Positions 1 through 64,000 of a DNA stretch of 64,000 nucleotides are shown here, one piece after another. The position numbers and the translations under genes are program-made. The DNA is from Bacteroides sp. (GTDB lineage: Bacteria > Bacteroidota > Bacteroidia > Bacteroidales > Muribaculaceae), in contig JAAVEA010000006.1 in assembly GCA_014801535.1 (NCBI GenBank), forward strand, positions 51,433 through 115,432, in the 5' to 3' direction. Each line of letters opens with the position of its first letter. The stretch's first letter is position 1. The notes beneath the pieces were generated by a model. That model was not told the DNA's origin. It did not search any database and saw only the letters and a list, made by a program, of their open reading frames with translations.

Positions 1-1
1 A

Positions 2-382
2 AGACGCATCGAAAGTGGAGTGGAGACAGTGAAAGCTCCTCTTCCTCTGGTTGTTACAGTGAACGGTTCTGCTGATGAATGTCGTCCGCGCAATGCCCGC
101 AACGTACAGAAATATAAATATGCCGCAAGTCCTTCTGAAATAGGTGGGGATGAGGAGAAGAAAGCATTTGTCGAGAAGCGTCCCTACCTCGCAATCGGAG
201 AGTGGAACACCCAGACAGTTGAGGCAGATCTTTCACAGTGTGGTCTCGCCGGTTCTCCTACTAAGGTGAAAGGGATTGAAAATGTAGTCTTCACTGCAAA
301 AGATGCTCGCCGCGTAGAGAACAACGACGAAGAACTTGAAAACCTCATAAAGGAATTAATCGCTAACCACACAATAGGCTAA
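2..382 (+). CDS. etfB: Electron transfer flavoprotein beta subunit, C-terminal part (5'-truncated by window)
   Basis: Frame is open from base 2 (RRIESGVETVKAPLPLVVTV); GLAGSPTKV motif; directly upstream of etfA. Confidence 0.85.
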   Translation, partial: RRIESGVETVKAPLPLVVTVNGSADECRPRNARNVQKYKYAASPSEIGGDEEKKAFVEKRPYLAIGEWNTQTVEADLSQCGLAGSPTKVKGIENVVFTAKDARRVENNDEELENLIKELIANHTIG

Positions 383-389
383 AATAAAA

Positions 390-1418
390 ATGGCAACTGA
401 CAAGAATAATTTGATCGTATATTGCGAGTATGAAGATGGCAAGGTGGCCGATGTCAGCCTTGAACTTCTTACCAAGGGTCGCGCGCTTGCCGATAAACTC
501 GGTATCAAGCTTGAAGCCGTTGTGGCAGGCGACAACCTGAAAGATATTGAAAAGCAGATCTTCCCTTACGGGGTTGACCGAGTATATAAAGTGGAGGATT
601 CACGCCTTTATCCTTATACTTCTCTTCCTCACAGTTCAATACTCATAAATCTTTTCAAGGAGATTGAGCCGAGAATCGCTTTCATGGGAGCCACTTCAAT
701 CGGTCGTGACCTCGGGCCGCGTGTCTCTTCCGCACTCCATAGCGGACTTACAGCCGACTGTACGTCTCTTGAGATAGGTGATCACAAGGATGCCAAGGGG
801 AATGAATACAAGGACCTTCTACTCCAGATCCGTCCGGCATTCGGTGGTAACATAGTTGCCACTATCGTCAATCCCGAGTGCCGTCCCCAGATGGCTACCG
901 TGCGTGAGGGCGTGATGAAAAAAGAGGTGAGGGATTCCAACTATGTAGGAGAAGTTGTTGACCTTGACGTGAGCAAATACACCAACAAGGAAGACTTCGT
1001 GGTTGAGGTTATCGACCGCAACATAGAGAAATCAAAAGTAAACCTCAAAGGAAGCCCGATCATCGTTTGCGGAGGTTACGGCATGGGCAGCAAAGAGAAT
1101 TTCGGACTGCTCGAACAGCTTGCCGACGTGCTCGGTGGTGAGGTTGGCGCTACACGCGCGGCAGTTGATGCCGGGTGGGCCGATCATGACCGTCAGATAG
1201 GTCAGACAGGTGTTACAGTGCGTCCAAAGCTTTATATAGCCTGTGGCGTATCGGGTCAGATTCAGCATATCGCCGGTATGCAGGATTCATCTATCATCAT
1301 CTCCATCAACACAGATCCTAATGCTCCTATCAATGCGATCGCAGACTACGTGATCACAGGCAAGGTTGAGGATGTTGTGCCCAAATTAATCAAGTATTAT
1401 AAAAAGAATTCGAAATAA
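390..1418 (+). CDS. etfA: Electron transfer flavoprotein alpha subunit
   Basis: GLTADCT, RPAFGGN, QIGQTGVTVRPKLYIACGVSGQIQH FAD-binding signature. Confidence 0.95.
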   Translation: MATDKNNLIVYCEYEDGKVADVSLELLTKGRALADKLGIKLEAVVAGDNLKDIEKQIFPYGVDRVYKVEDSRLYPYTSLPHSSILINLFKEIEPRIAFMGATSIGRDLGPRVSSALHSGLTADCTSLEIGDHKDAKGNEYKDLLLQIRPAFGGNIVATIVNPECRPQMATVREGVMKKEVRDSNYVGEVVDLDVSKYTNKEDFVVEVIDRNIEKSKVNLKGSPIIVCGGYGMGSKENFGLLEQLADVLGGEVGATRAAVDAGWADHDRQIGQTGVTVRPKLYIACGVSGQIQHIAGMQDSSIIISINTDPNAPINAIADYVITGKVEDVVPKLIKYYKKNSK

Positions 1419-1422
1419 GGCA

Positions 1423-3126
1423 ATGGCAAATTTCTATAACGACAATCCGGCTTTCAAGCTTCATCTGAATCACCCTTTGATGGAGAAAATCGTGAAGCTG
1501 AAAGAACGTAACTTCGCGGATGCAGAAAAATATGACTATGCACCTCAGAATTTTGAGGATGCAATGGATAGCTATGATCGTGTTCTCGACATTGTCGGCG
1601 ACCTCTGCGGCAATATTATTGCAGAGAATGCCGAGGATGTTGACCATCAGGGTCCACGTGTGGAGAATAGCCGCGTGATATATGCCGACGGAACAAAGAA
1701 GAACCTTGATGCCTGCCGTAAGGCCGGACTCATGGGTATGTCAATGCCTCGTCGTCTCGGCGGTCTGAATTTCCCGATCACCCCTTACATCATGGCAGCC
1801 GATATGGTGAGCCGTGCCGATGCCGGTTTCGAGAATCTCTGGGGTCTTCAGGATTGTGCCGAGACAATCTATGAGTTCGGAAGCGAGGAACAGCTTGAGA
1901 AATATATTCCGCGTGTATGTGCCGGCGAGACCATGTCGATGGACCTCACCGAGCCCGATGCAGGTTCCGACCTTCAGTCGGTTATGCTAAAGGCCACTCA
2001 GAAAGAAGACGGATCATGGGTGCTCAACGGTGTGAAGCGATTCATCACCAATGGTGACTCAGACATTCACTTGGTTCTTGCACGCTCTGAGGAAGGCACG
2101 AAGGATGGTCGTGGTCTTTCCATGTTCATTTACGACAAGCGCAACGGTGGTGTTGATGTCCGCCGCATAGAGAACAAGATGGGTATCAAGGGAAGTCCGA
2201 CATGCGAGCTCGTATATAAGGATGCACCTGCCGAGCTTGTAGGAAGCACTCGTCTCGGACTCATAAAATATGTGATGGCTCTTATGAACGGCGCACGTCT
2301 CGGTATCGCCGCTCAGAGTGTCGGTATCAGCGAAGCTGCATATCGCGAGGCTCTGCAGTATGCCAAGGAGCGCAAGCAATTCGGCAAGGAGATCATCAAT
2401 TTCCCTGCGGTAGCCGAGATTCTTTCCACAATGAAGGCAAAACTCGACGCAAGCCGCACTCTCCTCTATGCATGTTCACGTTTTGTGGATATCTATAAGA
2501 TTTATGACGATATCGCCAAAGAACGTAAACTCGAGATGGATGAGAAGAAAGAGGCAAAATATTACAGCCGTCTTGCCGATGCATTCACACCACTTGCAAA
2601 GGGAATGACTTCAGAGTTCTGTAACCAGAATGCCTACGATGCCATCCAGATTCATGGTGGATCCGGTTTCATGAAAGATTATGCCTGCGAGCGTATCTAT
2701 CGTGACGCACGTATCACTTCCATCTATGAAGGAACAACACAGCTTCAGGTTGTGGCAGCTATTCGCCACGTCACCACCGGAACTTATCTCAACTGGATCA
2801 AGGAACAGCAGGCAATGGAGGTTGCAGCCGAAGACGAGAACGTTAAGGCTACCCTCGATTTCATGACCCAGCAGTATGCTGATGCAGTGGAGAAAGTAGC
2901 AGGGCAGAAAAACGACGAGCTTCTTGACTTCATGGCACGCCGCCTTGTCGAGATGGCCGGCTACACAGTTATGGGTTATCTTCTTCTCTCCGATGCACAA
3001 CGTGACGAGGAGAGCCGCCGTTCGCTCCATGTCTTTGTAAAGATGGGGCAGGCCGAGGTGGCTAAACATGTAAGCTTCATCGAGAACTTCATGGTTGATC
3101 AGCTGTCTGATTATTTGTATAAGTGA
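1423..3126 (+). CDS. Acyl-CoA dehydrogenase family protein
   Basis: MDLTEPDAGSD, LNGVKRFITNG, QIHGGSG, ITSIYEGTTQLQ; operon with etfBA. Confidence 0.93.
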   Translation: MANFYNDNPAFKLHLNHPLMEKIVKLKERNFADAEKYDYAPQNFEDAMDSYDRVLDIVGDLCGNIIAENAEDVDHQGPRVENSRVIYADGTKKNLDACRKAGLMGMSMPRRLGGLNFPITPYIMAADMVSRADAGFENLWGLQDCAETIYEFGSEEQLEKYIPRVCAGETMSMDLTEPDAGSDLQSVMLKATQKEDGSWVLNGVKRFITNGDSDIHLVLARSEEGTKDGRGLSMFIYDKRNGGVDVRRIENKMGIKGSPTCELVYKDAPAELVGSTRLGLIKYVMALMNGARLGIAAQSVGISEAAYREALQYAKERKQFGKEIINFPAVAEILSTMKAKLDASRTLLYACSRFVDIYKIYDDIAKERKLEMDEKKEAKYYSRLADAFTPLAKGMTSEFCNQNAYDAIQIHGGSGFMKDYACERIYRDARITSIYEGTTQLQVVAAIRHVTTGTYLNWIKEQQAMEVAAEDENVKATLDFMTQQYADAVEKVAGQKNDELLDFMARRLVEMAGYTVMGYLLLSDAQRDEESRRSLHVFVKMGQAEVAKHVSFIENFMVDQLSDYLYK

Positions 3127-3137
3127 AAATAATTTAT

Positions 3138-3194
3138 TAACTTTGCGGCGGTTTTCGGCTTCAGGGTACTTCCCGGGGGAGAGAACCGCCGCAA
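3138..3194 (+). promoter_or_regulatory. TAACTTTG -7 promoter and structured rpsF leader (candidate S6:S18 autoregulatory leader)
   Basis: TAACTTTG at 3138-3145; stem TTGCGGCGGTTTTC (3143-3156) pairs with GAGAACCGCCGCAA (3181-3194). Confidence 0.5.
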
Positions 3195-3224
3195 ATAATT
3201 TAAATTCACAATAGTATAAAACGT

Positions 3225-3611
3225 ATGAATTATTACGAAACCGTTTTCATTTTAACTCCCGTTTTGTCTGATGATCAGATGAAGGAAGCGGTAGAGAAAT
3301 TCAAAGACGTTCTTACAGCCAATGGCTGCGAGATAGTCAATGAAGAGCTTTGGGGTCTGCGCAAGCTCGCATATCCTATCCAGAAGAAATCAACCGGCTT
3401 CTATGTATTGGTTGAATTCAAGGGTGAGCCGACAATTGTAAAGAAGCTTGAAACAGCTTATCGTCGTGACGAGCGCGTGCTCCGCTTCCTCACATTCCGT
3501 CTTGACAAGTATGCTCAGGAGTATGCAGAGAAGCGTCGCAAAGTAAGAGCTCAGAAAGCAAATGAGAAACCCGCTGAGGCACAGGCTGAGGCTAAAACAC
3601 AGGAGGCATAA
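3225..3611 (+). CDS. rpsF: 30S ribosomal protein S6
   Basis: [19 protein letters not shown] motifs. Confidence 0.97.
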
Positions 3612-3613
3612 TC

Positions 3614-3880
3614 ATGGCAGCACAGAACGAAATCCGTTATCTCACCCCCCTCTCGGTCGACACCAAGAAGAAGAAATATTGCCGTTTCAAACGCAGCGGT
3701 ATCAAGTATATAGATTACAAGGATCCTGAGTTCCTCAAGAAGTTCCTCAACGAACAAGGTAAGATTCTTCCCCGTCGTATCACCGGTACTTCTCTCAAGT
3801 TTCAGCGTCGTGTGGCACAGGCCGTGAAGCGTGCGCGTCATCTCGCCCTTCTTCCTTTCGTAACCGACTTGATGAAATAA
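3614..3880 (+). CDS. rpsR: 30S ribosomal protein S18
   Basis: IDYKD...[11 protein letters not shown]...[13 protein letters not shown]. Confidence 0.97.
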
Positions 3881-3908
3881 TCGTTTTTAATTAAAGATCA
3901 ACACAACA

Positions 3909-4352
3909 ATGAAAGTCATACTTAAAGAAAATGTACCCGGACTGGGTTACAAAGACGATGTGGTTGAGGTTAAGGACGGTTATGGCCGCAATTACCTCAT
4001 TCCGCAGGGAATAGCTATCATCGCATCAAACGCTGCCCTCAAGCGTCTTGCGGAGGATCAGAAACAGCGTGCACATAAGATTGCCAAGGCTCGTGCAGAG
4101 GCTGAGGCAGCAGCTGCAGCTCTCGAGGGTGTTAAGCTGACAATCGGTGCAAAGACAAGTGCGACAGGAACAGTTTTCGGTTCAGTAAACGCTATCCAGA
4201 TTGCAGACGCTCTTGAAAAAGCCGGCCACACTGTTGACCGCAAGCTTATCGTGCTCAAAGAGCCTGTTAAGGAGGTTGGTACTTATACCGCAACTGTTAA
4301 ATTCCTCAAGGACGTTATTGCAGAAGTTGAATTCGAGGTTGTATCTGAGTAA
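3909..4352 (+). CDS. rplI: 50S ribosomal protein L9
   Basis: MKVILKENVPGLG...VKDGYGRNYLIP. Confidence 0.97.
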   Translation: MKVILKENVPGLGYKDDVVEVKDGYGRNYLIPQGIAIIASNAALKRLAEDQKQRAHKIAKARAEAEAAAAALEGVKLTIGAKTSATGTVFGSVNAIQIADALEKAGHTVDRKLIVLKEPVKEVGTYTATVKFLKDVIAEVEFEVVSE

Positions 4353-4376
4353 TTCAATTTTTTAAATAGAATATAT

Positions 4377-4414
4377 GCAGGCCGCAGGGAGAAATCCATG
4401 CGGCCTGTTTCTTT
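4377..4414 (+). terminator. Intrinsic terminator of rpsF-rpsR-rplI
   Basis: GCAGGCCGCAGGGA-GAAA-TCCATGCGGCCTGT followed by TTCTTT. Confidence 0.75.
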
Positions 4415-4624
4415 GCATAATACCGTGGAAATTATCAGACTGTAAATTTAACGTTCGGTGAAGGGGATTAATTTAAAAAAGGTGAGTGGAAGAGAAGGAA
4501 TCTTGCTAAATTTTGTTATCTTTGCATATTGAAAAGCTGTGCGTTGACGTTACTTATAGAGACATTCAGGCGTCTGTAATGAAAAGCTAACGTATCTTGC
4601 ACCGGCATCGGATTTTATTCGCCC

Positions 4625-4647
4625 GGACGCACCATGGTGCGTTTCTA
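4625..4647 (-). repeat. REP-like short palindrome, copy 1
   Basis: TAGAAACGCACCATGGTGCGTCC on - strand; related copies at 20548, 43649, 55590. Confidence 0.55.
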
Positions 4648-4715
4648 TATCGTGGTGAATAGTTGCCGGAATATGGAGCTTTGTTACTTAACTATAAAAA
4701 ACAACACAATTATAT

Positions 4716-5837
4716 ATGAAATTCAATGTATCCGGTAAAACCTTTCAGACGCAGCTTCAGGCTGTGAGTAAGGTAATAAATGCAAAGAACGCATTGTCGA
4801 TTCTCGATAACTTCCTTCTTCGTGTGGAGGGAGACCGGTTGAGTATAACGGGAAGCGATCAGGAAAATGTGATGACAGCCTACATGGAGATTACCGAGAG
4901 CGAATGCGACGGTCAGATCGCCGTGCCTGCAAAACGACTTCTTGAGGTGATTAAGGAGATTGCAAGCCAGCCTCTCACGTTTGATATCAATGATTCCACA
5001 AAAGAGGTTGATATCCGCTTCCTTAACGGGCATTTCAACTTCATGGGCGTGGATGCCGCGGAATATCCTCTCAGCCGCAAACCCGATGAAGATGCGCGCA
5101 CAATGATTTTTCCGGCCACGGTGGTTCAGAAAGGTATTGACAACACTCTTTTCGCTGTCAGTTCCGACAATGTGCGCCCGATCATGACCGGTATATATTG
5201 GGATATTCATGACACAGACATAACATTTGTCAGCTCAGACACCCATAAGCTCGTCAGATATATCAATCGCGAATATGCCCCGGGGTTTCCGGCTTCATTC
5301 ATCATGCCTGCTAAACCGGCCGGAATATTACGCAGCATCATAGGGAAAGATGACGCGGATATTAAACTCACCTTTGACAGCAAGGGAGCAGTGTTTGAGA
5401 TCGGCGACTACATATTATCATGTCTCTTCATCAAGGGTAATTATCCGAATTACAACCGTGTGATACCCACTGACAGCCCGTTTGCCCTTACCGTAGACCG
5501 TCTGTCACTTCTGACTGCCCTGCGACGTGTATGCATATTCGCTGCAAAGTCTTCAAATCTTGTGGTTCTGGATCTGGGTGCTACCGGTGTCAAGATTTCA
5601 TCACAGGATCTGGACTACAGCACATCGGCCGACGAACATGTGGCATGTGATTACGAAGGAAATCAGATGACCATCGGATTCAACGGACAGTTCATGATAG
5701 AGATTCTTAATAACCTTCACGATGATACGGTTGTGATCAAAATGTCGGATCCTGCGCGTCCGGGAGTTTACACTCCGCTCAATCAGGGAGAGAATGAAGA
5801 AGTGCTGACAATACAGATGCCGATGCAAGTATTATGA
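4716..5837 (+). CDS. dnaN: DNA polymerase III beta sliding clamp
   Basis: 373 aa; SSDTHKL, GNYPNYNRVIP, IGFNGQF, C-terminal QMPM; upstream TATCTTTG at 4517-4524. Confidence 0.96.
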   Translation: MKFNVSGKTFQTQLQAVSKVINAKNALSILDNFLLRVEGDRLSITGSDQENVMTAYMEITESECDGQIAVPAKRLLEVIKEIASQPLTFDINDSTKEVDIRFLNGHFNFMGVDAAEYPLSRKPDEDARTMIFPATVVQKGIDNTLFAVSSDNVRPIMTGIYWDIHDTDITFVSSDTHKLVRYINREYAPGFPASFIMPAKPAGILRSIIGKDDADIKLTFDSKGAVFEIGDYILSCLFIKGNYPNYNRVIPTDSPFALTVDRLSLLTALRRVCIFAAKSSNLVVLDLGATGVKISSQDLDYSTSADEHVACDYEGNQMTIGFNGQFMIEILNNLHDDTVVIKMSDPARPGVYTPLNQGENEEVLTIQMPMQVL

Positions 5838-6604
5838 AACTGAATCTGACACGTCCTATAATATTTTTTGATCTTGAAACCACAGGTACCAACGTGGTGA
5901 AAGATCGTATCGTGGAGTTGAGTTACATCAAGGTTTATCCTGACGGACGCGAAGAAACCAAGTCGCGCCGCATTAATCCGGAAATGCATATACCGGAGCA
6001 GGCTACAGCCGTGCATCATATCACAGATGATGATGTTAAAGATGAGCCTACATTCCGTCAGGTGTCGAAGGCATTGCTTGCCATTTTCGATGGATGCGAC
6101 ATTGCGGGATACAACAGCAATAAATTCGATGTGCCTCTTCTAATAGAAGAGTTTGCGCGTGTAGGACTTAATTTTGATATCTCCGGGCGTAATTTCATTG
6201 ATGTTCAGAACATTTTCCATAAGATGGAGCAGCGCACCCTCGTGGCGGCATACCGTTTCTATTGTGGCAAAGAGCTCGATGGAGCGCACTCGGCCTTATG
6301 CGACACTCAGGCAACATATGAGGTGCTGAAAAGTCAGCTCGAGCGTTACGACACTCTGGAGAATGATGTGGAGAAATTGGCGGAGTTTTCGAGAGCGGGA
6401 AGAGGGATTGACCTTGCCGCGCGTTTTGTGCTCGATGATAATGATGTTCCTATAATGAACTTTGGTAAGCACAAAGGGAAACCGGTAAAAGAGGTGTTTA
6501 AGAAAGAGCCGTCGTTCTACGCCTGGATGATGCAGGGCGACTTCGCACGTAATACAAAAGATGTTGCCACACGTTTCTATAACGAAGTAAGGCAGGGTAA
6601 ATGA
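5834..6604 (+). CDS. DEDDh 3'-5' exonuclease (DNA polymerase III epsilon-like)
   Basis: FFDLETTG, GYNSNKFD, AHSALCD motifs; C-terminal FGKHKG. Confidence 0.9.
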   Translation: MKLNLTRPIIFFDLETTGTNVVKDRIVELSYIKVYPDGREETKSRRINPEMHIPEQATAVHHITDDDVKDEPTFRQVSKALLAIFDGCDIAGYNSNKFDVPLLIEEFARVGLNFDISGRNFIDVQNIFHKMEQRTLVAAYRFYCGKELDGAHSALCDTQATYEVLKSQLERYDTLENDVEKLAEFSRAGRGIDLAARFVLDDNDVPIMNFGKHKGKPVKEVFKKEPSFYAWMMQGDFARNTKDVATRFYNEVRQGK

Positions 6605-6655
6605 GACTGAGAACCCCACGGAACGGCTTCTCATAAACCATAAAACAGATATAAG

Positions 6656-7879
6656 ATGGGATCCTTAGAAGGGAAACATATAGTATTGGGAATTACAGGA
6701 GGAATCGCTGCATATAAGTCGGCGGTTCTTCTGCGGTTATTGATAAAGCGTGGAGCGGAGGTGCAAGTGGTGATGACTCCGTCAGCTAAAGAATTCATCA
6801 CTCCCGTTACTCTTTCGGCTTTGAGCGGAAAACCCGTGGTGAGCGAATTTTTCACGGCCAATACGGGGGAATGGCATAGCCACGTGGATCTCGGGCTATG
6901 GGCCGATCTTATGATCGTTGCTCCCGCCACAGCCTCCACTCTTGGTAAAATGGCCAACGGGATAGCCGACAATATGCTTGTCACAACATATCTCTCAGCC
7001 AAGGAACATGTGATGGTGGCTCCTGCCATGGATCTTGATATGTATGCATCACCGTCGACCCGCCGTAACCTTGCCACACTTGCCGCCGATGGAGTGGAGA
7101 TCATTGAAGCGGCAGAAGGGGAGCTTGCATCACATCTTGTCGGCAAGGGACGCATGGCGGAACCCGAAGAGATTGTGGAACGGGCGGAACGTTTCTTTTC
7201 CCGTCGGCAGGATATGGTCGGAATGAAAGTGGCCATAACTGTCGGCCCAACTTATGAGAAGATCGACCCCGTTAGATTCATAGGGAATTATTCAAGTGGC
7301 AAGATGGGCTTCGCGCTTGCTGAAGAATGCGTCTCAAGAGGGGCGGAGGTGATCGCCGTTACAGGTCCGGTAGCGGCTTATCCGTCTGATTCCAGGATCA
7401 ACATAGTGAAGGTAGAGAGCGCTTTGGAAATGAACGAAGAAGCTCTCAAAGCTTTCCGTACGGCCGATATCGGTATTTTTGCAGCGGCCGTTGCTGACTA
7501 TCGTCCGGAAACATACTCCGATCATAAAATTAAACGTGAGGGAAAGGATGAGATGATTATCAGGCTTGTAAAGAATCCGGACATATCTTCAAATGTATCT
7601 GAAGAGAAGAAAGAAGGGAGCATTCTCGTGGGGTTCGCTCTTGAGACGGATGATGCACTCGACAATGCCCACAAAAAACTCGAAAAGAAGAATCTTGACA
7701 TGATTGTTTTGAATTCTCTTGAAGATAAAGGGGCCGGATTCCGTACGGATACAAATAAAGTTACAGTGATTGCACGTGATGGTTTTAAAAAGGCCTTTCC
7801 GTTGAAATATAAAAGAGAAGTTGCGGCAGATATTGTGGATATCATATTGGAGCAGCAGAAAAAAATAAAGATAAAATGA
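6656..7879 (+). CDS. coaBC: Phosphopantothenoylcysteine decarboxylase/ligase
   Basis: GITGGIAAYK, APAMD, IDPVRFIGNYSSGKMG, AAVADY, GFALET. Confidence 0.96.
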   Translation: MGSLEGKHIVLGITGGIAAYKSAVLLRLLIKRGAEVQVVMTPSAKEFITPVTLSALSGKPVVSEFFTANTGEWHSHVDLGLWADLMIVAPATASTLGKMANGIADNMLVTTYLSAKEHVMVAPAMDLDMYASPSTRRNLATLAADGVEIIEAAEGELASHLVGKGRMAEPEEIVERAERFFSRRQDMVGMKVAITVGPTYEKIDPVRFIGNYSSGKMGFALAEECVSRGAEVIAVTGPVAAYPSDSRINIVKVESALEMNEEALKAFRTADIGIFAAAVADYRPETYSDHKIKREGKDEMIIRLVKNPDISSNVSEEKKEGSILVGFALETDDALDNAHKKLEKKNLDMIVLNSLEDKGAGFRTDTNKVTVIARDGFKKAFPLKYKREVAADIVDIILEQQKKIKIK

Positions 7880-8796
7880 AGAAATATAATCTCTCCTATT
7901 GTGTAGCACTTGTTTTTGGAGTATTCATGAACGTAATGCACATGCAGGCTCAGGAACTACGATGCAACGTTGAGGTCAATACGCAGCAGATTGAGGGTAC
8001 GAATAAAAGTGTGTTTGAGACTCTTCAGGAGGCTATGAACACTTATATGAATGAAACCAAATTCACTAACGCAACTTTTTCACCGAATGAAAAGATTGAA
8101 TGTCGTCTTTTCCTTACGGTGGCAGAATATAATGATGACCGGATAAAGGGAGATCTACAGGTGCAGCTCTCGCGTCCGGTCTACAACAGCACCTATACTA
8201 CCACCTTGTTCAACTTCCGCGACTCCAAGGTAGAGTTTGATTATAGGGACGGAGACCCGCTGGTGTTCAATGAAAATAATGAAGAGAACAATCTTACAGC
8301 AATTCTCGACTATTACGCTTACCTCCTTCTCGGACTTGATTTCGACAGTTTCTCACCGAATGGCGGCCAACCCTATTTCGACAAGGCAGCAGCAATTGTT
8401 CAGCAGATGCAGAGCAGTGGAGAAGTGGGGTGGCGCACATTTGAAGATACAAAAAATCGCGCGGCGGTATTAAATAGCTTTACAGATGCGAATACATCCG
8501 GAATGCGGAGGCTTCTATATAATTATCACCGCAAGGGTCTTGATGAAATGGTTACGAGTCCCGATAAGGGTAGAGCTGTGATAACCGAATCGCTTAATGA
8601 ACTCAAAGGTGTTTATTCAAACGCACCCATGTCGGTTGCACTTTCGATATTCCGCGATTCGAAGCTTGATGAACTTGTCAATGTCTATTCAAAGGCTCCT
8701 CAGACTGAGCGACAGACCGTTTATGATCTGCTGCAACCCATCTATCCCACCGAGTCTAACCGCCTTGACAAAATAAGAAACCCTGAAAACAATTGA
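7876..8796 (+). CDS. Exported Bacteroidota protein (DUF4835-like)
   Basis: Signal peptide then AQELRCNVEV, SRPVYNSTY, DFDSFS; conserved coaBC-recN context. Confidence 0.7.
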   Translation: MKKYNLSYCVALVFGVFMNVMHMQAQELRCNVEVNTQQIEGTNKSVFETLQEAMNTYMNETKFTNATFSPNEKIECRLFLTVAEYNDDRIKGDLQVQLSRPVYNSTYTTTLFNFRDSKVEFDYRDGDPLVFNENNEENNLTAILDYYAYLLLGLDFDSFSPNGGQPYFDKAAAIVQQMQSSGEVGWRTFEDTKNRAAVLNSFTDANTSGMRRLLYNYHRKGLDEMVTSPDKGRAVITESLNELKGVYSNAPMSVALSIFRDSKLDELVNVYSKAPQTERQTVYDLLQPIYPTESNRLDKIRNPENN

Positions 8797-8799
8797 GAA

Positions 8800-10473
8800 A
8801 TGCTTGAAAAACTTATAATAAAGAATTATGCACTTATCGATAGTCTTGAATTGGATTTTCACGACGGCCTGACTATTCTGACCGGAGAGACCGGAGCAGG
8901 AAAATCGATAATGCTGGGTGCCCTCTCCCTCCTTTTGGGCGGACGGGCTGACACGCGCGTCATCTCTGACGGCGGAAGCAAATCGATTGTAGAAGCGCTC
9001 TTCACCGGCATTGATGAAGACCTGAAAGAATTTTTCGATCGTAATGATCTTGAATGGAATGATGGTGATGTTATAATCCGTCGCGAGATCGCTCAGAACG
9101 GGAGATCGCGCGCGTTTATAAATGACCGTCCGGTAACACTCGGCATACTTTCTCAACTTTCGGAACAGCTGATAGATATTCATTCGCAACATGCCAACGC
9201 ACGTATAAACGACCCACAGGCACAGCTTGAGATTGTTGACGTGATGGCCGACAACGAAAGTCTGCGCAAGGATTATCTTGAAGACTTCGCATCCTATGTA
9301 AATCTAAGAAGCCGAATACATAGACTGCGCGAGAATATAGAGAAATCAAAAGAAAACAGCGAGTTCATGCGTTTTCAGCTGGAACAACTGAATAAACTTA
9401 ATCCAAAGAAAGGAGAACTTGAGAAAATTGAATCGCGTTTTGAGCTTCTGAGCGATGCCGATGATATAAAGGAACGAATGTCGGGTGTGGCTTCCATTCT
9501 GGGGGGCTACGATGGGGGAGTGCTTGACCGGCTGAGTGAAGTGAGGTCGCTCATCTCGGGAATCGACATGAAGATGTTTGAATCAGATGAAGATGAACCG
9601 GGAATTGAGGAACGTCTGGAAAGCGTTTTCATAGAATTGAAAGATATTTTTGAAACGGTAGAGGATTACGCTTCCTCGATAGATTCCGATCCTAAGGCAC
9701 TTGCACGCACATCGGAAAGGATGAACAACTATTATGAGGCAGTGAAGCGTTTCCGTGTAAAAAATGCCGATGAGCTTGTCGACCTCAAGGAGGAATTGGA
9801 GGAGAAGCTTCGTGTAATAGACTATGGAGATTCCGAGCTTCCCGAACTTGAAAAAGAATATAAGGCACGTGGAAAGGCGCTGAAGGAACGTGCAGACATT
9901 CTCACCGCTTCACGACATCGGGCCGCTCAGGATTTTGCCGCCATTCTTAATGAAACTGCCAGACCTCTCGGACTGAAAAATATGGAATTCAGTGTCGGTT
10001 TTCAGGTCGGTAAGCTCACACCACAGGGACAGGATAAGGTGGAGTTCCTTTGCGCATTTAATAAGAATCAGACTCCGGGACCTGTCGCTAAGATCGCTTC
10101 CGGAGGTGAGATTTCTCGTCTGATGCTCTCACTTAAGCGTATACTTGCGTCAAGAATGAAACTGCCTACCATTATCTTTGATGAAGTTGACACCGGGGTT
10201 TCAGGAGAAATAGCCGATAAGATGGGCGAGATGATGGTTGTGATGAGTAAGGATATGCAGGTGATGACCATTACGCATCTTCCGCAGGTGGCAGCAAAAG
10301 GTAAGAGTCATTTCAAGGTGTATAAGAACGACGGAAATGATAAGACCAATACACACGTTCGTGAACTTAAACCGGAAGAACGAGTCAGAGAGATAGCCGG
10401 AATGATGAGCGGACGCAATGTGACCGAGGCCGCTCTGGGGAATGCCCGTGCACTATTAAAAGGAAAAATTTAA
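8800..10473 (+). CDS. recN: DNA repair protein RecN
   Basis: GETGAGKS Walker A, SGGEISR signature, IIFDEVD, ITHLPQVA. Confidence 0.96.
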   Translation: MLEKLIIKNYALIDSLELDFHDGLTILTGETGAGKSIMLGALSLLLGGRADTRVISDGGSKSIVEALFTGIDEDLKEFFDRNDLEWNDGDVIIRREIAQNGRSRAFINDRPVTLGILSQLSEQLIDIHSQHANARINDPQAQLEIVDVMADNESLRKDYLEDFASYVNLRSRIHRLRENIEKSKENSEFMRFQLEQLNKLNPKKGELEKIESRFELLSDADDIKERMSGVASILGGYDGGVLDRLSEVRSLISGIDMKMFESDEDEPGIEERLESVFIELKDIFETVEDYASSIDSDPKALARTSERMNNYYEAVKRFRVKNADELVDLKEELEEKLRVIDYGDSELPELEKEYKARGKALKERADILTASRHRAAQDFAAILNETARPLGLKNMEFSVGFQVGKLTPQGQDKVEFLCAFNKNQTPGPVAKIASGGEISRLMLSLKRILASRMKLPTIIFDEVDTGVSGEIADKMGEMMVVMSKDMQVMTITHLPQVAAKGKSHFKVYKNDGNDKTNTHVRELKPEERVREIAGMMSGRNVTEAALGNARALLKGKI

Positions 10474-10490
10474 CAAACATACTCTGAGAG

Positions 10491-11228
10491 ATGGAAAAGA
10501 ACTATATATATGGGATCCGGGCCGTGATCGAGGCTATAGAGTCTGGGAAGAACATTGACAAGGTGCTTGTCCGCAGGGATCTTTCCGGAGATCTATCGCG
10601 TGAACTCATGGCTAAGATAAAGGAATATGGAACGGTGATGCAGAAGGTGCCTGTTGATAAATTAAACAGGATCACCATGAAAAATCATCAGGGTGTAATC
10701 GCCATTCTTTCTCCGGTGAGTTACCAGAAGCTGGAGAATCTTGTTCCGCTTTTCTATGAGGAGGGTAGGAATCCGCTGATTCTCGTGCTCGACGGAATTA
10801 CCGACACCAGAAATTTCGGAGCCATCGGGCGCACTGCTGACTGTGCCGGTATAGACGCTATCGTTATTCCCGAGAGAAACAGCGTTTCCGTAACTCCCGA
10901 TGCGATGAAAACATCGGCCGGAGCGTTGCTATATGTGCCCGTGTGCAGGGAGAGATCTACACTTGATGCGGTGAAATTCCTGAAAGCCAATGGTTATCGC
11001 ATTGTAGGAGCCACTGAGAAAGGGGCAGAGGATTATACGAAGGCCGACTATACTGTTCCGGTGGCTATTGTTATGGGTAATGAAGAGACCGGAATATCCA
11101 ACGAAGTGTTAAGACAATGCGACGACCTTGCGGCAATTCCGATATGTGGAAACATCGGATCGCTTAATGTTTCCGTAGCAGCAGGAGTGATGCTTTATGA
11201 AGCCGTGCGTCAACGTCGTAATTTGTGA
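10491..11228 (+). CDS. rlmB: 23S rRNA (guanosine-2'-O)-methyltransferase, SpoU family
   Basis: NHQGV, DTRNFGAIGRT, MGNEETG, SLNVSVAAG. Confidence 0.9.
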   Translation: MEKNYIYGIRAVIEAIESGKNIDKVLVRRDLSGDLSRELMAKIKEYGTVMQKVPVDKLNRITMKNHQGVIAILSPVSYQKLENLVPLFYEEGRNPLILVLDGITDTRNFGAIGRTADCAGIDAIVIPERNSVSVTPDAMKTSAGALLYVPVCRERSTLDAVKFLKANGYRIVGATEKGAEDYTKADYTVPVAIVMGNEETGISNEVLRQCDDLAAIPICGNIGSLNVSVAAGVMLYEAVRQRRNL

Positions 11229-11337
11229 AATCCAAAGGAAAATTGTAACTTTGCAACCGACTACATTCCGGCCATCGGAGTGTAAAAGAGAGACTACGTA
11301 AAGGCTCGTGGCCGGAAAATTAATTTCATAAAGAGTT

Positions 11338-12738
11338 ATGATAAATCGAGTATTGATAAGAATCAAGGCGATACAGATACTGTATTCCTATCTTTTGGTT
11401 GAAAAAAAGTTTTCGTTCGAAAGCATGCCTTCCATGCCTACGAAAGAAAAAAGGTTTGCTTATGCACTCTATCTTGACATGCTTGTTCTTATGAACAGCA
11501 TAGCCCGCAGTATCCGGCGCCGCGGAGGCGATGAGCCTCTGGCTGATACCCGTTTTATCAAGCGTCTTTCGAATGATGAGCAGCTCAAACCTCTTCTTGC
11601 CAAATATCGCTCAATGCATTTTCCGTTTGAGCCGGCAGCCGAGAGAATAGCCGAAACACTTAAGAATTCCGCTTATTATAAGAATTGGTTGAAAAAGAGT
11701 GAATCGGGCGAACTCGGTTCTGATGAGGGCCTTTGGAGCGACATCTTCAATATATTCATTCTTCCTGACAAAGGGGTGAACGACATGATAGCCCAACGTG
11801 AGAATTTCACTTTGAAAGGAGTGGAAAGGATGAAGGAGATGATGGAAACCACTTTCTCCAGTTTCCTTGCCTCACAAGACGACGGCACGGATGCGACCAA
11901 GGCTTTCTCCAAATCAATTGATATGGCGCGTGAGCTTTATTTCTTACTTCTGCTTCTACCGGTGGAGCTTACCGATCTTCGTGAACGCCAGCTTGAAGAG
12001 AATAGAAATAAATATCTCACCACGGTGGAGGATCTGAATCCGAATCTGAAATTTGTGGAAAATTCGCTCGTAGAGGAGATAAGGAAGAATGAGACTGTTG
12101 CCTCATTTGTGGAGAAAAACAAATTGTCGTGGATTCAGACCGATCCTCTTATGATGGATTCCTTATTAAAGGCCATCATGAATTCGGAGATATATGAGGA
12201 ATATATGGCGGATCCGGTTTCCTCTCCTGTAAAAGACGCGGAGTTCTGGAAGAACATATTCAAGAAAGTGATTTTGGAAAATCAGGATTTTCTGGAATAT
12301 CTTGAAGACAAATCAGTGTTCTGGAATGATGACCTCGAAATAATGAGCACTTTTGCATTGAAAACATTGCGTCGTCTTTCAGAAGGTGACAGAAATGCAG
12401 TGCTTGATAAATTCAAGGATGAGGAGGATGCCCGGTTCGGTTACGACCTTATCAGATATGTTCTCAAGAACAAGGATGAATACAGAGGCTATATTGATGA
12501 GGCGCTTGTGGAGCATCGTTGGGACCGCGACCGTCTTGCTTTCATGGATGTCCTCGTGATTGAAACTGCCTTGGCTGAGATTCTGAATTTTCCCAAGATT
12601 CCTCTTTCAGTGAGCGTGAATGAATATATCGAGATCGCTAAAAGCTATTCCTCGGCTAAGAGTGGCAGTTTCGTCAACGGTTTGCTTGCCAGTGTGCTCC
12701 GCAATCTGAAGGAGAATGGTAAATTGCACAAATCGTGA
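11338..12738 (+). CDS. nusB: Transcription antitermination factor NusB, unusually long form
   Basis: MINRVLIRIK start; C-terminal VSVNEYIEIAKSYS...FVNGLL NusB motif; promoter TAACTTTG at 11246-11253. Confidence 0.88.
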   Translation: MINRVLIRIKAIQILYSYLLVEKKFSFESMPSMPTKEKRFAYALYLDMLVLMNSIARSIRRRGGDEPLADTRFIKRLSNDEQLKPLLAKYRSMHFPFEPAAERIAETLKNSAYYKNWLKKSESGELGSDEGLWSDIFNIFILPDKGVNDMIAQRENFTLKGVERMKEMMETTFSSFLASQDDGTDATKAFSKSIDMARELYFLLLLLPVELTDLRERQLEENRNKYLTTVEDLNPNLKFVENSLVEEIRKNETVASFVEKNKLSWIQTDPLMMDSLLKAIMNSEIYEEYMADPVSSPVKDAEFWKNIFKKVILENQDFLEYLEDKSVFWNDDLEIMSTFALKTLRRLSEGDRNAVLDKFKDEEDARFGYDLIRYVLKNKDEYRGYIDEALVEHRWDRDRLAFMDVLVIETALAEILNFPKIPLSVSVNEYIEIAKSYSSAKSGSFVNGLLASVLRNLKENGKLHKS

Positions 12739-12778
12739 CAGTAAGTATAGTTAAAGAAAATAATAAAAAGATAGATTT

Positions 12779-13096
12779 ATGAACCAACTCAACACTTTGC
12801 TTCTCCAGGCACAGGCCGGTCAGGGAAACAGTTGGACGGGAATGTTGATGATTGTGGCGATGATCGCAATTTTCTATTTCTTCATGATACGTCCGCAGTC
12901 TAAGAAACAGAAAGAGATTAAGAAACAGCGTGAAGCCATGAAAAATGGCGACAGGATCGTTACTGCCGGAGGCATTCATGGAAAAATCAAGGAGGTGAAG
13001 GAAGCTGTGATCATCATGGAGGTTGCACCAGGTGTGGCAATCAAGGTGGATAAGAATTCCGTATATCCTGTGATTGAAGAGTCTGCAAAGAAATAA
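12779..13096 (+). CDS. yajC: Preprotein translocase subunit YajC
   Basis: FYFFMIRPQ, GDRIVTAGGIHG. Confidence 0.95.
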   Translation: MNQLNTLLLQAQAGQGNSWTGMLMIVAMIAIFYFFMIRPQSKKQKEIKKQREAMKNGDRIVTAGGIHGKIKEVKEAVIIMEVAPGVAIKVDKNSVYPVIEESAKK

Positions 13097-13129
13097 GATA
13101 ACCGCGTTGGATAGGTCTGACGATCGCTT

Positions 13130-14104
13130 ATGGGAAAAAGGCTGCAAAGCATAAAAAAGAGGTGGAACCGCATGAAAGCTTCTAAAGGCTTTCACAGCAC
13201 TGTTGTCTTTTTATGCTTTGTGGTTGTGTCTACGGTGTTCTGGTTCATTCTTGCAATGAACGACAGCGTCACGAAAACATTCGATGTCAGCCTTAAAATC
13301 GTGAATGTTCCCGATTCCGTTACATTTATCAATGATCCGCCCGACAATATTCATGTCACGCTTCGCGATAAGGGTACGAATCTGCTGCGGGCAGGAGTTG
13401 TGAATCATCCCACGATTTATATAAATTTCAGAGATTTTGCTTCTAAAACCTTCTTCCGTTTCAGCAAAAGTGATCTTGATGCGGCTTTGAAGGCGACATT
13501 CGGGTCGTCGGCTCAGATAGGCTCTGTGTCGATAGATTCCCTTGCATTGCGATATACCACAGGCAAAGGACATCGTGTGCCGATCGTGGTAAGGGCGGAT
13601 GTTTCAGCCTCTGCCGGAAATGTGATAGCCGGGTTGCCCGAACCGTTGGAAAGAGTGGTGAGCGTATATTCTGTTTCTGATAATATAGATACACTCAGCA
13701 GAGTTTATACGGAGCCGATTGTAAAACGAAATCTTTCCGAAACCACAGAGCTGGAGATTCCCCTTGTGCCGATGGCAGGCGTAAAAATGGTTCCATCGAA
13801 GATCAAGGTGAAAATCACGGTTGATCCTCTGGTCAAGAAAGATGCAGTGGCGACTGTAAAGCCTGTTAATGTGCCTGCGGGAATGTCATTGCTTCTTTTC
13901 CCGGCTGTGGTTCAGGTGTCTTACTATGTGCCGATGTCGCATTTTAACGATGAAGACGTGCCTGTAAGGGTGACTGTGAATTATGATGATATAGAGAGAA
14001 CACCGGTCAGCAGAATACCTCTCTCCATATCTGCAACTGAGCCTTATGTAGCCAGTCCGCATCTTAGTCAGAGCGATGTGGAGTATACTCTTGTAAGGGA
14101 ATGA
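13130..14104 (+). CDS. YbbR/CdaR-like membrane-anchored protein
   Basis: Single N-terminal TM (FWFILAMND) followed by beta-rich repeats; yajC-coaE context. Confidence 0.65.
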   Translation: MGKRLQSIKKRWNRMKASKGFHSTVVFLCFVVVSTVFWFILAMNDSVTKTFDVSLKIVNVPDSVTFINDPPDNIHVTLRDKGTNLLRAGVVNHPTIYINFRDFASKTFFRFSKSDLDAALKATFGSSAQIGSVSIDSLALRYTTGKGHRVPIVVRADVSASAGNVIAGLPEPLERVVSVYSVSDNIDTLSRVYTEPIVKRNLSETTELEIPLVPMAGVKMVPSKIKVKITVDPLVKKDAVATVKPVNVPAGMSLLLFPAVVQVSYYVPMSHFNDEDVPVRVTVNYDDIERTPVSRIPLSISATEPYVASPHLSQSDVEYTLVRE

Positions 14105-14107
14105 CCT

Positions 14108-14710
14108 ATGGAGAATAAAATTTACGATAAAGGAAATTTGATAGGTCTTACCGGAGGAATAGGCGCAGGGAAGAGTGTTGTTGCCAGAGTCTTGCGTCTG
14201 AAAGGTTATGAGGTATATGATTGCGATTTGCGCGCACGTGCCATAATGGAAGAATCGGCTGAGATACGCGATGAATTGATAAATAAATTCGGTGAATCAT
14301 GTTATAGATCCGATGCTTCGCTCGACAGAACTTTTCTTGCTCAGAGAATATTCTCCTGTCGGGAGGAAAGAATATGGCTCAATACACTTGTGCATGAAGC
14401 TGTAAGAAAAGATATAGTGGAATGGAACCGAGATGTGGAGGCCGAACTGATGTTTGTGGAATCTGCGATTCTCCACACTTCAGGTCTGGACAGGATATGC
14501 CGTCGGATATGGCTCGTGACAGCTCCGGAAGATGTCAGATTCTTAAGAGCTCTTGAAAGAGGTGGAATTGATCCTGAAAATCTCCGTGCGAGAATGAAAT
14601 CTCAGGAAATGGAATTTGATGAACTGCCGCTTTCGAAAGTTGATAGAATTGACAATTTCGGCATGAAGCCGGTGGTGAATAGAATCAATAGGCTTTTGTC
14701 GGTAATCTAA
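14108..14710 (+). CDS. coaE: Dephospho-CoA kinase
   Basis: IGLTGGIGAGKS, VYDCD, LDR..LA..IF, RARMKSQ. Confidence 0.93.
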   Translation: MENKIYDKGNLIGLTGGIGAGKSVVARVLRLKGYEVYDCDLRARAIMEESAEIRDELINKFGESCYRSDASLDRTFLAQRIFSCREERIWLNTLVHEAVRKDIVEWNRDVEAELMFVESAILHTSGLDRICRRIWLVTAPEDVRFLRALERGGIDPENLRARMKSQEMEFDELPLSKVDRIDNFGMKPVVNRINRLLSVI

Positions 14711-14797
14711 AAATGAGGCGGGTGGAATCACCGGCTTCAGTATTTAAGAATTAGTTAAAATATAGATAAATTATTAGTAACTACTTATTAACAAAAT

Positions 14798-15229
14798 ATG
14801 TTACGCACAATATTATCAGTGACCGGTCGTCCCGGTCTTTTCAAGATTGTCTCTCAGGGTAAGGGCGTTCTTATCGTGGAGGAACTTGGCACAGGGAAGC
14901 GTTTCCCTATTCATGCACGTGATAAAGTTAGCTCTCTCGGAGACATAGCAATGTATACCGAATCGGGTGACACTCCTCTTGGAGAGATACTCGATAAGGT
15001 TTATGCAAAACATAACGGAGAGAAGATTGACGTGAAGGCTCTCGTGAAAAATGATGGCCTGAAGGGAGCTTTTGAGGAGGTTGTGGAAGACTATGACCGC
15101 GATCGGGTGTATAATAATGATATAAAGAAGCTCTTTAGCTGGTATAATATCCTCATCGATAACGGTTTTACAAAGTTTACCGAAGACGAGAAGAAAGAGG
15201 AAGAAAAATCAGAAGAGGAACAGAAGTAA
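14798..15229 (+). CDS. Conserved Bacteroidota protein (DUF5606-like)
   Basis: ILSVTGRPGLFK, LGDIAMYT, YDRDRVY..DIKKLFSWYNIL. Confidence 0.7.
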   Translation: MLRTILSVTGRPGLFKIVSQGKGVLIVEELGTGKRFPIHARDKVSSLGDIAMYTESGDTPLGEILDKVYAKHNGEKIDVKALVKNDGLKGAFEEVVEDYDRDRVYNNDIKKLFSWYNILIDNGFTKFTEDEKKEEEKSEEEQK

Positions 15230-15258
15230 TATCTGAAAAAACCGATTCAGAGTTTAGG

Positions 15259-15326
15259 ACTTAATCCATAAAATCATAAGGGATGATAGAAATTTCTATC
15301 ATCCCTTATGATTTTATGGATTAAGT
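15259..15326. repeat. Perfect 68-bp palindrome between convergent genes (possible bidirectional terminator)
   Basis: 34-nt arm ACTTAATCCATAAAATCATAAGGGATGATAGAAA directly followed by its exact reverse complement. Confidence 0.9.
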
Positions 15327-15331
15327 TACAA

Positions 15332-16519
15332 TTAGAATTTAAACATTACGCGAGCCTGTATGATGTTTACGTGGCGGTCGGGTGTGAAGTCTGCGTCTCT
15401 TACATTAGTGTAGCTGTAACGCAGACGGCAGATCACATACTTGTTCAGATAATAATTGAATGTTACTGAATAGTCGTTCGAGATACCGCCAATCACTCCG
15501 GCCTTGGAGTCGTATGCATTGGTATAGTCATAACCGAGCACACATTCAAGAGTCTTGGGTGAAGGTGTAGCCAAGCCGGCATCTCCTCTTGAATATCCAT
15601 ATTGCTTGTCACCAAGGAGAAGGGCTCTTACCGAACCATAGGCTGCTTTTGAGTTATAGCTTGAATATCCGTGGTCGCGATTCACGTTCATGTAATAGAA
15701 CTGTCCTTCGAGAGCGAAGCGGTCTTTGGCAAGCACGAGTTCGGGAGAAATCTTCAGAACGCCTTTGGCATTCGATACGTTTGCCTGTACCAAGCCTACA
15801 TTGTCAACCTTAGTTGGGAAGTTGGCTGAATAGTTAAAAGATCCGGGTGATGCAACGATTTCTCCTGCTGCGTTAGTTTCTGCAGTATGTTCCGCACTCT
15901 GATACCATGAAGAGAAACCGATCTGCACCACATTTCCGTCGGTATAATAAGGATGCCATACAAAGCGTTCCATAGCGCCTACACTTATCTTACCTTGCTG
16001 ACCGGGAGTGTTAGAAAGACTCTTTGCAGAGGCAAAAGCACTGAGACCGAAGAAGAATTGGTTTTTATCATGGATATAATTCAATCCGAGATTTCTTCCT
16101 GTAGCGTTAAAGAACGTGTCGGAAGTAGGAGCGATCATTGTAGGTTTCATCGAGCTCGAAGTTGCTGCATTTAGACCGAACTGATGCACGAAATAACCGA
16201 GTTTGAATGTATTGTAAGCATCGGGTTTATAAGCGATGAATACATCCTTAAGGCTGAGCTTTCCCATGCCGTAGCCGATGTCTAACTTTCCTGAGAATTT
16301 GCCGAATGTGGCAGTACCGCCCAATCGAATGTCAGGCAAGGCAACTCCATCGGAGAATCCGTTCTTATTAGGTGCGAAAAGCGCTCCGTCGAATAGAATA
16401 CGGCCGGCAGGTTTAAAGGTGAGTTTGGGCTTATCTGCATTAGCTTCCTGCGAATAAGCGTTGAAACCTCCGGAGATCAGAAGGAGAGTTGAGGCTGAAA
16501 GTACATGGAATTTTTTCAT
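15332..16519 (-). CDS. Outer-membrane porin, phosphate-selective OprO/OprP-like
   Basis: Signal peptide; GRILFDGA...DIRLG...LKDVFI pattern; amphipathic strands; terminal Phe. Confidence 0.7.
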   Translation of the reverse strand: MKKFHVLSASTLLLISGGFNAYSQEANADKPKLTFKPAGRILFDGALFAPNKNGFSDGVALPDIRLGGTATFGKFSGKLDIGYGMGKLSLKDVFIAYKPDAYNTFKLGYFVHQFGLNAATSSSMKPTMIAPTSDTFFNATGRNLGLNYIHDKNQFFFGLSAFASAKSLSNTPGQQGKISVGAMERFVWHPYYTDGNVVQIGFSSWYQSAEHTAETNAAGEIVASPGSFNYSANFPTKVDNVGLVQANVSNAKGVLKISPELVLAKDRFALEGQFYYMNVNRDHGYSSYNSKAAYGSVRALLLGDKQYGYSRGDAGLATPSPKTLECVLGYDYTNAYDSKAGVIGGISNDYSVTFNYYLNKYVICRLRYSYTNVRDADFTPDRHVNIIQARVMFKF

Positions 16520-16797
16520 ATTTATTTGGTTTATAGTGGATTAGCTTAATTTTAGCGATTTCCTGATGTATATTCGTTTTGGTTATAGTATCTTAACAAT
16601 TTTTTACAATAAATTGTTTCAGAAAAAAAATTCTGTTAAAGAACATTTAATTTTTTTAAACTAAAACCGATGCACATTGTTTTGGATATTATAATACAGA
16701 CATCCGGAGAATGCCCGAATTTAAATTAGATTGTAAGACAGAACGTTAATTAAAGGCATGTGCCGGGTTAATTTTAAAACCTCAATACCATTTCAGT

Positions 16798-18108
16798 ATG
16801 AATAAATTTATGTCATTGGCTGCCTTGGCGGCTTTCTCACTCCTCTTTCCAGTGCTTTCAAATGCTCAGGCACAGCGTTCAAAGGAATTCAAGGATAAAT
16901 ATAAGTTGAAAGAGGCAGTTGTTCTTAGCCGTCACAACATACGTGCTCCGCTTTCTGATGAGAAGAGCACGCTCGGGCAGATGACTCCGCATAAATGGCA
17001 TAAATGGAGTGCCGGCAAGAGCGAACTTTCAAGCCGGGGAGGTGCGTTGGAAACCATGATGGGTCAGTATTTCCGTAAATGGGCAGTAGATGCAGGTTTA
17101 TTCCCTGAGAATCATGAGCCTTCGGCTACAGATGTGAACGTGACGGCCAATTCCATGCAGCGATGCATTGCCACTGCTCAGTATTTTTCTTCCGGTTTCA
17201 TGCCTGTGGGTGGAATCAAGGTGAATCATAAGTATTCACCATCAAAGATGGATCCTCTTTTCAATCCGCAGATCACCAAGTCAAGTCCGGCATTCCGTGC
17301 TGAAGCGATGAAACAGATAGAGGCAATGGGTGGAAAGAAAGGGATTGTAGGAATCAATGAGAAGATCAAACCTGAATATGAACTCATGATGGAAGTGCTT
17401 GATGTGAAGGATTCTCCTATGGCAAAAGCAAACAGTCCGGAACTTAAAGCACTCACCAATTACAATACAGAGATCGTTCTCGATAAGTGGGGTGAGCCGA
17501 GCATGAAATCGGGAAGCGCTCTGAAAGAGCTCAACGCTGCGAGCGATGCCTTCATTCTCCAGTATTATGAAGAACCTGACACTCTTGCGGCAGCGTTCGG
17601 TCATAAGCTAACCCGTAAGGATTGGGAACGTCTCGCACATGTAAAAGATGTTTATCAGGATGTGCTTTTCACTGCACCGATAGTTGCCACGAATGTAGCA
17701 AAACCTCTTATTCAATATATGTTCGACGAGCTTCAGAGCCCTGACCGGAAGTTTACTTTCCTTGTAGGACACGATAGCAACCTTTCAAGTGTGGCCACAG
17801 CCCTTGGCATAGAGGAATATGAAGTGCCCAATGCTATTGAAAAGAAAACTCCCATTGGATCCAAGATGGTGATTGAGAAATTTGTGGGCCCTGACGGCGA
17901 AGAATATGCCGATGTGAATCTTGTTTACCAGAGCATAGATCAGCTTCGCAATATGGAGCTCCTCGATCTTGATAATCCTCCCATGATTTATCCGCTTTCA
18001 TTCAAGGGGATGCAGAAGAATGCCGATGGTCTTTACAAAATGGCCGATGTAGCCAACCGTTTTGAGCAGGCTATCCGTGCCTACGAGGCAATTCCCGATG
18101 GAGAATGA
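16798..18108 (+). CDS. Secreted histidine acid phosphatase (Agp/AppA-like glucose-1-phosphatase or phytase)
   Basis: Signal peptide; SRHNIRAP catalytic motif and GHDSN proton-donor motif; TPIGSK. Confidence 0.85.
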   Translation: MNKFMSLAALAAFSLLFPVLSNAQAQRSKEFKDKYKLKEAVVLSRHNIRAPLSDEKSTLGQMTPHKWHKWSAGKSELSSRGGALETMMGQYFRKWAVDAGLFPENHEPSATDVNVTANSMQRCIATAQYFSSGFMPVGGIKVNHKYSPSKMDPLFNPQITKSSPAFRAEAMKQIEAMGGKKGIVGINEKIKPEYELMMEVLDVKDSPMAKANSPELKALTNYNTEIVLDKWGEPSMKSGSALKELNAASDAFILQYYEEPDTLAAAFGHKLTRKDWERLAHVKDVYQDVLFTAPIVATNVAKPLIQYMFDELQSPDRKFTFLVGHDSNLSSVATALGIEEYEVPNAIEKKTPIGSKMVIEKFVGPDGEEYADVNLVYQSIDQLRNMELLDLDNPPMIYPLSFKGMQKNADGLYKMADVANRFEQAIRAYEAIPDGE

Positions 18109-18135
18109 AGATAGACTTATCACTATAAATATCAG

Positions 18136-18166
18136 AAGAGTCCGGTGTAAAGCCGGACTCTTTTTT
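18136..18166 (+). terminator. Intrinsic terminator
   Basis: AAGAGTCCGG/CCGGACTCTT stem followed by T-tract. Confidence 0.8.
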
Positions 18167-18373
18167 ATAACGGGCTAATGTTTAGTCTGTCTAACTTTTT
18201 GGAGTCGCTTCATTATTGAGAAACGAGGTCTGGGCAACTTCTATACATTATTATAAGCATTTAAAAAAGTTTAAATGTGTTTATTGCCCGGGCTGCCTCA
18301 TCCTGTAGCTACCAACTATAATTTTTTTCGGTTGTTATAAAAGTATCAGCTTCTGAATAATATAGAAGCTTTT

Positions 18374-18388
18374 TGGCACACTATTTGA
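18374..18388 (+). promoter_or_regulatory. Sigma54-like -24/-12 motif upstream of htpG
   Basis: TGGCACACTATTTGA (GG-N10-GA), 43 nt before the ATG. Confidence 0.4.
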
Positions 18389-18431
18389 TAATCATATAGA
18401 AAAACACAATATAATAAACGATAGAAATAAT

Positions 18432-20477
18432 ATGGCAACAGGTAAAATCGGGGTAACAACCGAAAATATCTTCCCCGTAATCAAAAAATTCTTATATAGC
18501 GACCACGAAATATTCTTGCGTGAGCTTGTTTCCAATGCGATAGACGCAACCCAGAAACTCAAGACACTTGCATCTTTCGGTGAATTTAAAGGTACTCTCG
18601 GAGAGATGAATGTAAAGGTGACTGTAGATAAGGAGGCAGGAACCCTTACCATTTCCGATCATGGTATCGGTATGGATGCTGAAGATATAGACAAATATAT
18701 CAATCAGATTGCATTCTCAGGTGCTGAAGAGTTCCTTGAAAAATATAAAGACACGGCCAACAGTATAATCGGACATTTCGGTCTTGGCTTCTATTCAGCA
18801 TTTATGGTGTCGAAGAAGGTTGAGATTCGTTCTCTTTCCTATAAAGAGGGTGCTAAGGCTGTGGAATGGGTGTGCGACGGTTCTCCGGAATATGAAATGA
18901 AAGAGATCGAGAAAAGCGAGCGCGGAACAGATGTGATTCTATATATCGATGATGATAACAAAGAGTTTCTTGAACAGGCTCGCATCGACACTCTTCTTAA
19001 AAAATATTGCCGGTTCCTCCCTGTTCCTGTAATAAGCGGCAAGGTGCAGGAATGGAAAGACGGAAAATATGTCGATACTGATAAAGACAAGGTTATCAAT
19101 GCCACAGAACCACTTTGGACAAAGAAACCATCGGAACTTACCGACAAAGATTATCTTGAGTTCTATCATGAACTGATGCCCGGTCAGGAGGATCCGATGT
19201 TCTGGATTCACCTCAATGTGGACTATCCGTTTAATCTTACCGGTATCCTTTATTTCCCGAAAGTAAAGAGCAACATTGACCTTCAACGTAATCGCATACA
19301 ACTCTATTGCAATCAGGTCTATGTGACCGATCAGGTGGAAGGTGTTGTTCCGGAATTCATGATGCTTATGCAGGGTGTGATCGATTCTCCCGACATCCCG
19401 CTTAATGTAAGCCGAAGCTATTTGCAGGCTGATCAGCAGGTGAAAAAGATTTCTTCATATATCTCCAAGAAAGTGGCTGAGAAGCTCGACAAGATGTTTA
19501 AGGAAGATCGCGCCGCATTTGAGCAGAAATGGGATGATATAGAGGTCTTTATCAAGTATGGTATGCTGACCGATGAAAAATTCTATGAGTCTGCGAAGAA
19601 ATTCTTCTTATTGAAAGATGTAAACGACAAGTATTACACGCTTGATGAATATCGCACATTAGTTGAAGCATCTCAGACGGATAAGGAGGGTAATGTGATC
19701 TATCTTTATGCCACTGATAAGACAGCCCAATATGCCTATATACAGGGTGCTGAGGAGAAAGGATATAATGTCCTTCTGATGAATGGACAACTTGACAACC
19801 ACCTGATAGGTCTTCTTGAGAGTAAGCTTGAAAAGACTCGTTTTGTGCGTGTCGATTCCGATACACCGGAGCGTCTGATAAAGAAAGAGGATGAAAAGAA
19901 ATCTGATCTCACGCCGCTTCAGGCTGATATTCTCACCGGTATATTCCGAGTAGAACTTCCAACAGTCGAGAAGGCTAATTTTATTGTGGAATACACGGCA
20001 TTGTCTCCTAACGATGCTCCTGCAACCGTTACGCAGAATGAGATGATGCGCCGAATGAAGGATATGGCAGCCATGCAGCCCGGAATGAACTTCTATGGCG
20101 ACATGCCAGATATGTATTCTGTTGTTGTCAATACCGAGCAGCCGGCCGTTAAGAAGATTCTTGAAGATGCCGAGAAGTCGGTGGCAAGTGTTGTGAAACC
20201 TATCCGTGAGGAGATAGAGAAGAATAACACCGAGATTCAGGATCTGCGAAAGAAACTTTCAGAGAAGGATGCTGATAAGGATGGTATCAATAAGCAGATA
20301 AGCGATCTTGAAGAGCAGGTTGGCAAAGACCGTGAACGCGAGGAGAGTGCAATCAAGGAATATGCCAATGGCGTAGCCAATGTAAAGCAGATCATAGATC
20401 TCGCCCTTCTTCAAAGCGGCCTTCTCAAAGGAGAGGCTCTGTCAGCCTTCATCAAGAGATCTGTATCGCTGCTCTAA
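18432..20477 (+). CDS. htpG: Chaperone HtpG (Hsp90)
   Basis: LYSDHEIFLRELVSNAIDA, DHGIGM, IGHFGLGFYSAF, DIPLNVSRS. Confidence 0.97.
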   Translation: MATGKIGVTTENIFPVIKKFLYSDHEIFLRELVSNAIDATQKLKTLASFGEFKGTLGEMNVKVTVDKEAGTLTISDHGIGMDAEDIDKYINQIAFSGAEEFLEKYKDTANSIIGHFGLGFYSAFMVSKKVEIRSLSYKEGAKAVEWVCDGSPEYEMKEIEKSERGTDVILYIDDDNKEFLEQARIDTLLKKYCRFLPVPVISGKVQEWKDGKYVDTDKDKVINATEPLWTKKPSELTDKDYLEFYHELMPGQEDPMFWIHLNVDYPFNLTGILYFPKVKSNIDLQRNRIQLYCNQVYVTDQVEGVVPEFMMLMQGVIDSPDIPLNVSRSYLQADQQVKKISSYISKKVAEKLDKMFKEDRAAFEQKWDDIEVFIKYGMLTDEKFYESAKKFFLLKDVNDKYYTLDEYRTLVEASQTDKEGNVIYLYATDKTAQYAYIQGAEEKGYNVLLMNGQLDNHLIGLLESKLEKTRFVRVDSDTPERLIKKEDEKKSDLTPLQADILTGIFRVELPTVEKANFIVEYTALSPNDAPATVTQNEMMRRMKDMAAMQPGMNFYGDMPDMYSVVVNTEQPAVKKILEDAEKSVASVVKPIREEIEKNNTEIQDLRKKLSEKDADKDGINKQISDLEEQVGKDREREESAIKEYANGVANVKQIIDLALLQSGLLKGEALSAFIKRSVSLL

Positions 20478-20547
20478 GCTTGGACATAGCTAAAGTAAAA
20501 GAAATAAGTAGCACCAATAAAACAGTTAATGTATTTGGGAATGGGCT

Positions 20548-20571
20548 GACGCACCTTGGGTGCGCCCCTAC
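20548..20571 (-). repeat. REP-like short palindrome, copy 2 (intact GTAG end)
   Basis: GTAGGGGCGCACCCAAGGTGCGTC on - strand. Confidence 0.65.
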
Positions 20572-20617
20572 ATCGAGCCGATAACGTTAATTATTTTCTG
20601 AATGATACTTATAATTG

Positions 20618-20664
20618 AAAATATACCCACAATCCGATTTTCTGCGGATTGTGGGTATATTTTT
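20618..20664. terminator. Bidirectional terminator between htpG and the ABC permease
   Basis: AAAATATACCCACAATCCG / CGGATTGTGGGTATATTTT stem. Confidence 0.8.
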
Positions 20665-20752
20665 ATTGAGAAATACAAAATCTGATAAAAGCCAGTTCTG
20701 ATTTTTAAGAAATTACTTACACAGTTCTAACTTTTATTAGATGGAGCCTAAA

Positions 20753-22003
20753 TTATTCCTCATACCTCATTGTTTCGGCCGGACTGATTCCGGATGCAAA
20801 CCAGGAGGGGAGTATGAGGGAAAGATAGATTATAAAGGCAACTCCAAGGTTTAGGATTCCGAAAAGCGGCCAGTTGAATTCTACCGGTACAAAGTCAATA
20901 TAGTAAGCTTCCGGATTGAGCGGAATCAGATGAAAGCGGTTCTGGAAATATAGGAGGAGAAGCATAAGACCATTGCCGATTATCATTCCGGTTATGGCAA
21001 CTTTCAAAGCCATGTATATAAACACGGAACGCACCTTTGATCTCCGTGCTCCCAATGATCTTATGAGACCGATGAAACGTTTCTTGTCGAGAATGATTAT
21101 CAGCATACCCGAAATAAGAGTGATGCATGCCACAAATGTCATGAGCACAAGTATGACTATAACATTAGTATCAAGAAGTGAAAGCCATCTAAAATATCCT
21201 GCACCCTGCTGAAGCGCGTTGTCTGCACGGTAGAATTTATAGACAGTTCCATCGGCCAATGCCTCCATGAGTCTGTTCTGAAGTCGAAGCGTATTCTCCT
21301 CCAGATTGTTGAAGTCATTGGTCTGAACCTGAATGGTTGTGCCTTGATGATTGCCGATCCCCCCTAATTCCTGAATCAGACCCAAGCTTCCGTAAAGATA
21401 TATATCGTCGTAAGAATCAAAATGAGAATTGAAAATTCCGGTGATTTCCAGTTTTCTTACCCTTACGTCGTCTGAAATAAAATAGGTGTCTATTTTGTCG
21501 CCCGGTTTCAGATTAAGCTGACGTGCCGCTATCCGCGAGATTACAACCTGCAGACTGGTGGAATCGGCAGGTTGTCTTGAATCAGGCAAATCACCTTCCT
21601 CAAGGTTTTTAGTAAGAAAATCATTAATCTGTTTGCCTGAAAGCGACCGCAGATAAACTCCCTTGAAATTATCCGGAGTTTTAAGAATTGCCGGAATAGA
21701 AGCTTCAAGAGAGTAATCAGTTATATAATCTTCCTCATCGAGCAGTTTTACCAGTGAAGGGGTGAGTGAAACAAGATTGTCATCGCCTTCCGACTGAGCC
21801 ACGGAATATAGGGTGATATGGGAGTTGAAACCCACAACCTTCTCTCTGATTTCGCGTTTGAAACCGAGCACAATGGATATGGCGGCCAGCATAACAGCTA
21901 TAGATAGCGCTACGGCCGTTATCGCTACTTTGATTGCCGGCGAACTTTTATGTCCTCCGGCTGATAAAGATAGTCTCCGAGCAAGAAACAAAGGATAGTT
22001 CAT
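20753..22003 (-). CDS. LolC/E (FtsX-like) ABC transporter permease
   Basis: FLARRL start, TM1, large periplasmic domain, IGLIRSLGA, YYIDFVPV, ISPAETMRYE. Confidence 0.85.
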   Translation of the reverse strand: MNYPLFLARRLSLSAGGHKSSPAIKVAITAVALSIAVMLAAISIVLGFKREIREKVVGFNSHITLYSVAQSEGDDNLVSLTPSLVKLLDEEDYITDYSLEASIPAILKTPDNFKGVYLRSLSGKQINDFLTKNLEEGDLPDSRQPADSTSLQVVISRIAARQLNLKPGDKIDTYFISDDVRVRKLEITGIFNSHFDSYDDIYLYGSLGLIQELGGIGNHQGTTIQVQTNDFNNLEENTLRLQNRLMEALADGTVYKFYRADNALQQGAGYFRWLSLLDTNVIVILVLMTFVACITLISGMLIIILDKKRFIGLIRSLGARRSKVRSVFIYMALKVAITGMIIGNGLMLLLLYFQNRFHLIPLNPEAYYIDFVPVEFNWPLFGILNLGVAFIIYLSLILPSWFASGISPAETMRYEE

Positions 22004-22223
22004 GACGCAAAAATAATAAAAAAAATCTCCCGTGGCAAATGCTACGGGAGATTATATAAAGGAGTTGAGCAAACGTACGTAAAGCCGCCCGTTTGTTCAA
22101 AAAGGGGGGACAATTGAAAGTTATATATACTTAAAACATTATGCATTATAGTTTGTTCATTTTAATTTGTTCCCGTGAATAATTTTTTGTAATTTAGAGT
22201 GTAAAAAAAATAATTCCCTTTCC

Positions 22224-23135
22224 ATGAGTAATGACGAAATAGAATTGACCTTGTCGGCCAATGTGAATCTTCTTGCTGTTCAAAGTGAAGATGAAAGAAA
22301 GATGTCACCTTGTTGTGGCACCGGAGCCTTTCCCTCTGTCCCTGCATTGAAAGAGATGATTGGATTGGTTAAAGGAGTTGTCTTTCCCAATTTTCTGGAG
22401 CGTCGGCGCACATCGGCTCAGATGCGTGTATATTATATCGGAGAAGGGGTGGAAAGAATTTTCTCAATATTGTCTAAGGAGATTCTTCATGCCTTATGTT
22501 TTGAACAGGAGCTGAGTGAAGGAGAAACCAAAGCTCAGGCAAGGAAGCTTGCGATAGGTTTTGTGGATAAACTTCCTGAGATAAAACGACTTCTTTATAA
22601 AGATGTCGAAGCCATGTATAATAATGATCCGGCTGTGGATAATTACGGGGAGGTGATTCTGAGTTATCCTGTGGTGGAGGCTATGGTGCATTATCGTGTA
22701 GCCCATGCGCTGCTCACTCTCGGAATACCGGTGATTCCACGCATCTTGACAGAGCTGGCACATTCATCCACCGGAATCGATATTAATCCGGGTGCTCAGA
22801 TAGGAGAGTATTTCGCCATTGATCACGGCACGGGTGTGGTGATAGGGGAAACATGTATTATTGGGAATCATGTAACCCTTTATCAGGGTGTTACATTAGG
22901 TGCTAAGAATTTTACTCTCGACAGTAATGGTCATCCCGTAAACACACCGCGCCATCCCATAATAGAAGACAACGTAACAATCTATTCCAATTCTTCGATT
23001 CTCGGAAGAATAACAGTAGGTAAAGGCTCCGTTATCGGTGGCAACGTATGGTTGACATATTCCGTTCCTCCCGGTTCGCGTATACTTCAGCGTAAGGCCG
23101 TGGCCTCTACATTCACCGACGGAGCGGGAATCTGA
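22224..23135 (+). CDS. cysE: Serine O-acetyltransferase (EpsC/CysE type)
   Basis: DPA, TGIDINPGAQIG, IDHGTGVVIGET, YQGVTLG, RHP. Confidence 0.85.
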   Translation: MSNDEIELTLSANVNLLAVQSEDERKMSPCCGTGAFPSVPALKEMIGLVKGVVFPNFLERRRTSAQMRVYYIGEGVERIFSILSKEILHALCFEQELSEGETKAQARKLAIGFVDKLPEIKRLLYKDVEAMYNNDPAVDNYGEVILSYPVVEAMVHYRVAHALLTLGIPVIPRILTELAHSSTGIDINPGAQIGEYFAIDHGTGVVIGETCIIGNHVTLYQGVTLGAKNFTLDSNGHPVNTPRHPIIEDNVTIYSNSSILGRITVGKGSVIGGNVWLTYSVPPGSRILQRKAVASTFTDGAGI

Positions 23136-23254
23136 AAAGAAGAGTAAAATTTTTAAAAAGCCGTTTAAAATAATTTTTAGTTTTAAACGGCTTTAAAATT
23201 TGGTTTTTATATTTTCTTATATTAACTTTGGAAAGAAATCTAATACCAATTATC

Positions 23255-24349
23255 ATGGAAAAAGAATTACAGACCACCTGCCTCCACGACCGGCACGTGA
23301 AACTTGGGGCGTTGATGTCCCCATTCGGCGGTTTTGATATGCCGATACAGTATGCCGGAATCACTGAAGAACATAATGCCGTTCGCAAACATGTGGGTGT
23401 TTTCGATGTAAGCCATATGGGTGAGGTTCGTGTGAAAGGTCCGGATGCCTATAAATATGTAAGCCATATATTTGTTAATGATGTCACCGGTGCTCCCGAC
23501 GGACAGATCTTCTATGGAATGATGTGTTATGAAAACGGTGGGGTTGTCGATGATCTTCTTGTATACAAGGTAAACGATAACGAATATTTCCTTGTCATCA
23601 ATGCGTCTAACATTGATAAGGATGTGGCATGGATAATGAAAAATGCCGAGGGATTCGATGTAGAGATAACAGACGAAAGTCCGGTCTACGGAGAAGTGGC
23701 TGTTCAAGGTCCGGAAGCTGAGGAGACAGTGGAGAAAGTGCTTGGTATTCCTGTAAAAGAGATAGCATTCTATAATTTCAAGACTTTCCCTATCGACGGA
23801 GAAGAGGTAATCGTAAGCCGCACCGGTTATACAGGTGAAGACGGATTCGAGATTTACGGTTCCCACGAATATATACGCAAAGTGTGGGATAAGCTTATGG
23901 AGGCAGGAGTGCAGCCCTGTGGACTCGGCTGTCGCGATACACTCCGTTTCGAGGTGGGATTGCCTCTCTACGGAGATGAACTGGCCGACGATATCACTCC
24001 AATCGAAGCAAGCCTGAGCATGTTTGTCAAACTCGACAAGCCTGAGTTTATCGGTAAGGAGGCTCTGGCAGCCCAAAAAGCTGAAGGCGTGAAACGTCGC
24101 ATCGTCGGATTGGAACTTGAAGGTAATGCCATTCCACGTCATGGTTATGCAGTCGAGGTGAACGGTGAGAAAGTAGGAGAGATCACCACAGGTTACCGCT
24201 CCATATCTACCGGTAAGAGCGTAGCCATGGCTATGATCGACAAGCCATATGATAAGCTTGGCACAGAGGTGGAGGTAAGGATCCGTAAGAAAACTTTCCC
24301 CGCAAAAGTTGTGAAAAAGAGATTTTACGATAAGAATTATAAAAAATAA
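23255..24349 (+). CDS. gcvT: Glycine cleavage system T protein
   Basis: FDVSHMG, RTGYTGEDGFE, GLGCRDTLRFE; ATG at 23255 after TAACTTTG at 23223-23230. Confidence 0.96.
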   Translation: MEKELQTTCLHDRHVKLGALMSPFGGFDMPIQYAGITEEHNAVRKHVGVFDVSHMGEVRVKGPDAYKYVSHIFVNDVTGAPDGQIFYGMMCYENGGVVDDLLVYKVNDNEYFLVINASNIDKDVAWIMKNAEGFDVEITDESPVYGEVAVQGPEAEETVEKVLGIPVKEIAFYNFKTFPIDGEEVIVSRTGYTGEDGFEIYGSHEYIRKVWDKLMEAGVQPCGLGCRDTLRFEVGLPLYGDELADDITPIEASLSMFVKLDKPEFIGKEALAAQKAEGVKRRIVGLELEGNAIPRHGYAVEVNGEKVGEITTGYRSISTGKSVAMAMIDKPYDKLGTEVEVRIRKKTFPAKVVKKRFYDKNYKK

Positions 24350-24364
24350 AATTATATAAAGAAT

Positions 24365-24745
24365 ATGAGCAAGATTGAAGAAGGATGCCGCTATGCGGAA
24401 TCTCACGAGTGGGTAAGAGTGGATGGCGATGTCGCAGTTATCGGTATCAGTGACTATGCTCAGCATGCACTTGGTAACATCGTGTATGTGGATCTACCCG
24501 AAGTGGGCGATGAGCTTGAGGCAGGCGACGAATTCGGAGCCGTTGAATCGGTTAAGGCTGCAAGTGATCTCTATACACCTGTTTCCGGAAGTGTTGTTGA
24601 GATCAACGAAGCTCTTGAAGACACCCCCGAGGCTATCAACGAGGATGCTTTCGGCACATGGATCATCAAAATTGCTATGACAGATCCGTCGGAAGTAGAC
24701 AAGCTACTTGATGCTGAAGCTTACGCAAAAATCTGCGAGGGTTAA
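24365..24745 (+). CDS. gcvH: Glycine cleavage system H protein
   Basis: HEWV, GISDYAQ, ESVKAASD lipoyl-lysine motif. Confidence 0.97.
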   Translation: MSKIEEGCRYAESHEWVRVDGDVAVIGISDYAQHALGNIVYVDLPEVGDELEAGDEFGAVESVKAASDLYTPVSGSVVEINEALEDTPEAINEDAFGTWIIKIAMTDPSEVDKLLDAEAYAKICEG

Positions 24746-24849
24746 ATTGTTAACACTCCTGATATAAGAAAAGAAGTCGTCAGGCAGATGAAGATATACA
24801 TGGCCCGGCGACTTCAACTAATTTCATGAAAAACTAAATTTACAAATTG

Positions 24850-26172
24850 ATGAGCAATCGCTATATACCGCATACCGAAGAGGACATATCGGCAATGCTG
24901 GAAAAAATCGGAGTGACCTCTGTAGACGATCTTTTCTCCGATATCCCTTCGGAAGTGATTTTCAAGGAGGAATATGACATCCCCTCCGCAATGTCAGAAA
25001 TCGAGCTGCGAGATCATTTCAGGAAGCTTGCGGCAAAAAATAATTCTCTTGTGGTTTTCGGAGGAAATGGTGTGTATGATCACTATTCACCCTCAGTGAT
25101 CCCCCATCTTCTTGAGAGGAGTGAATTCTACACAGCATATACTCCTTATCAGCCTGAGATTTCACAGGGAACTCTTCAGTATATATTCGAGTATCAGAGC
25201 ATGATAAGCGAATTGACAGGCATGGAGTCTACCAATGCGTCGATGTATGACGGAGCTACGGCGGCCGCCGAGGCGATGTTTATGATGGTGGCTTCTGCAA
25301 AGAAAAGAAACCGTGTGCTTCTTTCGGCCACACTTCCCGAACATGTGATGAAAGTGGCTTCTACATATGCCCGTTTTCACGGAATAGATGTAACTGTCGT
25401 TCCTGAAAAAGATGGCGTGACAGATTTCGATGCTCTTAAAGAGGCTTTGGGAGGAGGAGATGTAGCCGGTGTCATTCTCGCCTCAACCAATCGTTATGGC
25501 ATTATAGAAGATTTCACCGGCGTAGCTGATTCTATCCATGCATCCAAGGGTCTTATGACAATTTATGCGGACCCATCCACCCTGGCAGTGCTTCGCTCGC
25601 CGGCGGAGTGGGGAGCCGATATCGCTTGTGGAGATGGCCAGACACTCGGAATGCCGATGCAGTTCGGAGGTCCTTACCTCGGATTTCTCTCATGTCGTCA
25701 GTCATTGATCCGCAAGATGCCGGGACGTGTTGTTGGTGCTACAACCGATGCATCAGGAAAACGCTGCTATGTACTGACCCTTCAGGCACGTGAACAGCAT
25801 ATCCGTCGAGAGAAAGCCACAAGCAATATCTGTTCAAATCAGAGCCTCATGGCACTGTATGCCACAGTCTATTTGTCTTTACTTGGTGAAAGAGGACTAA
25901 AAGAGGTAAACATGCTATCTGCCGACGGCGCTCATTATCTCTACAACCGTTTGATTGAAACCGGTAAATTCCGTGTTGCATTCAATCGGCCTTTCCTAAA
26001 AGAATTTGTGGTGGAGACAGATCTGGATATTGATAAGGTAAATGAATATCTTCTTGAAAAAGGGATTATGGGAGGCGTGAATCTTGGCGACGGCAAGGTA
26101 ATGTTTGCTGTTACAGAGAAACGCACGAAAGAGGAGATTGACAATCTTGTTTCATTAATGCTGGAGGCCTAA
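24850..26172 (+). CDS. gcvPA: Glycine dehydrogenase subunit 1
   Basis: TAYTPYQPEISQG, NASMYDGATA, REQHIRREKATSNIC. Confidence 0.95.
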   Translation: MSNRYIPHTEEDISAMLEKIGVTSVDDLFSDIPSEVIFKEEYDIPSAMSEIELRDHFRKLAAKNNSLVVFGGNGVYDHYSPSVIPHLLERSEFYTAYTPYQPEISQGTLQYIFEYQSMISELTGMESTNASMYDGATAAAEAMFMMVASAKKRNRVLLSATLPEHVMKVASTYARFHGIDVTVVPEKDGVTDFDALKEALGGGDVAGVILASTNRYGIIEDFTGVADSIHASKGLMTIYADPSTLAVLRSPAEWGADIACGDGQTLGMPMQFGGPYLGFLSCRQSLIRKMPGRVVGATTDASGKRCYVLTLQAREQHIRREKATSNICSNQSLMALYATVYLSLLGERGLKEVNMLSADGAHYLYNRLIETGKFRVAFNRPFLKEFVVETDLDIDKVNEYLLEKGIMGGVNLGDGKVMFAVTEKRTKEEIDNLVSLMLEA

Positions 26173-26183
26173 TAGGAGAAAAA

Positions 26184-27644
26184 ATGAAGTATTACGATAA
26201 ACTTATTTTTGAATTGTCGCGTCCCGGGAGGAAAGGTTATGAGCTACCCGCCGACAAATACGGTTGCGATGCACTGAAAGAAATACCGGCAGATCTTCTC
26301 CGTAAAGAGGCTCCGGAATTGCCGGAGGTGAGTGAATTGGATGTAGTGCGTCACTATACAAATCTTTCATCAAAGAATTTCGGTGTAGATACTGGCTTCT
26401 ATCCCTTGGGAAGCTGTACCATGAAATACAATCCAAAGATTAATGAAGAGATTGCGGCCATGCCCGAGTTTGCAGGTCTTCATCCGTTGCAGCCTGTAGA
26501 ATCCGCTCAAGGAGCCCTCGAGCTCTATTATAATCTTCAGAATGCACTTTCCAATATAGCAGGGTTGGCGGAATTTACTTTGAATCCCTATGCCGGTGCG
26601 CACGGTGAGCTTACCGGTCTGATGGTGATGCGCCAGTATCACATCTCAAGAGGCGATGAGAAGCGTCGAAAAGTCATAGTGCCCGACTCTGCCCATGGAA
26701 CCAACCCTGCGTCAGCAATGGTGGCAGGTCTTGAGGTTGTGGAGGTGAAATCCAAACCGAACGGATCTATCGATGTTGAAGATCTCAAGCCGCTTCTTGA
26801 CGACACGGTTGCCGGAATCATGATGACCAATCCCAATACCCTCGGAATGTTCGAAACCGAGATTATGGAGATTGCAAAGCTTGTACACGAAGCCGGAGGT
26901 CTGTTGTATTACGATGGAGCCAATCTCAACCCGATGCTTGGAAAGGTGCGTCCCGGCGATATGGGCTTCGACATAATGCATATCAACCTTCACAAGACCT
27001 TCTCAACTCCTCATGGTGGCGGCGGTCCGGGCTCAGGTCCTGTGGGTGTGGCTGCTCATCTTGTTGACCTTCTTCCCAATCCTCGTGTAAAGAAAGGTGA
27101 AGATGGCAAATTCTATATCGAGAACGGCGAGAAGAGTCTCGGAAATATCTCATCTTTCCTCGGCAACTTCGGAGTGATGATGAAAGCATACGCCTATATT
27201 CTTTCGCTCGGCAAGGAAAATCTGAAAAATGTAGGTCCGATGGCGACCCTCAATGCAAACTATATAAAAGAATCATTGAAAGATGATTATCTTCTTCCAA
27301 TAGAAGGAGCCTGCAAACATGAGTTTGTGTTCGACGGTCTGAAAGATAAATCTACCGGTGTAACCACTCTGAATGTGGCCAAGCGACTTCTCGATTATGG
27401 TTTCCATGCCCCAACGATCTACTTCCCGCTTCTTTTCCATGAGTCAATGATGATTGAACCTACCGAAACAGAAAGTAAGGAGACTCTCGATGAATTCATC
27501 GAGGTGATGCATAAAGTGGCTCAGGAGGCAAGAGAAAATCCCGACATGGTTAAGAACGCGCCTCACACCACGCTCATCTCTCATCCAGATGAAACTACGG
27601 CTGCTAAAAAGCCTATACTCTCATACCGACAGATGAAAGGGTAA
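26184..27644 (+). CDS. gcvPB: Glycine dehydrogenase subunit 2
   Basis: PLGSCTMKYN, HGTNPASA, HINLHKTFSTPHGGGGPG. Confidence 0.95.
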   Translation: MKYYDKLIFELSRPGRKGYELPADKYGCDALKEIPADLLRKEAPELPEVSELDVVRHYTNLSSKNFGVDTGFYPLGSCTMKYNPKINEEIAAMPEFAGLHPLQPVESAQGALELYYNLQNALSNIAGLAEFTLNPYAGAHGELTGLMVMRQYHISRGDEKRRKVIVPDSAHGTNPASAMVAGLEVVEVKSKPNGSIDVEDLKPLLDDTVAGIMMTNPNTLGMFETEIMEIAKLVHEAGGLLYYDGANLNPMLGKVRPGDMGFDIMHINLHKTFSTPHGGGGPGSGPVGVAAHLVDLLPNPRVKKGEDGKFYIENGEKSLGNISSFLGNFGVMMKAYAYILSLGKENLKNVGPMATLNANYIKESLKDDYLLPIEGACKHEFVFDGLKDKSTGVTTLNVAKRLLDYGFHAPTIYFPLLFHESMMIEPTETESKETLDEFIEVMHKVAQEARENPDMVKNAPHTTLISHPDETTAAKKPILSYRQMKG

Positions 27645-27647
27645 GTC

Positions 27648-29000
27648 ATGAAATCAGATCTCATAATAATAGGAGCCGGCCCTGGTGGGTATGAAACCGC
27701 CGTCGAGGCAGCCCATCGTGGTAAAAGCGTAGTCATATTCAATGGTGGTTCTTTGGGAGGCACATGTCTCAATGAAGGTTGCATCCCTACAAAGTGTCTT
27801 TGTCGTGACGCGGAGATGGTGGCTCAATTCAAGGAGGCAGACCGTTTCGGAATTGATGGCTTCACATTCTCCGTAGATTTCGGTAAGATTTCGGCCAGAA
27901 AGAATGAGGTTGTAGCAAAATTACGCGAAGGAGTTGCCCTTCTGCTGAAATCGGCCGGAGTGACTGTAGTGAATGCAAAAGCTTCATTCAAGGACGCTTC
28001 AACAGTTGTGGCTGATGGAGAGGAATATACAGCCGATAACATAATTATTGCCACTGGAAGTGTTTCCAAATCGTTGCCAATCGATGGCCATGACCTGGAT
28101 TGTGTGATGGATTCTTCAGATATACTCAGCATAGATTATATCCCGGAGTCTTTGACCATAATCGGCGGAGGAGTGATAGGGATGGAGTTTGCATCAATTT
28201 TCAGCAATCTTGGTTCCAAGGTGACTGTGATAGAGTTCATGAAGCAGATTCTTCCTCCTTTTGACAGCGACATAGCCAAGCGGTTAAAACAGACATTGTC
28301 GAAACGAGGAATCGACATCATAACGGGAGCTGCCGCTAAAAAGATAGAGAAAACCGACGAAGGGATTCGTGTGGTCTATGAGGCCAAAGGGAAAGAAGGG
28401 GAGGTTATAAGCTCTGATCTCCTGATGGCAGTCGGACGCGCTCCTCGTGTCGATGGATTGAATCTTGAAGCCGCCGGAGTGGATTATTCAGTCAAGGGGA
28501 TACCTGTTAACGACGATATGCAGACAAATGTCGGCCATATCTATGCAATCGGTGATGTCAACGCAAGAATGATGCTTGCTCATGTTGCAAGTTTTCAGGG
28601 AATGAGGGCTCTCAACGCTATTGAAGGAAAGAAAGACAACATCAGATTTGACCTTGTTCCTTCGGCTGTGTTTACATTGCCAGAATGCGGAATGGCCGGA
28701 TTGACTGAAGAAGAATGTAAGACGCGTGGAATTGCGATAACTACCGGAAAGAGTTTCTATCGGGCAAATGGCAAAGCCCTTGCCATGGGTGAGGAAGAAG
28801 GACTATGCAAGCTGATTTTCTCTAAAGATGAAGGGAAACTGCTTGGCGCCCATATAATGGGTGCCGATGCTGCACTTCTTGCCCAGCAATGTGTAGACTT
28901 CATGAATTCCGGTGCTACTATCGATTCAATAAAGGATACTATTTTCGGTCATCCAACCCTTAGCGAGATAATTCTTTCAGCCGTTCATGCAGTGAAGTAG
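27648..29000 (+). CDS. lpdA: Dihydrolipoamide dehydrogenase (GCS L protein)
   Basis: GAGPGG, GGTCLNEGCIPTK, GGGVIGME, HPTLSE. Confidence 0.93.
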   Translation: MKSDLIIIGAGPGGYETAVEAAHRGKSVVIFNGGSLGGTCLNEGCIPTKCLCRDAEMVAQFKEADRFGIDGFTFSVDFGKISARKNEVVAKLREGVALLLKSAGVTVVNAKASFKDASTVVADGEEYTADNIIIATGSVSKSLPIDGHDLDCVMDSSDILSIDYIPESLTIIGGGVIGMEFASIFSNLGSKVTVIEFMKQILPPFDSDIAKRLKQTLSKRGIDIITGAAAKKIEKTDEGIRVVYEAKGKEGEVISSDLLMAVGRAPRVDGLNLEAAGVDYSVKGIPVNDDMQTNVGHIYAIGDVNARMMLAHVASFQGMRALNAIEGKKDNIRFDLVPSAVFTLPECGMAGLTEEECKTRGIAITTGKSFYRANGKALAMGEEEGLCKLIFSKDEGKLLGAHIMGADAALLAQQCVDFMNSGATIDSIKDTIFGHPTLSEIILSAVHAVK

Positions 29001-29110
29001 GGGACGAAAGATAGAAAGTGCGGGCATGAAAGGCGATTTTGATTAGTCATTATGTAAAAGTCCATATCATAAAATATTATTTTATATTTTCTTATCTCAG
29101 AAAAAATTAG

Positions 29111-29170
29111 TAAATTTGCAGCAGTTTTGCAATCTCTGGTAAGAGACTGCGCGAGACGCGGTCAAAAAGT
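29111..29170 (+). promoter_or_regulatory. TAAATTTG promoter and structured rplS leader (candidate L19 leader)
   Basis: TAAATTTG at 29111-29118; short hairpins TCTCT-GGTA-AGAGA and CGCG...CGCG. Confidence 0.35.
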
Positions 29171-29216
29171 AACTTATTTATATTGCAAAGTAACCCGTTA
29201 ATTTTTTAAAGGTAAA

Positions 29217-29579
29217 ATGGATTTAATTAAAATCGCAGAGGAGGCATTTGCAACTCCCAAGAAAGAGATTGAAGCATTCGGCCCCGGTGACACTGTTAAC
29301 GTGGCATATCGTATCAAAGAGGGTAACAAGGAGCGTATACAGCAGTATCGTGGTGTTGTTATCAAGATTTCAGGCCACGGTGACAAGAAACGTTTCACTG
29401 TCCGCAAGATTTCTGACGGTATCGGTGTTGAGCGTATTTTCCCCATGGAATCTCCGTTCATTGAATCGGTAAAGGTTATAAAGTTCGGTAAGGTTCGCCG
29501 CGCAAAACTTTATTATCTCCGCAAGCTCACCGGTAAGAAAGCTCGTATCAAGGAGCGTATTGTTAAGAAAGCAAAATAA
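29217..29579 (+). CDS. rplS: 50S ribosomal protein L19
   Basis: [37 protein letters not shown]. Confidence 0.97.
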
Positions 29580-29733
29580 TTTTTTGCAAAAAAAATATTG
29601 CAGCCCGATCTGTCATGCAGGTCGGGTTGTTATATATTAATGAGCGATATGGGCTAAAAGGACTTGTAGGCCTTATTAGTAGATCATATTATTCGTTTTG
29701 CCAATTTTAGAATTATTAGAAAAATAGATAGTT

Positions 29734-31245
29734 ATGTCAAAAAAAGCGTTATTGATTATCCTTGACGGATATGGAATCGGCGATCATAAAAAGGATGATG
29801 CCATCTTCAACACCCCCACACCTTATATGGATAAATTGGTTGCGGAATATCCTCATTCAAAACTTGAGGCAAGTGGTGAGAATGTGGGTCTGCCTGATGG
29901 ACAGATGGGTAATTCCGAAGTGGGTCACCTCAATATTGGTGCCGGCCGTGTGGTATATCAGGATCTTGTGAAGATTAACCGCGCTATTGCTGACGGATCT
30001 TTTAAGGAGAATCCGGAGATAAAATCAGCGTTCTCTTATGCCAAAGAGCATAATGTTCCTATTCATTTCATGGGTCTGACCTCTGCCGGTGGTGTGCATT
30101 CATCGTTGAACCATCTTTATGCGCTCTGTGACACAGCTAAGGATTACGAGCTTGATAAGGTTTTCATCCATTGTTTCATGGATGGTCGTGACACCGATCC
30201 TAAGAGCGGTGCCGGTTTCCTTCAGGAAGTTGAAGATCATTGTGCGAAAAGTGCAGGCAAGATTGCTTCCGTAATCGGACGTTTCTATGCAATGGACCGT
30301 GATAAGCGCTGGGAGCGTGTGAAAGAGGCATACGATCTTCTTGTCGACGGAAAAGGGAAGAAGACCGACAATGTTGTCAAGGCTGTGGAGGAATCATATG
30401 CTGAAGGGATTACCGATGAGTTCATCAAGCCTATTGTGAACGATACTGTCGACGGCACTATTGGCGAAGGCCATGTAGTGATTTTCTTCAATTACCGCAA
30501 TGACCGTGCCAAAGAGCTTACGGTAGTGCTCACACAGCATGAGGAAGACGGCATGCAGCCCGTGCCTGGACTTCAGTATTATTGCATGACTCCCTATGAT
30601 AACTCATTTAAAGATGTTCATATCCTCTTTAATAAGCAGGATGTACCCGACACATTGGGCGAGTATCTTTCAAAAAATGGGAAGAAACAGTTGCATATAG
30701 CCGAGACAGAAAAGTATGCGCACGTAACATTCTTCTTTAACGGGGGTCGTGAAGCACCCTACGAAGGCGAGGAACGTATTCTTGTGCCTTCTCCCAAGGT
30801 TGCTACATATGACCTTAAACCGGAGATGAGTGCACCCGAGGTTACAGAGAAACTCGTGGAGGCTATCGACAGCGAAAAATATGATTTTATCGTTGTTAAT
30901 TTCGCTAACGGTGACATGGTAGGCCATACAGGTGTCTATCCCGCAATACAGAAGGCTGTGGCAACTCTTGACACTTGTGTGGAGAAGGTGGTAGAGGCTG
31001 CAAAGGCTCACGGTTACGAATCGATCATCATAGCTGACCATGGAAATGCCGATCATGCACTTAATGAAGACGGCACTCCCAACACGGCTCATTCGCTTAA
31101 TCCCGTTCCCTTCATCTATATAGGCGAACACAAGGATGCCAAATTGAAAGATGGTCGTCTTGCTGATGTTGCTCCCTCGCTTCTTCATCTCATGGGGATG
31201 GGTCAGCCTTCAGATATGACAGGTGAGAACCTTATTGAATTTTGA
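29734..31245 (+). CDS. gpmI: 2,3-bisphosphoglycerate-independent phosphoglycerate mutase
   Basis: [36 protein letters not shown]. Confidence 0.97.
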
Positions 31246-31389
31246 TAGAATTTTCTGAGGAAGGCTCACATCTCCCAACGAAAGGAAGGGTTTTGTGAAC
31301 TTTTCTTTTGTCATGATAGTTTTATATAGCGGAGGAGCGACCGGCTCTTCCGCTATTTTAGTAGAAAGAGATCAAATATAATTGAAACA

Positions 31390-31896
31390 ATGCTTACGAA
31401 AAGAATTGAGGATGCTCTTAACGAGCAGATAAACGCTGAGATGTGGTCGGCTTATCTATATCTTGCAATGTCGCTTGATTTCGACAATAAAGGTTTGAAA
31501 GGTTTTGCAAACTGGTTCCGTGTGCAGTATCAGGAGGAACAGGCTCATGGTCTGGCTCTGATTGACTATCTGTTGGCTCGCGGAGGCAGGGTAGAGCTAA
31601 AGCCTATCGCCGAGGTGCCCACCTCATGGGAAAACGCGCGTGTGGCCTTCAATGACACCCTTACCCATGAGCGTAAAGTCACCGGTTTGATCCATGCTCT
31701 GTATGCCATGGCAGAAGAGGAAAAGGATTTTGCAACCCGTCAGAAACTTAACACGTTCGTAGCCGAGCAGGTTGAGGAGGAAGACACGGTAAGACAGATA
31801 ATCGATGATCTTAATCTTGTGGGCGATGATGGAGTCGGCCTCTTCCAGCTCGATAGAGAATTGGGACAGCGCCAGTATGTGGCTCCGCAATTGTAA
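31390..31896 (+). CDS. ftnA: Non-heme ferritin
   Basis: LNEQINAE..SAYLY, EE..H, HERKVT, EQVEEE ferroxidase residues. Confidence 0.92.
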   Translation: MLTKRIEDALNEQINAEMWSAYLYLAMSLDFDNKGLKGFANWFRVQYQEEQAHGLALIDYLLARGGRVELKPIAEVPTSWENARVAFNDTLTHERKVTGLIHALYAMAEEEKDFATRQKLNTFVAEQVEEEDTVRQIIDDLNLVGDDGVGLFQLDRELGQRQYVAPQL

Positions 31897-31923
31897 GAAA
31901 CTCCCGACAAAATTTGCAACAAA

Positions 31924-31971
31924 TCATATCAAACGCTATATTTGCATATGCAAATATAGCGTTTGATATGA
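31924..31971. repeat. Perfect 48-bp palindrome containing the promoter motif and start codon of the 5'-nucleotidase
   Basis: TCATATCAAACGCTATATTTGCAT followed directly by ATGCAAATATAGCGTTTGATATGA. Confidence 0.9.
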
Positions 31972-33536
31972 AAAATAGATTTATAAAAACATTAATTATA
32001 TCTTTATCGGCATTATCGGCAGGTTTCTTGTATGGCGATAATCTTGTGATTCTTCATACCAATGACACTCATTCCAATATTGACGTGGCTCCCGACGGAA
32101 CCGGAGGGATTCTTCCGCGAAAAGCGATAATCGATTCTGTAAGGAATGCTGAGAAAAATGTTATACTTGTCGATGCCGGCGACATGGTGCAGGGCACACT
32201 CTATTTCAATTATTTCAAGGGCGATGTGGAATATCCTATCTTTAACATGATGGATTATGACATACGTATTCTTGGAAACCATGAGTTTGACAATGGACTG
32301 GCGGAGCTTGCCCGACACTGGAAAAATGTTAAGGGTTCGCGCCTTTCAGCTAATTACGATTTTTCCAACACTCCTGCTAAAGGGATCTTCGAGCCGTATG
32401 TAATAAAGAAAATAGGAAAGAAAAAAGTAGGATTCATAGGAATCAACATTGATCCGCAAAGTCTGATCTCAACCGAGAATTATAACGGTATGAGGTATTA
32501 CAACGCAGTGGAGACAGCTAATAAATGGGCCTCATTCCTGAAAAATGACAAGAAATGTGATCTTGTAGTGGCTGTGACACACATCGGCTACACTTCTGAC
32601 GTTGATAAGAAAACTGATGTGGATCTGGCTCGTGAAAGCAAGGATATTGATATCATCATCGGTGGTCATTCCCATACATTCGTAGATCCATCCACGCCTG
32701 AGAAGACTCCCTACTGGATAGAGAATGCAGCAGGGAAGCCGGTTCTTGTGGCTCAGACCGGTAGATATGGGAAAAATATAGGTTATATCAATGTTGATCT
32801 TGATAAGATCGGAGAAAGAAAATTTGATTACCGATATATACCGGTTACCGATCGTTTCTCTCAGGATAAATATGATTCGAAGATTATATCATTTCTTGCC
32901 CCTTATAAACATAAAGTTGATTCTGTCAATAATCATCAGATAGGTGTCTCCACCATAGATATGGAGAATAATTCGCGTACGGGAGCCTATCCCAATTGGG
33001 GAGGCGATTTTGCGTTGTGGTATGGCCGTCATATAGCCGATTCATTGCGTATTTCCAATCCCTCCTTCCCGGAGGTGGATTTTGCAATGGTCAATGTGGG
33101 AGGTATCCGTCAGCCTATGAAGGCCGGTGCCATAACCGAAGGACAGATCCTATCCACTTTCCCATTCTCAAATTTTATCCGCATAGTAAAGATAAAGGGA
33201 TCAGATTTCATTGAGGCGATGAAGGTTGCTGCTTCAAAGGGAGGAGAAGCTATAAGTGGAAATCTTAGGGTTGTGAAACAAAAGAATGGAGAGATCAGTG
33301 TATTGCTCGATAACGCTCCACTTAACCCTGAAAAAGAATATATACTTGCAACCATCGATTATATTGCAAACGGAAACGACGGATTAACTTCTTTAGCCAA
33401 CAATACAATGCTTTGGAGCGATCCGATGATAATGAATGTGCGTATATTGGAATATATCAATATGCTTACCTCTTTGGGTTTGCCTGTCTCCGCTGACCCT
33501 ACGGCCCGATTCATCGAGGCTGTTGAATTGCCATAG
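31968..33536 (+). CDS. Bifunctional metallophosphatase/5'-nucleotidase (UshA-like), exported
   Basis: LHTNDTH, DAGD, GNHEFD, GGHSH, NVGGIR; signal peptide from the ATG at 31968. Confidence 0.88.
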   Translation: MKNRFIKTLIISLSALSAGFLYGDNLVILHTNDTHSNIDVAPDGTGGILPRKAIIDSVRNAEKNVILVDAGDMVQGTLYFNYFKGDVEYPIFNMMDYDIRILGNHEFDNGLAELARHWKNVKGSRLSANYDFSNTPAKGIFEPYVIKKIGKKKVGFIGINIDPQSLISTENYNGMRYYNAVETANKWASFLKNDKKCDLVVAVTHIGYTSDVDKKTDVDLARESKDIDIIIGGHSHTFVDPSTPEKTPYWIENAAGKPVLVAQTGRYGKNIGYINVDLDKIGERKFDYRYIPVTDRFSQDKYDSKIISFLAPYKHKVDSVNNHQIGVSTIDMENNSRTGAYPNWGGDFALWYGRHIADSLRISNPSFPEVDFAMVNVGGIRQPMKAGAITEGQILSTFPFSNFIRIVKIKGSDFIEAMKVAASKGGEAISGNLRVVKQKNGEISVLLDNAPLNPEKEYILATIDYIANGNDGLTSLANNTMLWSDPMIMNVRILEYINMLTSLGLPVSADPTARFIEAVELP

Positions 33537-33539
33537 CAT

Positions 33540-34700
33540 ATGACGATGCGGGGTCTCATATCGGGTTTGTTATGCCTGTGGATTGCAGGTTGCGTGGGAT
33601 GCGGTCGCGTGTCTGATAAAAAAGGTATGTCCGGTAAGGACGTCTTGTTAGAGATGCATGACAGCGTGGGGCGTGTTTCCGATTTGAGCCGTCGAGCCTC
33701 CGAAATGGCCGATTCTATTCTTCACGGTATGACACTCGAGGCCAAGGCTGCCCAGCTTATGCTTCCGGCCCTTTTTTCGTCAGATGATATATATACTCTC
33801 AAAGCGGTGGGTGAGTATGGACGAAAGGGGGTTGGAGGAGTCGTGTTGCTTAAAGGGACATCCGGTTCTGCCTCCGTTATAGCCGACTCCCTAACACGTA
33901 GCTCCTTGATCTCTCCCTTTGTCTCAATAGATGCAGAATGGGGATTGGGGATGCGCTTGAGCGATGAGCCAAGCTATCCTTTCAATTCCGAAATAGGGGA
34001 TGAGGCCTCCGAAAAGGATATGTTCGACTACGGGGCAACGGTAGGGAGGCAATGTCGCGAGTTAGGTATCAACATGGTTCTTGGGCCGGTTGTTGACGTT
34101 GCTTCAAAAGGGAGCTTTATGGGAAGACGCTCATACGGTTCAGATCCGGTGAGAGTATCGGATCTTGCGGTGGCTTATTCGCGCGGACTTGAAAGTATGG
34201 GTGTGATGAGTGTGGCCAAGCATTTTCCCGGTCATGGTTCGGCGAAAGGGGATAGTCATAAAGGGAAACCGGTGATAGAGAGATCGCTTCATCAGATGGA
34301 TTCGGTAGATCTTTATCCCTTCCGAAAATATATCGAGGCAGGCTTATCAGCCGTTATGGTGGGTCATCTTGCGGTGCCTGCGATAGATCCGGATATGCAG
34401 CCTGCGGCAGTTTCGCGGACGGTGATTTCTGATCTTTTGATAAAGGAACTCGGTTTCAAAGGATTGATACTTACGGACGCTCTCACCATGGGAGGCGCCG
34501 AAGGAGCGGGAGCCGATAAGGCTTTAGCGGCCGGAGCTGATATTATTCTCGCCCCTGTAAACACCGATGAGGAGATAGGGAGAATAGTGAGCGCGGTCAA
34601 CAGAGGAGAGATTTCAATTGACAGACTAAACGTGAGCGTAAGGAAAATTCTATTCTATAAATCATTGATGGCGTTAAGAAACATTTCTGATAAAAGATAG
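33540..34700 (+). CDS. Glycoside hydrolase family 3 (NagZ-like beta-N-acetylhexosaminidase), probable lipoprotein
   Basis: IDAEWG, RSYG, KHFPGHG, LTDALTM; IAGC lipobox-like motif. Confidence 0.8.
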   Translation: MTMRGLISGLLCLWIAGCVGCGRVSDKKGMSGKDVLLEMHDSVGRVSDLSRRASEMADSILHGMTLEAKAAQLMLPALFSSDDIYTLKAVGEYGRKGVGGVVLLKGTSGSASVIADSLTRSSLISPFVSIDAEWGLGMRLSDEPSYPFNSEIGDEASEKDMFDYGATVGRQCRELGINMVLGPVVDVASKGSFMGRRSYGSDPVRVSDLAVAYSRGLESMGVMSVAKHFPGHGSAKGDSHKGKPVIERSLHQMDSVDLYPFRKYIEAGLSAVMVGHLAVPAIDPDMQPAAVSRTVISDLLIKELGFKGLILTDALTMGGAEGAGADKALAAGADIILAPVNTDEEIGRIVSAVNRGEISIDRLNVSVRKILFYKSLMALRNISDKR

Positions 34701-34776
34701 ATAAAACATAATTAAAAAGAAATACCCCGGCCGAAAGGTCGGGGTAATATCTTTAGGAGTCGAAAGTAATCGGTGA

Positions 34777-34932
34777 TTACTTGCTTGCCAGATGGTCGGA
34801 TACAGTAAGCGATGCGCGACCTCTGGCGCGACGGCGAGAGAGAACTTTGCGACCGTTTTTAGTGGCCATTCTCTCGCGGAAGCCGTGCTTGTTGACTCTT
34901 CTGCGGTTGGAGGGTTGAAAAGTTCTTTTCAT
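34777..34932 (-). CDS. rpmH: 50S ribosomal protein L34 (not in the ORF track)
   Basis: Manual translation: [51 protein letters not shown]. Confidence 0.97.
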
Positions 34933-35141
34933 CTTTTTCTATTGTTTAATTGAATACAACAATGCCGCGGTTATGGCTATAGGTCGGCATTCGGACTGCA
35001 AAATTAATCATTCATTTTTGATTTGCCAAATTTTCACGGTCTAAATTTTTTTATTAATTTTGCATCGGTAAAGAAAATTCTCTTTTTTGCTCCATTCGGG
35101 GCATTATATTGAAGAAAATTTGTAAAAAACATTATAACGTT

Positions 35142-35708
35142 ATGATGAACGCTCAAGACATTAAGAACGGCACTTGCATCCGCCTCGACGGCCGTCTTTA
35201 TTTCTGCGTGGAGTTTCTCCATGTGAAACCCGGAAAGGGTAATACTTTTATGCGTACCAAGCTTAAAGATGTTGTTGACGGTCGAGTTATCGAACGCCGC
35301 TTCAATATCGGTGAAAAGCTTGAGGATGTGCGTGTGGAACGTCGTCCTTATCAGTATCTCTATTCTGATGGTGATGATGATATCTTCATGAATAATGAGA
35401 CTTTCGAGCAGATTCCTATACTCAAAGAGGTTGTTACAGGTGCTCCTTTCATGAAAGAGGGGGACACAGTGGAGGTTGTTTCAGACTCTTCTACTAATAC
35501 TGTGCTTTATGCCGAGATGCCTGTAAAGACTGTGCTCAAGGTTACATATACCGAGCCGGGTCTTAAAGGGGATACTGCCACCAATACCCTCAAGCCCGCA
35601 ACAGTTGAGACCGGCGCGACAGTTAAAGTGCCTCTTTTCATCAATGAAGGTGAGCTTATCGAGGTTGATACCCGCGACGGCAGCTATGTTGGTCGTGTGA
35701 AGGCCTGA
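35142..35708 (+). CDS. efp: Elongation factor P
   Basis: [22 protein letters not shown]...VDTRDGSY; ATG at 35142. Confidence 0.97.
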
Positions 35709-35839
35709 TCCGGTGTTTCCGGTTTTATAAAAAGATTTTAAATGGAATGGTAAATGAAATGTCTGATTCGGCGTTCATTTATCATTCCATTTTGTTTCCC
35801 TTCTGTTAATATTTTCGTCAATACTTTAAGCTGACATAT

Positions 35840-36841
35840 ATGCTGTTTTCCATAATAGTTCCCGTATATAACCGGCCCGATGAGATTGCCGACCTCATCA
35901 AAAGTCTGAAAGCACAGACAGATATGGGTTTTGAATTAGTGCTCGTCGAGGATGGTTCTACAATAGATTCCCTTCCCGATGACTACGATGCCACCCCCGT
36001 AAGACTAAAATATTTTAAGAAAAGCAACGAAGGGAGAAGCATAGCGAGAAATTACGGTCTGGAACGAGCGGAGGGCGATTATTTTGTTTTCGTAGATTCC
36101 GACTGCATTCTTCCCTCCGACTATATTGAAAAACTCAGAAAGAGTCTTGAGGAAACACCCGCAGACTGTTTCGGTGGTCCGGATGCCGCTCACGACTCAT
36201 TTACCGACACGCAGAAAGCGATAAATTATGCCATGACCTCTTTCCTGACGACTGGCGGAATAAGGGGAGGGAAAGTTTCGATGGAGAAATTCACACCCCG
36301 CACATTCAATATGGGATTTTCACGCGAGGTGTATGAAAAGACAGGTGGATTCCGAGAAATGTTCAGTGAAGATATTGACATGAGCACCCGTATTCGTCTC
36401 AACGGCTTCCGCATCATGCTTTATCCTGAGGTAAGTGTGTTTCATAAACGAAGAGGGAACCTAAGGAAATTCTGGAAGCAGGTTCATGTGTTCGGACAAT
36501 CGAGGATAACTCTCGAACTTTTATATCCGGGTTCGATGAAGCTTGTGCATTGGTTGCCGGCAGTATTCACTATCGGTGCCGCAGCCTTGATAATAGGTTC
36601 GATCTTCCTGCCTTGGTTGCTTATTCCTCTGGCTATATATATATTGGCTTTGTGGATTGGAGGATTGATCGAGACGCATAGTCTGAAGGTAGCTTCTATG
36701 GGTGTGGCTGCTTCTATGGTGCAGCTTATAGGATATGGCACCGGTTTCATAAAGGCATACTTCATGCGTATAATTATGGGGCGTGGTCGTGATGCGGAAC
36801 GAGAAAAGGAGATTCGTAAAGGGAAGAATGAAGGACTTTAA
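35840..36841 (+). CDS. Glycosyltransferase family 2 with C-terminal TM helices
   Basis: SIIVPVYN, VEDGS, ARNYG, FVDSD, EDID. Confidence 0.88.
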   Translation: MLFSIIVPVYNRPDEIADLIKSLKAQTDMGFELVLVEDGSTIDSLPDDYDATPVRLKYFKKSNEGRSIARNYGLERAEGDYFVFVDSDCILPSDYIEKLRKSLEETPADCFGGPDAAHDSFTDTQKAINYAMTSFLTTGGIRGGKVSMEKFTPRTFNMGFSREVYEKTGGFREMFSEDIDMSTRIRLNGFRIMLYPEVSVFHKRRGNLRKFWKQVHVFGQSRITLELLYPGSMKLVHWLPAVFTIGAAALIIGSIFLPWLLIPLAIYILALWIGGLIETHSLKVASMGVAASMVQLIGYGTGFIKAYFMRIIMGRGRDAEREKEIRKGKNEGL

Positions 36842-36855
36842 AAAATTATGATGTC

Positions 36856-37560
36856 ATGAAGGATGAGCAACCCCCGCGTCCTCTTACCGTCAAGGATATG
36901 GATGTTGACGATCAGCCGAGGGAACGTGCGTTGAAATATGGTATTTCCACTCTTTCTACTCCTGACCTGTGGGCGTTAATATTGCGGACCGGTTTGCCAG
37001 GGAAACCGATAACCCAACTCTGTCGCGATCTGATGCGAGATAATGAACAGTCGCTGTTCAAGCTTGAAAGAAAAAGCCTTAAAGAGATCATGACAACAAA
37101 GGGGATAGGGCAAACCAAGGGACTTCAGATTCTTGCGGCTATGGAAATCACCCGACGGTATAATAGAGAGAAAGTTGGGGAAAAATATATAATAACATCA
37201 TCGCAGGCCATATATGATCTTATGAGAAGTGAAATCGGAAATCTTTCTCATGAGGAGATTTGGGCAATATATTTAGGTCGCCGTAACGATGTGATACTTA
37301 AAAAGCGCATATCCACCGGGAGTGCGACGGCTTCAATTTTCGATGTCAAATCCATTTTAAAGGAGGCTCTGCTGATTGATGCGCAGGGATTGGCATTGGT
37401 CCATAACCACCCTTCGGGTAATCTTGTTCCGAGTGGCCCGGACGATCAGATAACAAGAAAAATGAAAGAGGGGGCTCAGATAATGGATTTGAGAATGGTG
37501 GATCATCTGATCATATCAACCTCCGGTTTCTACTCCTATTATGATTCCGGCAGATTATAA
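36856..37560 (+). CDS. radC: RadC/UPF0758 JAB-domain protein
   Basis: QPRER, GIG..K HhH, HEE, HNHPSG...SGPD, VDH. Confidence 0.93.
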   Translation: MKDEQPPRPLTVKDMDVDDQPRERALKYGISTLSTPDLWALILRTGLPGKPITQLCRDLMRDNEQSLFKLERKSLKEIMTTKGIGQTKGLQILAAMEITRRYNREKVGEKYIITSSQAIYDLMRSEIGNLSHEEIWAIYLGRRNDVILKKRISTGSATASIFDVKSILKEALLIDAQGLALVHNHPSGNLVPSGPDDQITRKMKEGAQIMDLRMVDHLIISTSGFYSYYDSGRL

Positions 37561-37581
37561 TTATGATTCCGGCAGATTATA
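37538..37581 (+). repeat. 22-bp perfect tandem duplication of the radC 3' end
   Basis: ATTATGATTCCGGCAGATTATA at 37538-37559 and 37560-37581. Confidence 0.9.
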
Positions 37582-37698
37582 AAAAAATTACATTTCCTGT
37601 CACAAATAGAGGTTTCGACAGTTTCTGTTTATAGAGGATATTCTATTATTGTCACATGAGCCTCTTCTTATCAAGAGCCCACTAAATAAATTAATCCT

Positions 37699-39993
37699 AT
37701 GAAACGATCAGTCATTGTATTGCTTTTTCTATTGGCAGCCTTTATGTCTATACAGGCCAGAACTATTCAGGGGGTAGTGTTATCATCCGGTGATTCCACT
37801 GCAATTATTGGGGCATCATGCAGGTTATTAGACGGTGAGAAGCTGCTGACGGCTACTTTTACCAAAGAAAATGGAACTTTTATTCTGGAGACAGATGTAA
37901 AGAGTCCGTTGAAACTTGATGTATCGATGACCGGTTACGCTCCATCCAGAATCATAATAGAACAAGGTGGGCGCACTCTGGATGTAGGAAAAATATATCT
38001 TGATGAAGGGGAGATGCTTGAAGAAATCACGGTAACATCCAATCCTCTTATCTATTCAAAAGGGCGCACGATAATCTATCCCTCTGCTTTTGATGTGAAA
38101 TCATCTTCCACTGCAATCAGTCTCTTTCAGAAGATGCCTCTTCCCGGATTGGAGGCCAATCCGATCATGCGCTCGATTTCTGTCGATGGTGGCAGTCCGA
38201 TCATCCTCATAAATGGAGTTCCCTCTTCGATAGATGATGTGAATGCACTTCAGCCTAAAGATATCGAGAAGATAGAATATTCACGTTTCACACCTGCCCG
38301 TTATGCTGATCGGGGAGGAAAGGGATTCATCAACATAATACTGAAAAGACGCGACGACGGAGGACAGGTTTATCTATGGGGCCGCAGTGCAGTTACGACT
38401 GCTTTCGTCGATGCAAGCCTTCGCGCATCATATCATCAGGGACCTTCGCAGTTCACACTGACTTATACACCATCTTGGCGAAACTATCAGGATGTATATG
38501 ACAATACTACCGAGAGTTATATTGGAGACGATTTCAGGGTAGATTTAGAGTCGCGTGACAGGAATCCGTTTTATTATCATTCCCATAATGTACGCCTCAA
38601 GTATGATTACAGTCCGAGCTTAAAGACACTCTTCTCCGCTACTTTCAGCATATCCCCAATCTTCGACAAGAGACGTTCCATTGCTAACACTGTAGATTCG
38701 GAATTGGGAGATTATTCAAATGACAACACATCAAAGAGCGATGCACTTACTCCCTCGCTCGACCTATTCCTGCGCCATGATTTCAATGATGCCAATTCAT
38801 TGGAGGTGCAGGTGGTGGGTTCTTTGAGTTCAAGCGATTACCGGCGTGACAACAAGTATTTCTTTGCTGACGGTTCAGAAGATATATATTCCATGAATGT
38901 AGATAACCGTCGCCGTTCCCTTATCTCTGAGATAAGTTATATTCATAATTTTAACAATGGTCTACAGCTCTCCGCAGGTTATCAGAACACAGTCTCCCAT
39001 AGCACCAACACCTATCTCTCTTCCGGGTATAAGCCTGTATTGACGGAAAATAATAATTATATCTATGCCCGCTTGGGATATAACATAGGCAAGGTTTACC
39101 TTTCTCTCAGCACTGGAGGCAAACTTTTTTGGATTAAAAATGACACCAACAACCGAAACTTCATACGCAATATTTCCAAAGCCTACTTTATGTGGAGTGT
39201 ATCGCAAAATTGGAGCATAGAAGGAGCGTTTCAATACAGTCCCGGTATACCGTCACTCTCTTCACTCACCGATTATCCGCAACAGGTGAGCCCTTACCTT
39301 ATCTCGAATGGTAATCCGGATTTGAAAGTGTCAGATTACTATTTATTCCAGGTGTCACCATCCTATCAATATAAAAAATTCAGTGCGTCATTGATCATGA
39401 GCTATAGCACTATTGATAACTTTATGATGAGTGATGTGAGATACATAGGCGATCGCTTATTTCTTTCACAGAGCATAAATGCACGAAAAAATTGGAGCAG
39501 CTTTGCCTATCTTAATCTTAAAATAAGCGATATAGCAGGGTTTGGCGGCAATCTGAGTCTCCAGCTCAACCACTATGAGACAATGGGAGATGATTGGTGC
39601 CATCACCTCACATCTTTTGATGCTTCATTTACTTTATGGTGGAACAAGGGCCCCTTCACAATCTCATATTGGCGCAAGATACCGGGTAAGTATCTTTCAG
39701 GAAATAATGTGGGGAAGGATGAGAATGGCGACTCTTTGCAGTTGGAATATCGTCCGAATAAACATTGGACCATAGGAGCAAGCTGGATGTATATGTTCGA
39801 CAAGAAGGGTACCCGTTACCCGGCTTGGAATTATTCGGCGGTTAATCCTTCGACGCGTGAACGTTACATTGAGAACAATGCCAATATGATAGTGCTTTCA
39901 GTCAGCTATTCCGCTGATTTCGGTTCAATCTTCCGCACAGCACGCCGCAACCTGAACAACTCCGACAACGGTTCATCTCTTCTGAAAATGTAA
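37699..39993 (+). CDS. TonB-receptor-like outer-membrane beta-barrel protein with N-terminal carboxypeptidase-regulatory-like domain
   Basis: Signal peptide, IQGVV..AIIGA, LEEITV TonB-box-like motif, plug motifs IEKIE/PARYA/INIIL, GNPDL. Confidence 0.75.
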   Translation: MKRSVIVLLFLLAAFMSIQARTIQGVVLSSGDSTAIIGASCRLLDGEKLLTATFTKENGTFILETDVKSPLKLDVSMTGYAPSRIIIEQGGRTLDVGKIYLDEGEMLEEITVTSNPLIYSKGRTIIYPSAFDVKSSSTAISLFQKMPLPGLEANPIMRSISVDGGSPIILINGVPSSIDDVNALQPKDIEKIEYSRFTPARYADRGGKGFINIILKRRDDGGQVYLWGRSAVTTAFVDASLRASYHQGPSQFTLTYTPSWRNYQDVYDNTTESYIGDDFRVDLESRDRNPFYYHSHNVRLKYDYSPSLKTLFSATFSISPIFDKRRSIANTVDSELGDYSNDNTSKSDALTPSLDLFLRHDFNDANSLEVQVVGSLSSSDYRRDNKYFFADGSEDIYSMNVDNRRRSLISEISYIHNFNNGLQLSAGYQNTVSHSTNTYLSSGYKPVLTENNNYIYARLGYNIGKVYLSLSTGGKLFWIKNDTNNRNFIRNISKAYFMWSVSQNWSIEGAFQYSPGIPSLSSLTDYPQQVSPYLISNGNPDLKVSDYYLFQVSPSYQYKKFSASLIMSYSTIDNFMMSDVRYIGDRLFLSQSINARKNWSSFAYLNLKISDIAGFGGNLSLQLNHYETMGDDWCHHLTSFDASFTLWWNKGPFTISYWRKIPGKYLSGNNVGKDENGDSLQLEYRPNKHWTIGASWMYMFDKKGTRYPAWNYSAVNPSTRERYIENNANMIVLSVSYSADFGSIFRTARRNLNNSDNGSSLLKM

Positions 39994-40054
39994 TTGATTT
40001 AATATTTCCTTCCCTCTAACGTCACAATTTATCGAGTTGTGACGTATTATTTAT

Positions 40055-41176
40055 ATGTATCGTTATCTTCTGATATTAACTGTATTTTTATTGGGCTCTC
40101 TATCAGGAGTCCGGATAAGTTGTTACGCTGCTGCCGGTGGGCGAAAAAGCACAACAGATCTTCCGGAGGTTACGGTGGAATCGAACAGGAATAAGATTGT
40201 GCATATATTGGCCTATGTGCGCGATTATTCCACAATGTCAACGTATACTGATACAGTTTCGCTTTTCAGGGAGAAGGTGGTGGATTATATGCTTGTTCCC
40301 AACGATAGAATAAAATTCAAGGGATGGACTATTCCACGCACACTGGTTTCAAAATCCTATTATAGGTTCACCAATTCCGAAGGACTCGACAGCGTGAGCG
40401 ATGAAAGTAGTTTTCATTTCTCATGGACGGACTGGGTAGGTATGCCTCCGTTGGAGAAATTGCCCGATCTCTTAGGAGTGAGAGAGTGTGGAACAGATAC
40501 TCTTCACGGTAAATATAGCCCTTACGAGATATGGAATAAAGAGAAGGATGCAGTCAGAATAGATGTGAATCTGATGGCTGATGCAAAGGGACGAAGATGG
40601 TGTCCTTCGATTAATGGATTCTTTCAGGACGGTGTGGATTTCTATGATTTCAAGCTACAGTTGAGATATGAGAATGTTTTGGGGAGCGACATATCACCCT
40701 TGGATATCACCGGTTATTCTTTCTCAGTGGAATCAAACGGTCGCGGCAGAGAGATGAAAAGGATAATGGGTGACAAAGAAAATTATTATTTCACAACTCA
40801 AGGAGAAGTATATGTCATAGATAGAGAATATATCTCGGTCAAAGATGCGAGAAAATGGGAGACCCATAATTTCGATGAAGATGCGGTTGAACTGTTCGAA
40901 CCCTCCGATGCTCCTCCGCTTGATCCGGTTATAATGAACCTGATCAGCAGGGTGGAGAAAATAGATAAAGAGGAAGTGAGAATAGCATTGCCTCCAGATG
41001 AGCGACTCGGCAGCGGGAAGCTGATAAATGATAATTTCAATATCGGTAAAAGAGCCTTGTTCTTATTTAAGGATCTTACAGGCATATCGCGATATAAGTT
41101 TCGTAAAAATCAGAAAAACAAGTGGAGGGAATTTAAGGAAAGAGTAAAGAGGATGAAGGAGAACAGGGAAAGATAA
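40055..41176 (+). CDS. Hypothetical exported protein
   Basis: 373-aa ORF with signal-like N-terminus and LPEVTV motif; no family recognised. Confidence 0.65.
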   Translation: MYRYLLILTVFLLGSLSGVRISCYAAAGGRKSTTDLPEVTVESNRNKIVHILAYVRDYSTMSTYTDTVSLFREKVVDYMLVPNDRIKFKGWTIPRTLVSKSYYRFTNSEGLDSVSDESSFHFSWTDWVGMPPLEKLPDLLGVRECGTDTLHGKYSPYEIWNKEKDAVRIDVNLMADAKGRRWCPSINGFFQDGVDFYDFKLQLRYENVLGSDISPLDITGYSFSVESNGRGREMKRIMGDKENYYFTTQGEVYVIDREYISVKDARKWETHNFDEDAVELFEPSDAPPLDPVIMNLISRVEKIDKEEVRIALPPDERLGSGKLINDNFNIGKRALFLFKDLTGISRYKFRKNQKNKWREFKERVKRMKENRER

Positions 41177-41178
41177 AA

Positions 41179-41217
41179 ATTACGGTGTGTCAGATTTTGA
41201 ATTAGACACACCGTAAT
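41179..41217. terminator. Hairpin between convergent genes (GGTGTGTC/GACACACC family)
   Basis: ATTACGGTGTGTC...GACACACCGTAAT. Confidence 0.7.
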
Positions 41218-41267
41218 ATTATTATCCGTTTATTGGGGGGTAGAAATGGCTCGGATATTTGTATCGC

Positions 41268-42944
41268 CTAACATGCATGAGCACGATCTGAGGAGGGGTG
41301 TTTCGCGCGAATCTCAACCCGGCGTATCTTGCCGCTGATAGTTTTCGGCAATTCATCCACAAATTCTATTACGCGTGGATACTTGTAGGGAGCGGTGGTT
41401 TTCTTGACGTGATTTTGCAACGTTTTCACAAGTTCATCCCCAATCTTTTCCTTCCAATCATCGGCCAAAACAACAGTAGCTTTAACAATCTGACCTCTCA
41501 CAGGATCTGGCACTCCGGTGATTGCACACTCTACTACGGCCGGATGAGACATAAGTGAATTTTCAACTTCAAAGGGACCGATGCGGTAGCCTGAAGATTT
41601 AATCACATCGTCTGCGCGGCCGACAAACCAATAATAGCCGTCTTCATCGCGTGTGGCTACATCTCCGGTGCGATACACCCCTTTGCTGTGCGCTTCACGG
41701 GTGAGAGCTTCGTCATAAAGATATTCCCTGAAAAGTCCTAAAGGACGGCGACGGTCGGTATAAATGACAATCTCCCCCTCTTCTCCGGGACGGCAGGACT
41801 CTCCTTCGGCGTTGATAAGGTCGATGTCATATTCCGGACTGGGAATTCCCATTGAGCCCGGTTTTGATTCCATCCAGGGGAATGTGCCTACGGTCAGAGT
41901 GGTTTCTGTCTGGCCGAATCCCTCCTTTATATCGAGGCCGGTGAGTTCCCTCCATCTCTCAAATACACTTGGATTCATGGCTTCGCCCGCAGTGGTGCAA
42001 TATCTGAGAGAAGATAGATTGAATTTAGAGAGGTCTTCAAGAATCATGAACCTATATATGGTGGGTGGCGCGCAGAATGATGTCACCTTATATTTCTCCA
42101 TCTGGCCAAGAAGGTGTTGGGCATTGAATTTCTCGAAGTCGTAGACAAACACGTTAGCTCCAGAGAACCATTGCCCGTAAAGTTTCCCCCACACAGCTTT
42201 CCCCCAACCAGTATCGGCGACAGTGAGATGTAAAGAAGACTCATCAAGATTATGCCAATATTTTCCGGTGATGATATGTCCTAAAGGATAAAGGAAATCG
42301 TGCGCTACCATTTTAGGCTCACCAGTGGTTCCAGAGGTGAAATATAAAAGGGAAAGATCTTCATTTGAATTAACCGTTTCGGGTCGTTTGAATTTATCGG
42401 CAGAAGCGATCCCTTTATCGAAATCATACCATCCTGCCGGAACTTCCGGTCCTGTGGATATCAGACATTCCACAGAGGGTGACAACGGTAAGGCACGCTC
42501 GATATGACTTATCACTATGGGGTCGCCCACCGATACTATAGCTTTTATCTTAGCTGCATTACACCGGTATACAATATCTTTTTCTGTGAGAAGATGAGTG
42601 GCCGGTATGGCTACAGCTCCGAGCTTGTGAAGGGCAAGAATGGAAAACCAGAATTGATGATGACGCTTTAATATCAGCATAACCTTGTCTCCGCGACCTA
42701 TTCCCACGCTTTGGAAGAAAGAAGCCGTCTGATCGGAATATTCTTTCATATCCTTGAATGTGAACTGACGTTTGACACCTTCTTCATTGGTCCAGAGCAA
42801 GGCGGGCTTATCGGGCGCGATACGTGCCCATTCATCTACAACATCATATGCGAAATTAAACACTTCAGGCACTATAACCTTATAATTGCGCTTGAAATCA
42901 TCTAATGATTCAAAATCGCATTTTTTTAAAAACTTCTCTAACAT
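41268..42944 (-). CDS. AMP-forming acyl-CoA synthetase
   Basis: YFTSGTTGEPK, EGFGQTET, YRTGD, GRADDVIKSSGYRIGPFEVE, LPKTISGKIRR. Confidence 0.93.
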   Translation of the reverse strand: MLEKFLKKCDFESLDDFKRNYKVIVPEVFNFAYDVVDEWARIAPDKPALLWTNEEGVKRQFTFKDMKEYSDQTASFFQSVGIGRGDKVMLILKRHHQFWFSILALHKLGAVAIPATHLLTEKDIVYRCNAAKIKAIVSVGDPIVISHIERALPLSPSVECLISTGPEVPAGWYDFDKGIASADKFKRPETVNSNEDLSLLYFTSGTTGEPKMVAHDFLYPLGHIITGKYWHNLDESSLHLTVADTGWGKAVWGKLYGQWFSGANVFVYDFEKFNAQHLLGQMEKYKVTSFCAPPTIYRFMILEDLSKFNLSSLRYCTTAGEAMNPSVFERWRELTGLDIKEGFGQTETTLTVGTFPWMESKPGSMGIPSPEYDIDLINAEGESCRPGEEGEIVIYTDRRRPLGLFREYLYDEALTREAHSKGVYRTGDVATRDEDGYYWFVGRADDVIKSSGYRIGPFEVENSLMSHPAVVECAITGVPDPVRGQIVKATVVLADDWKEKIGDELVKTLQNHVKKTTAPYKYPRVIEFVDELPKTISGKIRRVEIRAKHPSSDRAHAC

Positions 42945-43250
42945 GATTTTTTACCTTCTTATTCAGACATTTTCCTAACGCAGGGCAACTGGGGAGGGAG
43001 ACAGGGATTCCCGCGGTGTTTTCAATTCAATTAATTTGCTTGCAAATATGAAAAGAATCTTTTAATTACACAACTTTTTGATATTAAATTTATTAAAGAT
43101 GGCACACTTTTGAAACAAGTGTGCTGAGAACAGAACACATTGCTCATATAGATGTGCAATCTATAATTTGTTCTTTACTATGATTTAAAAATTTTGAACC
43201 TTTTTTAAAACGGTACGTTATATAGTTAAAGAAAACAAAAAACAAAGGTT

Positions 43251-43514
43251 ATGGAAGCAAGAGATAATAACAGACAAAATATAGGTAACAATATCGAACA
43301 AGCTGAAACTATGGCAAGAGCTGAACAAAGAAAGAGAAAAAACGAGAGCACTCGTAAGATGAATAAACTCTGGATGTGGCTGGGAGTTGTTATTCTTATC
43401 TTTATCCTTCTTTTCTGGATATTCGGAATCGGCACACAGGAAGCAGTTGATGGAATTGACAACGGTGTTCAGACTACCATCACTACCGGAACTGCAACTC
43501 CTTCAGGTGAGTAA
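43251..43514 (+). CDS. Small single-pass membrane protein
   Basis: NKLWMWLGVVILIFILLFWIF hydrophobic helix; A-rich initiation region; terminator at 43607-43639. Confidence 0.65.
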   Translation: MEARDNNRQNIGNNIEQAETMARAEQRKRKNESTRKMNKLWMWLGVVILIFILLFWIFGIGTQEAVDGIDNGVQTTITTGTATPSGE

Positions 43515-43648
43515 AATATTTTAGCAGCTTCTTAGATAATAAAGAGATACCCGGCCATTCAAAGTCCTTATAAAGGGTTATATAATATTATGGAAAAGAC
43601 CGGGATAAAGGCCTCAAAGCACTTTGAGGTCTTTTTTTTGATAATACA

Positions 43649-43671
43649 GGGCGCAACATGGTGCATTCCTA
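43649..43671 (-). repeat. REP-like short palindrome, copy 3 (degenerate)
   Basis: TAGGAATGCACCATGTTGCGCCC on - strand. Confidence 0.45.
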
Positions 43672-43789
43672 AGGAAAAAGGTTTGCTTGCCATCGTCGGC
43701 GAGCAAACCTCCATTCTTGCATAAGAGAATTATTAGTCCATTGAAGAGAATAATATACACATTTTTAAACAATTATTTAATTTAAACAA

Positions 43790-45931
43790 TTATTTTACGG
43801 ATCGATGTGATTCCCTTTCCTTTGTATCGCGATAAACGTTATTAACCTTGCGTCCGCCAAAGGAATAAGCTATGCGAAGAGCCACTGCGTGTTGGTGTAT
43901 ATCGGTTCTGGAATAGAGTGTGTAATCCTTAAACTTCGCACTCGATTTCGTTATGCTCCAGCCGAATGGATCGGTAACTGAGGCTGCGATGGTTAGACGG
44001 TTATCAAGCAAAACATACCTTAATTCTCCGGTCAGGAACGTCCTGTTTTCATATTTAATCATCTTGTCTTCGTATGGGAAGTAGTGACTACAACGGATGT
44101 TGAAAATCAGGTTTTTCTTTCGGGTCAGCATCCATGAGGTGTTGAGTTCGAGTTTTCCGCTCCAGCTGTTTTCATCATCCTCTTTATAATAAGGGCTCTT
44201 TGATTTTGTATTTGAATAGAATACCTCACCCCCGAGATTGATGTTCCACCAGCTGAAAAGAGAGCGATTGTAAGATGCATAGAGACCAACCTTAGTGGTG
44301 TTGAGACAATTTTCAGGAATAGTCCATTGCATTCCATCAGGATTGAAATGGGTGATATAGCCGATCGCATTCCTGTTCCAGGAGCCGTATAACACAGCAT
44401 AAATTCCCTTGTAGCTGTAATTTATACCGGCATTATGAGTTATGACTGCTTCAAGGTCGGGATTTCCTGTAAAGTAGTCATTTACCGTAGTGTAATAACG
44501 GAAAGGATTCATATCCCCGAAGCTCGGGCGACTGATGCCCATGGAATAATCGGCCGACAGGCGTCCTCCTCCCGGAATGTTCCAACTTATGAGCGCAGAG
44601 GGAAAGAGATAGTCATAAAGTCTGTGATTACGCATATTGTTAACTTCCTGAAAGCCTGTAACATCCGTGTGCTCATATCTCAAGCCTATTTTACCGTACA
44701 TACCTCCGGTGAAATTTTTTTCTGCACTTAGATAAAGTGCGAAGGTTTTCTCATCATATTTGAAATGGTTGCTTTGAGTGGGATCATTTATTAGTTCTCC
44801 ATTCACTTCATTAGCCACCTTTAAATTCGTATTGTTTCCGATAGCGGTATAGGCTGCACCGGTTTCCATCCTGAACGATGAGAAGGGAAGGGTGGCATCC
44901 AATTTCACCGAATGAATGTCATATCGGTTATCGTCATCCTTAGTGAGTCGTGATAGGCTGGAATTATCCCATCGGGTTGCGATATCGGAGAAAGATGAGC
45001 TGCGCTTGTCAAACCAATTGTAGGTCAAGCTAAGCAACTTCCCTTTGGAATCCAAAATCCAATCTGCGAAACCGGTCAGGGTCAAGGCATTTTCCGGATA
45101 GGAGGGTACTGTAGAGGTTGAAAGAAGCGTCGAGCCTCTTTCGAGAGTCTTATCGGTAATATCATTATTAAAGCGATTGTTACTGTAATTCACAATGGCT
45201 CCCGCACTGAAACGGGTGCTGAACTTATATTTGAAAAGCCCGTTCGCTCCGAGGGTGCGCCATAGGAAAGAATTCCTTCTGTCGGATATCCGGCTGTAAT
45301 CGCTGAAAAGGTATTCCTTGTAAACATCATTTTTCCCTTTGAAGTCGTTCCAACTTATATCGCCCGACAATTCCACCTTGCGGGTGGTATGCGACACATT
45401 CCCTCCGAGCATATATTTAAAATTATCCGAATAGCTTCCTCTTCCCCAGACATTCCCTCGCGTTCCGAACGATTCATTCCTTGTGGTTATACTGATGAAA
45501 GCCACATTATTTCCGGCTGCATATCTTGCCGGAGGCGTGGTGAGGAGTTCGATCTTCTCAATTCCGTTGGCTTGGAGATTCTTCAACTTAAGGGCTATTG
45601 CGTCGTCGGTCATTTCCAGGAGATGGCCGTCAACAATGTATTTTACGGAATTCTTGCCTGCAACGCTCACCTGATCATTGATCACGGATACGCGAGGAAT
45701 GCGGTCGAGCAGTTCCACACCATTGAGACCGATAGCATAAGGATCATTCTTGATGGTGTAAACTATTCGATCCGGCTGCTGTTTCACGGCAGACCGTTTG
45801 GCAGTGACAACCACTTCATTCAGATCTCGTTCCATATCCGCGGATGAAGAGATGGAATCATTCTTTTCCTGTGAAAAAATGGATGTAGGGAGTGCTACCG
45901 CTCCTAAGAGCAGTATAAAAGACTTTTTCAT
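43790..45931 (-). CDS. TonB-receptor-like outer-membrane beta-barrel protein
   Basis: Signal peptide, LNEVVVTA TonB box, IEKIELLTTPPARYA, RPSFGDMNPF, GNPDL, YSFG. Confidence 0.8.
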   Translation of the reverse strand: MKKSFILLLGAVALPTSIFSQEKNDSISSSADMERDLNEVVVTAKRSAVKQQPDRIVYTIKNDPYAIGLNGVELLDRIPRVSVINDQVSVAGKNSVKYIVDGHLLEMTDDAIALKLKNLQANGIEKIELLTTPPARYAAGNNVAFISITTRNESFGTRGNVWGRGSYSDNFKYMLGGNVSHTTRKVELSGDISWNDFKGKNDVYKEYLFSDYSRISDRRNSFLWRTLGANGLFKYKFSTRFSAGAIVNYSNNRFNNDITDKTLERGSTLLSTSTVPSYPENALTLTGFADWILDSKGKLLSLTYNWFDKRSSSFSDIATRWDNSSLSRLTKDDDNRYDIHSVKLDATLPFSSFRMETGAAYTAIGNNTNLKVANEVNGELINDPTQSNHFKYDEKTFALYLSAEKNFTGGMYGKIGLRYEHTDVTGFQEVNNMRNHRLYDYLFPSALISWNIPGGGRLSADYSMGISRPSFGDMNPFRYYTTVNDYFTGNPDLEAVITHNAGINYSYKGIYAVLYGSWNRNAIGYITHFNPDGMQWTIPENCLNTTKVGLYASYNRSLFSWWNINLGGEVFYSNTKSKSPYYKEDDENSWSGKLELNTSWMLTRKKNLIFNIRCSHYFPYEDKMIKYENRTFLTGELRYVLLDNRLTIAASVTDPFGWSITKSSAKFKDYTLYSRTDIHQHAVALRIAYSFGGRKVNNVYRDTKERESHRSVK

Positions 45932-46054
45932 AATGTATATCGGAATTAAATTTTCAGACTAACTGAAGTTGTCAAAACTTCATTGGAAGCGACGTTGTGT
46001 GTTATGATTTATAACTTCTACATTCTATTTTACAACTTACTTACAGCTTATAAC

Positions 46055-46441
46055 TTATTTAAAGGCTTCAGAGGAGCCGTTTATAAAGATATAGCATGAG
46101 GAATTGGAATAATACTGGATTCCGATGTTGATATCGTGATTGTTATTCTTTATCACCATGTAGGAATATGAAGGGCCTCCGTCTTTAATTATATCCTGCG
46201 AGGTTTCGGCTCTGTCGGTATCTTTTTTGAACAGTTGGGTTACTTTTTTGACCAAAGCGGCGTTGTTGTTGACAGTGAATCCCCGGTAATATTTATCTTT
46301 ATTTTTTGAGATATGAATCTGCACACTCTTGTCGGAGTTATACGAGCCGTCGAAAAGTTTTTCCACATTTAATTGTGGCGGTTTGGCCATGGCCAATATG
46401 CTTATGAAAGAGAATATGATTATGATGATATAGCGTTTCAT
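46055..46441 (-). CDS. Small exported protein of the ECF sigma cassette
   Basis: Signal peptide ending AMA; 4-nt overlap with the anti-sigma gene. Confidence 0.65.
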   Translation of the reverse strand: MKRYIIIIIFSFISILAMAKPPQLNVEKLFDGSYNSDKSVQIHISKNKDKYYRGFTVNNNAALVKKVTQLFKKDTDRAETSQDIIKDGGPSYSYMVIKNNNHDINIGIQYYSNSSCYIFINGSSEAFK

Positions 46442-46968
46442 TTTTTTTCTGAAATTAAATTAATAAAATATTCCTGTCTTAATTCGTCTTCCTTTATCTG
46501 AGCCTGCGCCATTGCCATAAGCTCCTCTGCTTTTTTAATGGATTCGTTAACAGCTTTTTCAGAATCCTCAGGACTCAGTTTTTTTCCACCCTCGTAGGCA
46601 ATAACCAATTCAGCAGATGATACGGTATGATGAGCGAAGTTTTGTTTGTGGCTCTGATTCATGCCGTCTCCTCCATTTTTCACTATGAAAATAGAGAGGG
46701 AGATAACCATCATCAATGATGCCGCTATTCCTGCCGTAAGGCGCACCCATTTTAATTTAGGCTTTTTGCGCACTCTAATTTCAGGGGTGAGAAGGCCTTC
46801 AGCAATCATTGATTGGCGAGCCTCATCAATCAGAGGAGAACTATAATCGAGTTTGCCGAGAATGTATTGCAGCTCCCTTTCTTCCAGAACAGAAAGCTGA
46901 CACTCCAGATATAACCGGCAGAGTTCTTCAGTCTCCTGCAAATTCAGTATTTGGTCGTTATCTTTCAT
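46438..46968 (-). CDS. Putative membrane anti-sigma factor
   Basis: LCRLYLECQLSVLEERELQ N-terminus, GIAASL TM helix; overlaps the sigma gene. Confidence 0.7.
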   Translation of the reverse strand: MKDNDQILNLQETEELCRLYLECQLSVLEERELQYILGKLDYSSPLIDEARQSMIAEGLLTPEIRVRKKPKLKWVRLTAGIAASLMMVISLSIFIVKNGGDGMNQSHKQNFAHHTVSSAELVIAYEGGKKLSPEDSEKAVNESIKKAEELMAMAQAQIKEDELRQEYFINLISEKK

Positions 46969-47444
46969 CTGTTCAGTTTTTGATAATTATCTTTTATTCT
47001 CTTTCTCGCCCGGCTCATATTCATTCTTACCGCCTCGACGGCCATATCGAGCTTCGAGGCTATATCTTCATAATCCAATCCATCGTGAACTACAAAGTTA
47101 TAAATTTTTCTCTGAATAGGGGTCAATCCTGTTGAAAGTAATGCCTCCAGTCGCTCCACATCTTCTGAAAAACCGGGTTCCACTGTCATATTATCAATCG
47201 ACGACTCACTGATGTCAACCGATGGCATCCGGCGGATCCTGTCGATACAAACATTCCTCAACACGGTGAAGAGTTTGTTTCGCGCTTCGGCATCCGATCC
47301 GACAGGTTCCTTTTTCCATAGATTGAAAAAAGTGTCCTGCAATGCATCTTTGGCATCCTCATCATTCTTGAGGAACCTCAGAGCGCTTCGGTGGAGCTTG
47401 TCGCGCAGGCTCATGAATGAATATGTCAGTTTGTCCTGTTTCAT
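46965..47444 (-). CDS. ECF RNA polymerase sigma factor
   Basis: DAKDALQDTFFNLW, RNVCID (region 2); GLDYEDIA..VRMNMSRAR (region 4); ATG at 47444. Confidence 0.9.
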   Translation of the reverse strand: MKQDKLTYSFMSLRDKLHRSALRFLKNDEDAKDALQDTFFNLWKKEPVGSDAEARNKLFTVLRNVCIDRIRRMPSVDISESSIDNMTVEPGFSEDVERLEALLSTGLTPIQRKIYNFVVHDGLDYEDIASKLDMAVEAVRMNMSRARKRIKDNYQKLNR

Positions 47445-47522
47445 ATCGGTTACATTATAGATACGTTTTAAAATCCAAAACATAACCGGGATTCTGAAAA
47501 AAATTTGATTTTTCTTTAAAAA

Positions 47523-47649
47523 GAGGGTGTGTCATAACGGCCCGTCTGGGTCGTTGGTTGAGATTTCGACTTCGGTCACATACGTGAGTATGCTCCCATC
47601 AGCCTCAATCTCAACCGCCTACCATCCGAACCATTCTGACAGCACCCTC
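47523..47649. mobile_element. 127-bp imperfect-palindrome MITE-like (ERIC-like) element
   Basis: Ends GAGGGTGTGTCATAA / TTCTGACAGCACCCTC; inner stem GGTTGAGATT/AATCTCAACC; core CGGTCA-CATAC-GTGA-GTATG-CTCC. Confidence 0.6.
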
Positions 47650-47708
47650 GCCATCCGGATAAAAGTATTACGGTGTATCAAATTTTCATATTTAGACCCA
47701 CACGGTTT

Positions 47709-49856
47709 TTATTCTTTGGTCAGTCTTGAATTGTCGATGCTCTTTTCAACCCGTGGAGCCCTGAATTTTTTACCTGAACTGAAATTGTAGGTTACACCTG
47801 CTATAACAGCCATATAATTTTTGGAATGAAGGAATCTGTCGTAAATTGAGGAAGTGTTTCGGAGCCTGTTGTTTCGTTGCAGCATGTTCTCCATCCCTAA
47901 TGATACAGACCATTGTTTCCCAAATCGTTTCTGCACAGTCGGATTAATATTGAGGATCGGGTAAACTGTGATGTTGCCGATTTTCATTTTTGAGCTGTAG
48001 AAGCAGTTTACATTCAGATTGAATCCATGAGGAAGGGTGAACGATGTGCTTGCCACAAGCTGGATATATCCAAATGTGTCGAAGGGCTCAGATGAATGCA
48101 GTTTTTGCGATTTCACTATATATGTTACACTCGAATAAAGATTCCACCAGTTGGTTATATTGAATAATCCGTCAGCATGAATGAAAAAATTCCGGTCTTT
48201 CCCTTCATTCTCCCAAGTGAGATACATCCTTTCGGGATACTCGGGATTAAGAGTGAATACCTGCCTGATTGGCTTATCTGTTGATGAGTAGCCGGTGGCT
48301 ATTGTGAATTTCCGCGCAAGCACGAAATCCAGACTTACACCATCGGTGAGACTCTGGGTGAGCGTGGGATTACCGACCGTATAGTAATAGTCGGAAACCT
48401 GCATCACTGTGGGATTGAGCGCCCAGAATGAAGGGCGACGTATATTGCGGTAATAACCTAATGCAATGGTGTAGTCACCGTTTTCAGTTATGTTAAATGC
48501 AACGTTGGCATTCGGAAAAATGTCGAAACGCTGATAATTGGACCGGCTTCCGTTCGATTTGTAATATTCCCCGCGCATACCGGCCTTAAAACTCCATCTC
48601 CCTGCCTTTCCGGAAGCTGTGGCATATAAGGCAACGATATTTTCATTATAGGAGGTATCGTAATCGTAGCCTTCGTTTGCCATCCAACCTGCCTCTGTAA
48701 CGAAATGGTGATAGGAACGGTTTGAAACATTGTTGAACGTGTATTTGCCACCGATATTCAGATTCCAGTTGGGATTGAAAACCTTACGTAATGAAATGTC
48801 GGTTACAAAAATGTTGTATCTGTTCGAATTGTCGGTGCTATACACTGAATCATTCGGAAGATTGGTCCAACTCATTTCGTTATTCTCATTCACCGTTGAG
48901 TTCTGGTAGTTGTAATTGGATATTAGCTTGAACACTGATCCCTGATCATCTAATGGGCGGGACCAGTTGAACGAGGCATTGAAGTTGTGAAAGCGTTCTT
49001 TATTTTTATAGTCACCAAATGTCTTTTCAAGAAGATTTTCTCCAAAGATTGATGTCTCAGAATCGGAAACGCTCTTTTTCCGGTTAGAGTTGTAATCGAA
49101 CTGCAGCCCTAACTTATCTTTATCGTAAGGCTCATAAAAGAGTCCCAGCATAGCATTCCCTTGAATCTCCTTACTATTATGTCGTGAAATTCCGTTCATC
49201 TCTTGAGAAAGAAGGCTATTTGACGATTCATCGTATGAAGTGTATCTGTCGTAAGGAGAGCCGTTAAGATTTCCGTTTAAGGAGACAGTCCATTTCCCGG
49301 AGTGTAAACCGAAATTGAGGAAAGGGTTAAACCATTGCTTATTCTTTCCTGAAGTGACATTCATCCCTGTCGATCCGGAAATGCCATCGATACGGTTTCG
49401 TTTAATGTTGATCCTTATTATTCCTCCCGAAGAGTCGGCACTGTATTCAGCGCCTCCCCTTGGTATAATCTCGATTGTGGCAATGGAAGAGGATGGGATT
49501 GTTTTCAGATAGGTCATAAGCTGCCTGCCTGACATGTTTACTTTCCTGTCGTCGATATAGACGGTGGTTCCTCCCTGCCCGTAGATAGATATATGATCAT
49601 CATCTGCCCAGACTCCTGGAGCTGTCTGCAGTAATTCCTGTGCATTTTTGTTTGCCGATAAAGGATTGGCACTTATATTAAGGACTATCCGGTCTGCTTC
49701 GCGCCGTATGAGAGGCGCTTTAACCACAACCTCCTCCAGCATCTTCGTTTCCTGGGCTGTCGTGTCGTTTTCAACGGTGGTTTGTGTGGTCTCTTTTGCA
49801 TTTGAACCAATGAAAGAAAGAAGCATCGGTGCAAGCATTAATATTATCTTTTTCAT
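47709..49856 (-). CDS. TonB-receptor-like outer-membrane beta-barrel protein
   Basis: Signal peptide, LEEVVVKA TonB box, IATIEII..AEYSA..GGIIRI, RRPSFWALNP, GNPTL, YNF. Confidence 0.8.
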   Translation of the reverse strand: MKKIILMLAPMLLSFIGSNAKETTQTTVENDTTAQETKMLEEVVVKAPLIRREADRIVLNISANPLSANKNAQELLQTAPGVWADDDHISIYGQGGTTVYIDDRKVNMSGRQLMTYLKTIPSSSIATIEIIPRGGAEYSADSSGGIIRINIKRNRIDGISGSTGMNVTSGKNKQWFNPFLNFGLHSGKWTVSLNGNLNGSPYDRYTSYDESSNSLLSQEMNGISRHNSKEIQGNAMLGLFYEPYDKDKLGLQFDYNSNRKKSVSDSETSIFGENLLEKTFGDYKNKERFHNFNASFNWSRPLDDQGSVFKLISNYNYQNSTVNENNEMSWTNLPNDSVYSTDNSNRYNIFVTDISLRKVFNPNWNLNIGGKYTFNNVSNRSYHHFVTEAGWMANEGYDYDTSYNENIVALYATASGKAGRWSFKAGMRGEYYKSNGSRSNYQRFDIFPNANVAFNITENGDYTIALGYYRNIRRPSFWALNPTVMQVSDYYYTVGNPTLTQSLTDGVSLDFVLARKFTIATGYSSTDKPIRQVFTLNPEYPERMYLTWENEGKDRNFFIHADGLFNITNWWNLYSSVTYIVKSQKLHSSEPFDTFGYIQLVASTSFTLPHGFNLNVNCFYSSKMKIGNITVYPILNINPTVQKRFGKQWSVSLGMENMLQRNNRLRNTSSIYDRFLHSKNYMAVIAGVTYNFSSGKKFRAPRVEKSIDNSRLTKE

Positions 49857-50602
49857 TTTGCTCTAATTTTTTGTTCCTGACCAATTTTATAATTTGAGAA
49901 GGCGATTCTTCTACGATATTCCACTATATTAGCCCAATATTCAATATTTTTATGTGGGTTTCTTATATCCTTATTGCAAAAACATAGGTAGATGGAAAAA
50001 TCAACCCCCATCTTTCTGGTCTTTTTGGTTTTAGACTGATACACGCTTATCTGGGCAATCGGAGTGTCGCCATAATTAAAGAAATCCGCAATCAGGAGTT
50101 GCCGTTTCCTTTTGTTGAAATAGTAATATGTGTACATCTCTGAATCCTTTCTGGTCCAGTTTTCCACATCATCGTCGTGTATCCACATTGTATATGGTTT
50201 TTCCTCCCACATCGGAGTGGAAATGGAATTTGGCTTACCTGTTGACATTATCCCGTTAGTTTTCACAAATATCCTTTCCAGTTCGGGTACATAGCATAGA
50301 ATCTCGGCACTGTCAAGATTGCAGGAATGAAGAATGTCGGTCATAAATTTCTTCATCCCAGGATATTTATCCAAAGAATCCTTGCACGAGATTATTGAAG
50401 GGTTGGAGGGGAGGATGACATTTCCGAAAGTGAACCGATAGGTTGTATCGCGGTCAATCATCTGGCCAAAGCCAGGGTTGATATGCCAGTCACGGTTGGA
50501 GAAAAGAAGTTCTTTGGGAGATGAACAGCTTGCAAAAATCATAAGAGAGATTAAAAGTGCAAGCATAGGCTTAGTCATATTCAAAGGTTTCATAACGTAC
50601 AT
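49853..50602 (-). CDS. Hypothetical lipoprotein (exact start uncertain)
   Basis: LALLISLMIFASC lipobox; 4-nt overlap with the downstream barrel gene. Confidence 0.7.
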   Translation of the reverse strand: MYVMKPLNMTKPMLALLISLMIFASCSSPKELLFSNRDWHINPGFGQMIDRDTTYRFTFGNVILPSNPSIISCKDSLDKYPGMKKFMTDILHSCNLDSAEILCYVPELERIFVKTNGIMSTGKPNSISTPMWEEKPYTMWIHDDDVENWTRKDSEMYTYYYFNKRKRQLLIADFFNYGDTPIAQISVYQSKTKKTRKMGVDFSIYLCFCNKDIRNPHKNIEYWANIVEYRRRIAFSNYKIGQEQKIRAK

Positions 50603-50645
50603 GTTTTTGTTTCCGATGCAAAAATAGATAGTAAAAGGGTAGGAA

Positions 50646-50704
50646 AGTCTTAGGGATATCTCCTTTAGTCTTAGTTAGTCTTAGTTGATGGTAAAAAGTC
50701 CTAA
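50646..50704. promoter_or_regulatory. Phased AGTCTTAG direct repeats between divergent promoters (candidate OmpR-type operator)
   Basis: AGTCTTAG at 50646, 50667, 50677 and AGTCCTAA at 50697; -7 motifs at 50619-50626 (-) and 50713-50720 (+). Confidence 0.6.
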
Positions 50705-50724
50705 ATTTTGCTTACTTTTGCATT

Positions 50725-52032
50725 ATGAGACGACTAAAACTGATAATGATCCTGGCTTTAAGTGTGAATGCAATAGCGATTGCTGTTGCCTCATATAATC
50801 TTATTGCCCTTTATCGATATGAGAAGGAGCAGACATTGGCCAAAGTGAGGAAATGTGCTGAAAATGCCATTATCCTTGAGATGATTGGCAGAATGCAAAG
50901 AAGTGAGGAGGATCAATCGTTTATAAGGCTGAATACATTTGTCGAAACTATTCAGCAGAAAGATGGGATATCAGCCGATTCGGATACATTGAAAATTTCT
51001 CTTGCCAGTATTTTATCTCTCGGTCTTGAATTTAAGGATGTAAGGGCTGCCCCGGATACAGCAGCGCTTGACAGCATATTTTTATCGGAAATTCATCGGA
51101 ACGGGTTAAATGCGGATAGGGCATACTTAAGGAAAACCGGGTCTGCCTTTTCTGCCGATAATGATCTATGGAAAACCTATTACCGCATTAGCCCATCCTC
51201 ACGTAGAGAATATGAGGCGTATGTTTCGCCCATGTATCGGGAGGTGCTTACCCACTTATGGGGGATTGTGGTGCCTTTTGTGGTGTTAGTCTTGGTATTC
51301 TGCTTTCTTTCAATTTATCTTACCGGCATCATTAGAAAGTTGCGGACACTTGAGCAGATGAAGGATGATTTCACACATAATATGACTCACGAACTCAAGA
51401 CTCCGGTTGCAGTGGCTTATTCGGCGGCCGACTCTATGTTGCGATATTATGATCAGAGTGATGAAGCGAGAAACAAGCAATTCCTGAAGATTATAATGCA
51501 GAGATTGAGTTTCTTGTCGGGCATGATTGAAAATATACTTTCGATGAGCATGGAGAGATTCAAGTCGATGGAACTTGAATTGACTAGGTTTGAATTAAAG
51601 CCGATGATGGAGGAGGTGACTGAGATGATTAAGCTTAAGGCCGACAAGCCGGTGAAGATTGAGATTGATAGTCCTGATGGCTTAGCCATTACTGCAGATC
51701 CCTTGCATTTTGGGAACGTGCTGACTAACCTTCTTGACAACGCTGTGAAATACTCGGGAGATTCGGTAGAAATAACCATAAAAGCGGATTCGGATTCCAT
51801 CACGGTTGCCGATAACGGGATAGGTATAAAGAAGGAGAATTTACCTTTTATATTCGATAAATTTTATCGTATTTCTTCGGGCGACCGCTATGAAACAAGC
51901 GGATATGGGTTGGGATTATTTTACGTGAAGCAGATTATTGAGTTGCATGGTTGGAATATAGAAGTGACTTCCAAACCCGGAGTGGGGACAAAGTTCAGAA
52001 TAAGGATGAATAATGAGGATGAAGAAAGATAA
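50725..52032 (+). CDS. Sensor histidine kinase
   Basis: Two TM helices, THELKTP H-box, NLLDNAVKY, DNGIG, GYGLGL. Confidence 0.93.
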   Translation: MRRLKLIMILALSVNAIAIAVASYNLIALYRYEKEQTLAKVRKCAENAIILEMIGRMQRSEEDQSFIRLNTFVETIQQKDGISADSDTLKISLASILSLGLEFKDVRAAPDTAALDSIFLSEIHRNGLNADRAYLRKTGSAFSADNDLWKTYYRISPSSRREYEAYVSPMYREVLTHLWGIVVPFVVLVLVFCFLSIYLTGIIRKLRTLEQMKDDFTHNMTHELKTPVAVAYSAADSMLRYYDQSDEARNKQFLKIIMQRLSFLSGMIENILSMSMERFKSMELELTRFELKPMMEEVTEMIKLKADKPVKIEIDSPDGLAITADPLHFGNVLTNLLDNAVKYSGDSVEITIKADSDSITVADNGIGIKKENLPFIFDKFYRISSGDRYETSGYGLGLFYVKQIIELHGWNIEVTSKPGVGTKFRIRMNNEDEER

Positions 52033-52705
52033 AATACTTTTGGTGGAAGATGATTCCACGTTATCATTTATAATTCAAGATGCCCTTGTCAGGGAGGGTT
52101 TTGAAGTTGTTTGTGCGTATAACGGCGACACGGGGATAGAGATTTTTAATAAAGAGAATCCTGATCTCGTGATCGCTGATGTTATGATGCCTAAGCGAGA
52201 TGGGTTTGAGATGGTGAAAATTATCCGGATGAATAATCCTGCCGTGCCTGTGCTATTCCTTACTGCAAGAACGGCAATTGAAGATGTGGTGAAAGGTTTT
52301 GAACTTGGAGCGAATGATTATTTGAGGAAGCCTTTTCAGATTTTGGAGCTTTTGGTAAGGATAAAGGCATTGCTTAAAAGAAGAAATTTAGAATCACCGG
52401 AAGAGACGAAGATAGAAATAGGGGATTGTTCTCTGGATTTTGCTTCGCAGCGTTTAAGCGTATGTGATGAAACGATTGAGCTGTCGCATACAGAGGCTGT
52501 TATTCTTGATGAGCTTTTCCGGCATCCAAACGAAGTGGTTGAAGCCAAGACCCTGATGTATCGAATCTGGAATAATGACGATTATAACAATCTCAACCGC
52601 TTGCATGGGTTTATCTATAAGCTTCGTAAATATCTTGCACAATCTTCCTCTCTTGAGCTTCTAAATGTGAGAGGTGTAGGGTATAAGTTGGCAAAGAGAA
52701 GATAA
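52013..52705 (+). CDS. OmpR-family response regulator
   Basis: LLVEDD, DVMMP, FLTA, DYLRKPF, NVRGVGY. Confidence 0.93.
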   Translation: MRMKKDKILLVEDDSTLSFIIQDALVREGFEVVCAYNGDTGIEIFNKENPDLVIADVMMPKRDGFEMVKIIRMNNPAVPVLFLTARTAIEDVVKGFELGANDYLRKPFQILELLVRIKALLKRRNLESPEETKIEIGDCSLDFASQRLSVCDETIELSHTEAVILDELFRHPNEVVEAKTLMYRIWNNDDYNNLNRLHGFIYKLRKYLAQSSSLELLNVRGVGYKLAKRR

Positions 52706-52732
52706 AGATAGAATATCAGGAAACTCGATAGC

Positions 52733-53245
52733 TTATTCTAATTCCATCATATCAAAAAACATTAATCGGGTGTGATCGTTTTCTATTTTTTCTGAAAGTA
52801 ACTTAAAATCATTCTTTTTGTAAAAATCGATTGCAGACATATATGCATCAACTGTTATATATCGAAAGGCTGAGTAATTTGGATTCTCGTTAAGCATCCC
52901 TTTAAGAAGATTCATTAGATCGGTTCCAATATGCTGTCCCTTGTATTTTGAAGAGACAGCAAACCTTCCAATCTTAATTGCAGGATAACTGCCGAAGTGT
53001 TTTCGTTCAGGAAAACTTCCTTTTATTCGTTTCCATTGGCTATTAGTGACATCTTGTCGGCTTATTTTATCATTCAATAGACAAAAATACGCAACAATAT
53101 TGCCTTCATCTTCCAGAATGAAGGTATTGGCTATTCTTTTTTCAAGAAAACCTTTGGCATCATCAATTAGGAAACTGTTTAAATCATCATCCTGACAGTC
53201 AAAATCGATTAATTCAGTAGATGGAGTTAATTTAACAAGCTTCAT
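52733..53245 (-). CDS. GNAT acetyltransferase, toxin-like (AtaT/TacT type)
   Basis: FDCQDDDLNSFL, PAIKIGRFAV...KGQHIG, ITVDAY..AIDFYKKNDF. Confidence 0.8.
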   Translation of the reverse strand: MKLVKLTPSTELIDFDCQDDDLNSFLIDDAKGFLEKRIANTFILEDEGNIVAYFCLLNDKISRQDVTNSQWKRIKGSFPERKHFGSYPAIKIGRFAVSSKYKGQHIGTDLMNLLKGMLNENPNYSAFRYITVDAYMSAIDFYKKNDFKLLSEKIENDHTRLMFFDMMELE

Positions 53246-53251
53246 AAATAT

Positions 53252-53422
53252 TTATATGCAAATTGTGATGTACTCCTTAGCTTTCTTGATTGCTTCGTTA
53301 AGTTTTTTAGTATTTTCAGCCCGTTGTTCTTTACTTAGGCTTTCAACTTCTAATCTCAACCTCTCAAAGCGGAGAGCATCTTCGCCCTTTAAAACCGGAG
53401 TTTCTGCTATTGGTCTTGCCAT
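53252..53422 (-). CDS. Short putative antitoxin (56 aa)
   Basis: MARPIAETPVLKGEDALRF; 6 nt upstream of the GNAT gene; own TACCTTTG promoter at 53450-53457. Confidence 0.6.
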   Translation of the reverse strand: MARPIAETPVLKGEDALRFERLRLEVESLSKEQRAENTKKLNEAIKKAKEYITICI

Positions 53423-53515
53423 CTTATTATTTGTCTTGGATTTAATATACAAAGGTATAACAAATTAATAAAACTTTTGCATTAAAATTAAATGAATTTC
53501 TAAATTAATTTTGAT

Positions 53516-53932
53516 TTATCCTAATTCTCCCTGTATAACCTCGTCGTTTTCATTTGGAAAGATGCGTGGGGAATCAGTAAGCTCCGGCATTTCTCCTTCG
53601 TAAATAGAATCTTCCTCCTGAAGAAGCATTGAGGAATCGCTGATCACTTCTCCCATAAAATCTTCGTCTCCGTTATCTTTTGAAGCGCTGCCGCTGCATC
53701 CGGTCATAATCATAGCAGCTGAAATGCCGGCAAGCACCACAGCCTTTCCTACGCTTGAACGACGGCGAAGTTCTTCCTCAAGATAACGTACCTCTGCCTC
53801 GCATTTAGGGCACGTTCCGAGACAGTCGCCTTTGAAGCGACACTCGGATGTGGCAAACTCTATGCCGTTCGCTTCTGCAATTTGACGGCGTATCTCCTTC
53901 AATATTTTGCAAGTCTGTCTTCCTCGAGCCAT
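53516..53932 (-). CDS. Cys-rich-leader protein with internal lipoprotein signal and acidic tail carrying three GE motifs
   Basis: C8, C31, C37, C41, C44; RRR..hydrophobic..MTGC79; FMGEV, YEGEM, IQGEL. Confidence 0.8.
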   Translation of the reverse strand: MARGRQTCKILKEIRRQIAEANGIEFATSECRFKGDCLGTCPKCEAEVRYLEEELRRRSSVGKAVVLAGISAAMIMTGCSGSASKDNGDEDFMGEVISDSSMLLQEEDSIYEGEMPELTDSPRIFPNENDEVIQGELG

Positions 53933-53934
53933 TT

Positions 53935-54840
53935 TTATTCAATATTTTTTTGATGATCTTTCAATTTCCACCTTATCGGGAGAATCAACATTGTATTAAT
54001 CGGTTCCCCATTCCGAGTTCCGGGTGAGAATTTTGGAAGCAGACCCACAACACGCAATGCCTCTTCATCGAATGAGGGTGCAAGTCCTTTTACAACCTTA
54101 GGATTGCATACATTCCCTTCCTCATCAACTTCAAACCGCACAATCACACGACCTTCGACACCTTCGACACATCCGATTGAATCGGGATATTTGAGGTTCT
54201 GTCTGATAAAATCCATCAATGCCTTGTTACCGCCGGGAAATTCTGCCTGTTGTTCAACGATTTCTCCAAATATTGCTTCAGCAGGGGAGAGTGTGATTGA
54301 AACATCCTTCATTTCTTTAGTCACGATGATGTTTTCTGTTTTATAGCCAACATAGCCGATCTCAAGAGTATCACCGACGCACGCTTTTATATTGAAGTTC
54401 CCTTCTAAATCGGTGGCAGTAATTATGCCGTTGGCTTTATTGTTAACCGTGGCCCCGATAAGAGGTTCGGCCAATATTTCACCTTTCTCATTTCCAACGC
54501 TGTCAGCTACGATTCCTTTAATAGTAATCGTATCGCAGGCACAATGGTTCGGCACAGATAATTCCTGTTTATTATACGGTTTTTCGGCATTAACAGTAGT
54601 AGGTATAATCATGGCAAGCAACCCGGCTGAAATTCCCGCAAGTTTTATAGCGTTCCCTTTTTGTTTGTGGGAACGTAACATTTCTTCTAAGTACCGCACC
54701 TCTGCCTCGCATTTAGGGCATGTTCCGAGACAATCGCCTTTGAAGCGACATTCGGAAGTGGCAAACTCTATGCCGTTCGCTTCTGCAATTTGACGGCGTA
54801 TCTCCTTCAATATTTTACAGGTATCTTTTCCTCGTGCCAT
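53935..54840 (-). CDS. Cys-rich-leader protein with internal signal, carboxypeptidase-regulatory-like domain and TonB C-terminal domain
   Basis: Same 53-aa leader; EPLIGATV..TDLEGNF..YVGYKT; EFPGG..NLKYP..GRVIVRFEVDEEG..EALRVV. Confidence 0.85.
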   Translation of the reverse strand: MARGKDTCKILKEIRRQIAEANGIEFATSECRFKGDCLGTCPKCEAEVRYLEEMLRSHKQKGNAIKLAGISAGLLAMIIPTTVNAEKPYNKQELSVPNHCACDTITIKGIVADSVGNEKGEILAEPLIGATVNNKANGIITATDLEGNFNIKACVGDTLEIGYVGYKTENIIVTKEMKDVSITLSPAEAIFGEIVEQQAEFPGGNKALMDFIRQNLKYPDSIGCVEGVEGRVIVRFEVDEEGNVCNPKVVKGLAPSFDEEALRVVGLLPKFSPGTRNGEPINTMLILPIRWKLKDHQKNIE

Positions 54841-54842
54841 AA

Positions 54843-55466
54843 TCAGTGTGTGCGTTTTTGATAAGTGAATAAATCAAACCGTTTGAAATCAAGCGATTCA
54901 AGAAAGTTCCTGCTCCTCATCCGGTCATCATCAGTATTAAAGTCAGGAATGAGTGGAAGGCGTATTATGCAATCCTGTTCTCTTTTCTCTCGGGCGATAT
55001 ATCTAAGGTTTTCTATTACAAGCTCATTGCTTTTCCCGGTATATTGCCGATATATCTCCCGATTCATATCCTTCACATCAATGATAAGGGAATCTATTAC
55101 CGGAAGTAGGTGTTTTACATTTTCTACCGGAACGTTAAGGGAAGTTTCCAGATTAAGATGCCATTCCGGCCCGCAAATTATTCGAAACTCCGTAATGAAA
55201 TTAGCGTATAAAGCTGGTTCCCCTCCTCCGAATGTTATTCCTCCGTTAGTTGCAAGAAAATAAAGCTCATCAATTCGGGTCTCTTCATATAGTTCCTTCG
55301 GTGAATACTCCTTAAATCGGTTTGACTTCACCAATGATTGCGGGTTGAGACAGTAAAGGCAGTTTAACGGACATCCATGGAATGCCACAAGAGTAGTCAC
55401 ACCGTCACCATCTGTCGAGAGACGGTGACGTGCTATACCAATTATATTAGCGCGTGGATTATCCAT
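54843..55466 (-). CDS. Radical SAM enzyme, PFL-activating-enzyme-like (207 aa)
   Basis: DGDGVTT, FHGCPLNCLYCLNP (CX3CX2C), GGITFGGGEP, LETS, IDVK, IRLPLIP.FN; TATATTTG promoter at 55487-55494. Confidence 0.88.
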   Translation of the reverse strand: MDNPRANIIGIARHRLSTDGDGVTTLVAFHGCPLNCLYCLNPQSLVKSNRFKEYSPKELYEETRIDELYFLATNGGITFGGGEPALYANFITEFRIICGPEWHLNLETSLNVPVENVKHLLPVIDSLIIDVKDMNREIYRQYTGKSNELVIENLRYIAREKREQDCIIRLPLIPDFNTDDDRMRSRNFLESLDFKRFDLFTYQKRTH

Positions 55467-55531
55467 AAGAAGAGTTATCTGTTTGGCAAATATATAAAGA
55501 ATAATTGACTTTATATGTGACAAATGGCACA

Positions 55532-55567
55532 AATTAGGCGGACGCACTAAGATGCATCCGCCTAATT
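55532..55567. terminator. Hairpin downstream of tnaA
   Basis: AATTAGGCGGA...TCCGCCTAATT. Confidence 0.6.
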
Positions 55568-55589
55568 CATGGTTATTTTTATTATCTTC

Positions 55590-55613
55590 GTACGCACCTT
55601 GGTGCGTACCTGC
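55590..55613 (-). repeat. REP-like short palindrome, copy 4
   Basis: GCAGGTACGCACCAAGGTGCGTAC on - strand. Confidence 0.55.
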
Positions 55614-55648
55614 AATGATTCTCTGGATTTATTAATTTATCGGAAGTG

Positions 55649-57025
55649 TTATTCAACCGGGGCGAGTTTTACGGTGAAATGACGCATAAGTTCAGCTTCC
55701 CATACGATCTTTACGCCGTGAACAATCTGATTCCTACGATCGTAGACGTTCTTCAAAGCCGCAGCGATGACTTTCATATGGTTGTCGGTATAAGTGCGTC
55801 GAGGAATAGCAAGTCGCACGAAGTCGAGGCCGCCGAAACGGTTTTCGCGGGTTACGGGATCGCGGTCGGCAAGAATATAGCCGATCTCGCAACCTCTAAT
55901 GCCGGCTTCCTTATATAGCTCAACAGTAAGAGTCTGTGCCGGGAATTCCTCTTTGGGCACTTTTGTGAGAACAAGACTTGCATCGATAAATATTGCGTGT
56001 CCGCCAGCGGGACGCTGATAGGGGATACCATATTCATCAAGAAGAGATGCGAGATATTCAACCTGATGGATACGGGTCTGAAGCACGTCGAATTCTGTAT
56101 TCTCGTCAAGACCTACTGCCAATGCAGCCATATCGCGTCCGTTCATACCTCCATATGTGAGATAGCCTTCGAAAGGGATGACGAAACTCTTGGCTGCTTC
56201 ATACCAGTCTTCCCAACGGGTTGCGATAAAGCCTCCCATGTTTACAAGTCCGTCTTTCTTGGCCGACATTGTCATGCCATCGGCAAGAGCAAACATTTCA
56301 AGGCAAATCTCCTTTATGGTACGGTTTTCGTAACCTTTCTCCCTTGTCTTGATGAAATATGCGTTTTCGGCAAATCGGGCGGAATCGAAGATTATCCGTT
56401 TCCCGAATTTATCGGCAACCTTTCTTACCTCGCGTAGATTCTCCATAGAAACCGGTTGTCCGCCGGCAGTATTATTGGTGATGGTCACGATGATAAAAGG
56501 CACTTTATCACCGTGCTCTTCAAGAACTTTCTCAAGTTTCTTAGGATCAACATTCCCTTTGAAAGGAGCCTCAAGCTGAGTGTCTTTAGCTTCATCTACA
56601 GTGCAGTCAACGGCAAAAGCTTTTCTTGCCTCGATGTGACCCTTGGTGGTATCGAAATGTGAATTGCCGGGAACGTAGCATCCTTCCTTCACTAATGCGG
56701 AGAAAAGCACGTTTTCAGCTGCACGTCCCTGATGGGTAGGAATCACATGGTCGAAACCGGTGATGCGTGTTATGGTGTCTTTAAGTTCAAAGAAAGAACG
56801 TGCGCCCGCATAGGATTCGTCTCCCATCATGAGAGCCGCCCATTGGCGATCGCTCATGGCTCCTGTGCCTGAGTCGGTCAGCAGGTCTATATAAACCTGA
56901 TCTGCCCGAAGTTGAAATACGTTGTAATGAGCTTCTTTCAACCATTGCTCCCTCTCTTCACGAGTGCTTTTGCGCAATGGTTCAACCATCTTGATTTTCC
57001 AAGATTCTGCAAATGGTAGTTCCAT
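55649..57025 (-). CDS. tnaA: Tryptophanase
   Basis: IDLLTDSGT, THQGRAAE, MSAKKD PLP lysine, RLAIPRR; C-terminal RHFT (tyrosine phenol-lyase has RFFT). Confidence 0.88.
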   Translation of the reverse strand: MELPFAESWKIKMVEPLRKSTREEREQWLKEAHYNVFQLRADQVYIDLLTDSGTGAMSDRQWAALMMGDESYAGARSFFELKDTITRITGFDHVIPTHQGRAAENVLFSALVKEGCYVPGNSHFDTTKGHIEARKAFAVDCTVDEAKDTQLEAPFKGNVDPKKLEKVLEEHGDKVPFIIVTITNNTAGGQPVSMENLREVRKVADKFGKRIIFDSARFAENAYFIKTREKGYENRTIKEICLEMFALADGMTMSAKKDGLVNMGGFIATRWEDWYEAAKSFVIPFEGYLTYGGMNGRDMAALAVGLDENTEFDVLQTRIHQVEYLASLLDEYGIPYQRPAGGHAIFIDASLVLTKVPKEEFPAQTLTVELYKEAGIRGCEIGYILADRDPVTRENRFGGLDFVRLAIPRRTYTDNHMKVIAAALKNVYDRRNQIVHGVKIVWEAELMRHFTVKLAPVE

Positions 57026-57268
57026 GGTATAGATTTATTTATTTTCTTACATCTTTTGCAAATGTAAGTAATTCTGCCCATATTTCAAATCTTTCATTGA
57101 ATATTTTTCGAATAAAAATATTCATTTCCTGAAGTTAAGAAAAAATAGTATCTTTGCAGGAATAATAGGATGTGGCTTGGCGGCCCGGATATGGTTAAGC
57201 CGTAAAAACAAAATTATTAATTACTGTTTTATGCTTGCATGGTCGCATCTTTAAAGTGACTGTAAACT

Positions 57269-57547
57269 ATGGATAATAAGAGATTCATTGAAATATTATC
57301 GGAACGTGTGGGGCTTGATAAGGGAGACACGTCGAAGGTGATCGGACAGCTCTGTGAAATTATATCTGAAACAGTGGTGCAGGAGGATTGTGTGATTGTT
57401 CCTTCGTTCGGAAATTTCGAGCCTAAGAAAAAATTGGAGCGGGTGGTGGTGCATCCCTCTTCCGGGAAAAAACTGCTTGTGCCGCCGCGTCTCACTTTGG
57501 GATTCAAACCCTCCACTCTTTTAAAGAATGAAATAAAAGGGATGTAA
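57269..57547 (+). CDS. HU/IHF-family DNA-binding protein
   Basis: FGNFE, ERVVVHPSSGKKLLVP, FKPS..LK. Confidence 0.88.
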   Translation: MDNKRFIEILSERVGLDKGDTSKVIGQLCEIISETVVQEDCVIVPSFGNFEPKKKLERVVVHPSSGKKLLVPPRLTLGFKPSTLLKNEIKGM

Positions 57548-57659
57548 TTCCCCGTCAGCAGTACTTACCGAACATTCATTAACCTCGAAGTTTTCTAAAC
57601 TAATTCTCAAATATCAATAAAATCAGTTTAGACAGCTTCATACGTAAAAGTCTTACTCT

Positions 57660-58901
57660 GTGAATAATAAGATAACAATGCCTGCACTCGTGGCTCTACT
57701 TGCCCTGAAGTCGGGACTTTCAAAAGAAAAAAGCGAAGAATTTCTCAAGGAGTTCTTCAAACTGATCTCAGACACTCTCAAAGAAGGGGAAAGTGTTAAG
57801 ATAAAAGCATTGGGTACATTTAAGATCATGAGTGTAGAAACTCGTAAAAGCGTGAATGTAACTAATGGAGAGGAGATTGTAATCCCGGGTCATAACCGTA
57901 TAGTATTTGTTCCCTCGCGGGAAATTGCTGATGAAATTAATGCTCCTTTCAGCATGTTTGATTCAGTAGAATTGAATCCGGAAGCTGAAGAGGAGATAAT
58001 GTCTTCTCTTTTTACGGAAGAGATTGTTTCCCAATCAGAACCTGTCGCTCAACCTTCTCTGCCTATTAGTGAGAAAGGGGAAGAGGAAGAAGAATTGATA
58101 ATTGAAAACGAGAAAAATGACGAGAAGATAATCGAAGAGGAAAAAGCTGATGAGGAAATAGTTGAGGGGAAAGAAAGCGGGAATATAGAAGAGAACGCGG
58201 TAGATGTAGAAGAGAAAAAGGATATAGAAGAGAAAAAAGAGACAGTCGAAGAAAAGGAGAAAGATGATAATAATGAAATACGAGAGGAAGAGGAAGAAAT
58301 AAAAGGAGAGATTGATAAGGGAGAAAATAATGAAGAGGAGATAGTGGTGAAAAAGGGGAAAGGGAAAATGCGTTTTGCGATGGGCTTTATCAGCGGTCTT
58401 GTGGCGGCCATGCTATTAGCCGGAGCCGGATACTATTTCGCCGTATATAGAAATTTGGACAACCTGGAGAATAATCAGGAGACAGTTGAAAATCCGGCAG
58501 ATACTACTCCTGATGCTGTGAAGGACTTGACAGAGGAAGCTGATGGAAATCTTATGGAGGAGGTTCAGCCCGAGGCCACCGACAGTAGTGCGATTCGCGA
58601 GGTTACTCCAAAGGAAGAATCTCCTGTAGCAGAGACACAGCCATCGGATAAGGTGGTAAAGGATATTATAGGTCCTCATAACTATCTTACCACAATGGCT
58701 CAACGTCATTACGGAGATTATAATCTTTGGGCATATATCTATGAAGAGAACAAAAGCTTTCTGGGTCATCCCGATCGTATAAAACCGGGGACGGAAGTGG
58801 TAGTGCCTCCATTATCGAAATATGGTATAGACCCTAAGAATCCGGATGATGTTAAGAAAGCAAAGCGTTTGGGCATAGAGATTTACAAGCGGTTCAAATA
58901 G
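57660..58901 (+). CDS. HU-domain protein with acidic linker, TM helix and C-terminal LysM-like domain
   Basis: LGTFK..RKSVNVTNGEEI..FVPS; Glu-rich tract; TM helix; LTTMAQRHYG..WAYIYEEN..PDRIKPGT; GTG start. Confidence 0.8.
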   Translation: MNNKITMPALVALLALKSGLSKEKSEEFLKEFFKLISDTLKEGESVKIKALGTFKIMSVETRKSVNVTNGEEIVIPGHNRIVFVPSREIADEINAPFSMFDSVELNPEAEEEIMSSLFTEEIVSQSEPVAQPSLPISEKGEEEEELIIENEKNDEKIIEEEKADEEIVEGKESGNIEENAVDVEEKKDIEEKKETVEEKEKDDNNEIREEEEEIKGEIDKGENNEEEIVVKKGKGKMRFAMGFISGLVAAMLLAGAGYYFAVYRNLDNLENNQETVENPADTTPDAVKDLTEEADGNLMEEVQPEATDSSAIREVTPKEESPVAETQPSDKVVKDIIGPHNYLTTMAQRHYGDYNLWAYIYEENKSFLGHPDRIKPGTEVVVPPLSKYGIDPKNPDDVKKAKRLGIEIYKRFK

Positions 58902-58969
58902 GTATACGATGAGGAAGATTCCTATGATGAAAAGGATTCTGAGGATGAAGATTATTACTGATAAGAAAT

Positions 58970-59004
58970 AAAATAAAGGATGTTGAGACATCCTTTATTT
59001 TTTT
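58970..59004 (+). terminator. Intrinsic terminator
   Basis: AAAATAAAGGATGT-TGAG-ACATCCTTTATTTT followed by T-tract. Confidence 0.8.
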
Positions 59005-59114
59005 AGGCTATTGAAGTTGTTTAAACTAAGGCTCCGGTAGAAATATTTGATAACGGAGGCTTTGAGAGAAGACATAGCCGATGCCGTAAACGTTAAGGGG
59101 ATAGGACAGTTTTA

Positions 59115-59296
59115 GAAACTGTTTAAATTTATGACGAAATTTTTATTACCAGTCTAATATGCCATGATTTCAAGAATCTTTTAGGCGCTTTTTGCGTGAC
59201 TCATCAGTCGTGATGCCCGCATCACTCCTTCTTCATCACACAAAAATCATCCAAAAATCTTCTCAAAATCATTGGCACATAAATTTAAACAGTTTC
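59115..59296. mobile_element. 182-bp MITE with 19-bp perfect terminal inverted repeats and TTA target duplication (IS5-family-like)
   Basis: GAAACTGTTTAAATTTATG (59115-59133) / CATAAATTTAAACAGTTTC (59278-59296); TTA at 59112-59114 and 59297-59299. Confidence 0.8.
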
Positions 59297-59322
59297 TTAG
59301 AGAAGTATAAACAAGGAATAAT

Positions 59323-59353
59323 AAAAAAGAGTCAGTTTCTAACTGACTCTTTT
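59323..59353 (-). terminator. Terminator of tRNA-Cys
   Basis: AAAAGAGTCAGTT..AACTGACTCTTTT stem. Confidence 0.75.
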
Positions 59354-59357
59354 AGAG

Positions 59358-59428
59358 AGGTTCCAACCAGATTCGAACTGGTGTGAACGGTTTTGCAGAC
59401 CGGTACCTAACCACTCGGACATGGAACC
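59358..59428 (-). tRNA. tRNA-Cys (GCA)
   Basis: GGTTCCA/TGGAACC acceptor stem, CT-GCA-AA anticodon loop, ACCAG-TTCGAAT-CTGGT T arm; TAACTTTG promoter at 59445-59452. Confidence 0.95.
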
Positions 59429-59578
59429 TTTTCGATTACGGATGCAAAGTTAAGACTTTATTTTGAACTGTGCAAATTTTTTTAAAGTAAATATCTAATT
59501 TCATTAAAAAATTAACAATTTTAAGTAGTTTTACGTTTAAGTTTTGTGTAGACAATTATTAATTGGTAATTTTGCACT

Positions 59579-60784
59579 ATGGCTGATCCCCGAACACTCT
59601 TAAATGGAAATGACCCAGCGGAAGGACTCTACGGTATCTTTAATGATAGCTTTCCTCCGATTCTTGATGGGGTAACCCTCACTGTGCAGAATTATGTGTA
59701 TTGGTTGTCGCAAAAGGGGATGACTCCGTGTGTGGTGACTCCGTGGAATCCGCAACAGTTACAATATCCTTATGAGGTGATGCGATATTTCTCGCTTCCT
59801 ATCTGGAACCGAAAACCGTATCGTTACGGATATCCCAAGCTTGACCCCTTTATCTGGAAAAGATTGAGGAATACGAATTTTAAACTCCTTCATTCTCACT
59901 GTCCATTCTCTTCCGGGAGACTGGCCGTATATGTAAAGAAAAAACAGAACCTACCTTTAATCGGAACTTTTCATTCCAAATATCGTCAGGATCTGGAACA
60001 TTCATTCCGCAATGCGCCGTGGTGTGTCCCTATTATTATGAAGAGAATTTTAGATTTCTTCAATGCTTGCGATGAGGTGTGGATTCCTCAGGCTTATGTT
60101 GAGGATACGGTGAGAGAATATGGATATAAAGGGAAACTGTCTGTTGTGGAGAATGGAAATGATTTTGCCACAATGGTTAAGGGCGATCTTTTTGATTATA
60201 AAAAGAAGGCTCGTGTCTCGACCGGAATTGCCGATGATGAGATTGCACTTCTTTTTGTGGGACAACATATAAAAGAGAAAGGCGTCGATACAATACTTGA
60301 TACGCTTGAGCTCCTTGATGGGAAAATAAAATTCAGAATGAATTTTATTGGAAACGGCTATGCGTATGAAGAAATGAAACGGCGGGTCGCATCTAAACGT
60401 CTTTCCGACAGGGTGACGTTTCACGGGGTCATTAACGAACGTGAAGATCTCGCCAGATATTATGCTGCATCCGATCTGTTCCTGTTCCCCTCCTTTTATG
60501 ATAATGCTCCGCTGGTTGTGAGAGAAGCGGCGGCTATGGGCACCCCCTCCGTTTTGCTTGAAGGATCTACAGCCGCGGAGGTTGTCAGCGATCGAAAGAA
60601 TGGGTTTCTCGTGAAGAAAACATCTGAGGAATTCTGTAGTCTTATAGCCAAGTTGGCCGATGATAAAGATGATTTGAGGAGGGTGGCGGCCGGAGCCCGT
60701 GAAACTCTCGTAAGAAGTTGGGAAGATGTGGTGGAGGAGGTTTCAGACAGATATGATGTGATAATAAGAAATTATAAGAAGTGA
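59579..60784 (+). CDS. Glycosyltransferase family 4 (glycolipid synthase-like)
   Basis: DSFPPILDGV, HSHCPF, TFHSKY, LFVGQ..EKG, DLFLFPS.YDNAPLVVREAAA. Confidence 0.85.
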   Translation: MADPRTLLNGNDPAEGLYGIFNDSFPPILDGVTLTVQNYVYWLSQKGMTPCVVTPWNPQQLQYPYEVMRYFSLPIWNRKPYRYGYPKLDPFIWKRLRNTNFKLLHSHCPFSSGRLAVYVKKKQNLPLIGTFHSKYRQDLEHSFRNAPWCVPIIMKRILDFFNACDEVWIPQAYVEDTVREYGYKGKLSVVENGNDFATMVKGDLFDYKKKARVSTGIADDEIALLFVGQHIKEKGVDTILDTLELLDGKIKFRMNFIGNGYAYEEMKRRVASKRLSDRVTFHGVINEREDLARYYAASDLFLFPSFYDNAPLVVREAAAMGTPSVLLEGSTAAEVVSDRKNGFLVKKTSEEFCSLIAKLADDKDDLRRVAAGARETLVRSWEDVVEEVSDRYDVIIRNYKK

Positions 60785-60785
60785 T

Positions 60786-61877
60786 ATGAAACCCACAACA
60801 GAATCGTCATCCGTTAAAAAAGGGGGAAACACGTTCTCTTTCTGGAAGGTGCTTCTTCCGGTGGTTATCGGTCTTGGTGTTGTGGCATATATGTTTATGA
60901 GAGATGCCCGCAAGGAGGATTTCTCAGCTGTAATGTCAACGATGCATTTCGATTTCCGGAGTGTAATATGTATAATTCTCGGTTTTCTGTGTATGTTCGG
61001 GCGAGATTTCGGACTCACATGGCGATTCCGTGCGTTGACCGATAGAAAACTCTCGTGGAAACAGGCATGGAAAGTAGACATGCTTTGTGAATTTACCAAC
61101 TGTGTCACCCCCTCGGCTGTTGGTGGAAGCTCTTTGGGAATGGTGTTCCTTAATTCACAGGGAATTGAGATGGGACGGGCCACAACACTTATGCTCACCA
61201 CGCTTTTTATGGATGAGTTGTTCTTTGTGGTGGCGTGTCCCTTCATCGTGCTTTTTACTTCTTCTACCGATATCTTCGCTTCTACCGGAACCGGCTTCTC
61301 ACACGGAATCAAATATACATTCTGGGTAGTTTACTTTATAATCACCCTATGGACCTTTATTTTATTCACCGGGATAATATGGAAACCGGCATGGATAAAG
61401 AAAACATTATATAAGATCTCAGGCTGGAGATGGTTGAAAAAATGGGGTTCGCAGATAAGCGGACTCGGCGATAATATGGTTGCCACATCTGTGGAGCTCA
61501 GAAAGAAGCCCTTCTCATTCTGGTTGGAGGTGTTCTGGGGCACGGCGCTTGCATGGACATCGCGTTATCTTGTGGTGAACGTTCTTTTCCTTGGCTTTAT
61601 CCCGGCAGACGACCGTTATCAATGGGTTATACTTGCGCGTCAGTTCGTGATATGGGTGGTGCTGATGGTGAGTCCAACTCCGGGAGGCGCCGGACTGAGT
61701 GAATGGCTTTTTTCTGAATATTATGGAGATATGGTTTCGGGTGCGGGGATCGCGCTTGTCTTGGCTATCTTCTGGCGTTTGATAACCTACTATCTATATT
61801 TAGTCATCGGAGCGGTTATGGTTCCTGCATGGCTTAAAAAAACAATAGAACAACATCATCAAAAGGAAAAACAATGA
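60786..61877 (+). CDS. Lysylphosphatidylglycerol-synthase TM / flippase-like membrane protein (UPF0104)
   Basis: Multiple TM helices, TPSAVGG, PTPGGAGLSE, WRLITYY. Confidence 0.8.
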   Translation: MKPTTESSSVKKGGNTFSFWKVLLPVVIGLGVVAYMFMRDARKEDFSAVMSTMHFDFRSVICIILGFLCMFGRDFGLTWRFRALTDRKLSWKQAWKVDMLCEFTNCVTPSAVGGSSLGMVFLNSQGIEMGRATTLMLTTLFMDELFFVVACPFIVLFTSSTDIFASTGTGFSHGIKYTFWVVYFIITLWTFILFTGIIWKPAWIKKTLYKISGWRWLKKWGSQISGLGDNMVATSVELRKKPFSFWLEVFWGTALAWTSRYLVVNVLFLGFIPADDRYQWVILARQFVIWVVLMVSPTPGGAGLSEWLFSEYYGDMVSGAGIALVLAIFWRLITYYLYLVIGAVMVPAWLKKTIEQHHQKEKQ

Positions 61878-62638
61878 AGTTTCTTGCAATTATACCGGCA
61901 CGCTATTCATCAAGCCGATTCCCGGGCAAACCGCTTGCTAAAATTTGCGGAGAAGAGATGATAGTGCGAGTATGCCGCAGGGTTTCCGAAGCAGGTATAG
62001 AGTGTCTTGTGGCAACCGATGACCAAAGAATATATGAGTGTGTAGAAAGAGCCGGTTTCCACGCGGTCATGACCTCCGAAAAATGTGGCAGCGGCACTGA
62101 GAGAGTAGAGGAAGCATATCGCAACATCGGTTCGGATGCAGATGTGGTGATAAATGTTCAGGGTGACGAACCTTTCATTCACAAAGAACAGATTGAGACG
62201 TTGAAGAATATTTTTGAACAGCATCCCTCGACCCAGATAGCCACCCTCGTTAGGAGATACACCCCCGAATCCGGATTTGAAGGGCTGAAAGATCCTAATC
62301 TCGTAAAAGTGGTTTTGGCGGATTCAGGCAAAGCATTATATTTTTCGCGCAGTGTGATACCATATGTAAGAAATATACGGGAGGAGGATTGGTTGAGGAA
62401 TGTGGTGTTTCATACACATATCGGAATATATGCTTATACCGCCGTTACATTGAAAAATATAGTGTCGTTACCTGTGTCAACTCTTGAAAAAGCAGAGAGT
62501 CTCGAGCAGCTGAGATGGCTTCAGAACGGATATGAAATACAGACCGCCGACAGCGATTATGAAACCATAGGAATTGACACTCCTGCCGATCTTAAAGCTG
62601 CCGAGGAATATTTAAGAAGGCTTACTGAAGACAGGTGA
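61874..62638 (+). CDS. kdsB: CMP-KDO synthetase
   Basis: IPARYSSSRFPGKPL, VATDD, SGTER, NVQGDEP, LEQLRWL. Confidence 0.96.
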   Translation: MKFLAIIPARYSSSRFPGKPLAKICGEEMIVRVCRRVSEAGIECLVATDDQRIYECVERAGFHAVMTSEKCGSGTERVEEAYRNIGSDADVVINVQGDEPFIHKEQIETLKNIFEQHPSTQIATLVRRYTPESGFEGLKDPNLVKVVLADSGKALYFSRSVIPYVRNIREEDWLRNVVFHTHIGIYAYTAVTLKNIVSLPVSTLEKAESLEQLRWLQNGYEIQTADSDYETIGIDTPADLKAAEEYLRRLTEDR

Positions 62639-62810
62639 GCCGGTAACAATTCAGCGGACAAGCCGAATCAAATTGTTAAAAAATTTTTTTTGCGAGACTG
62701 TCTTGAAAAATAATTGCATAAAAATGACTATCTTTGCAAGTCAAAATATTCAAATGGGCTTAAAATGCCCCGGTCAATTGAAATTAAGGTAAAAAGACAA
62801 CATACGAATC

Positions 62811-64000
62811 ATGAAAAAGAGCGCACTTCAAAGAGTGAGAGCTGAGTATCAGCCAAAATTGCCCAAGGACCTTCAGGGCGCAGTAAAAGTCAAATTTGGT
62901 GAGGCTACTCAATCTGTGGCCGACCAGGAAGAGATAGCATCTCTTTTCCCTCATACTTATGGTATGCCGATCGTTCAGTTCGAGAACGAAGAGAATCCTG
63001 AGCGTGTAGAAGAACCGTTCAATGTAGGTATCATCCTTTCTGGTGGTCAGGCTCCAGGCGGCCACAACGTTGTGAGCGGTATCTTCGACGGTCTTAAGAT
63101 GCTTAACAAAGAAAATCGTCTTTACGGCTTCCTTATGGGTCCTTCCGGCTTTATAGATCACCAGTATATGGAGCTTACAGCCGGATATATCAAGGATTTC
63201 CGCAATACAGGTGGTTTCGACATCATCGGTTCAGGACGTACGAAACTTGAATATCCTGAGCAGTTTGACAAGGGTCTGAAGGTGCTCAAAGAACTCAACA
63301 TCAAGGCTCTCGTAATTATCGGTGGTGACGACTCCAACACCAACGCCGCAGTTTTGGCCGAATATTACAAGAATATCGGTGCAGGCGTTCAGGTGATCGG
63401 TGTGCCAAAGACAATCGATGGTGACCTTAAGAACAAATGGATTGAGACCTCTTTCGGTTTTGATACTGCCTGCAAGGTATATAGTGAGGTTATCGGTAAC
63501 ATCCAGCGCGACTGTAACTCAGCGAAGAAGTATTACCACTTCATCAAGCTCATGGGTCGCTCCGCTTCCCATATCGCACTTGAGTGCGCACTTGAGACCC
63601 AGCCCAATATCTGCCTCATCTCTGAGGAGATTCTCGCGAAGCGCATGACTCTCGACAATATTGTGAATTATATCTGCTATGTTATTGCCGAGCGTGCTAA
63701 GATGGGCTGGAATTTCGGTACTGTTCTTATTCCCGAGGGTCTTATCGAGTTTATCCCTTCAGTGAAAAGCCTTATCTCTGAGCTTAATGATGTTCTTGTG
63801 GAGTTTGCATCTGAACTTGAGGGTAAAGATGATGATGAGAAGTTGAATATCATTCATTCTCACCTCACTCCGGTGAATGCAGATCTTTATAAGTCTCTTC
63901 CCAAGCACATCGCTCTTCAGCTCAGTCTCGACCGCGATAGCCATGGTAACGTTCAGGTGTCTCTTATCGAGACTGAAAGCCTCCTGAGCGAGATGGTGGC
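62811..64000 (+). CDS. pfp: PPi-dependent phosphofructokinase (3'-truncated by window; not in the ORF track)
   Basis: Manual translation MKKSALQRVRAEYQPKLP...SGGQAPGGHNV, GGDDSNT, PKTIDGD, MGRSASH; TATCTTTG promoter at 62729-62736. Confidence 0.93.
   Translation, partial: MKKSALQRVRAEYQPKLPKDLQGAVKVKFGEATQSVADQEEIASLFPHTYGMPIVQFENEENPERVEEPFNVGIILSGGQAPGGHNVVSGIFDGLKMLNKENRLYGFLMGPSGFIDHQYMELTAGYIKDFRNTGGFDIIGSGRTKLEYPEQFDKGLKVLKELNIKALVIIGGDDSNTNAAVLAEYYKNIGAGVQVIGVPKTIDGDLKNKWIETSFGFDTACKVYSEVIGNIQRDCNSAKKYYHFIKLMGRSASHIALECALETQPNICLISEEILAKRMTLDNIVNYICYVIAERAKMGWNFGTVLIPEGLIEFIPSVKSLISELNDVLVEFASELEGKDDDEKLNIIHSHLTPVNADLYKSLPKHIALQLSLDRDSHGNVQVSLIETESLLSEMV

Follow-up and report, generated by a model that had tools for sequence, protein, structure and literature searches.

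The closest described relatives of the enzyme considered here are the activases of glycyl radical enzymes (GREs). According to the accessible parts of PMC13450708, the one described activity of activase-type radical SAM enzymes is to generate glycyl radicals, on GREs and on a spare-part protein; a small partner of the GrcA type receives the radical from the activase. PflA (PDB 3C8F/3CB8) has the same minimal radical SAM fold as our enzyme, together with the CxxxCxxC and GGE motifs and the residues Asp16 and Asn38, which anchor the Gly peptide in PFL-AE according to the available text of PMC9326890. The C5'-to-Gly Calpha distance in PFL-AE is about 3.9 A. Nevertheless, PflA, TIGR02493, TIGR02494 and NrdG differ from the enzyme of this study, which scores below their cut-offs, forms a clade of its own with a DGxGVTT motif and has no GRE partner. 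Its partner is a 56-aa five-cysteine domain, often fused to it, which unlike the GrcA type has neither a PF01228 match nor an RVxG[FWY] loop.

Two further systems, as far as the descriptions available to us go, combine an adjacent radical SAM enzyme with a target that is a protein, not a short peptide, namely the Crp system of Methanococcus voltae (CrpC with CrpA and CrpB) and QhpD/QhpC. CrpA and CrpB have about 47 N-terminal residues in common as well as repeated cores, and the adjacent CrpC modifies CrpA (PMC13692751, accessible part). CrpC, however, bears an RRE and a SPASM domain and, by the same partial account, forms Cys thioethers in Cys-rich cores, whereas here the enzyme is of the activase type, the cysteines lie in the N-terminal domain, the tails carry acidic Gly repeats and a signal peptide stands between the two. 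SPASM and twitch domains (MoaA, anSME, SkfB; PMC6231123, accessible part) resemble the five-cysteine domain in its C-terminal place in fusions and in a C-x5-C-x3-C spacing, and structural alignments of twitch and SPASM enzymes reach into the domain. In contrast to them, the five-cysteine domain has no Pfam or NCBIfam match, is a predicted helical hairpin and usually resides, detached, on a partner protein. TIGR04133 (rSAM_w_lipo) enzymes of the same phylum, Bacteroidota, which to judge from the model name presumably pair with lipoproteins, are SPASM enzymes, and our enzyme has no match to the model; one TIGR04133 member adjoins a fusion at one locus. A search of freely accessible main texts found no paper on the enzyme-domain pair, and the available parts of PMC8939145 and bioRxiv 2025.11.18.689179 do not mention it. 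The pair may form a protein-modification system, one that appears to have been undescribed so far. Its parts and their arrangement appear to be new, while leader-guided logic has precedent in Crp and QhpD.

The locus lies in a window of 64,000 nucleotides, the whole stretch of DNA analysed, and comprises three minus-strand ORFs in tandem (Table 1). The ORF coordinates agree with the original prediction of three genes separated by 2-nt gaps, a spacing that suggests co-transcription. A promoter belonging to these genes had also been noted, and a Bacteroidetes-type element (TATATTTG) is indeed present; across related loci, 80 of 146 upstream regions contain TAnnTTTG, where shuffles give 12.4. No TTTG −33 element was seen at the usual spacing to TATATTTG, and a sigma-70 promoter scan is uninformative for this phylum. 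The palindrome GTGCCATTTGTCAC is likely to be a Crp/Fnr-family operator; its consensus was found in 24 of 159 regions versus 0.36 in shuffles, and regulators with a cNMP domain are encoded in the neighbourhood. The inverted repeat further upstream is likely the terminator of the beta-eliminating-lyase gene; it was not among the calls of a terminator scan. No conserved third gene family was found across related loci, the commonest neighbour being present in 24 of them.

Table 1. Features of the locus, with positions in the window
Feature	Position	Strand	Basis or remark
GC-rich inverted repeat after upstream beta-eliminating-lyase gene	55535..55564	-	by eye
Palindrome GTGCCATTTGTCAC, consensus G[GT]GACAWWTGTC[AC]C	55517..55530	-	motif enrichment
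TAnnTTTG promoter element, Bacteroidetes-type (TATATTTG)	55487..55494	-	sequence and enrichment in related loci
207-aa radical SAM enzyme, PFL-activase-like fold, own clade	54843..55466	-	start ATG 55466
301-aa pre-protein: Cys domain, likely SPase I signal peptide, CarboxypepD_reg-like, TonB_C	53935..54840	-	Pfam and sequence
Five-Cys domain copy 1, residues 1-56 of 301-aa protein (C8, C31, C37, C41, C44, G39)	54673..54840	-	sequence comparison
Likely Sec signal peptide, residues 57-85, predicted cleavage VNA/EK	54586..54672	-	sequence; hydropathy classes of relatives
CarboxypepD_reg-like domain, best Pfam stretch 124-194; ends in near-motif IFGEI at 54259-54273	54259..54471	-	Pfam
TonB C-terminal domain, residues 226-293	53962..54165	-	Pfam
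138-aa pre-lipoprotein: Cys domain, signal peptide II, 60-aa acidic tail	53516..53932	-	sequence
Five-Cys domain copy 2, 138-aa protein; predicted helix-loop-helix, pLDDT 91	53765..53932	-	sequence comparison and model
Likely lipoprotein signal peptide, lipobox IMTG/C (Cys79)	53696..53764	-	sequence; lipobox class in relatives
Three Gly-centred repeats: FMGEV 53645-53659, YEGEM 53588-53602, IQGEL 53522-53536	53522..53659	-	motif analysis

With its CPLNCLYC and GGGEP motifs and a PF04055 score of 67.2 bits (cut-off 29.5), the enzyme belongs to the Radical SAM superfamily. Pfam and NCBIfam searches detected neither an RRE nor a SPASM/twitch extension, so that the motifs and the missing SPASM extension reported originally are correct. 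The three Cys of CxxxCxxC are invariant in 54 enzyme sequences, as are D19 and N41, the equivalents of Asp16 and Asn38 of PFL-AE, which is also the closest solved structure. The consensus of the same 54 sequences is DGxGVTT, in which Thr replaces the Arg of the activase motif DGPGxR; this Arg is present in 19 of 19 control activases with the motif printed. The enzyme remains below all curated NCBIfam activase cut-offs (TIGR02494, the best, 133 versus 174; PFLA 100 versus 232; NrdG 26 versus 126). A tree with PflA, NrdG and other activases, suggested earlier as a check, assigned it to a separate clade. In this quick tree, 27 clade rows lie beyond a long branch (SH-aLRT 99) versus 17 GRE-AE and 2 NrdG sequences, and the enzyme falls into none of the PflA, GRE-AE and NrdG clades. 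Clade members are named only 'radical SAM protein' or 'PFL activating enzyme', and JGI uses 'pyruvate formate lyase activating enzyme' for some.

The Cys-rich N-termini of the 301-aa and 138-aa proteins share 51 of their first 53 residues (143 of 159 nt), exactly as first observed, and the likeness extends through the signal peptide (61 of 73). This shared N-terminus is an unannotated 56-aa domain with 2,695 clusters at 50% identity, and its distribution follows that of the enzyme closely. Among 151 genomes of the window's family, the domain occurs in 48, the enzyme in 48 and both in 47; the one genome that has only the enzyme contains an internal stop. A second Bacteroidales family (251 genomes) has 29 genomes with the domain and 28 with the enzyme, all 28 being among the 29, and in a draw of relatives the same 6 of 60 genomes carry both. 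In the genome-wide co-occurrence test proposed for leader and enzyme, the enzyme accompanied the domain in 47 of 48 genomes of the first family draw and in 28 of 29 of the second. The enzyme clade is accordingly present in about one third of the sampled genomes of the window's family. Domain matches outnumber enzyme matches there (88 versus 51; six to one in genome G731), and genome G173 has four to one, so that several domain genes at unlinked loci often depend on a single enzyme. No domain was found inside the examined flank at 12 of 93 enzyme-selected loci.

A conventional GRE partner was sought as well. According to the original remark no GRE occurs in the window; the window's genome, only 65.6% complete, likewise gave no Gly_radical or PFL-like match, but does contain NrdD with an NrdG-like gene beside it. 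PF01228 was not found in six carrier genomes, including 99% and 93% complete ones, and was present in four of five others. At 20 control activase loci, 12 had an ORF with a Gly loop and none had the five-cysteine domain. The near-perfect co-occurrence, the separate clade and the carriers in which no PFL-type enzyme was found together support a dedicated enzyme-partner system.

Fusions show that the domain is more than a leader, because it is joined to enzymes and mostly without cargo. With a natural fusion as query, 117 of the top 120 matches were enzyme-domain fusions with the domain at the enzyme's C-terminus, 101 of the 117 without a tail, and fusions are interleaved with split forms in the enzyme tree. 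The AF2 model of a fusion (pLDDT 93, pTM 0.90) predicts a compact two-domain fold. PFL-AE covers residues 1-206 of it (Z 22.5, rmsd 2.3, 199 aligned), whereas MoaA aligns over 12..265 (Z 13.3, rmsd 4.6, 203 aligned) and reaches, like BlsE, anSME and PqqE, into the domain range, judged by end points only. The model seems to put the domain where twitch and SPASM domains sit. A covariation analysis of enzyme and domain (289 pairs, Meff 137) yielded apparent inter-domain pairs, but these were rejected as phylogenetic signal: they did not rise above shuffles made within groups (max z 5.2-6.6) or recur when the fused and the split subset were taken separately, and the strongest one persisted after a neighbour swap.

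The cargo matches its first description, with CarbopepD_reg_2 and TonB_C in the 301-aa protein by Pfam and an acidic 60-aa mature lipopeptide from Cys79 with 17 Asp/Glu residues in the 138-aa protein. The two cargos are not wholly unrelated, as had been claimed, because a Gly-motif segment occurs in both and lipoprotein relatives often run on for 250-390 aa, many of them into a TonB_C domain. TonB_C (65 of 150) and CarbopepD (37 of 150) are cargo classes, but the domain is likewise found at the front of HIRAN- or serpin-domain proteins that are cytoplasmic, and forms a stand-alone small gene in some loci. The idea of a leader for envelope cargo consequently stands with respect to the leader and repeated-core layout, but not as its sole role given these cytoplasmic and stand-alone forms and the C-terminal fusions.

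Tails following the domain are enriched in the repeat hydrophobic-x-Gly-[DE]-hydrophobic, 6-14-fold over shuffles and 3.6-fold in held-out tails. In tails that are related to one another, and with a motif set post hoc and then refined, 108 instances were counted in 132 representative tails (16.8 in shuffles), 9 in 16 fusion tails (1.0) and 29 in 25 short tails (2.1), 19 of which were positive. The earlier pattern gave 16 versus 4.5 in 22 held-out tails (maximum 13 in 500 shuffles); nine of them, notably those with CarbopepD cargo, had no motif. Leaderless controls yielded 4 versus 1.6 for TonB_C, 1 versus 1.5 for CarbopepD and 26 versus 22 for acidic ORFs. Lipoproteins of Lachnospiraceae have the motif too, as do the cytoplasmic HIRAN and serpin proteins. 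Based on sequence, FMGEV, YEGEM and IQGEL of the 138-aa protein, centred on G94, G113 and G135, are candidate modification sites; the 301-aa protein has only a near-match (IFGEI). Following CarbopepD, the motif stands where SusC has LDEVVV, which we take to be a TonB-box-like segment, and might therefore serve for binding instead of marking the place of a reaction.

A constant 56-aa head followed by variable tails with enriched Gly repeats conforms to a RiPP-type precursor. Co-inheritance, fusions, the separate clade, the Gly-loop anchors and the motif enrichment form the evidence base. Our tentative reading, to which we give somewhat less than an even chance, is leader-guided glycine modification before export. 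This retains the dedicated enzyme-partner system and the leader/core layout of the RiPP-type modification of envelope proteins originally predicted, and abandons a leader confined to the envelope. In this scheme the domain likely docks as a lid that binds a metal or an Fe-S cluster, and the acidic tail attached to it would be offered to the enzyme; the Gly repeats of that tail would be the likely sites of Calpha-H abstraction. One-electron oxidation is the proposed role of SPASM/twitch auxiliary clusters. A cluster in the domain might similarly oxidise the Gly radical by one electron, leading to a cross-link or a backbone cut, and the reaction would be cytoplasmic, preceding the loss of the domain to signal peptidase. 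If true, a domain that is both the C-terminal part of an enzyme and the head of its substrate would constitute a new recognition principle. Leader-enzyme fusions in RiPPs are constitutively active (PMC13003496), and the fused forms could be enzymes primed by their own leader that act in trans on acidic neighbours lacking one. In a post hoc subset, 14 acidic leaderless ORFs near 14 fused loci contained 5 motifs versus 1.4 (6 of 500 shuffles reach 5), while 7 such ORFs near 158 split loci contained none; the immediate neighbours of all fusions pooled were not enriched (6 versus 3.4). Some acidic neighbours adjoin SPASM maturases that could own them. A more elaborate version is rather unlikely in its entirety. 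In it, an activase lineage was redeployed as a maturase of exported as well as cytoplasmic proteins, a detachable redox domain acts as cofactor-bearing leader in front of the substrate's signal peptide and would complete the active site on docking, oxidation of Gly in the acidic linker repeats to cross-links or backbone cuts would control release of TonB-type cargo, and fusions would process leaderless neighbours.

The conservation of the domain raises an alternative in which the domain itself is the substrate. Its near-invariant residues are C8, R15, C31, G39, C41 and C44, and G39, within the loop CxG[TSC]CPxC, is found in all but one of 203 dereplicated domains (202 of 203), which makes it at least as conserved as the Gly motif of the tails. 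A radical on G39 would make the domain an autonomous mini glycyl-radical domain like GrcA/YfiD, and O2 cleavage or a Cys cross-link would gate export or release. The predicted helix-loop-helix fold is shared with the GRE glycyl-radical domain and O2 cuts the backbone at glycyl radicals (both PMC13450708, accessible part), the Asp16 and Asn38 equivalents are retained, and cargo-free fusions would be self-contained. We nonetheless consider this reading unlikely, because the loop does not have the GRE fingerprint RVxG[FWY] (same source) or a PF01228 match, G39 lies in a Cys turn that probably binds metal and may need Gly for structural reasons, and neither the Gly repeats of the tails nor the purpose of self-modification in cargo-free fusions would be explained.

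No less doubtful is the proposal that the domain is an auxiliary Fe-S or metal subunit completing the partial barrel, with a small molecule, a lipid or an unrelated protein as substrate, signal-peptide forms as membrane tethers and Gly repeats as TonB-box-like elements. The C-terminal place in fusions, the overlap with twitch/SPASM ranges, the four invariant Cys with a fifth in one of two registers and the dominance of TonB_C and CarbopepD cargo suit it well. The seven-Cys SPASM motif CX9-15GX4C..CX2CX5CX3C..C was not found in the domain, which has five Cys and shares the C-x5-C-x3-C part, a spacing contained in the SPASM motif (PMC6231123, accessible part). A sequence search of the PDB had no hit better than E 0.27, and the resemblance to SdhB (C-x5-C-x3-CP, E 1.8) is insignificant; Foldseek with the domain alone gave no match, structural alignment (VIA) only generic helical ones (best Z 5.8), and Atlas only unnamed clusters. 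Against an auxiliary subunit speak the many unlinked domain copies often accompanying a single enzyme, the missing common third gene family and the persistence of Gly motifs in cytoplasmic HIRAN/serpin proteins and in Lachnospiraceae, which are monoderm and not known to have TonB.

Thioether cross-links with the domain's Cys, as in sacti- or ranthipeptides, with the modified domain, set free by signal peptidase, as product, are distinctly improbable. Five conserved Cys and a precedent for radical SAM thioether cross-linking of proteins (PMC13692751, accessible part) would agree with them, but the enzyme has no RRE or SPASM match, the domain is permanently part of more than 100 enzymes, and near-invariance suits a folded cofactor site more than a diversifying core. 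An ordinary PFL/NrdD activase travelling with envelope genes on variable islands, as the PFL-AE structure, the JGI naming and a plasmid cassette could insinuate, is hardly credible in view of the sub-threshold NCBIfam scores, the separate clade, the six carriers without PF01228, an NrdD with its own NrdG, the control loci without the domain and the existence of fusions.

If glycine modification guided by the domain is confirmed, proteins could be given the domain as a portable tag that directs Gly chemistry to specific sites. Many gut bacteria have the enzyme and the domain, and the question is directly testable in harmless cultured gut species by means of single-chain fusions of about 275 aa and short precursors. 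Lachnospiraceae also carry the enzyme clade and the domain, and loci were found in cultured Duncaniella muris, Heminiphilus faecis and Segatella copri; on a plasmid of the latter, the cassette adjoins relaxase and mobC genes.

The N-terminus common to the 301-aa and 138-aa proteins of the cassette is, judging from its sequence, a domain in its own right, and its pairing with the radical SAM enzyme is real and widespread. The pair is apparently undescribed, and we found no description of it in the literature searched (open-access main texts). Re-reading of the window bore out the original prediction with regard to the three genes and their 2-nt gaps, the 51/53 identity between the N-termini of the two exported proteins, the radical SAM motifs of the enzyme and the promoter element TATATTTG ahead of the cassette. 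Pfam matches were obtained for the enzyme (Radical_SAM, Fer4_12) and the 301-aa protein (CarbopepD_reg_2, TonB_C); the 138-aa protein and the shared N-terminus gave none above cut-off, and the best NCBIfam activase models all scored below cut-off on the enzyme. Homologues, among them a hit of 87% identity, bear names suggestive of a Muribaculaceae host. In the host assembly (65.6% complete) the N-terminus is present in two copies only, those of the cassette. Just downstream lie a 56-aa ORF and a gene for a 170-aa GNAT acetyltransferase, in an arrangement resembling a GNAT toxin-antitoxin pair.

A total of 2,695 clusters at 50% identity match the five-Cys domain. In 203 dereplicated copies of it, C8, R15, C31, C41 and C44 are essentially invariant, and the fifth cysteine is at position 37 in 78% and 36 in 22%. 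Its predicted fold is a helix-loop-helix (pLDDT 91), and a search for structural relatives returned none that was specific. Where enzyme and domain are separate genes, the domain is mostly followed by a signal peptide of lipoprotein or SPase I type, as classified by hydropathy and motif rules. TonB_C occurs in 65 and CarbopepD_reg_2 in 37 of the 150 top domain representatives, and some domain copies are stand-alone small genes. A minority without signal peptide carries HIRAN or serpin domains, the latter at locus L194. One such subfamily (loci L009, L115, L151, L174, L188, L191, L195 and L161) joins the domain to HIRAN through an acidic linker with Gly motifs; at L161 enzyme, domain and HIRAN form one chain. 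There are also Flavobacterium-type proteins with a different Cys-rich head ahead of the signal peptide and a similar linker and TonB_C cargo.

As the original prediction would have it, leader and enzyme clade co-occur genome-wide and are mostly adjacent. At 76 loci picked by the domain, some from the same genome, the enzyme lay within 1.4 kb in 67, of which 53 were within 30 nt; six loci were at contig edges and three lacked the enzyme, which was encoded elsewhere in two of these genomes and left a 25-residue remnant in one. Whole-genome draws, free of locus bias, gave the same picture. Among 151 genomes of the host's own family, domain and enzyme each occurred in 48 and both in 47, and the sole enzyme-only genome carried an enzyme copy with an internal stop. 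In the family of genome G340 (251 genomes), all 28 enzyme carriers were among the 29 domain carriers, the remaining one retaining an enzyme fragment, and in 60 relatives both parts fell in the same six genomes; in these counts kin are not independent, but presence is patchy inside genera. An order-wide draw of 300 other genomes yielded a clear domain in just 3, and the domain is thus concentrated in gut families. Domain copies outnumber enzymes (88 versus 51 in the 151 genomes) and can be unlinked to them. Of 93 metagenome and viral loci picked by the enzyme, with a query favouring loci that bear both parts, 11 were fused, 70 split (two in clusters named Lachnospiraceae) and 12 without domain in the flank; the last collapse to about six contexts, five loci sharing a single Bacteroides cellulosilyticus context.

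Enzyme and domain form a single ORF in genome G026. A search with this fusion retrieved both parts, enzyme first, in 117 of the best 120 clusters, and a further tail of at least 15 residues followed in only 16. Fused and split forms were interleaved in a quick ML tree, the fused state requiring five changes, at least two of them forced by starred branches. The AlphaFold2 model of the fusion is a single compact structure with a short flexible linker (pLDDT 93, pTM 0.90). Its best fold match, PFL-AE, covers residues 1-206, whereas alignments to the twitch and SPASM enzymes MoaA, BlsE, anSME and PqqE continue into the domain; these alignments, compared by their end points only, hint that the domain may cap the partial barrel on its open side. 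The C-x5-C-x3-C spacing of one part of the SPASM motif recurs in the domain, but the full motif, as given in the excerpt of PMC6231123, does not.

Behind the domain, the tails contain a repeat, hydrophobic-x-Gly-[DE]-hydrophobic, first spotted by eye. It occurred 211 times versus 39 in shuffled sequences (210 tails), 108 versus 16.8 in 132 representative tails, 29 versus 2.1 in 25 short tails with little else in them and 9 versus 1.0 in 16 fusion tails. With an earlier pattern, 22 later-fetched tails gave 16 versus 4.5 (500-shuffle maximum 13; 13 of 22 positive). Enrichment was slight or absent in leaderless proteins with TonB_C (4 versus 1.6) or CarbopepD (1 versus 1.5) and in acidic ORFs (26 versus 22). 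The 138-aa protein has three repeats and the 301-aa protein one near-match. All immediate fusion neighbours pooled showed no enrichment. Acidic leaderless ORFs, a subset chosen post hoc, were far commoner at fusions (14 at 14 loci) than at split cassettes (7 at 158 loci), with 5 repeats versus 1.4 beside fusions and none beside split cassettes; some of these ORFs may instead be partners of SPASM enzymes nearby. At L101, L103 and L104, fusions adjoin SPASM peptide maturases (TIGR04133, 488 bits, at L103; CcpM-like, below cut-off, at L101), together with acidic ORFs that look like precursors and have C-x-C-R-x-E-C-K-Y-N-T-G at the C-terminus.

Leader-guided glycine chemistry is the reading that covers most of these facts, and we propose it tentatively, as slightly short of an even bet. 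The domain would dock on the enzyme, perhaps supplying a second cluster, a tail glycine would lose hydrogen to the 5'-deoxyadenosyl radical, and oxidation would lead to a cross-link or cut, the domain being removed later by signal peptidase. Fusions might be primed enzymes, by analogy with engineered leader-enzyme fusions (PMC13003496, excerpt). Enzyme-domain covariation retained no support once controls were applied. It is unlikely that the radical site is instead G39 of the domain, a residue present in 202 of 203 dereplicated copies; glycyl radicals are cleaved by oxygen (PMC13450708, excerpt). We likewise consider it improbable that the domain serves purely as an auxiliary subunit of an enzyme whose substrate is not a protein, the repeats being TonB-box-like. 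Thioethers formed inside the domain are a distinctly poor prospect. Like the Crp system in the excerpt of PMC13692751, the cassette combines a shared N-terminal region, repeated cores and an adjacent radical SAM enzyme. The enzyme of the cassette is of PFL-AE-like type, but the pair belongs to neither family.

The enzyme is distinct from the housekeeping activases. A quick ML tree set 27 members of its clade apart from 17 glycyl-radical-enzyme activases, PflA included, and two NrdG (SH-aLRT 99), as the original prediction requires. Among 20 control activase loci, 12 had a Gly-loop ORF and none the Cys domain; DGPGxR, seen in 19 of these loci, is replaced by DGxGVTT in the clade consensus. The window had been said to lack a glycyl-radical enzyme, and a Gly_radical search extended this to the host genome (65.6% complete) and five carrier relatives, among which are genomes of 99% and 93% completeness. 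Since four of five other carriers have a match, Gly_radical and the enzyme are independent; NrdD was paired with an NrdG of its own. The enzyme retains the equivalents of PFL-AE Asp16 and Asn38, which hydrogen-bond to the Gly734 peptide (PMC9326890, excerpt); the GGE motif of radical SAM enzymes is treated in PMC10267522 (excerpt). That it is an ordinary activase is highly improbable.

A palindrome, which we take to resemble a Crp/Fnr site, precedes the cassette. Of 159 upstream regions, 24 contained it at a constant distance, versus 0.36 in shuffles, and in the host genome it recurred before four other promoter-bearing sites at similar spacing. The genes that follow it include several for uncharacterised membrane or secreted proteins, which in relatives are also repeatedly found as neighbours of the cassette. 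A cNMP-binding regulator gene was near the cassette in 19 loci.

Coordinates of the palindrome and of the genes downstream of the cassette
Feature	Location	Strand	Remark
Palindrome G[GT]GACAWWTGTC[AC]C	window 55517-55530	-	about 35 nt upstream of TAnnTTTG
Palindrome copy	host contig C9:1776		
Palindrome copy	host contig C14:86948		
Palindrome copy	host contig C16:10000		
Palindrome copy	host contig C24:14674		
Palindrome copy	host contig C11:55246		shorter spacing; may be chance
56-aa ORF, then GNAT gene	window 52733-53422	-	

A gene for a membrane protein of 333 aa that has a DMP19-like domain lies between enzyme and domain gene at L004, L032, L042, L065, L066, L072, L120 and L152. The solo-enzyme loci L125, L131, L140, L141 and L143, in a cluster named Bacteroides cellulosilyticus, share one chromosomal context with L172, where alone the domain gene is present, and form a natural comparison pair with it. 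On a Segatella copri plasmid (NZ_CP137558.1), the cassette consists of two 'energy transducer TonB' genes and a 'radical SAM protein' gene adjoining relaxase and mobC genes and transposases; the enzyme is also on 13 viral contigs, and the system is thus mobile.
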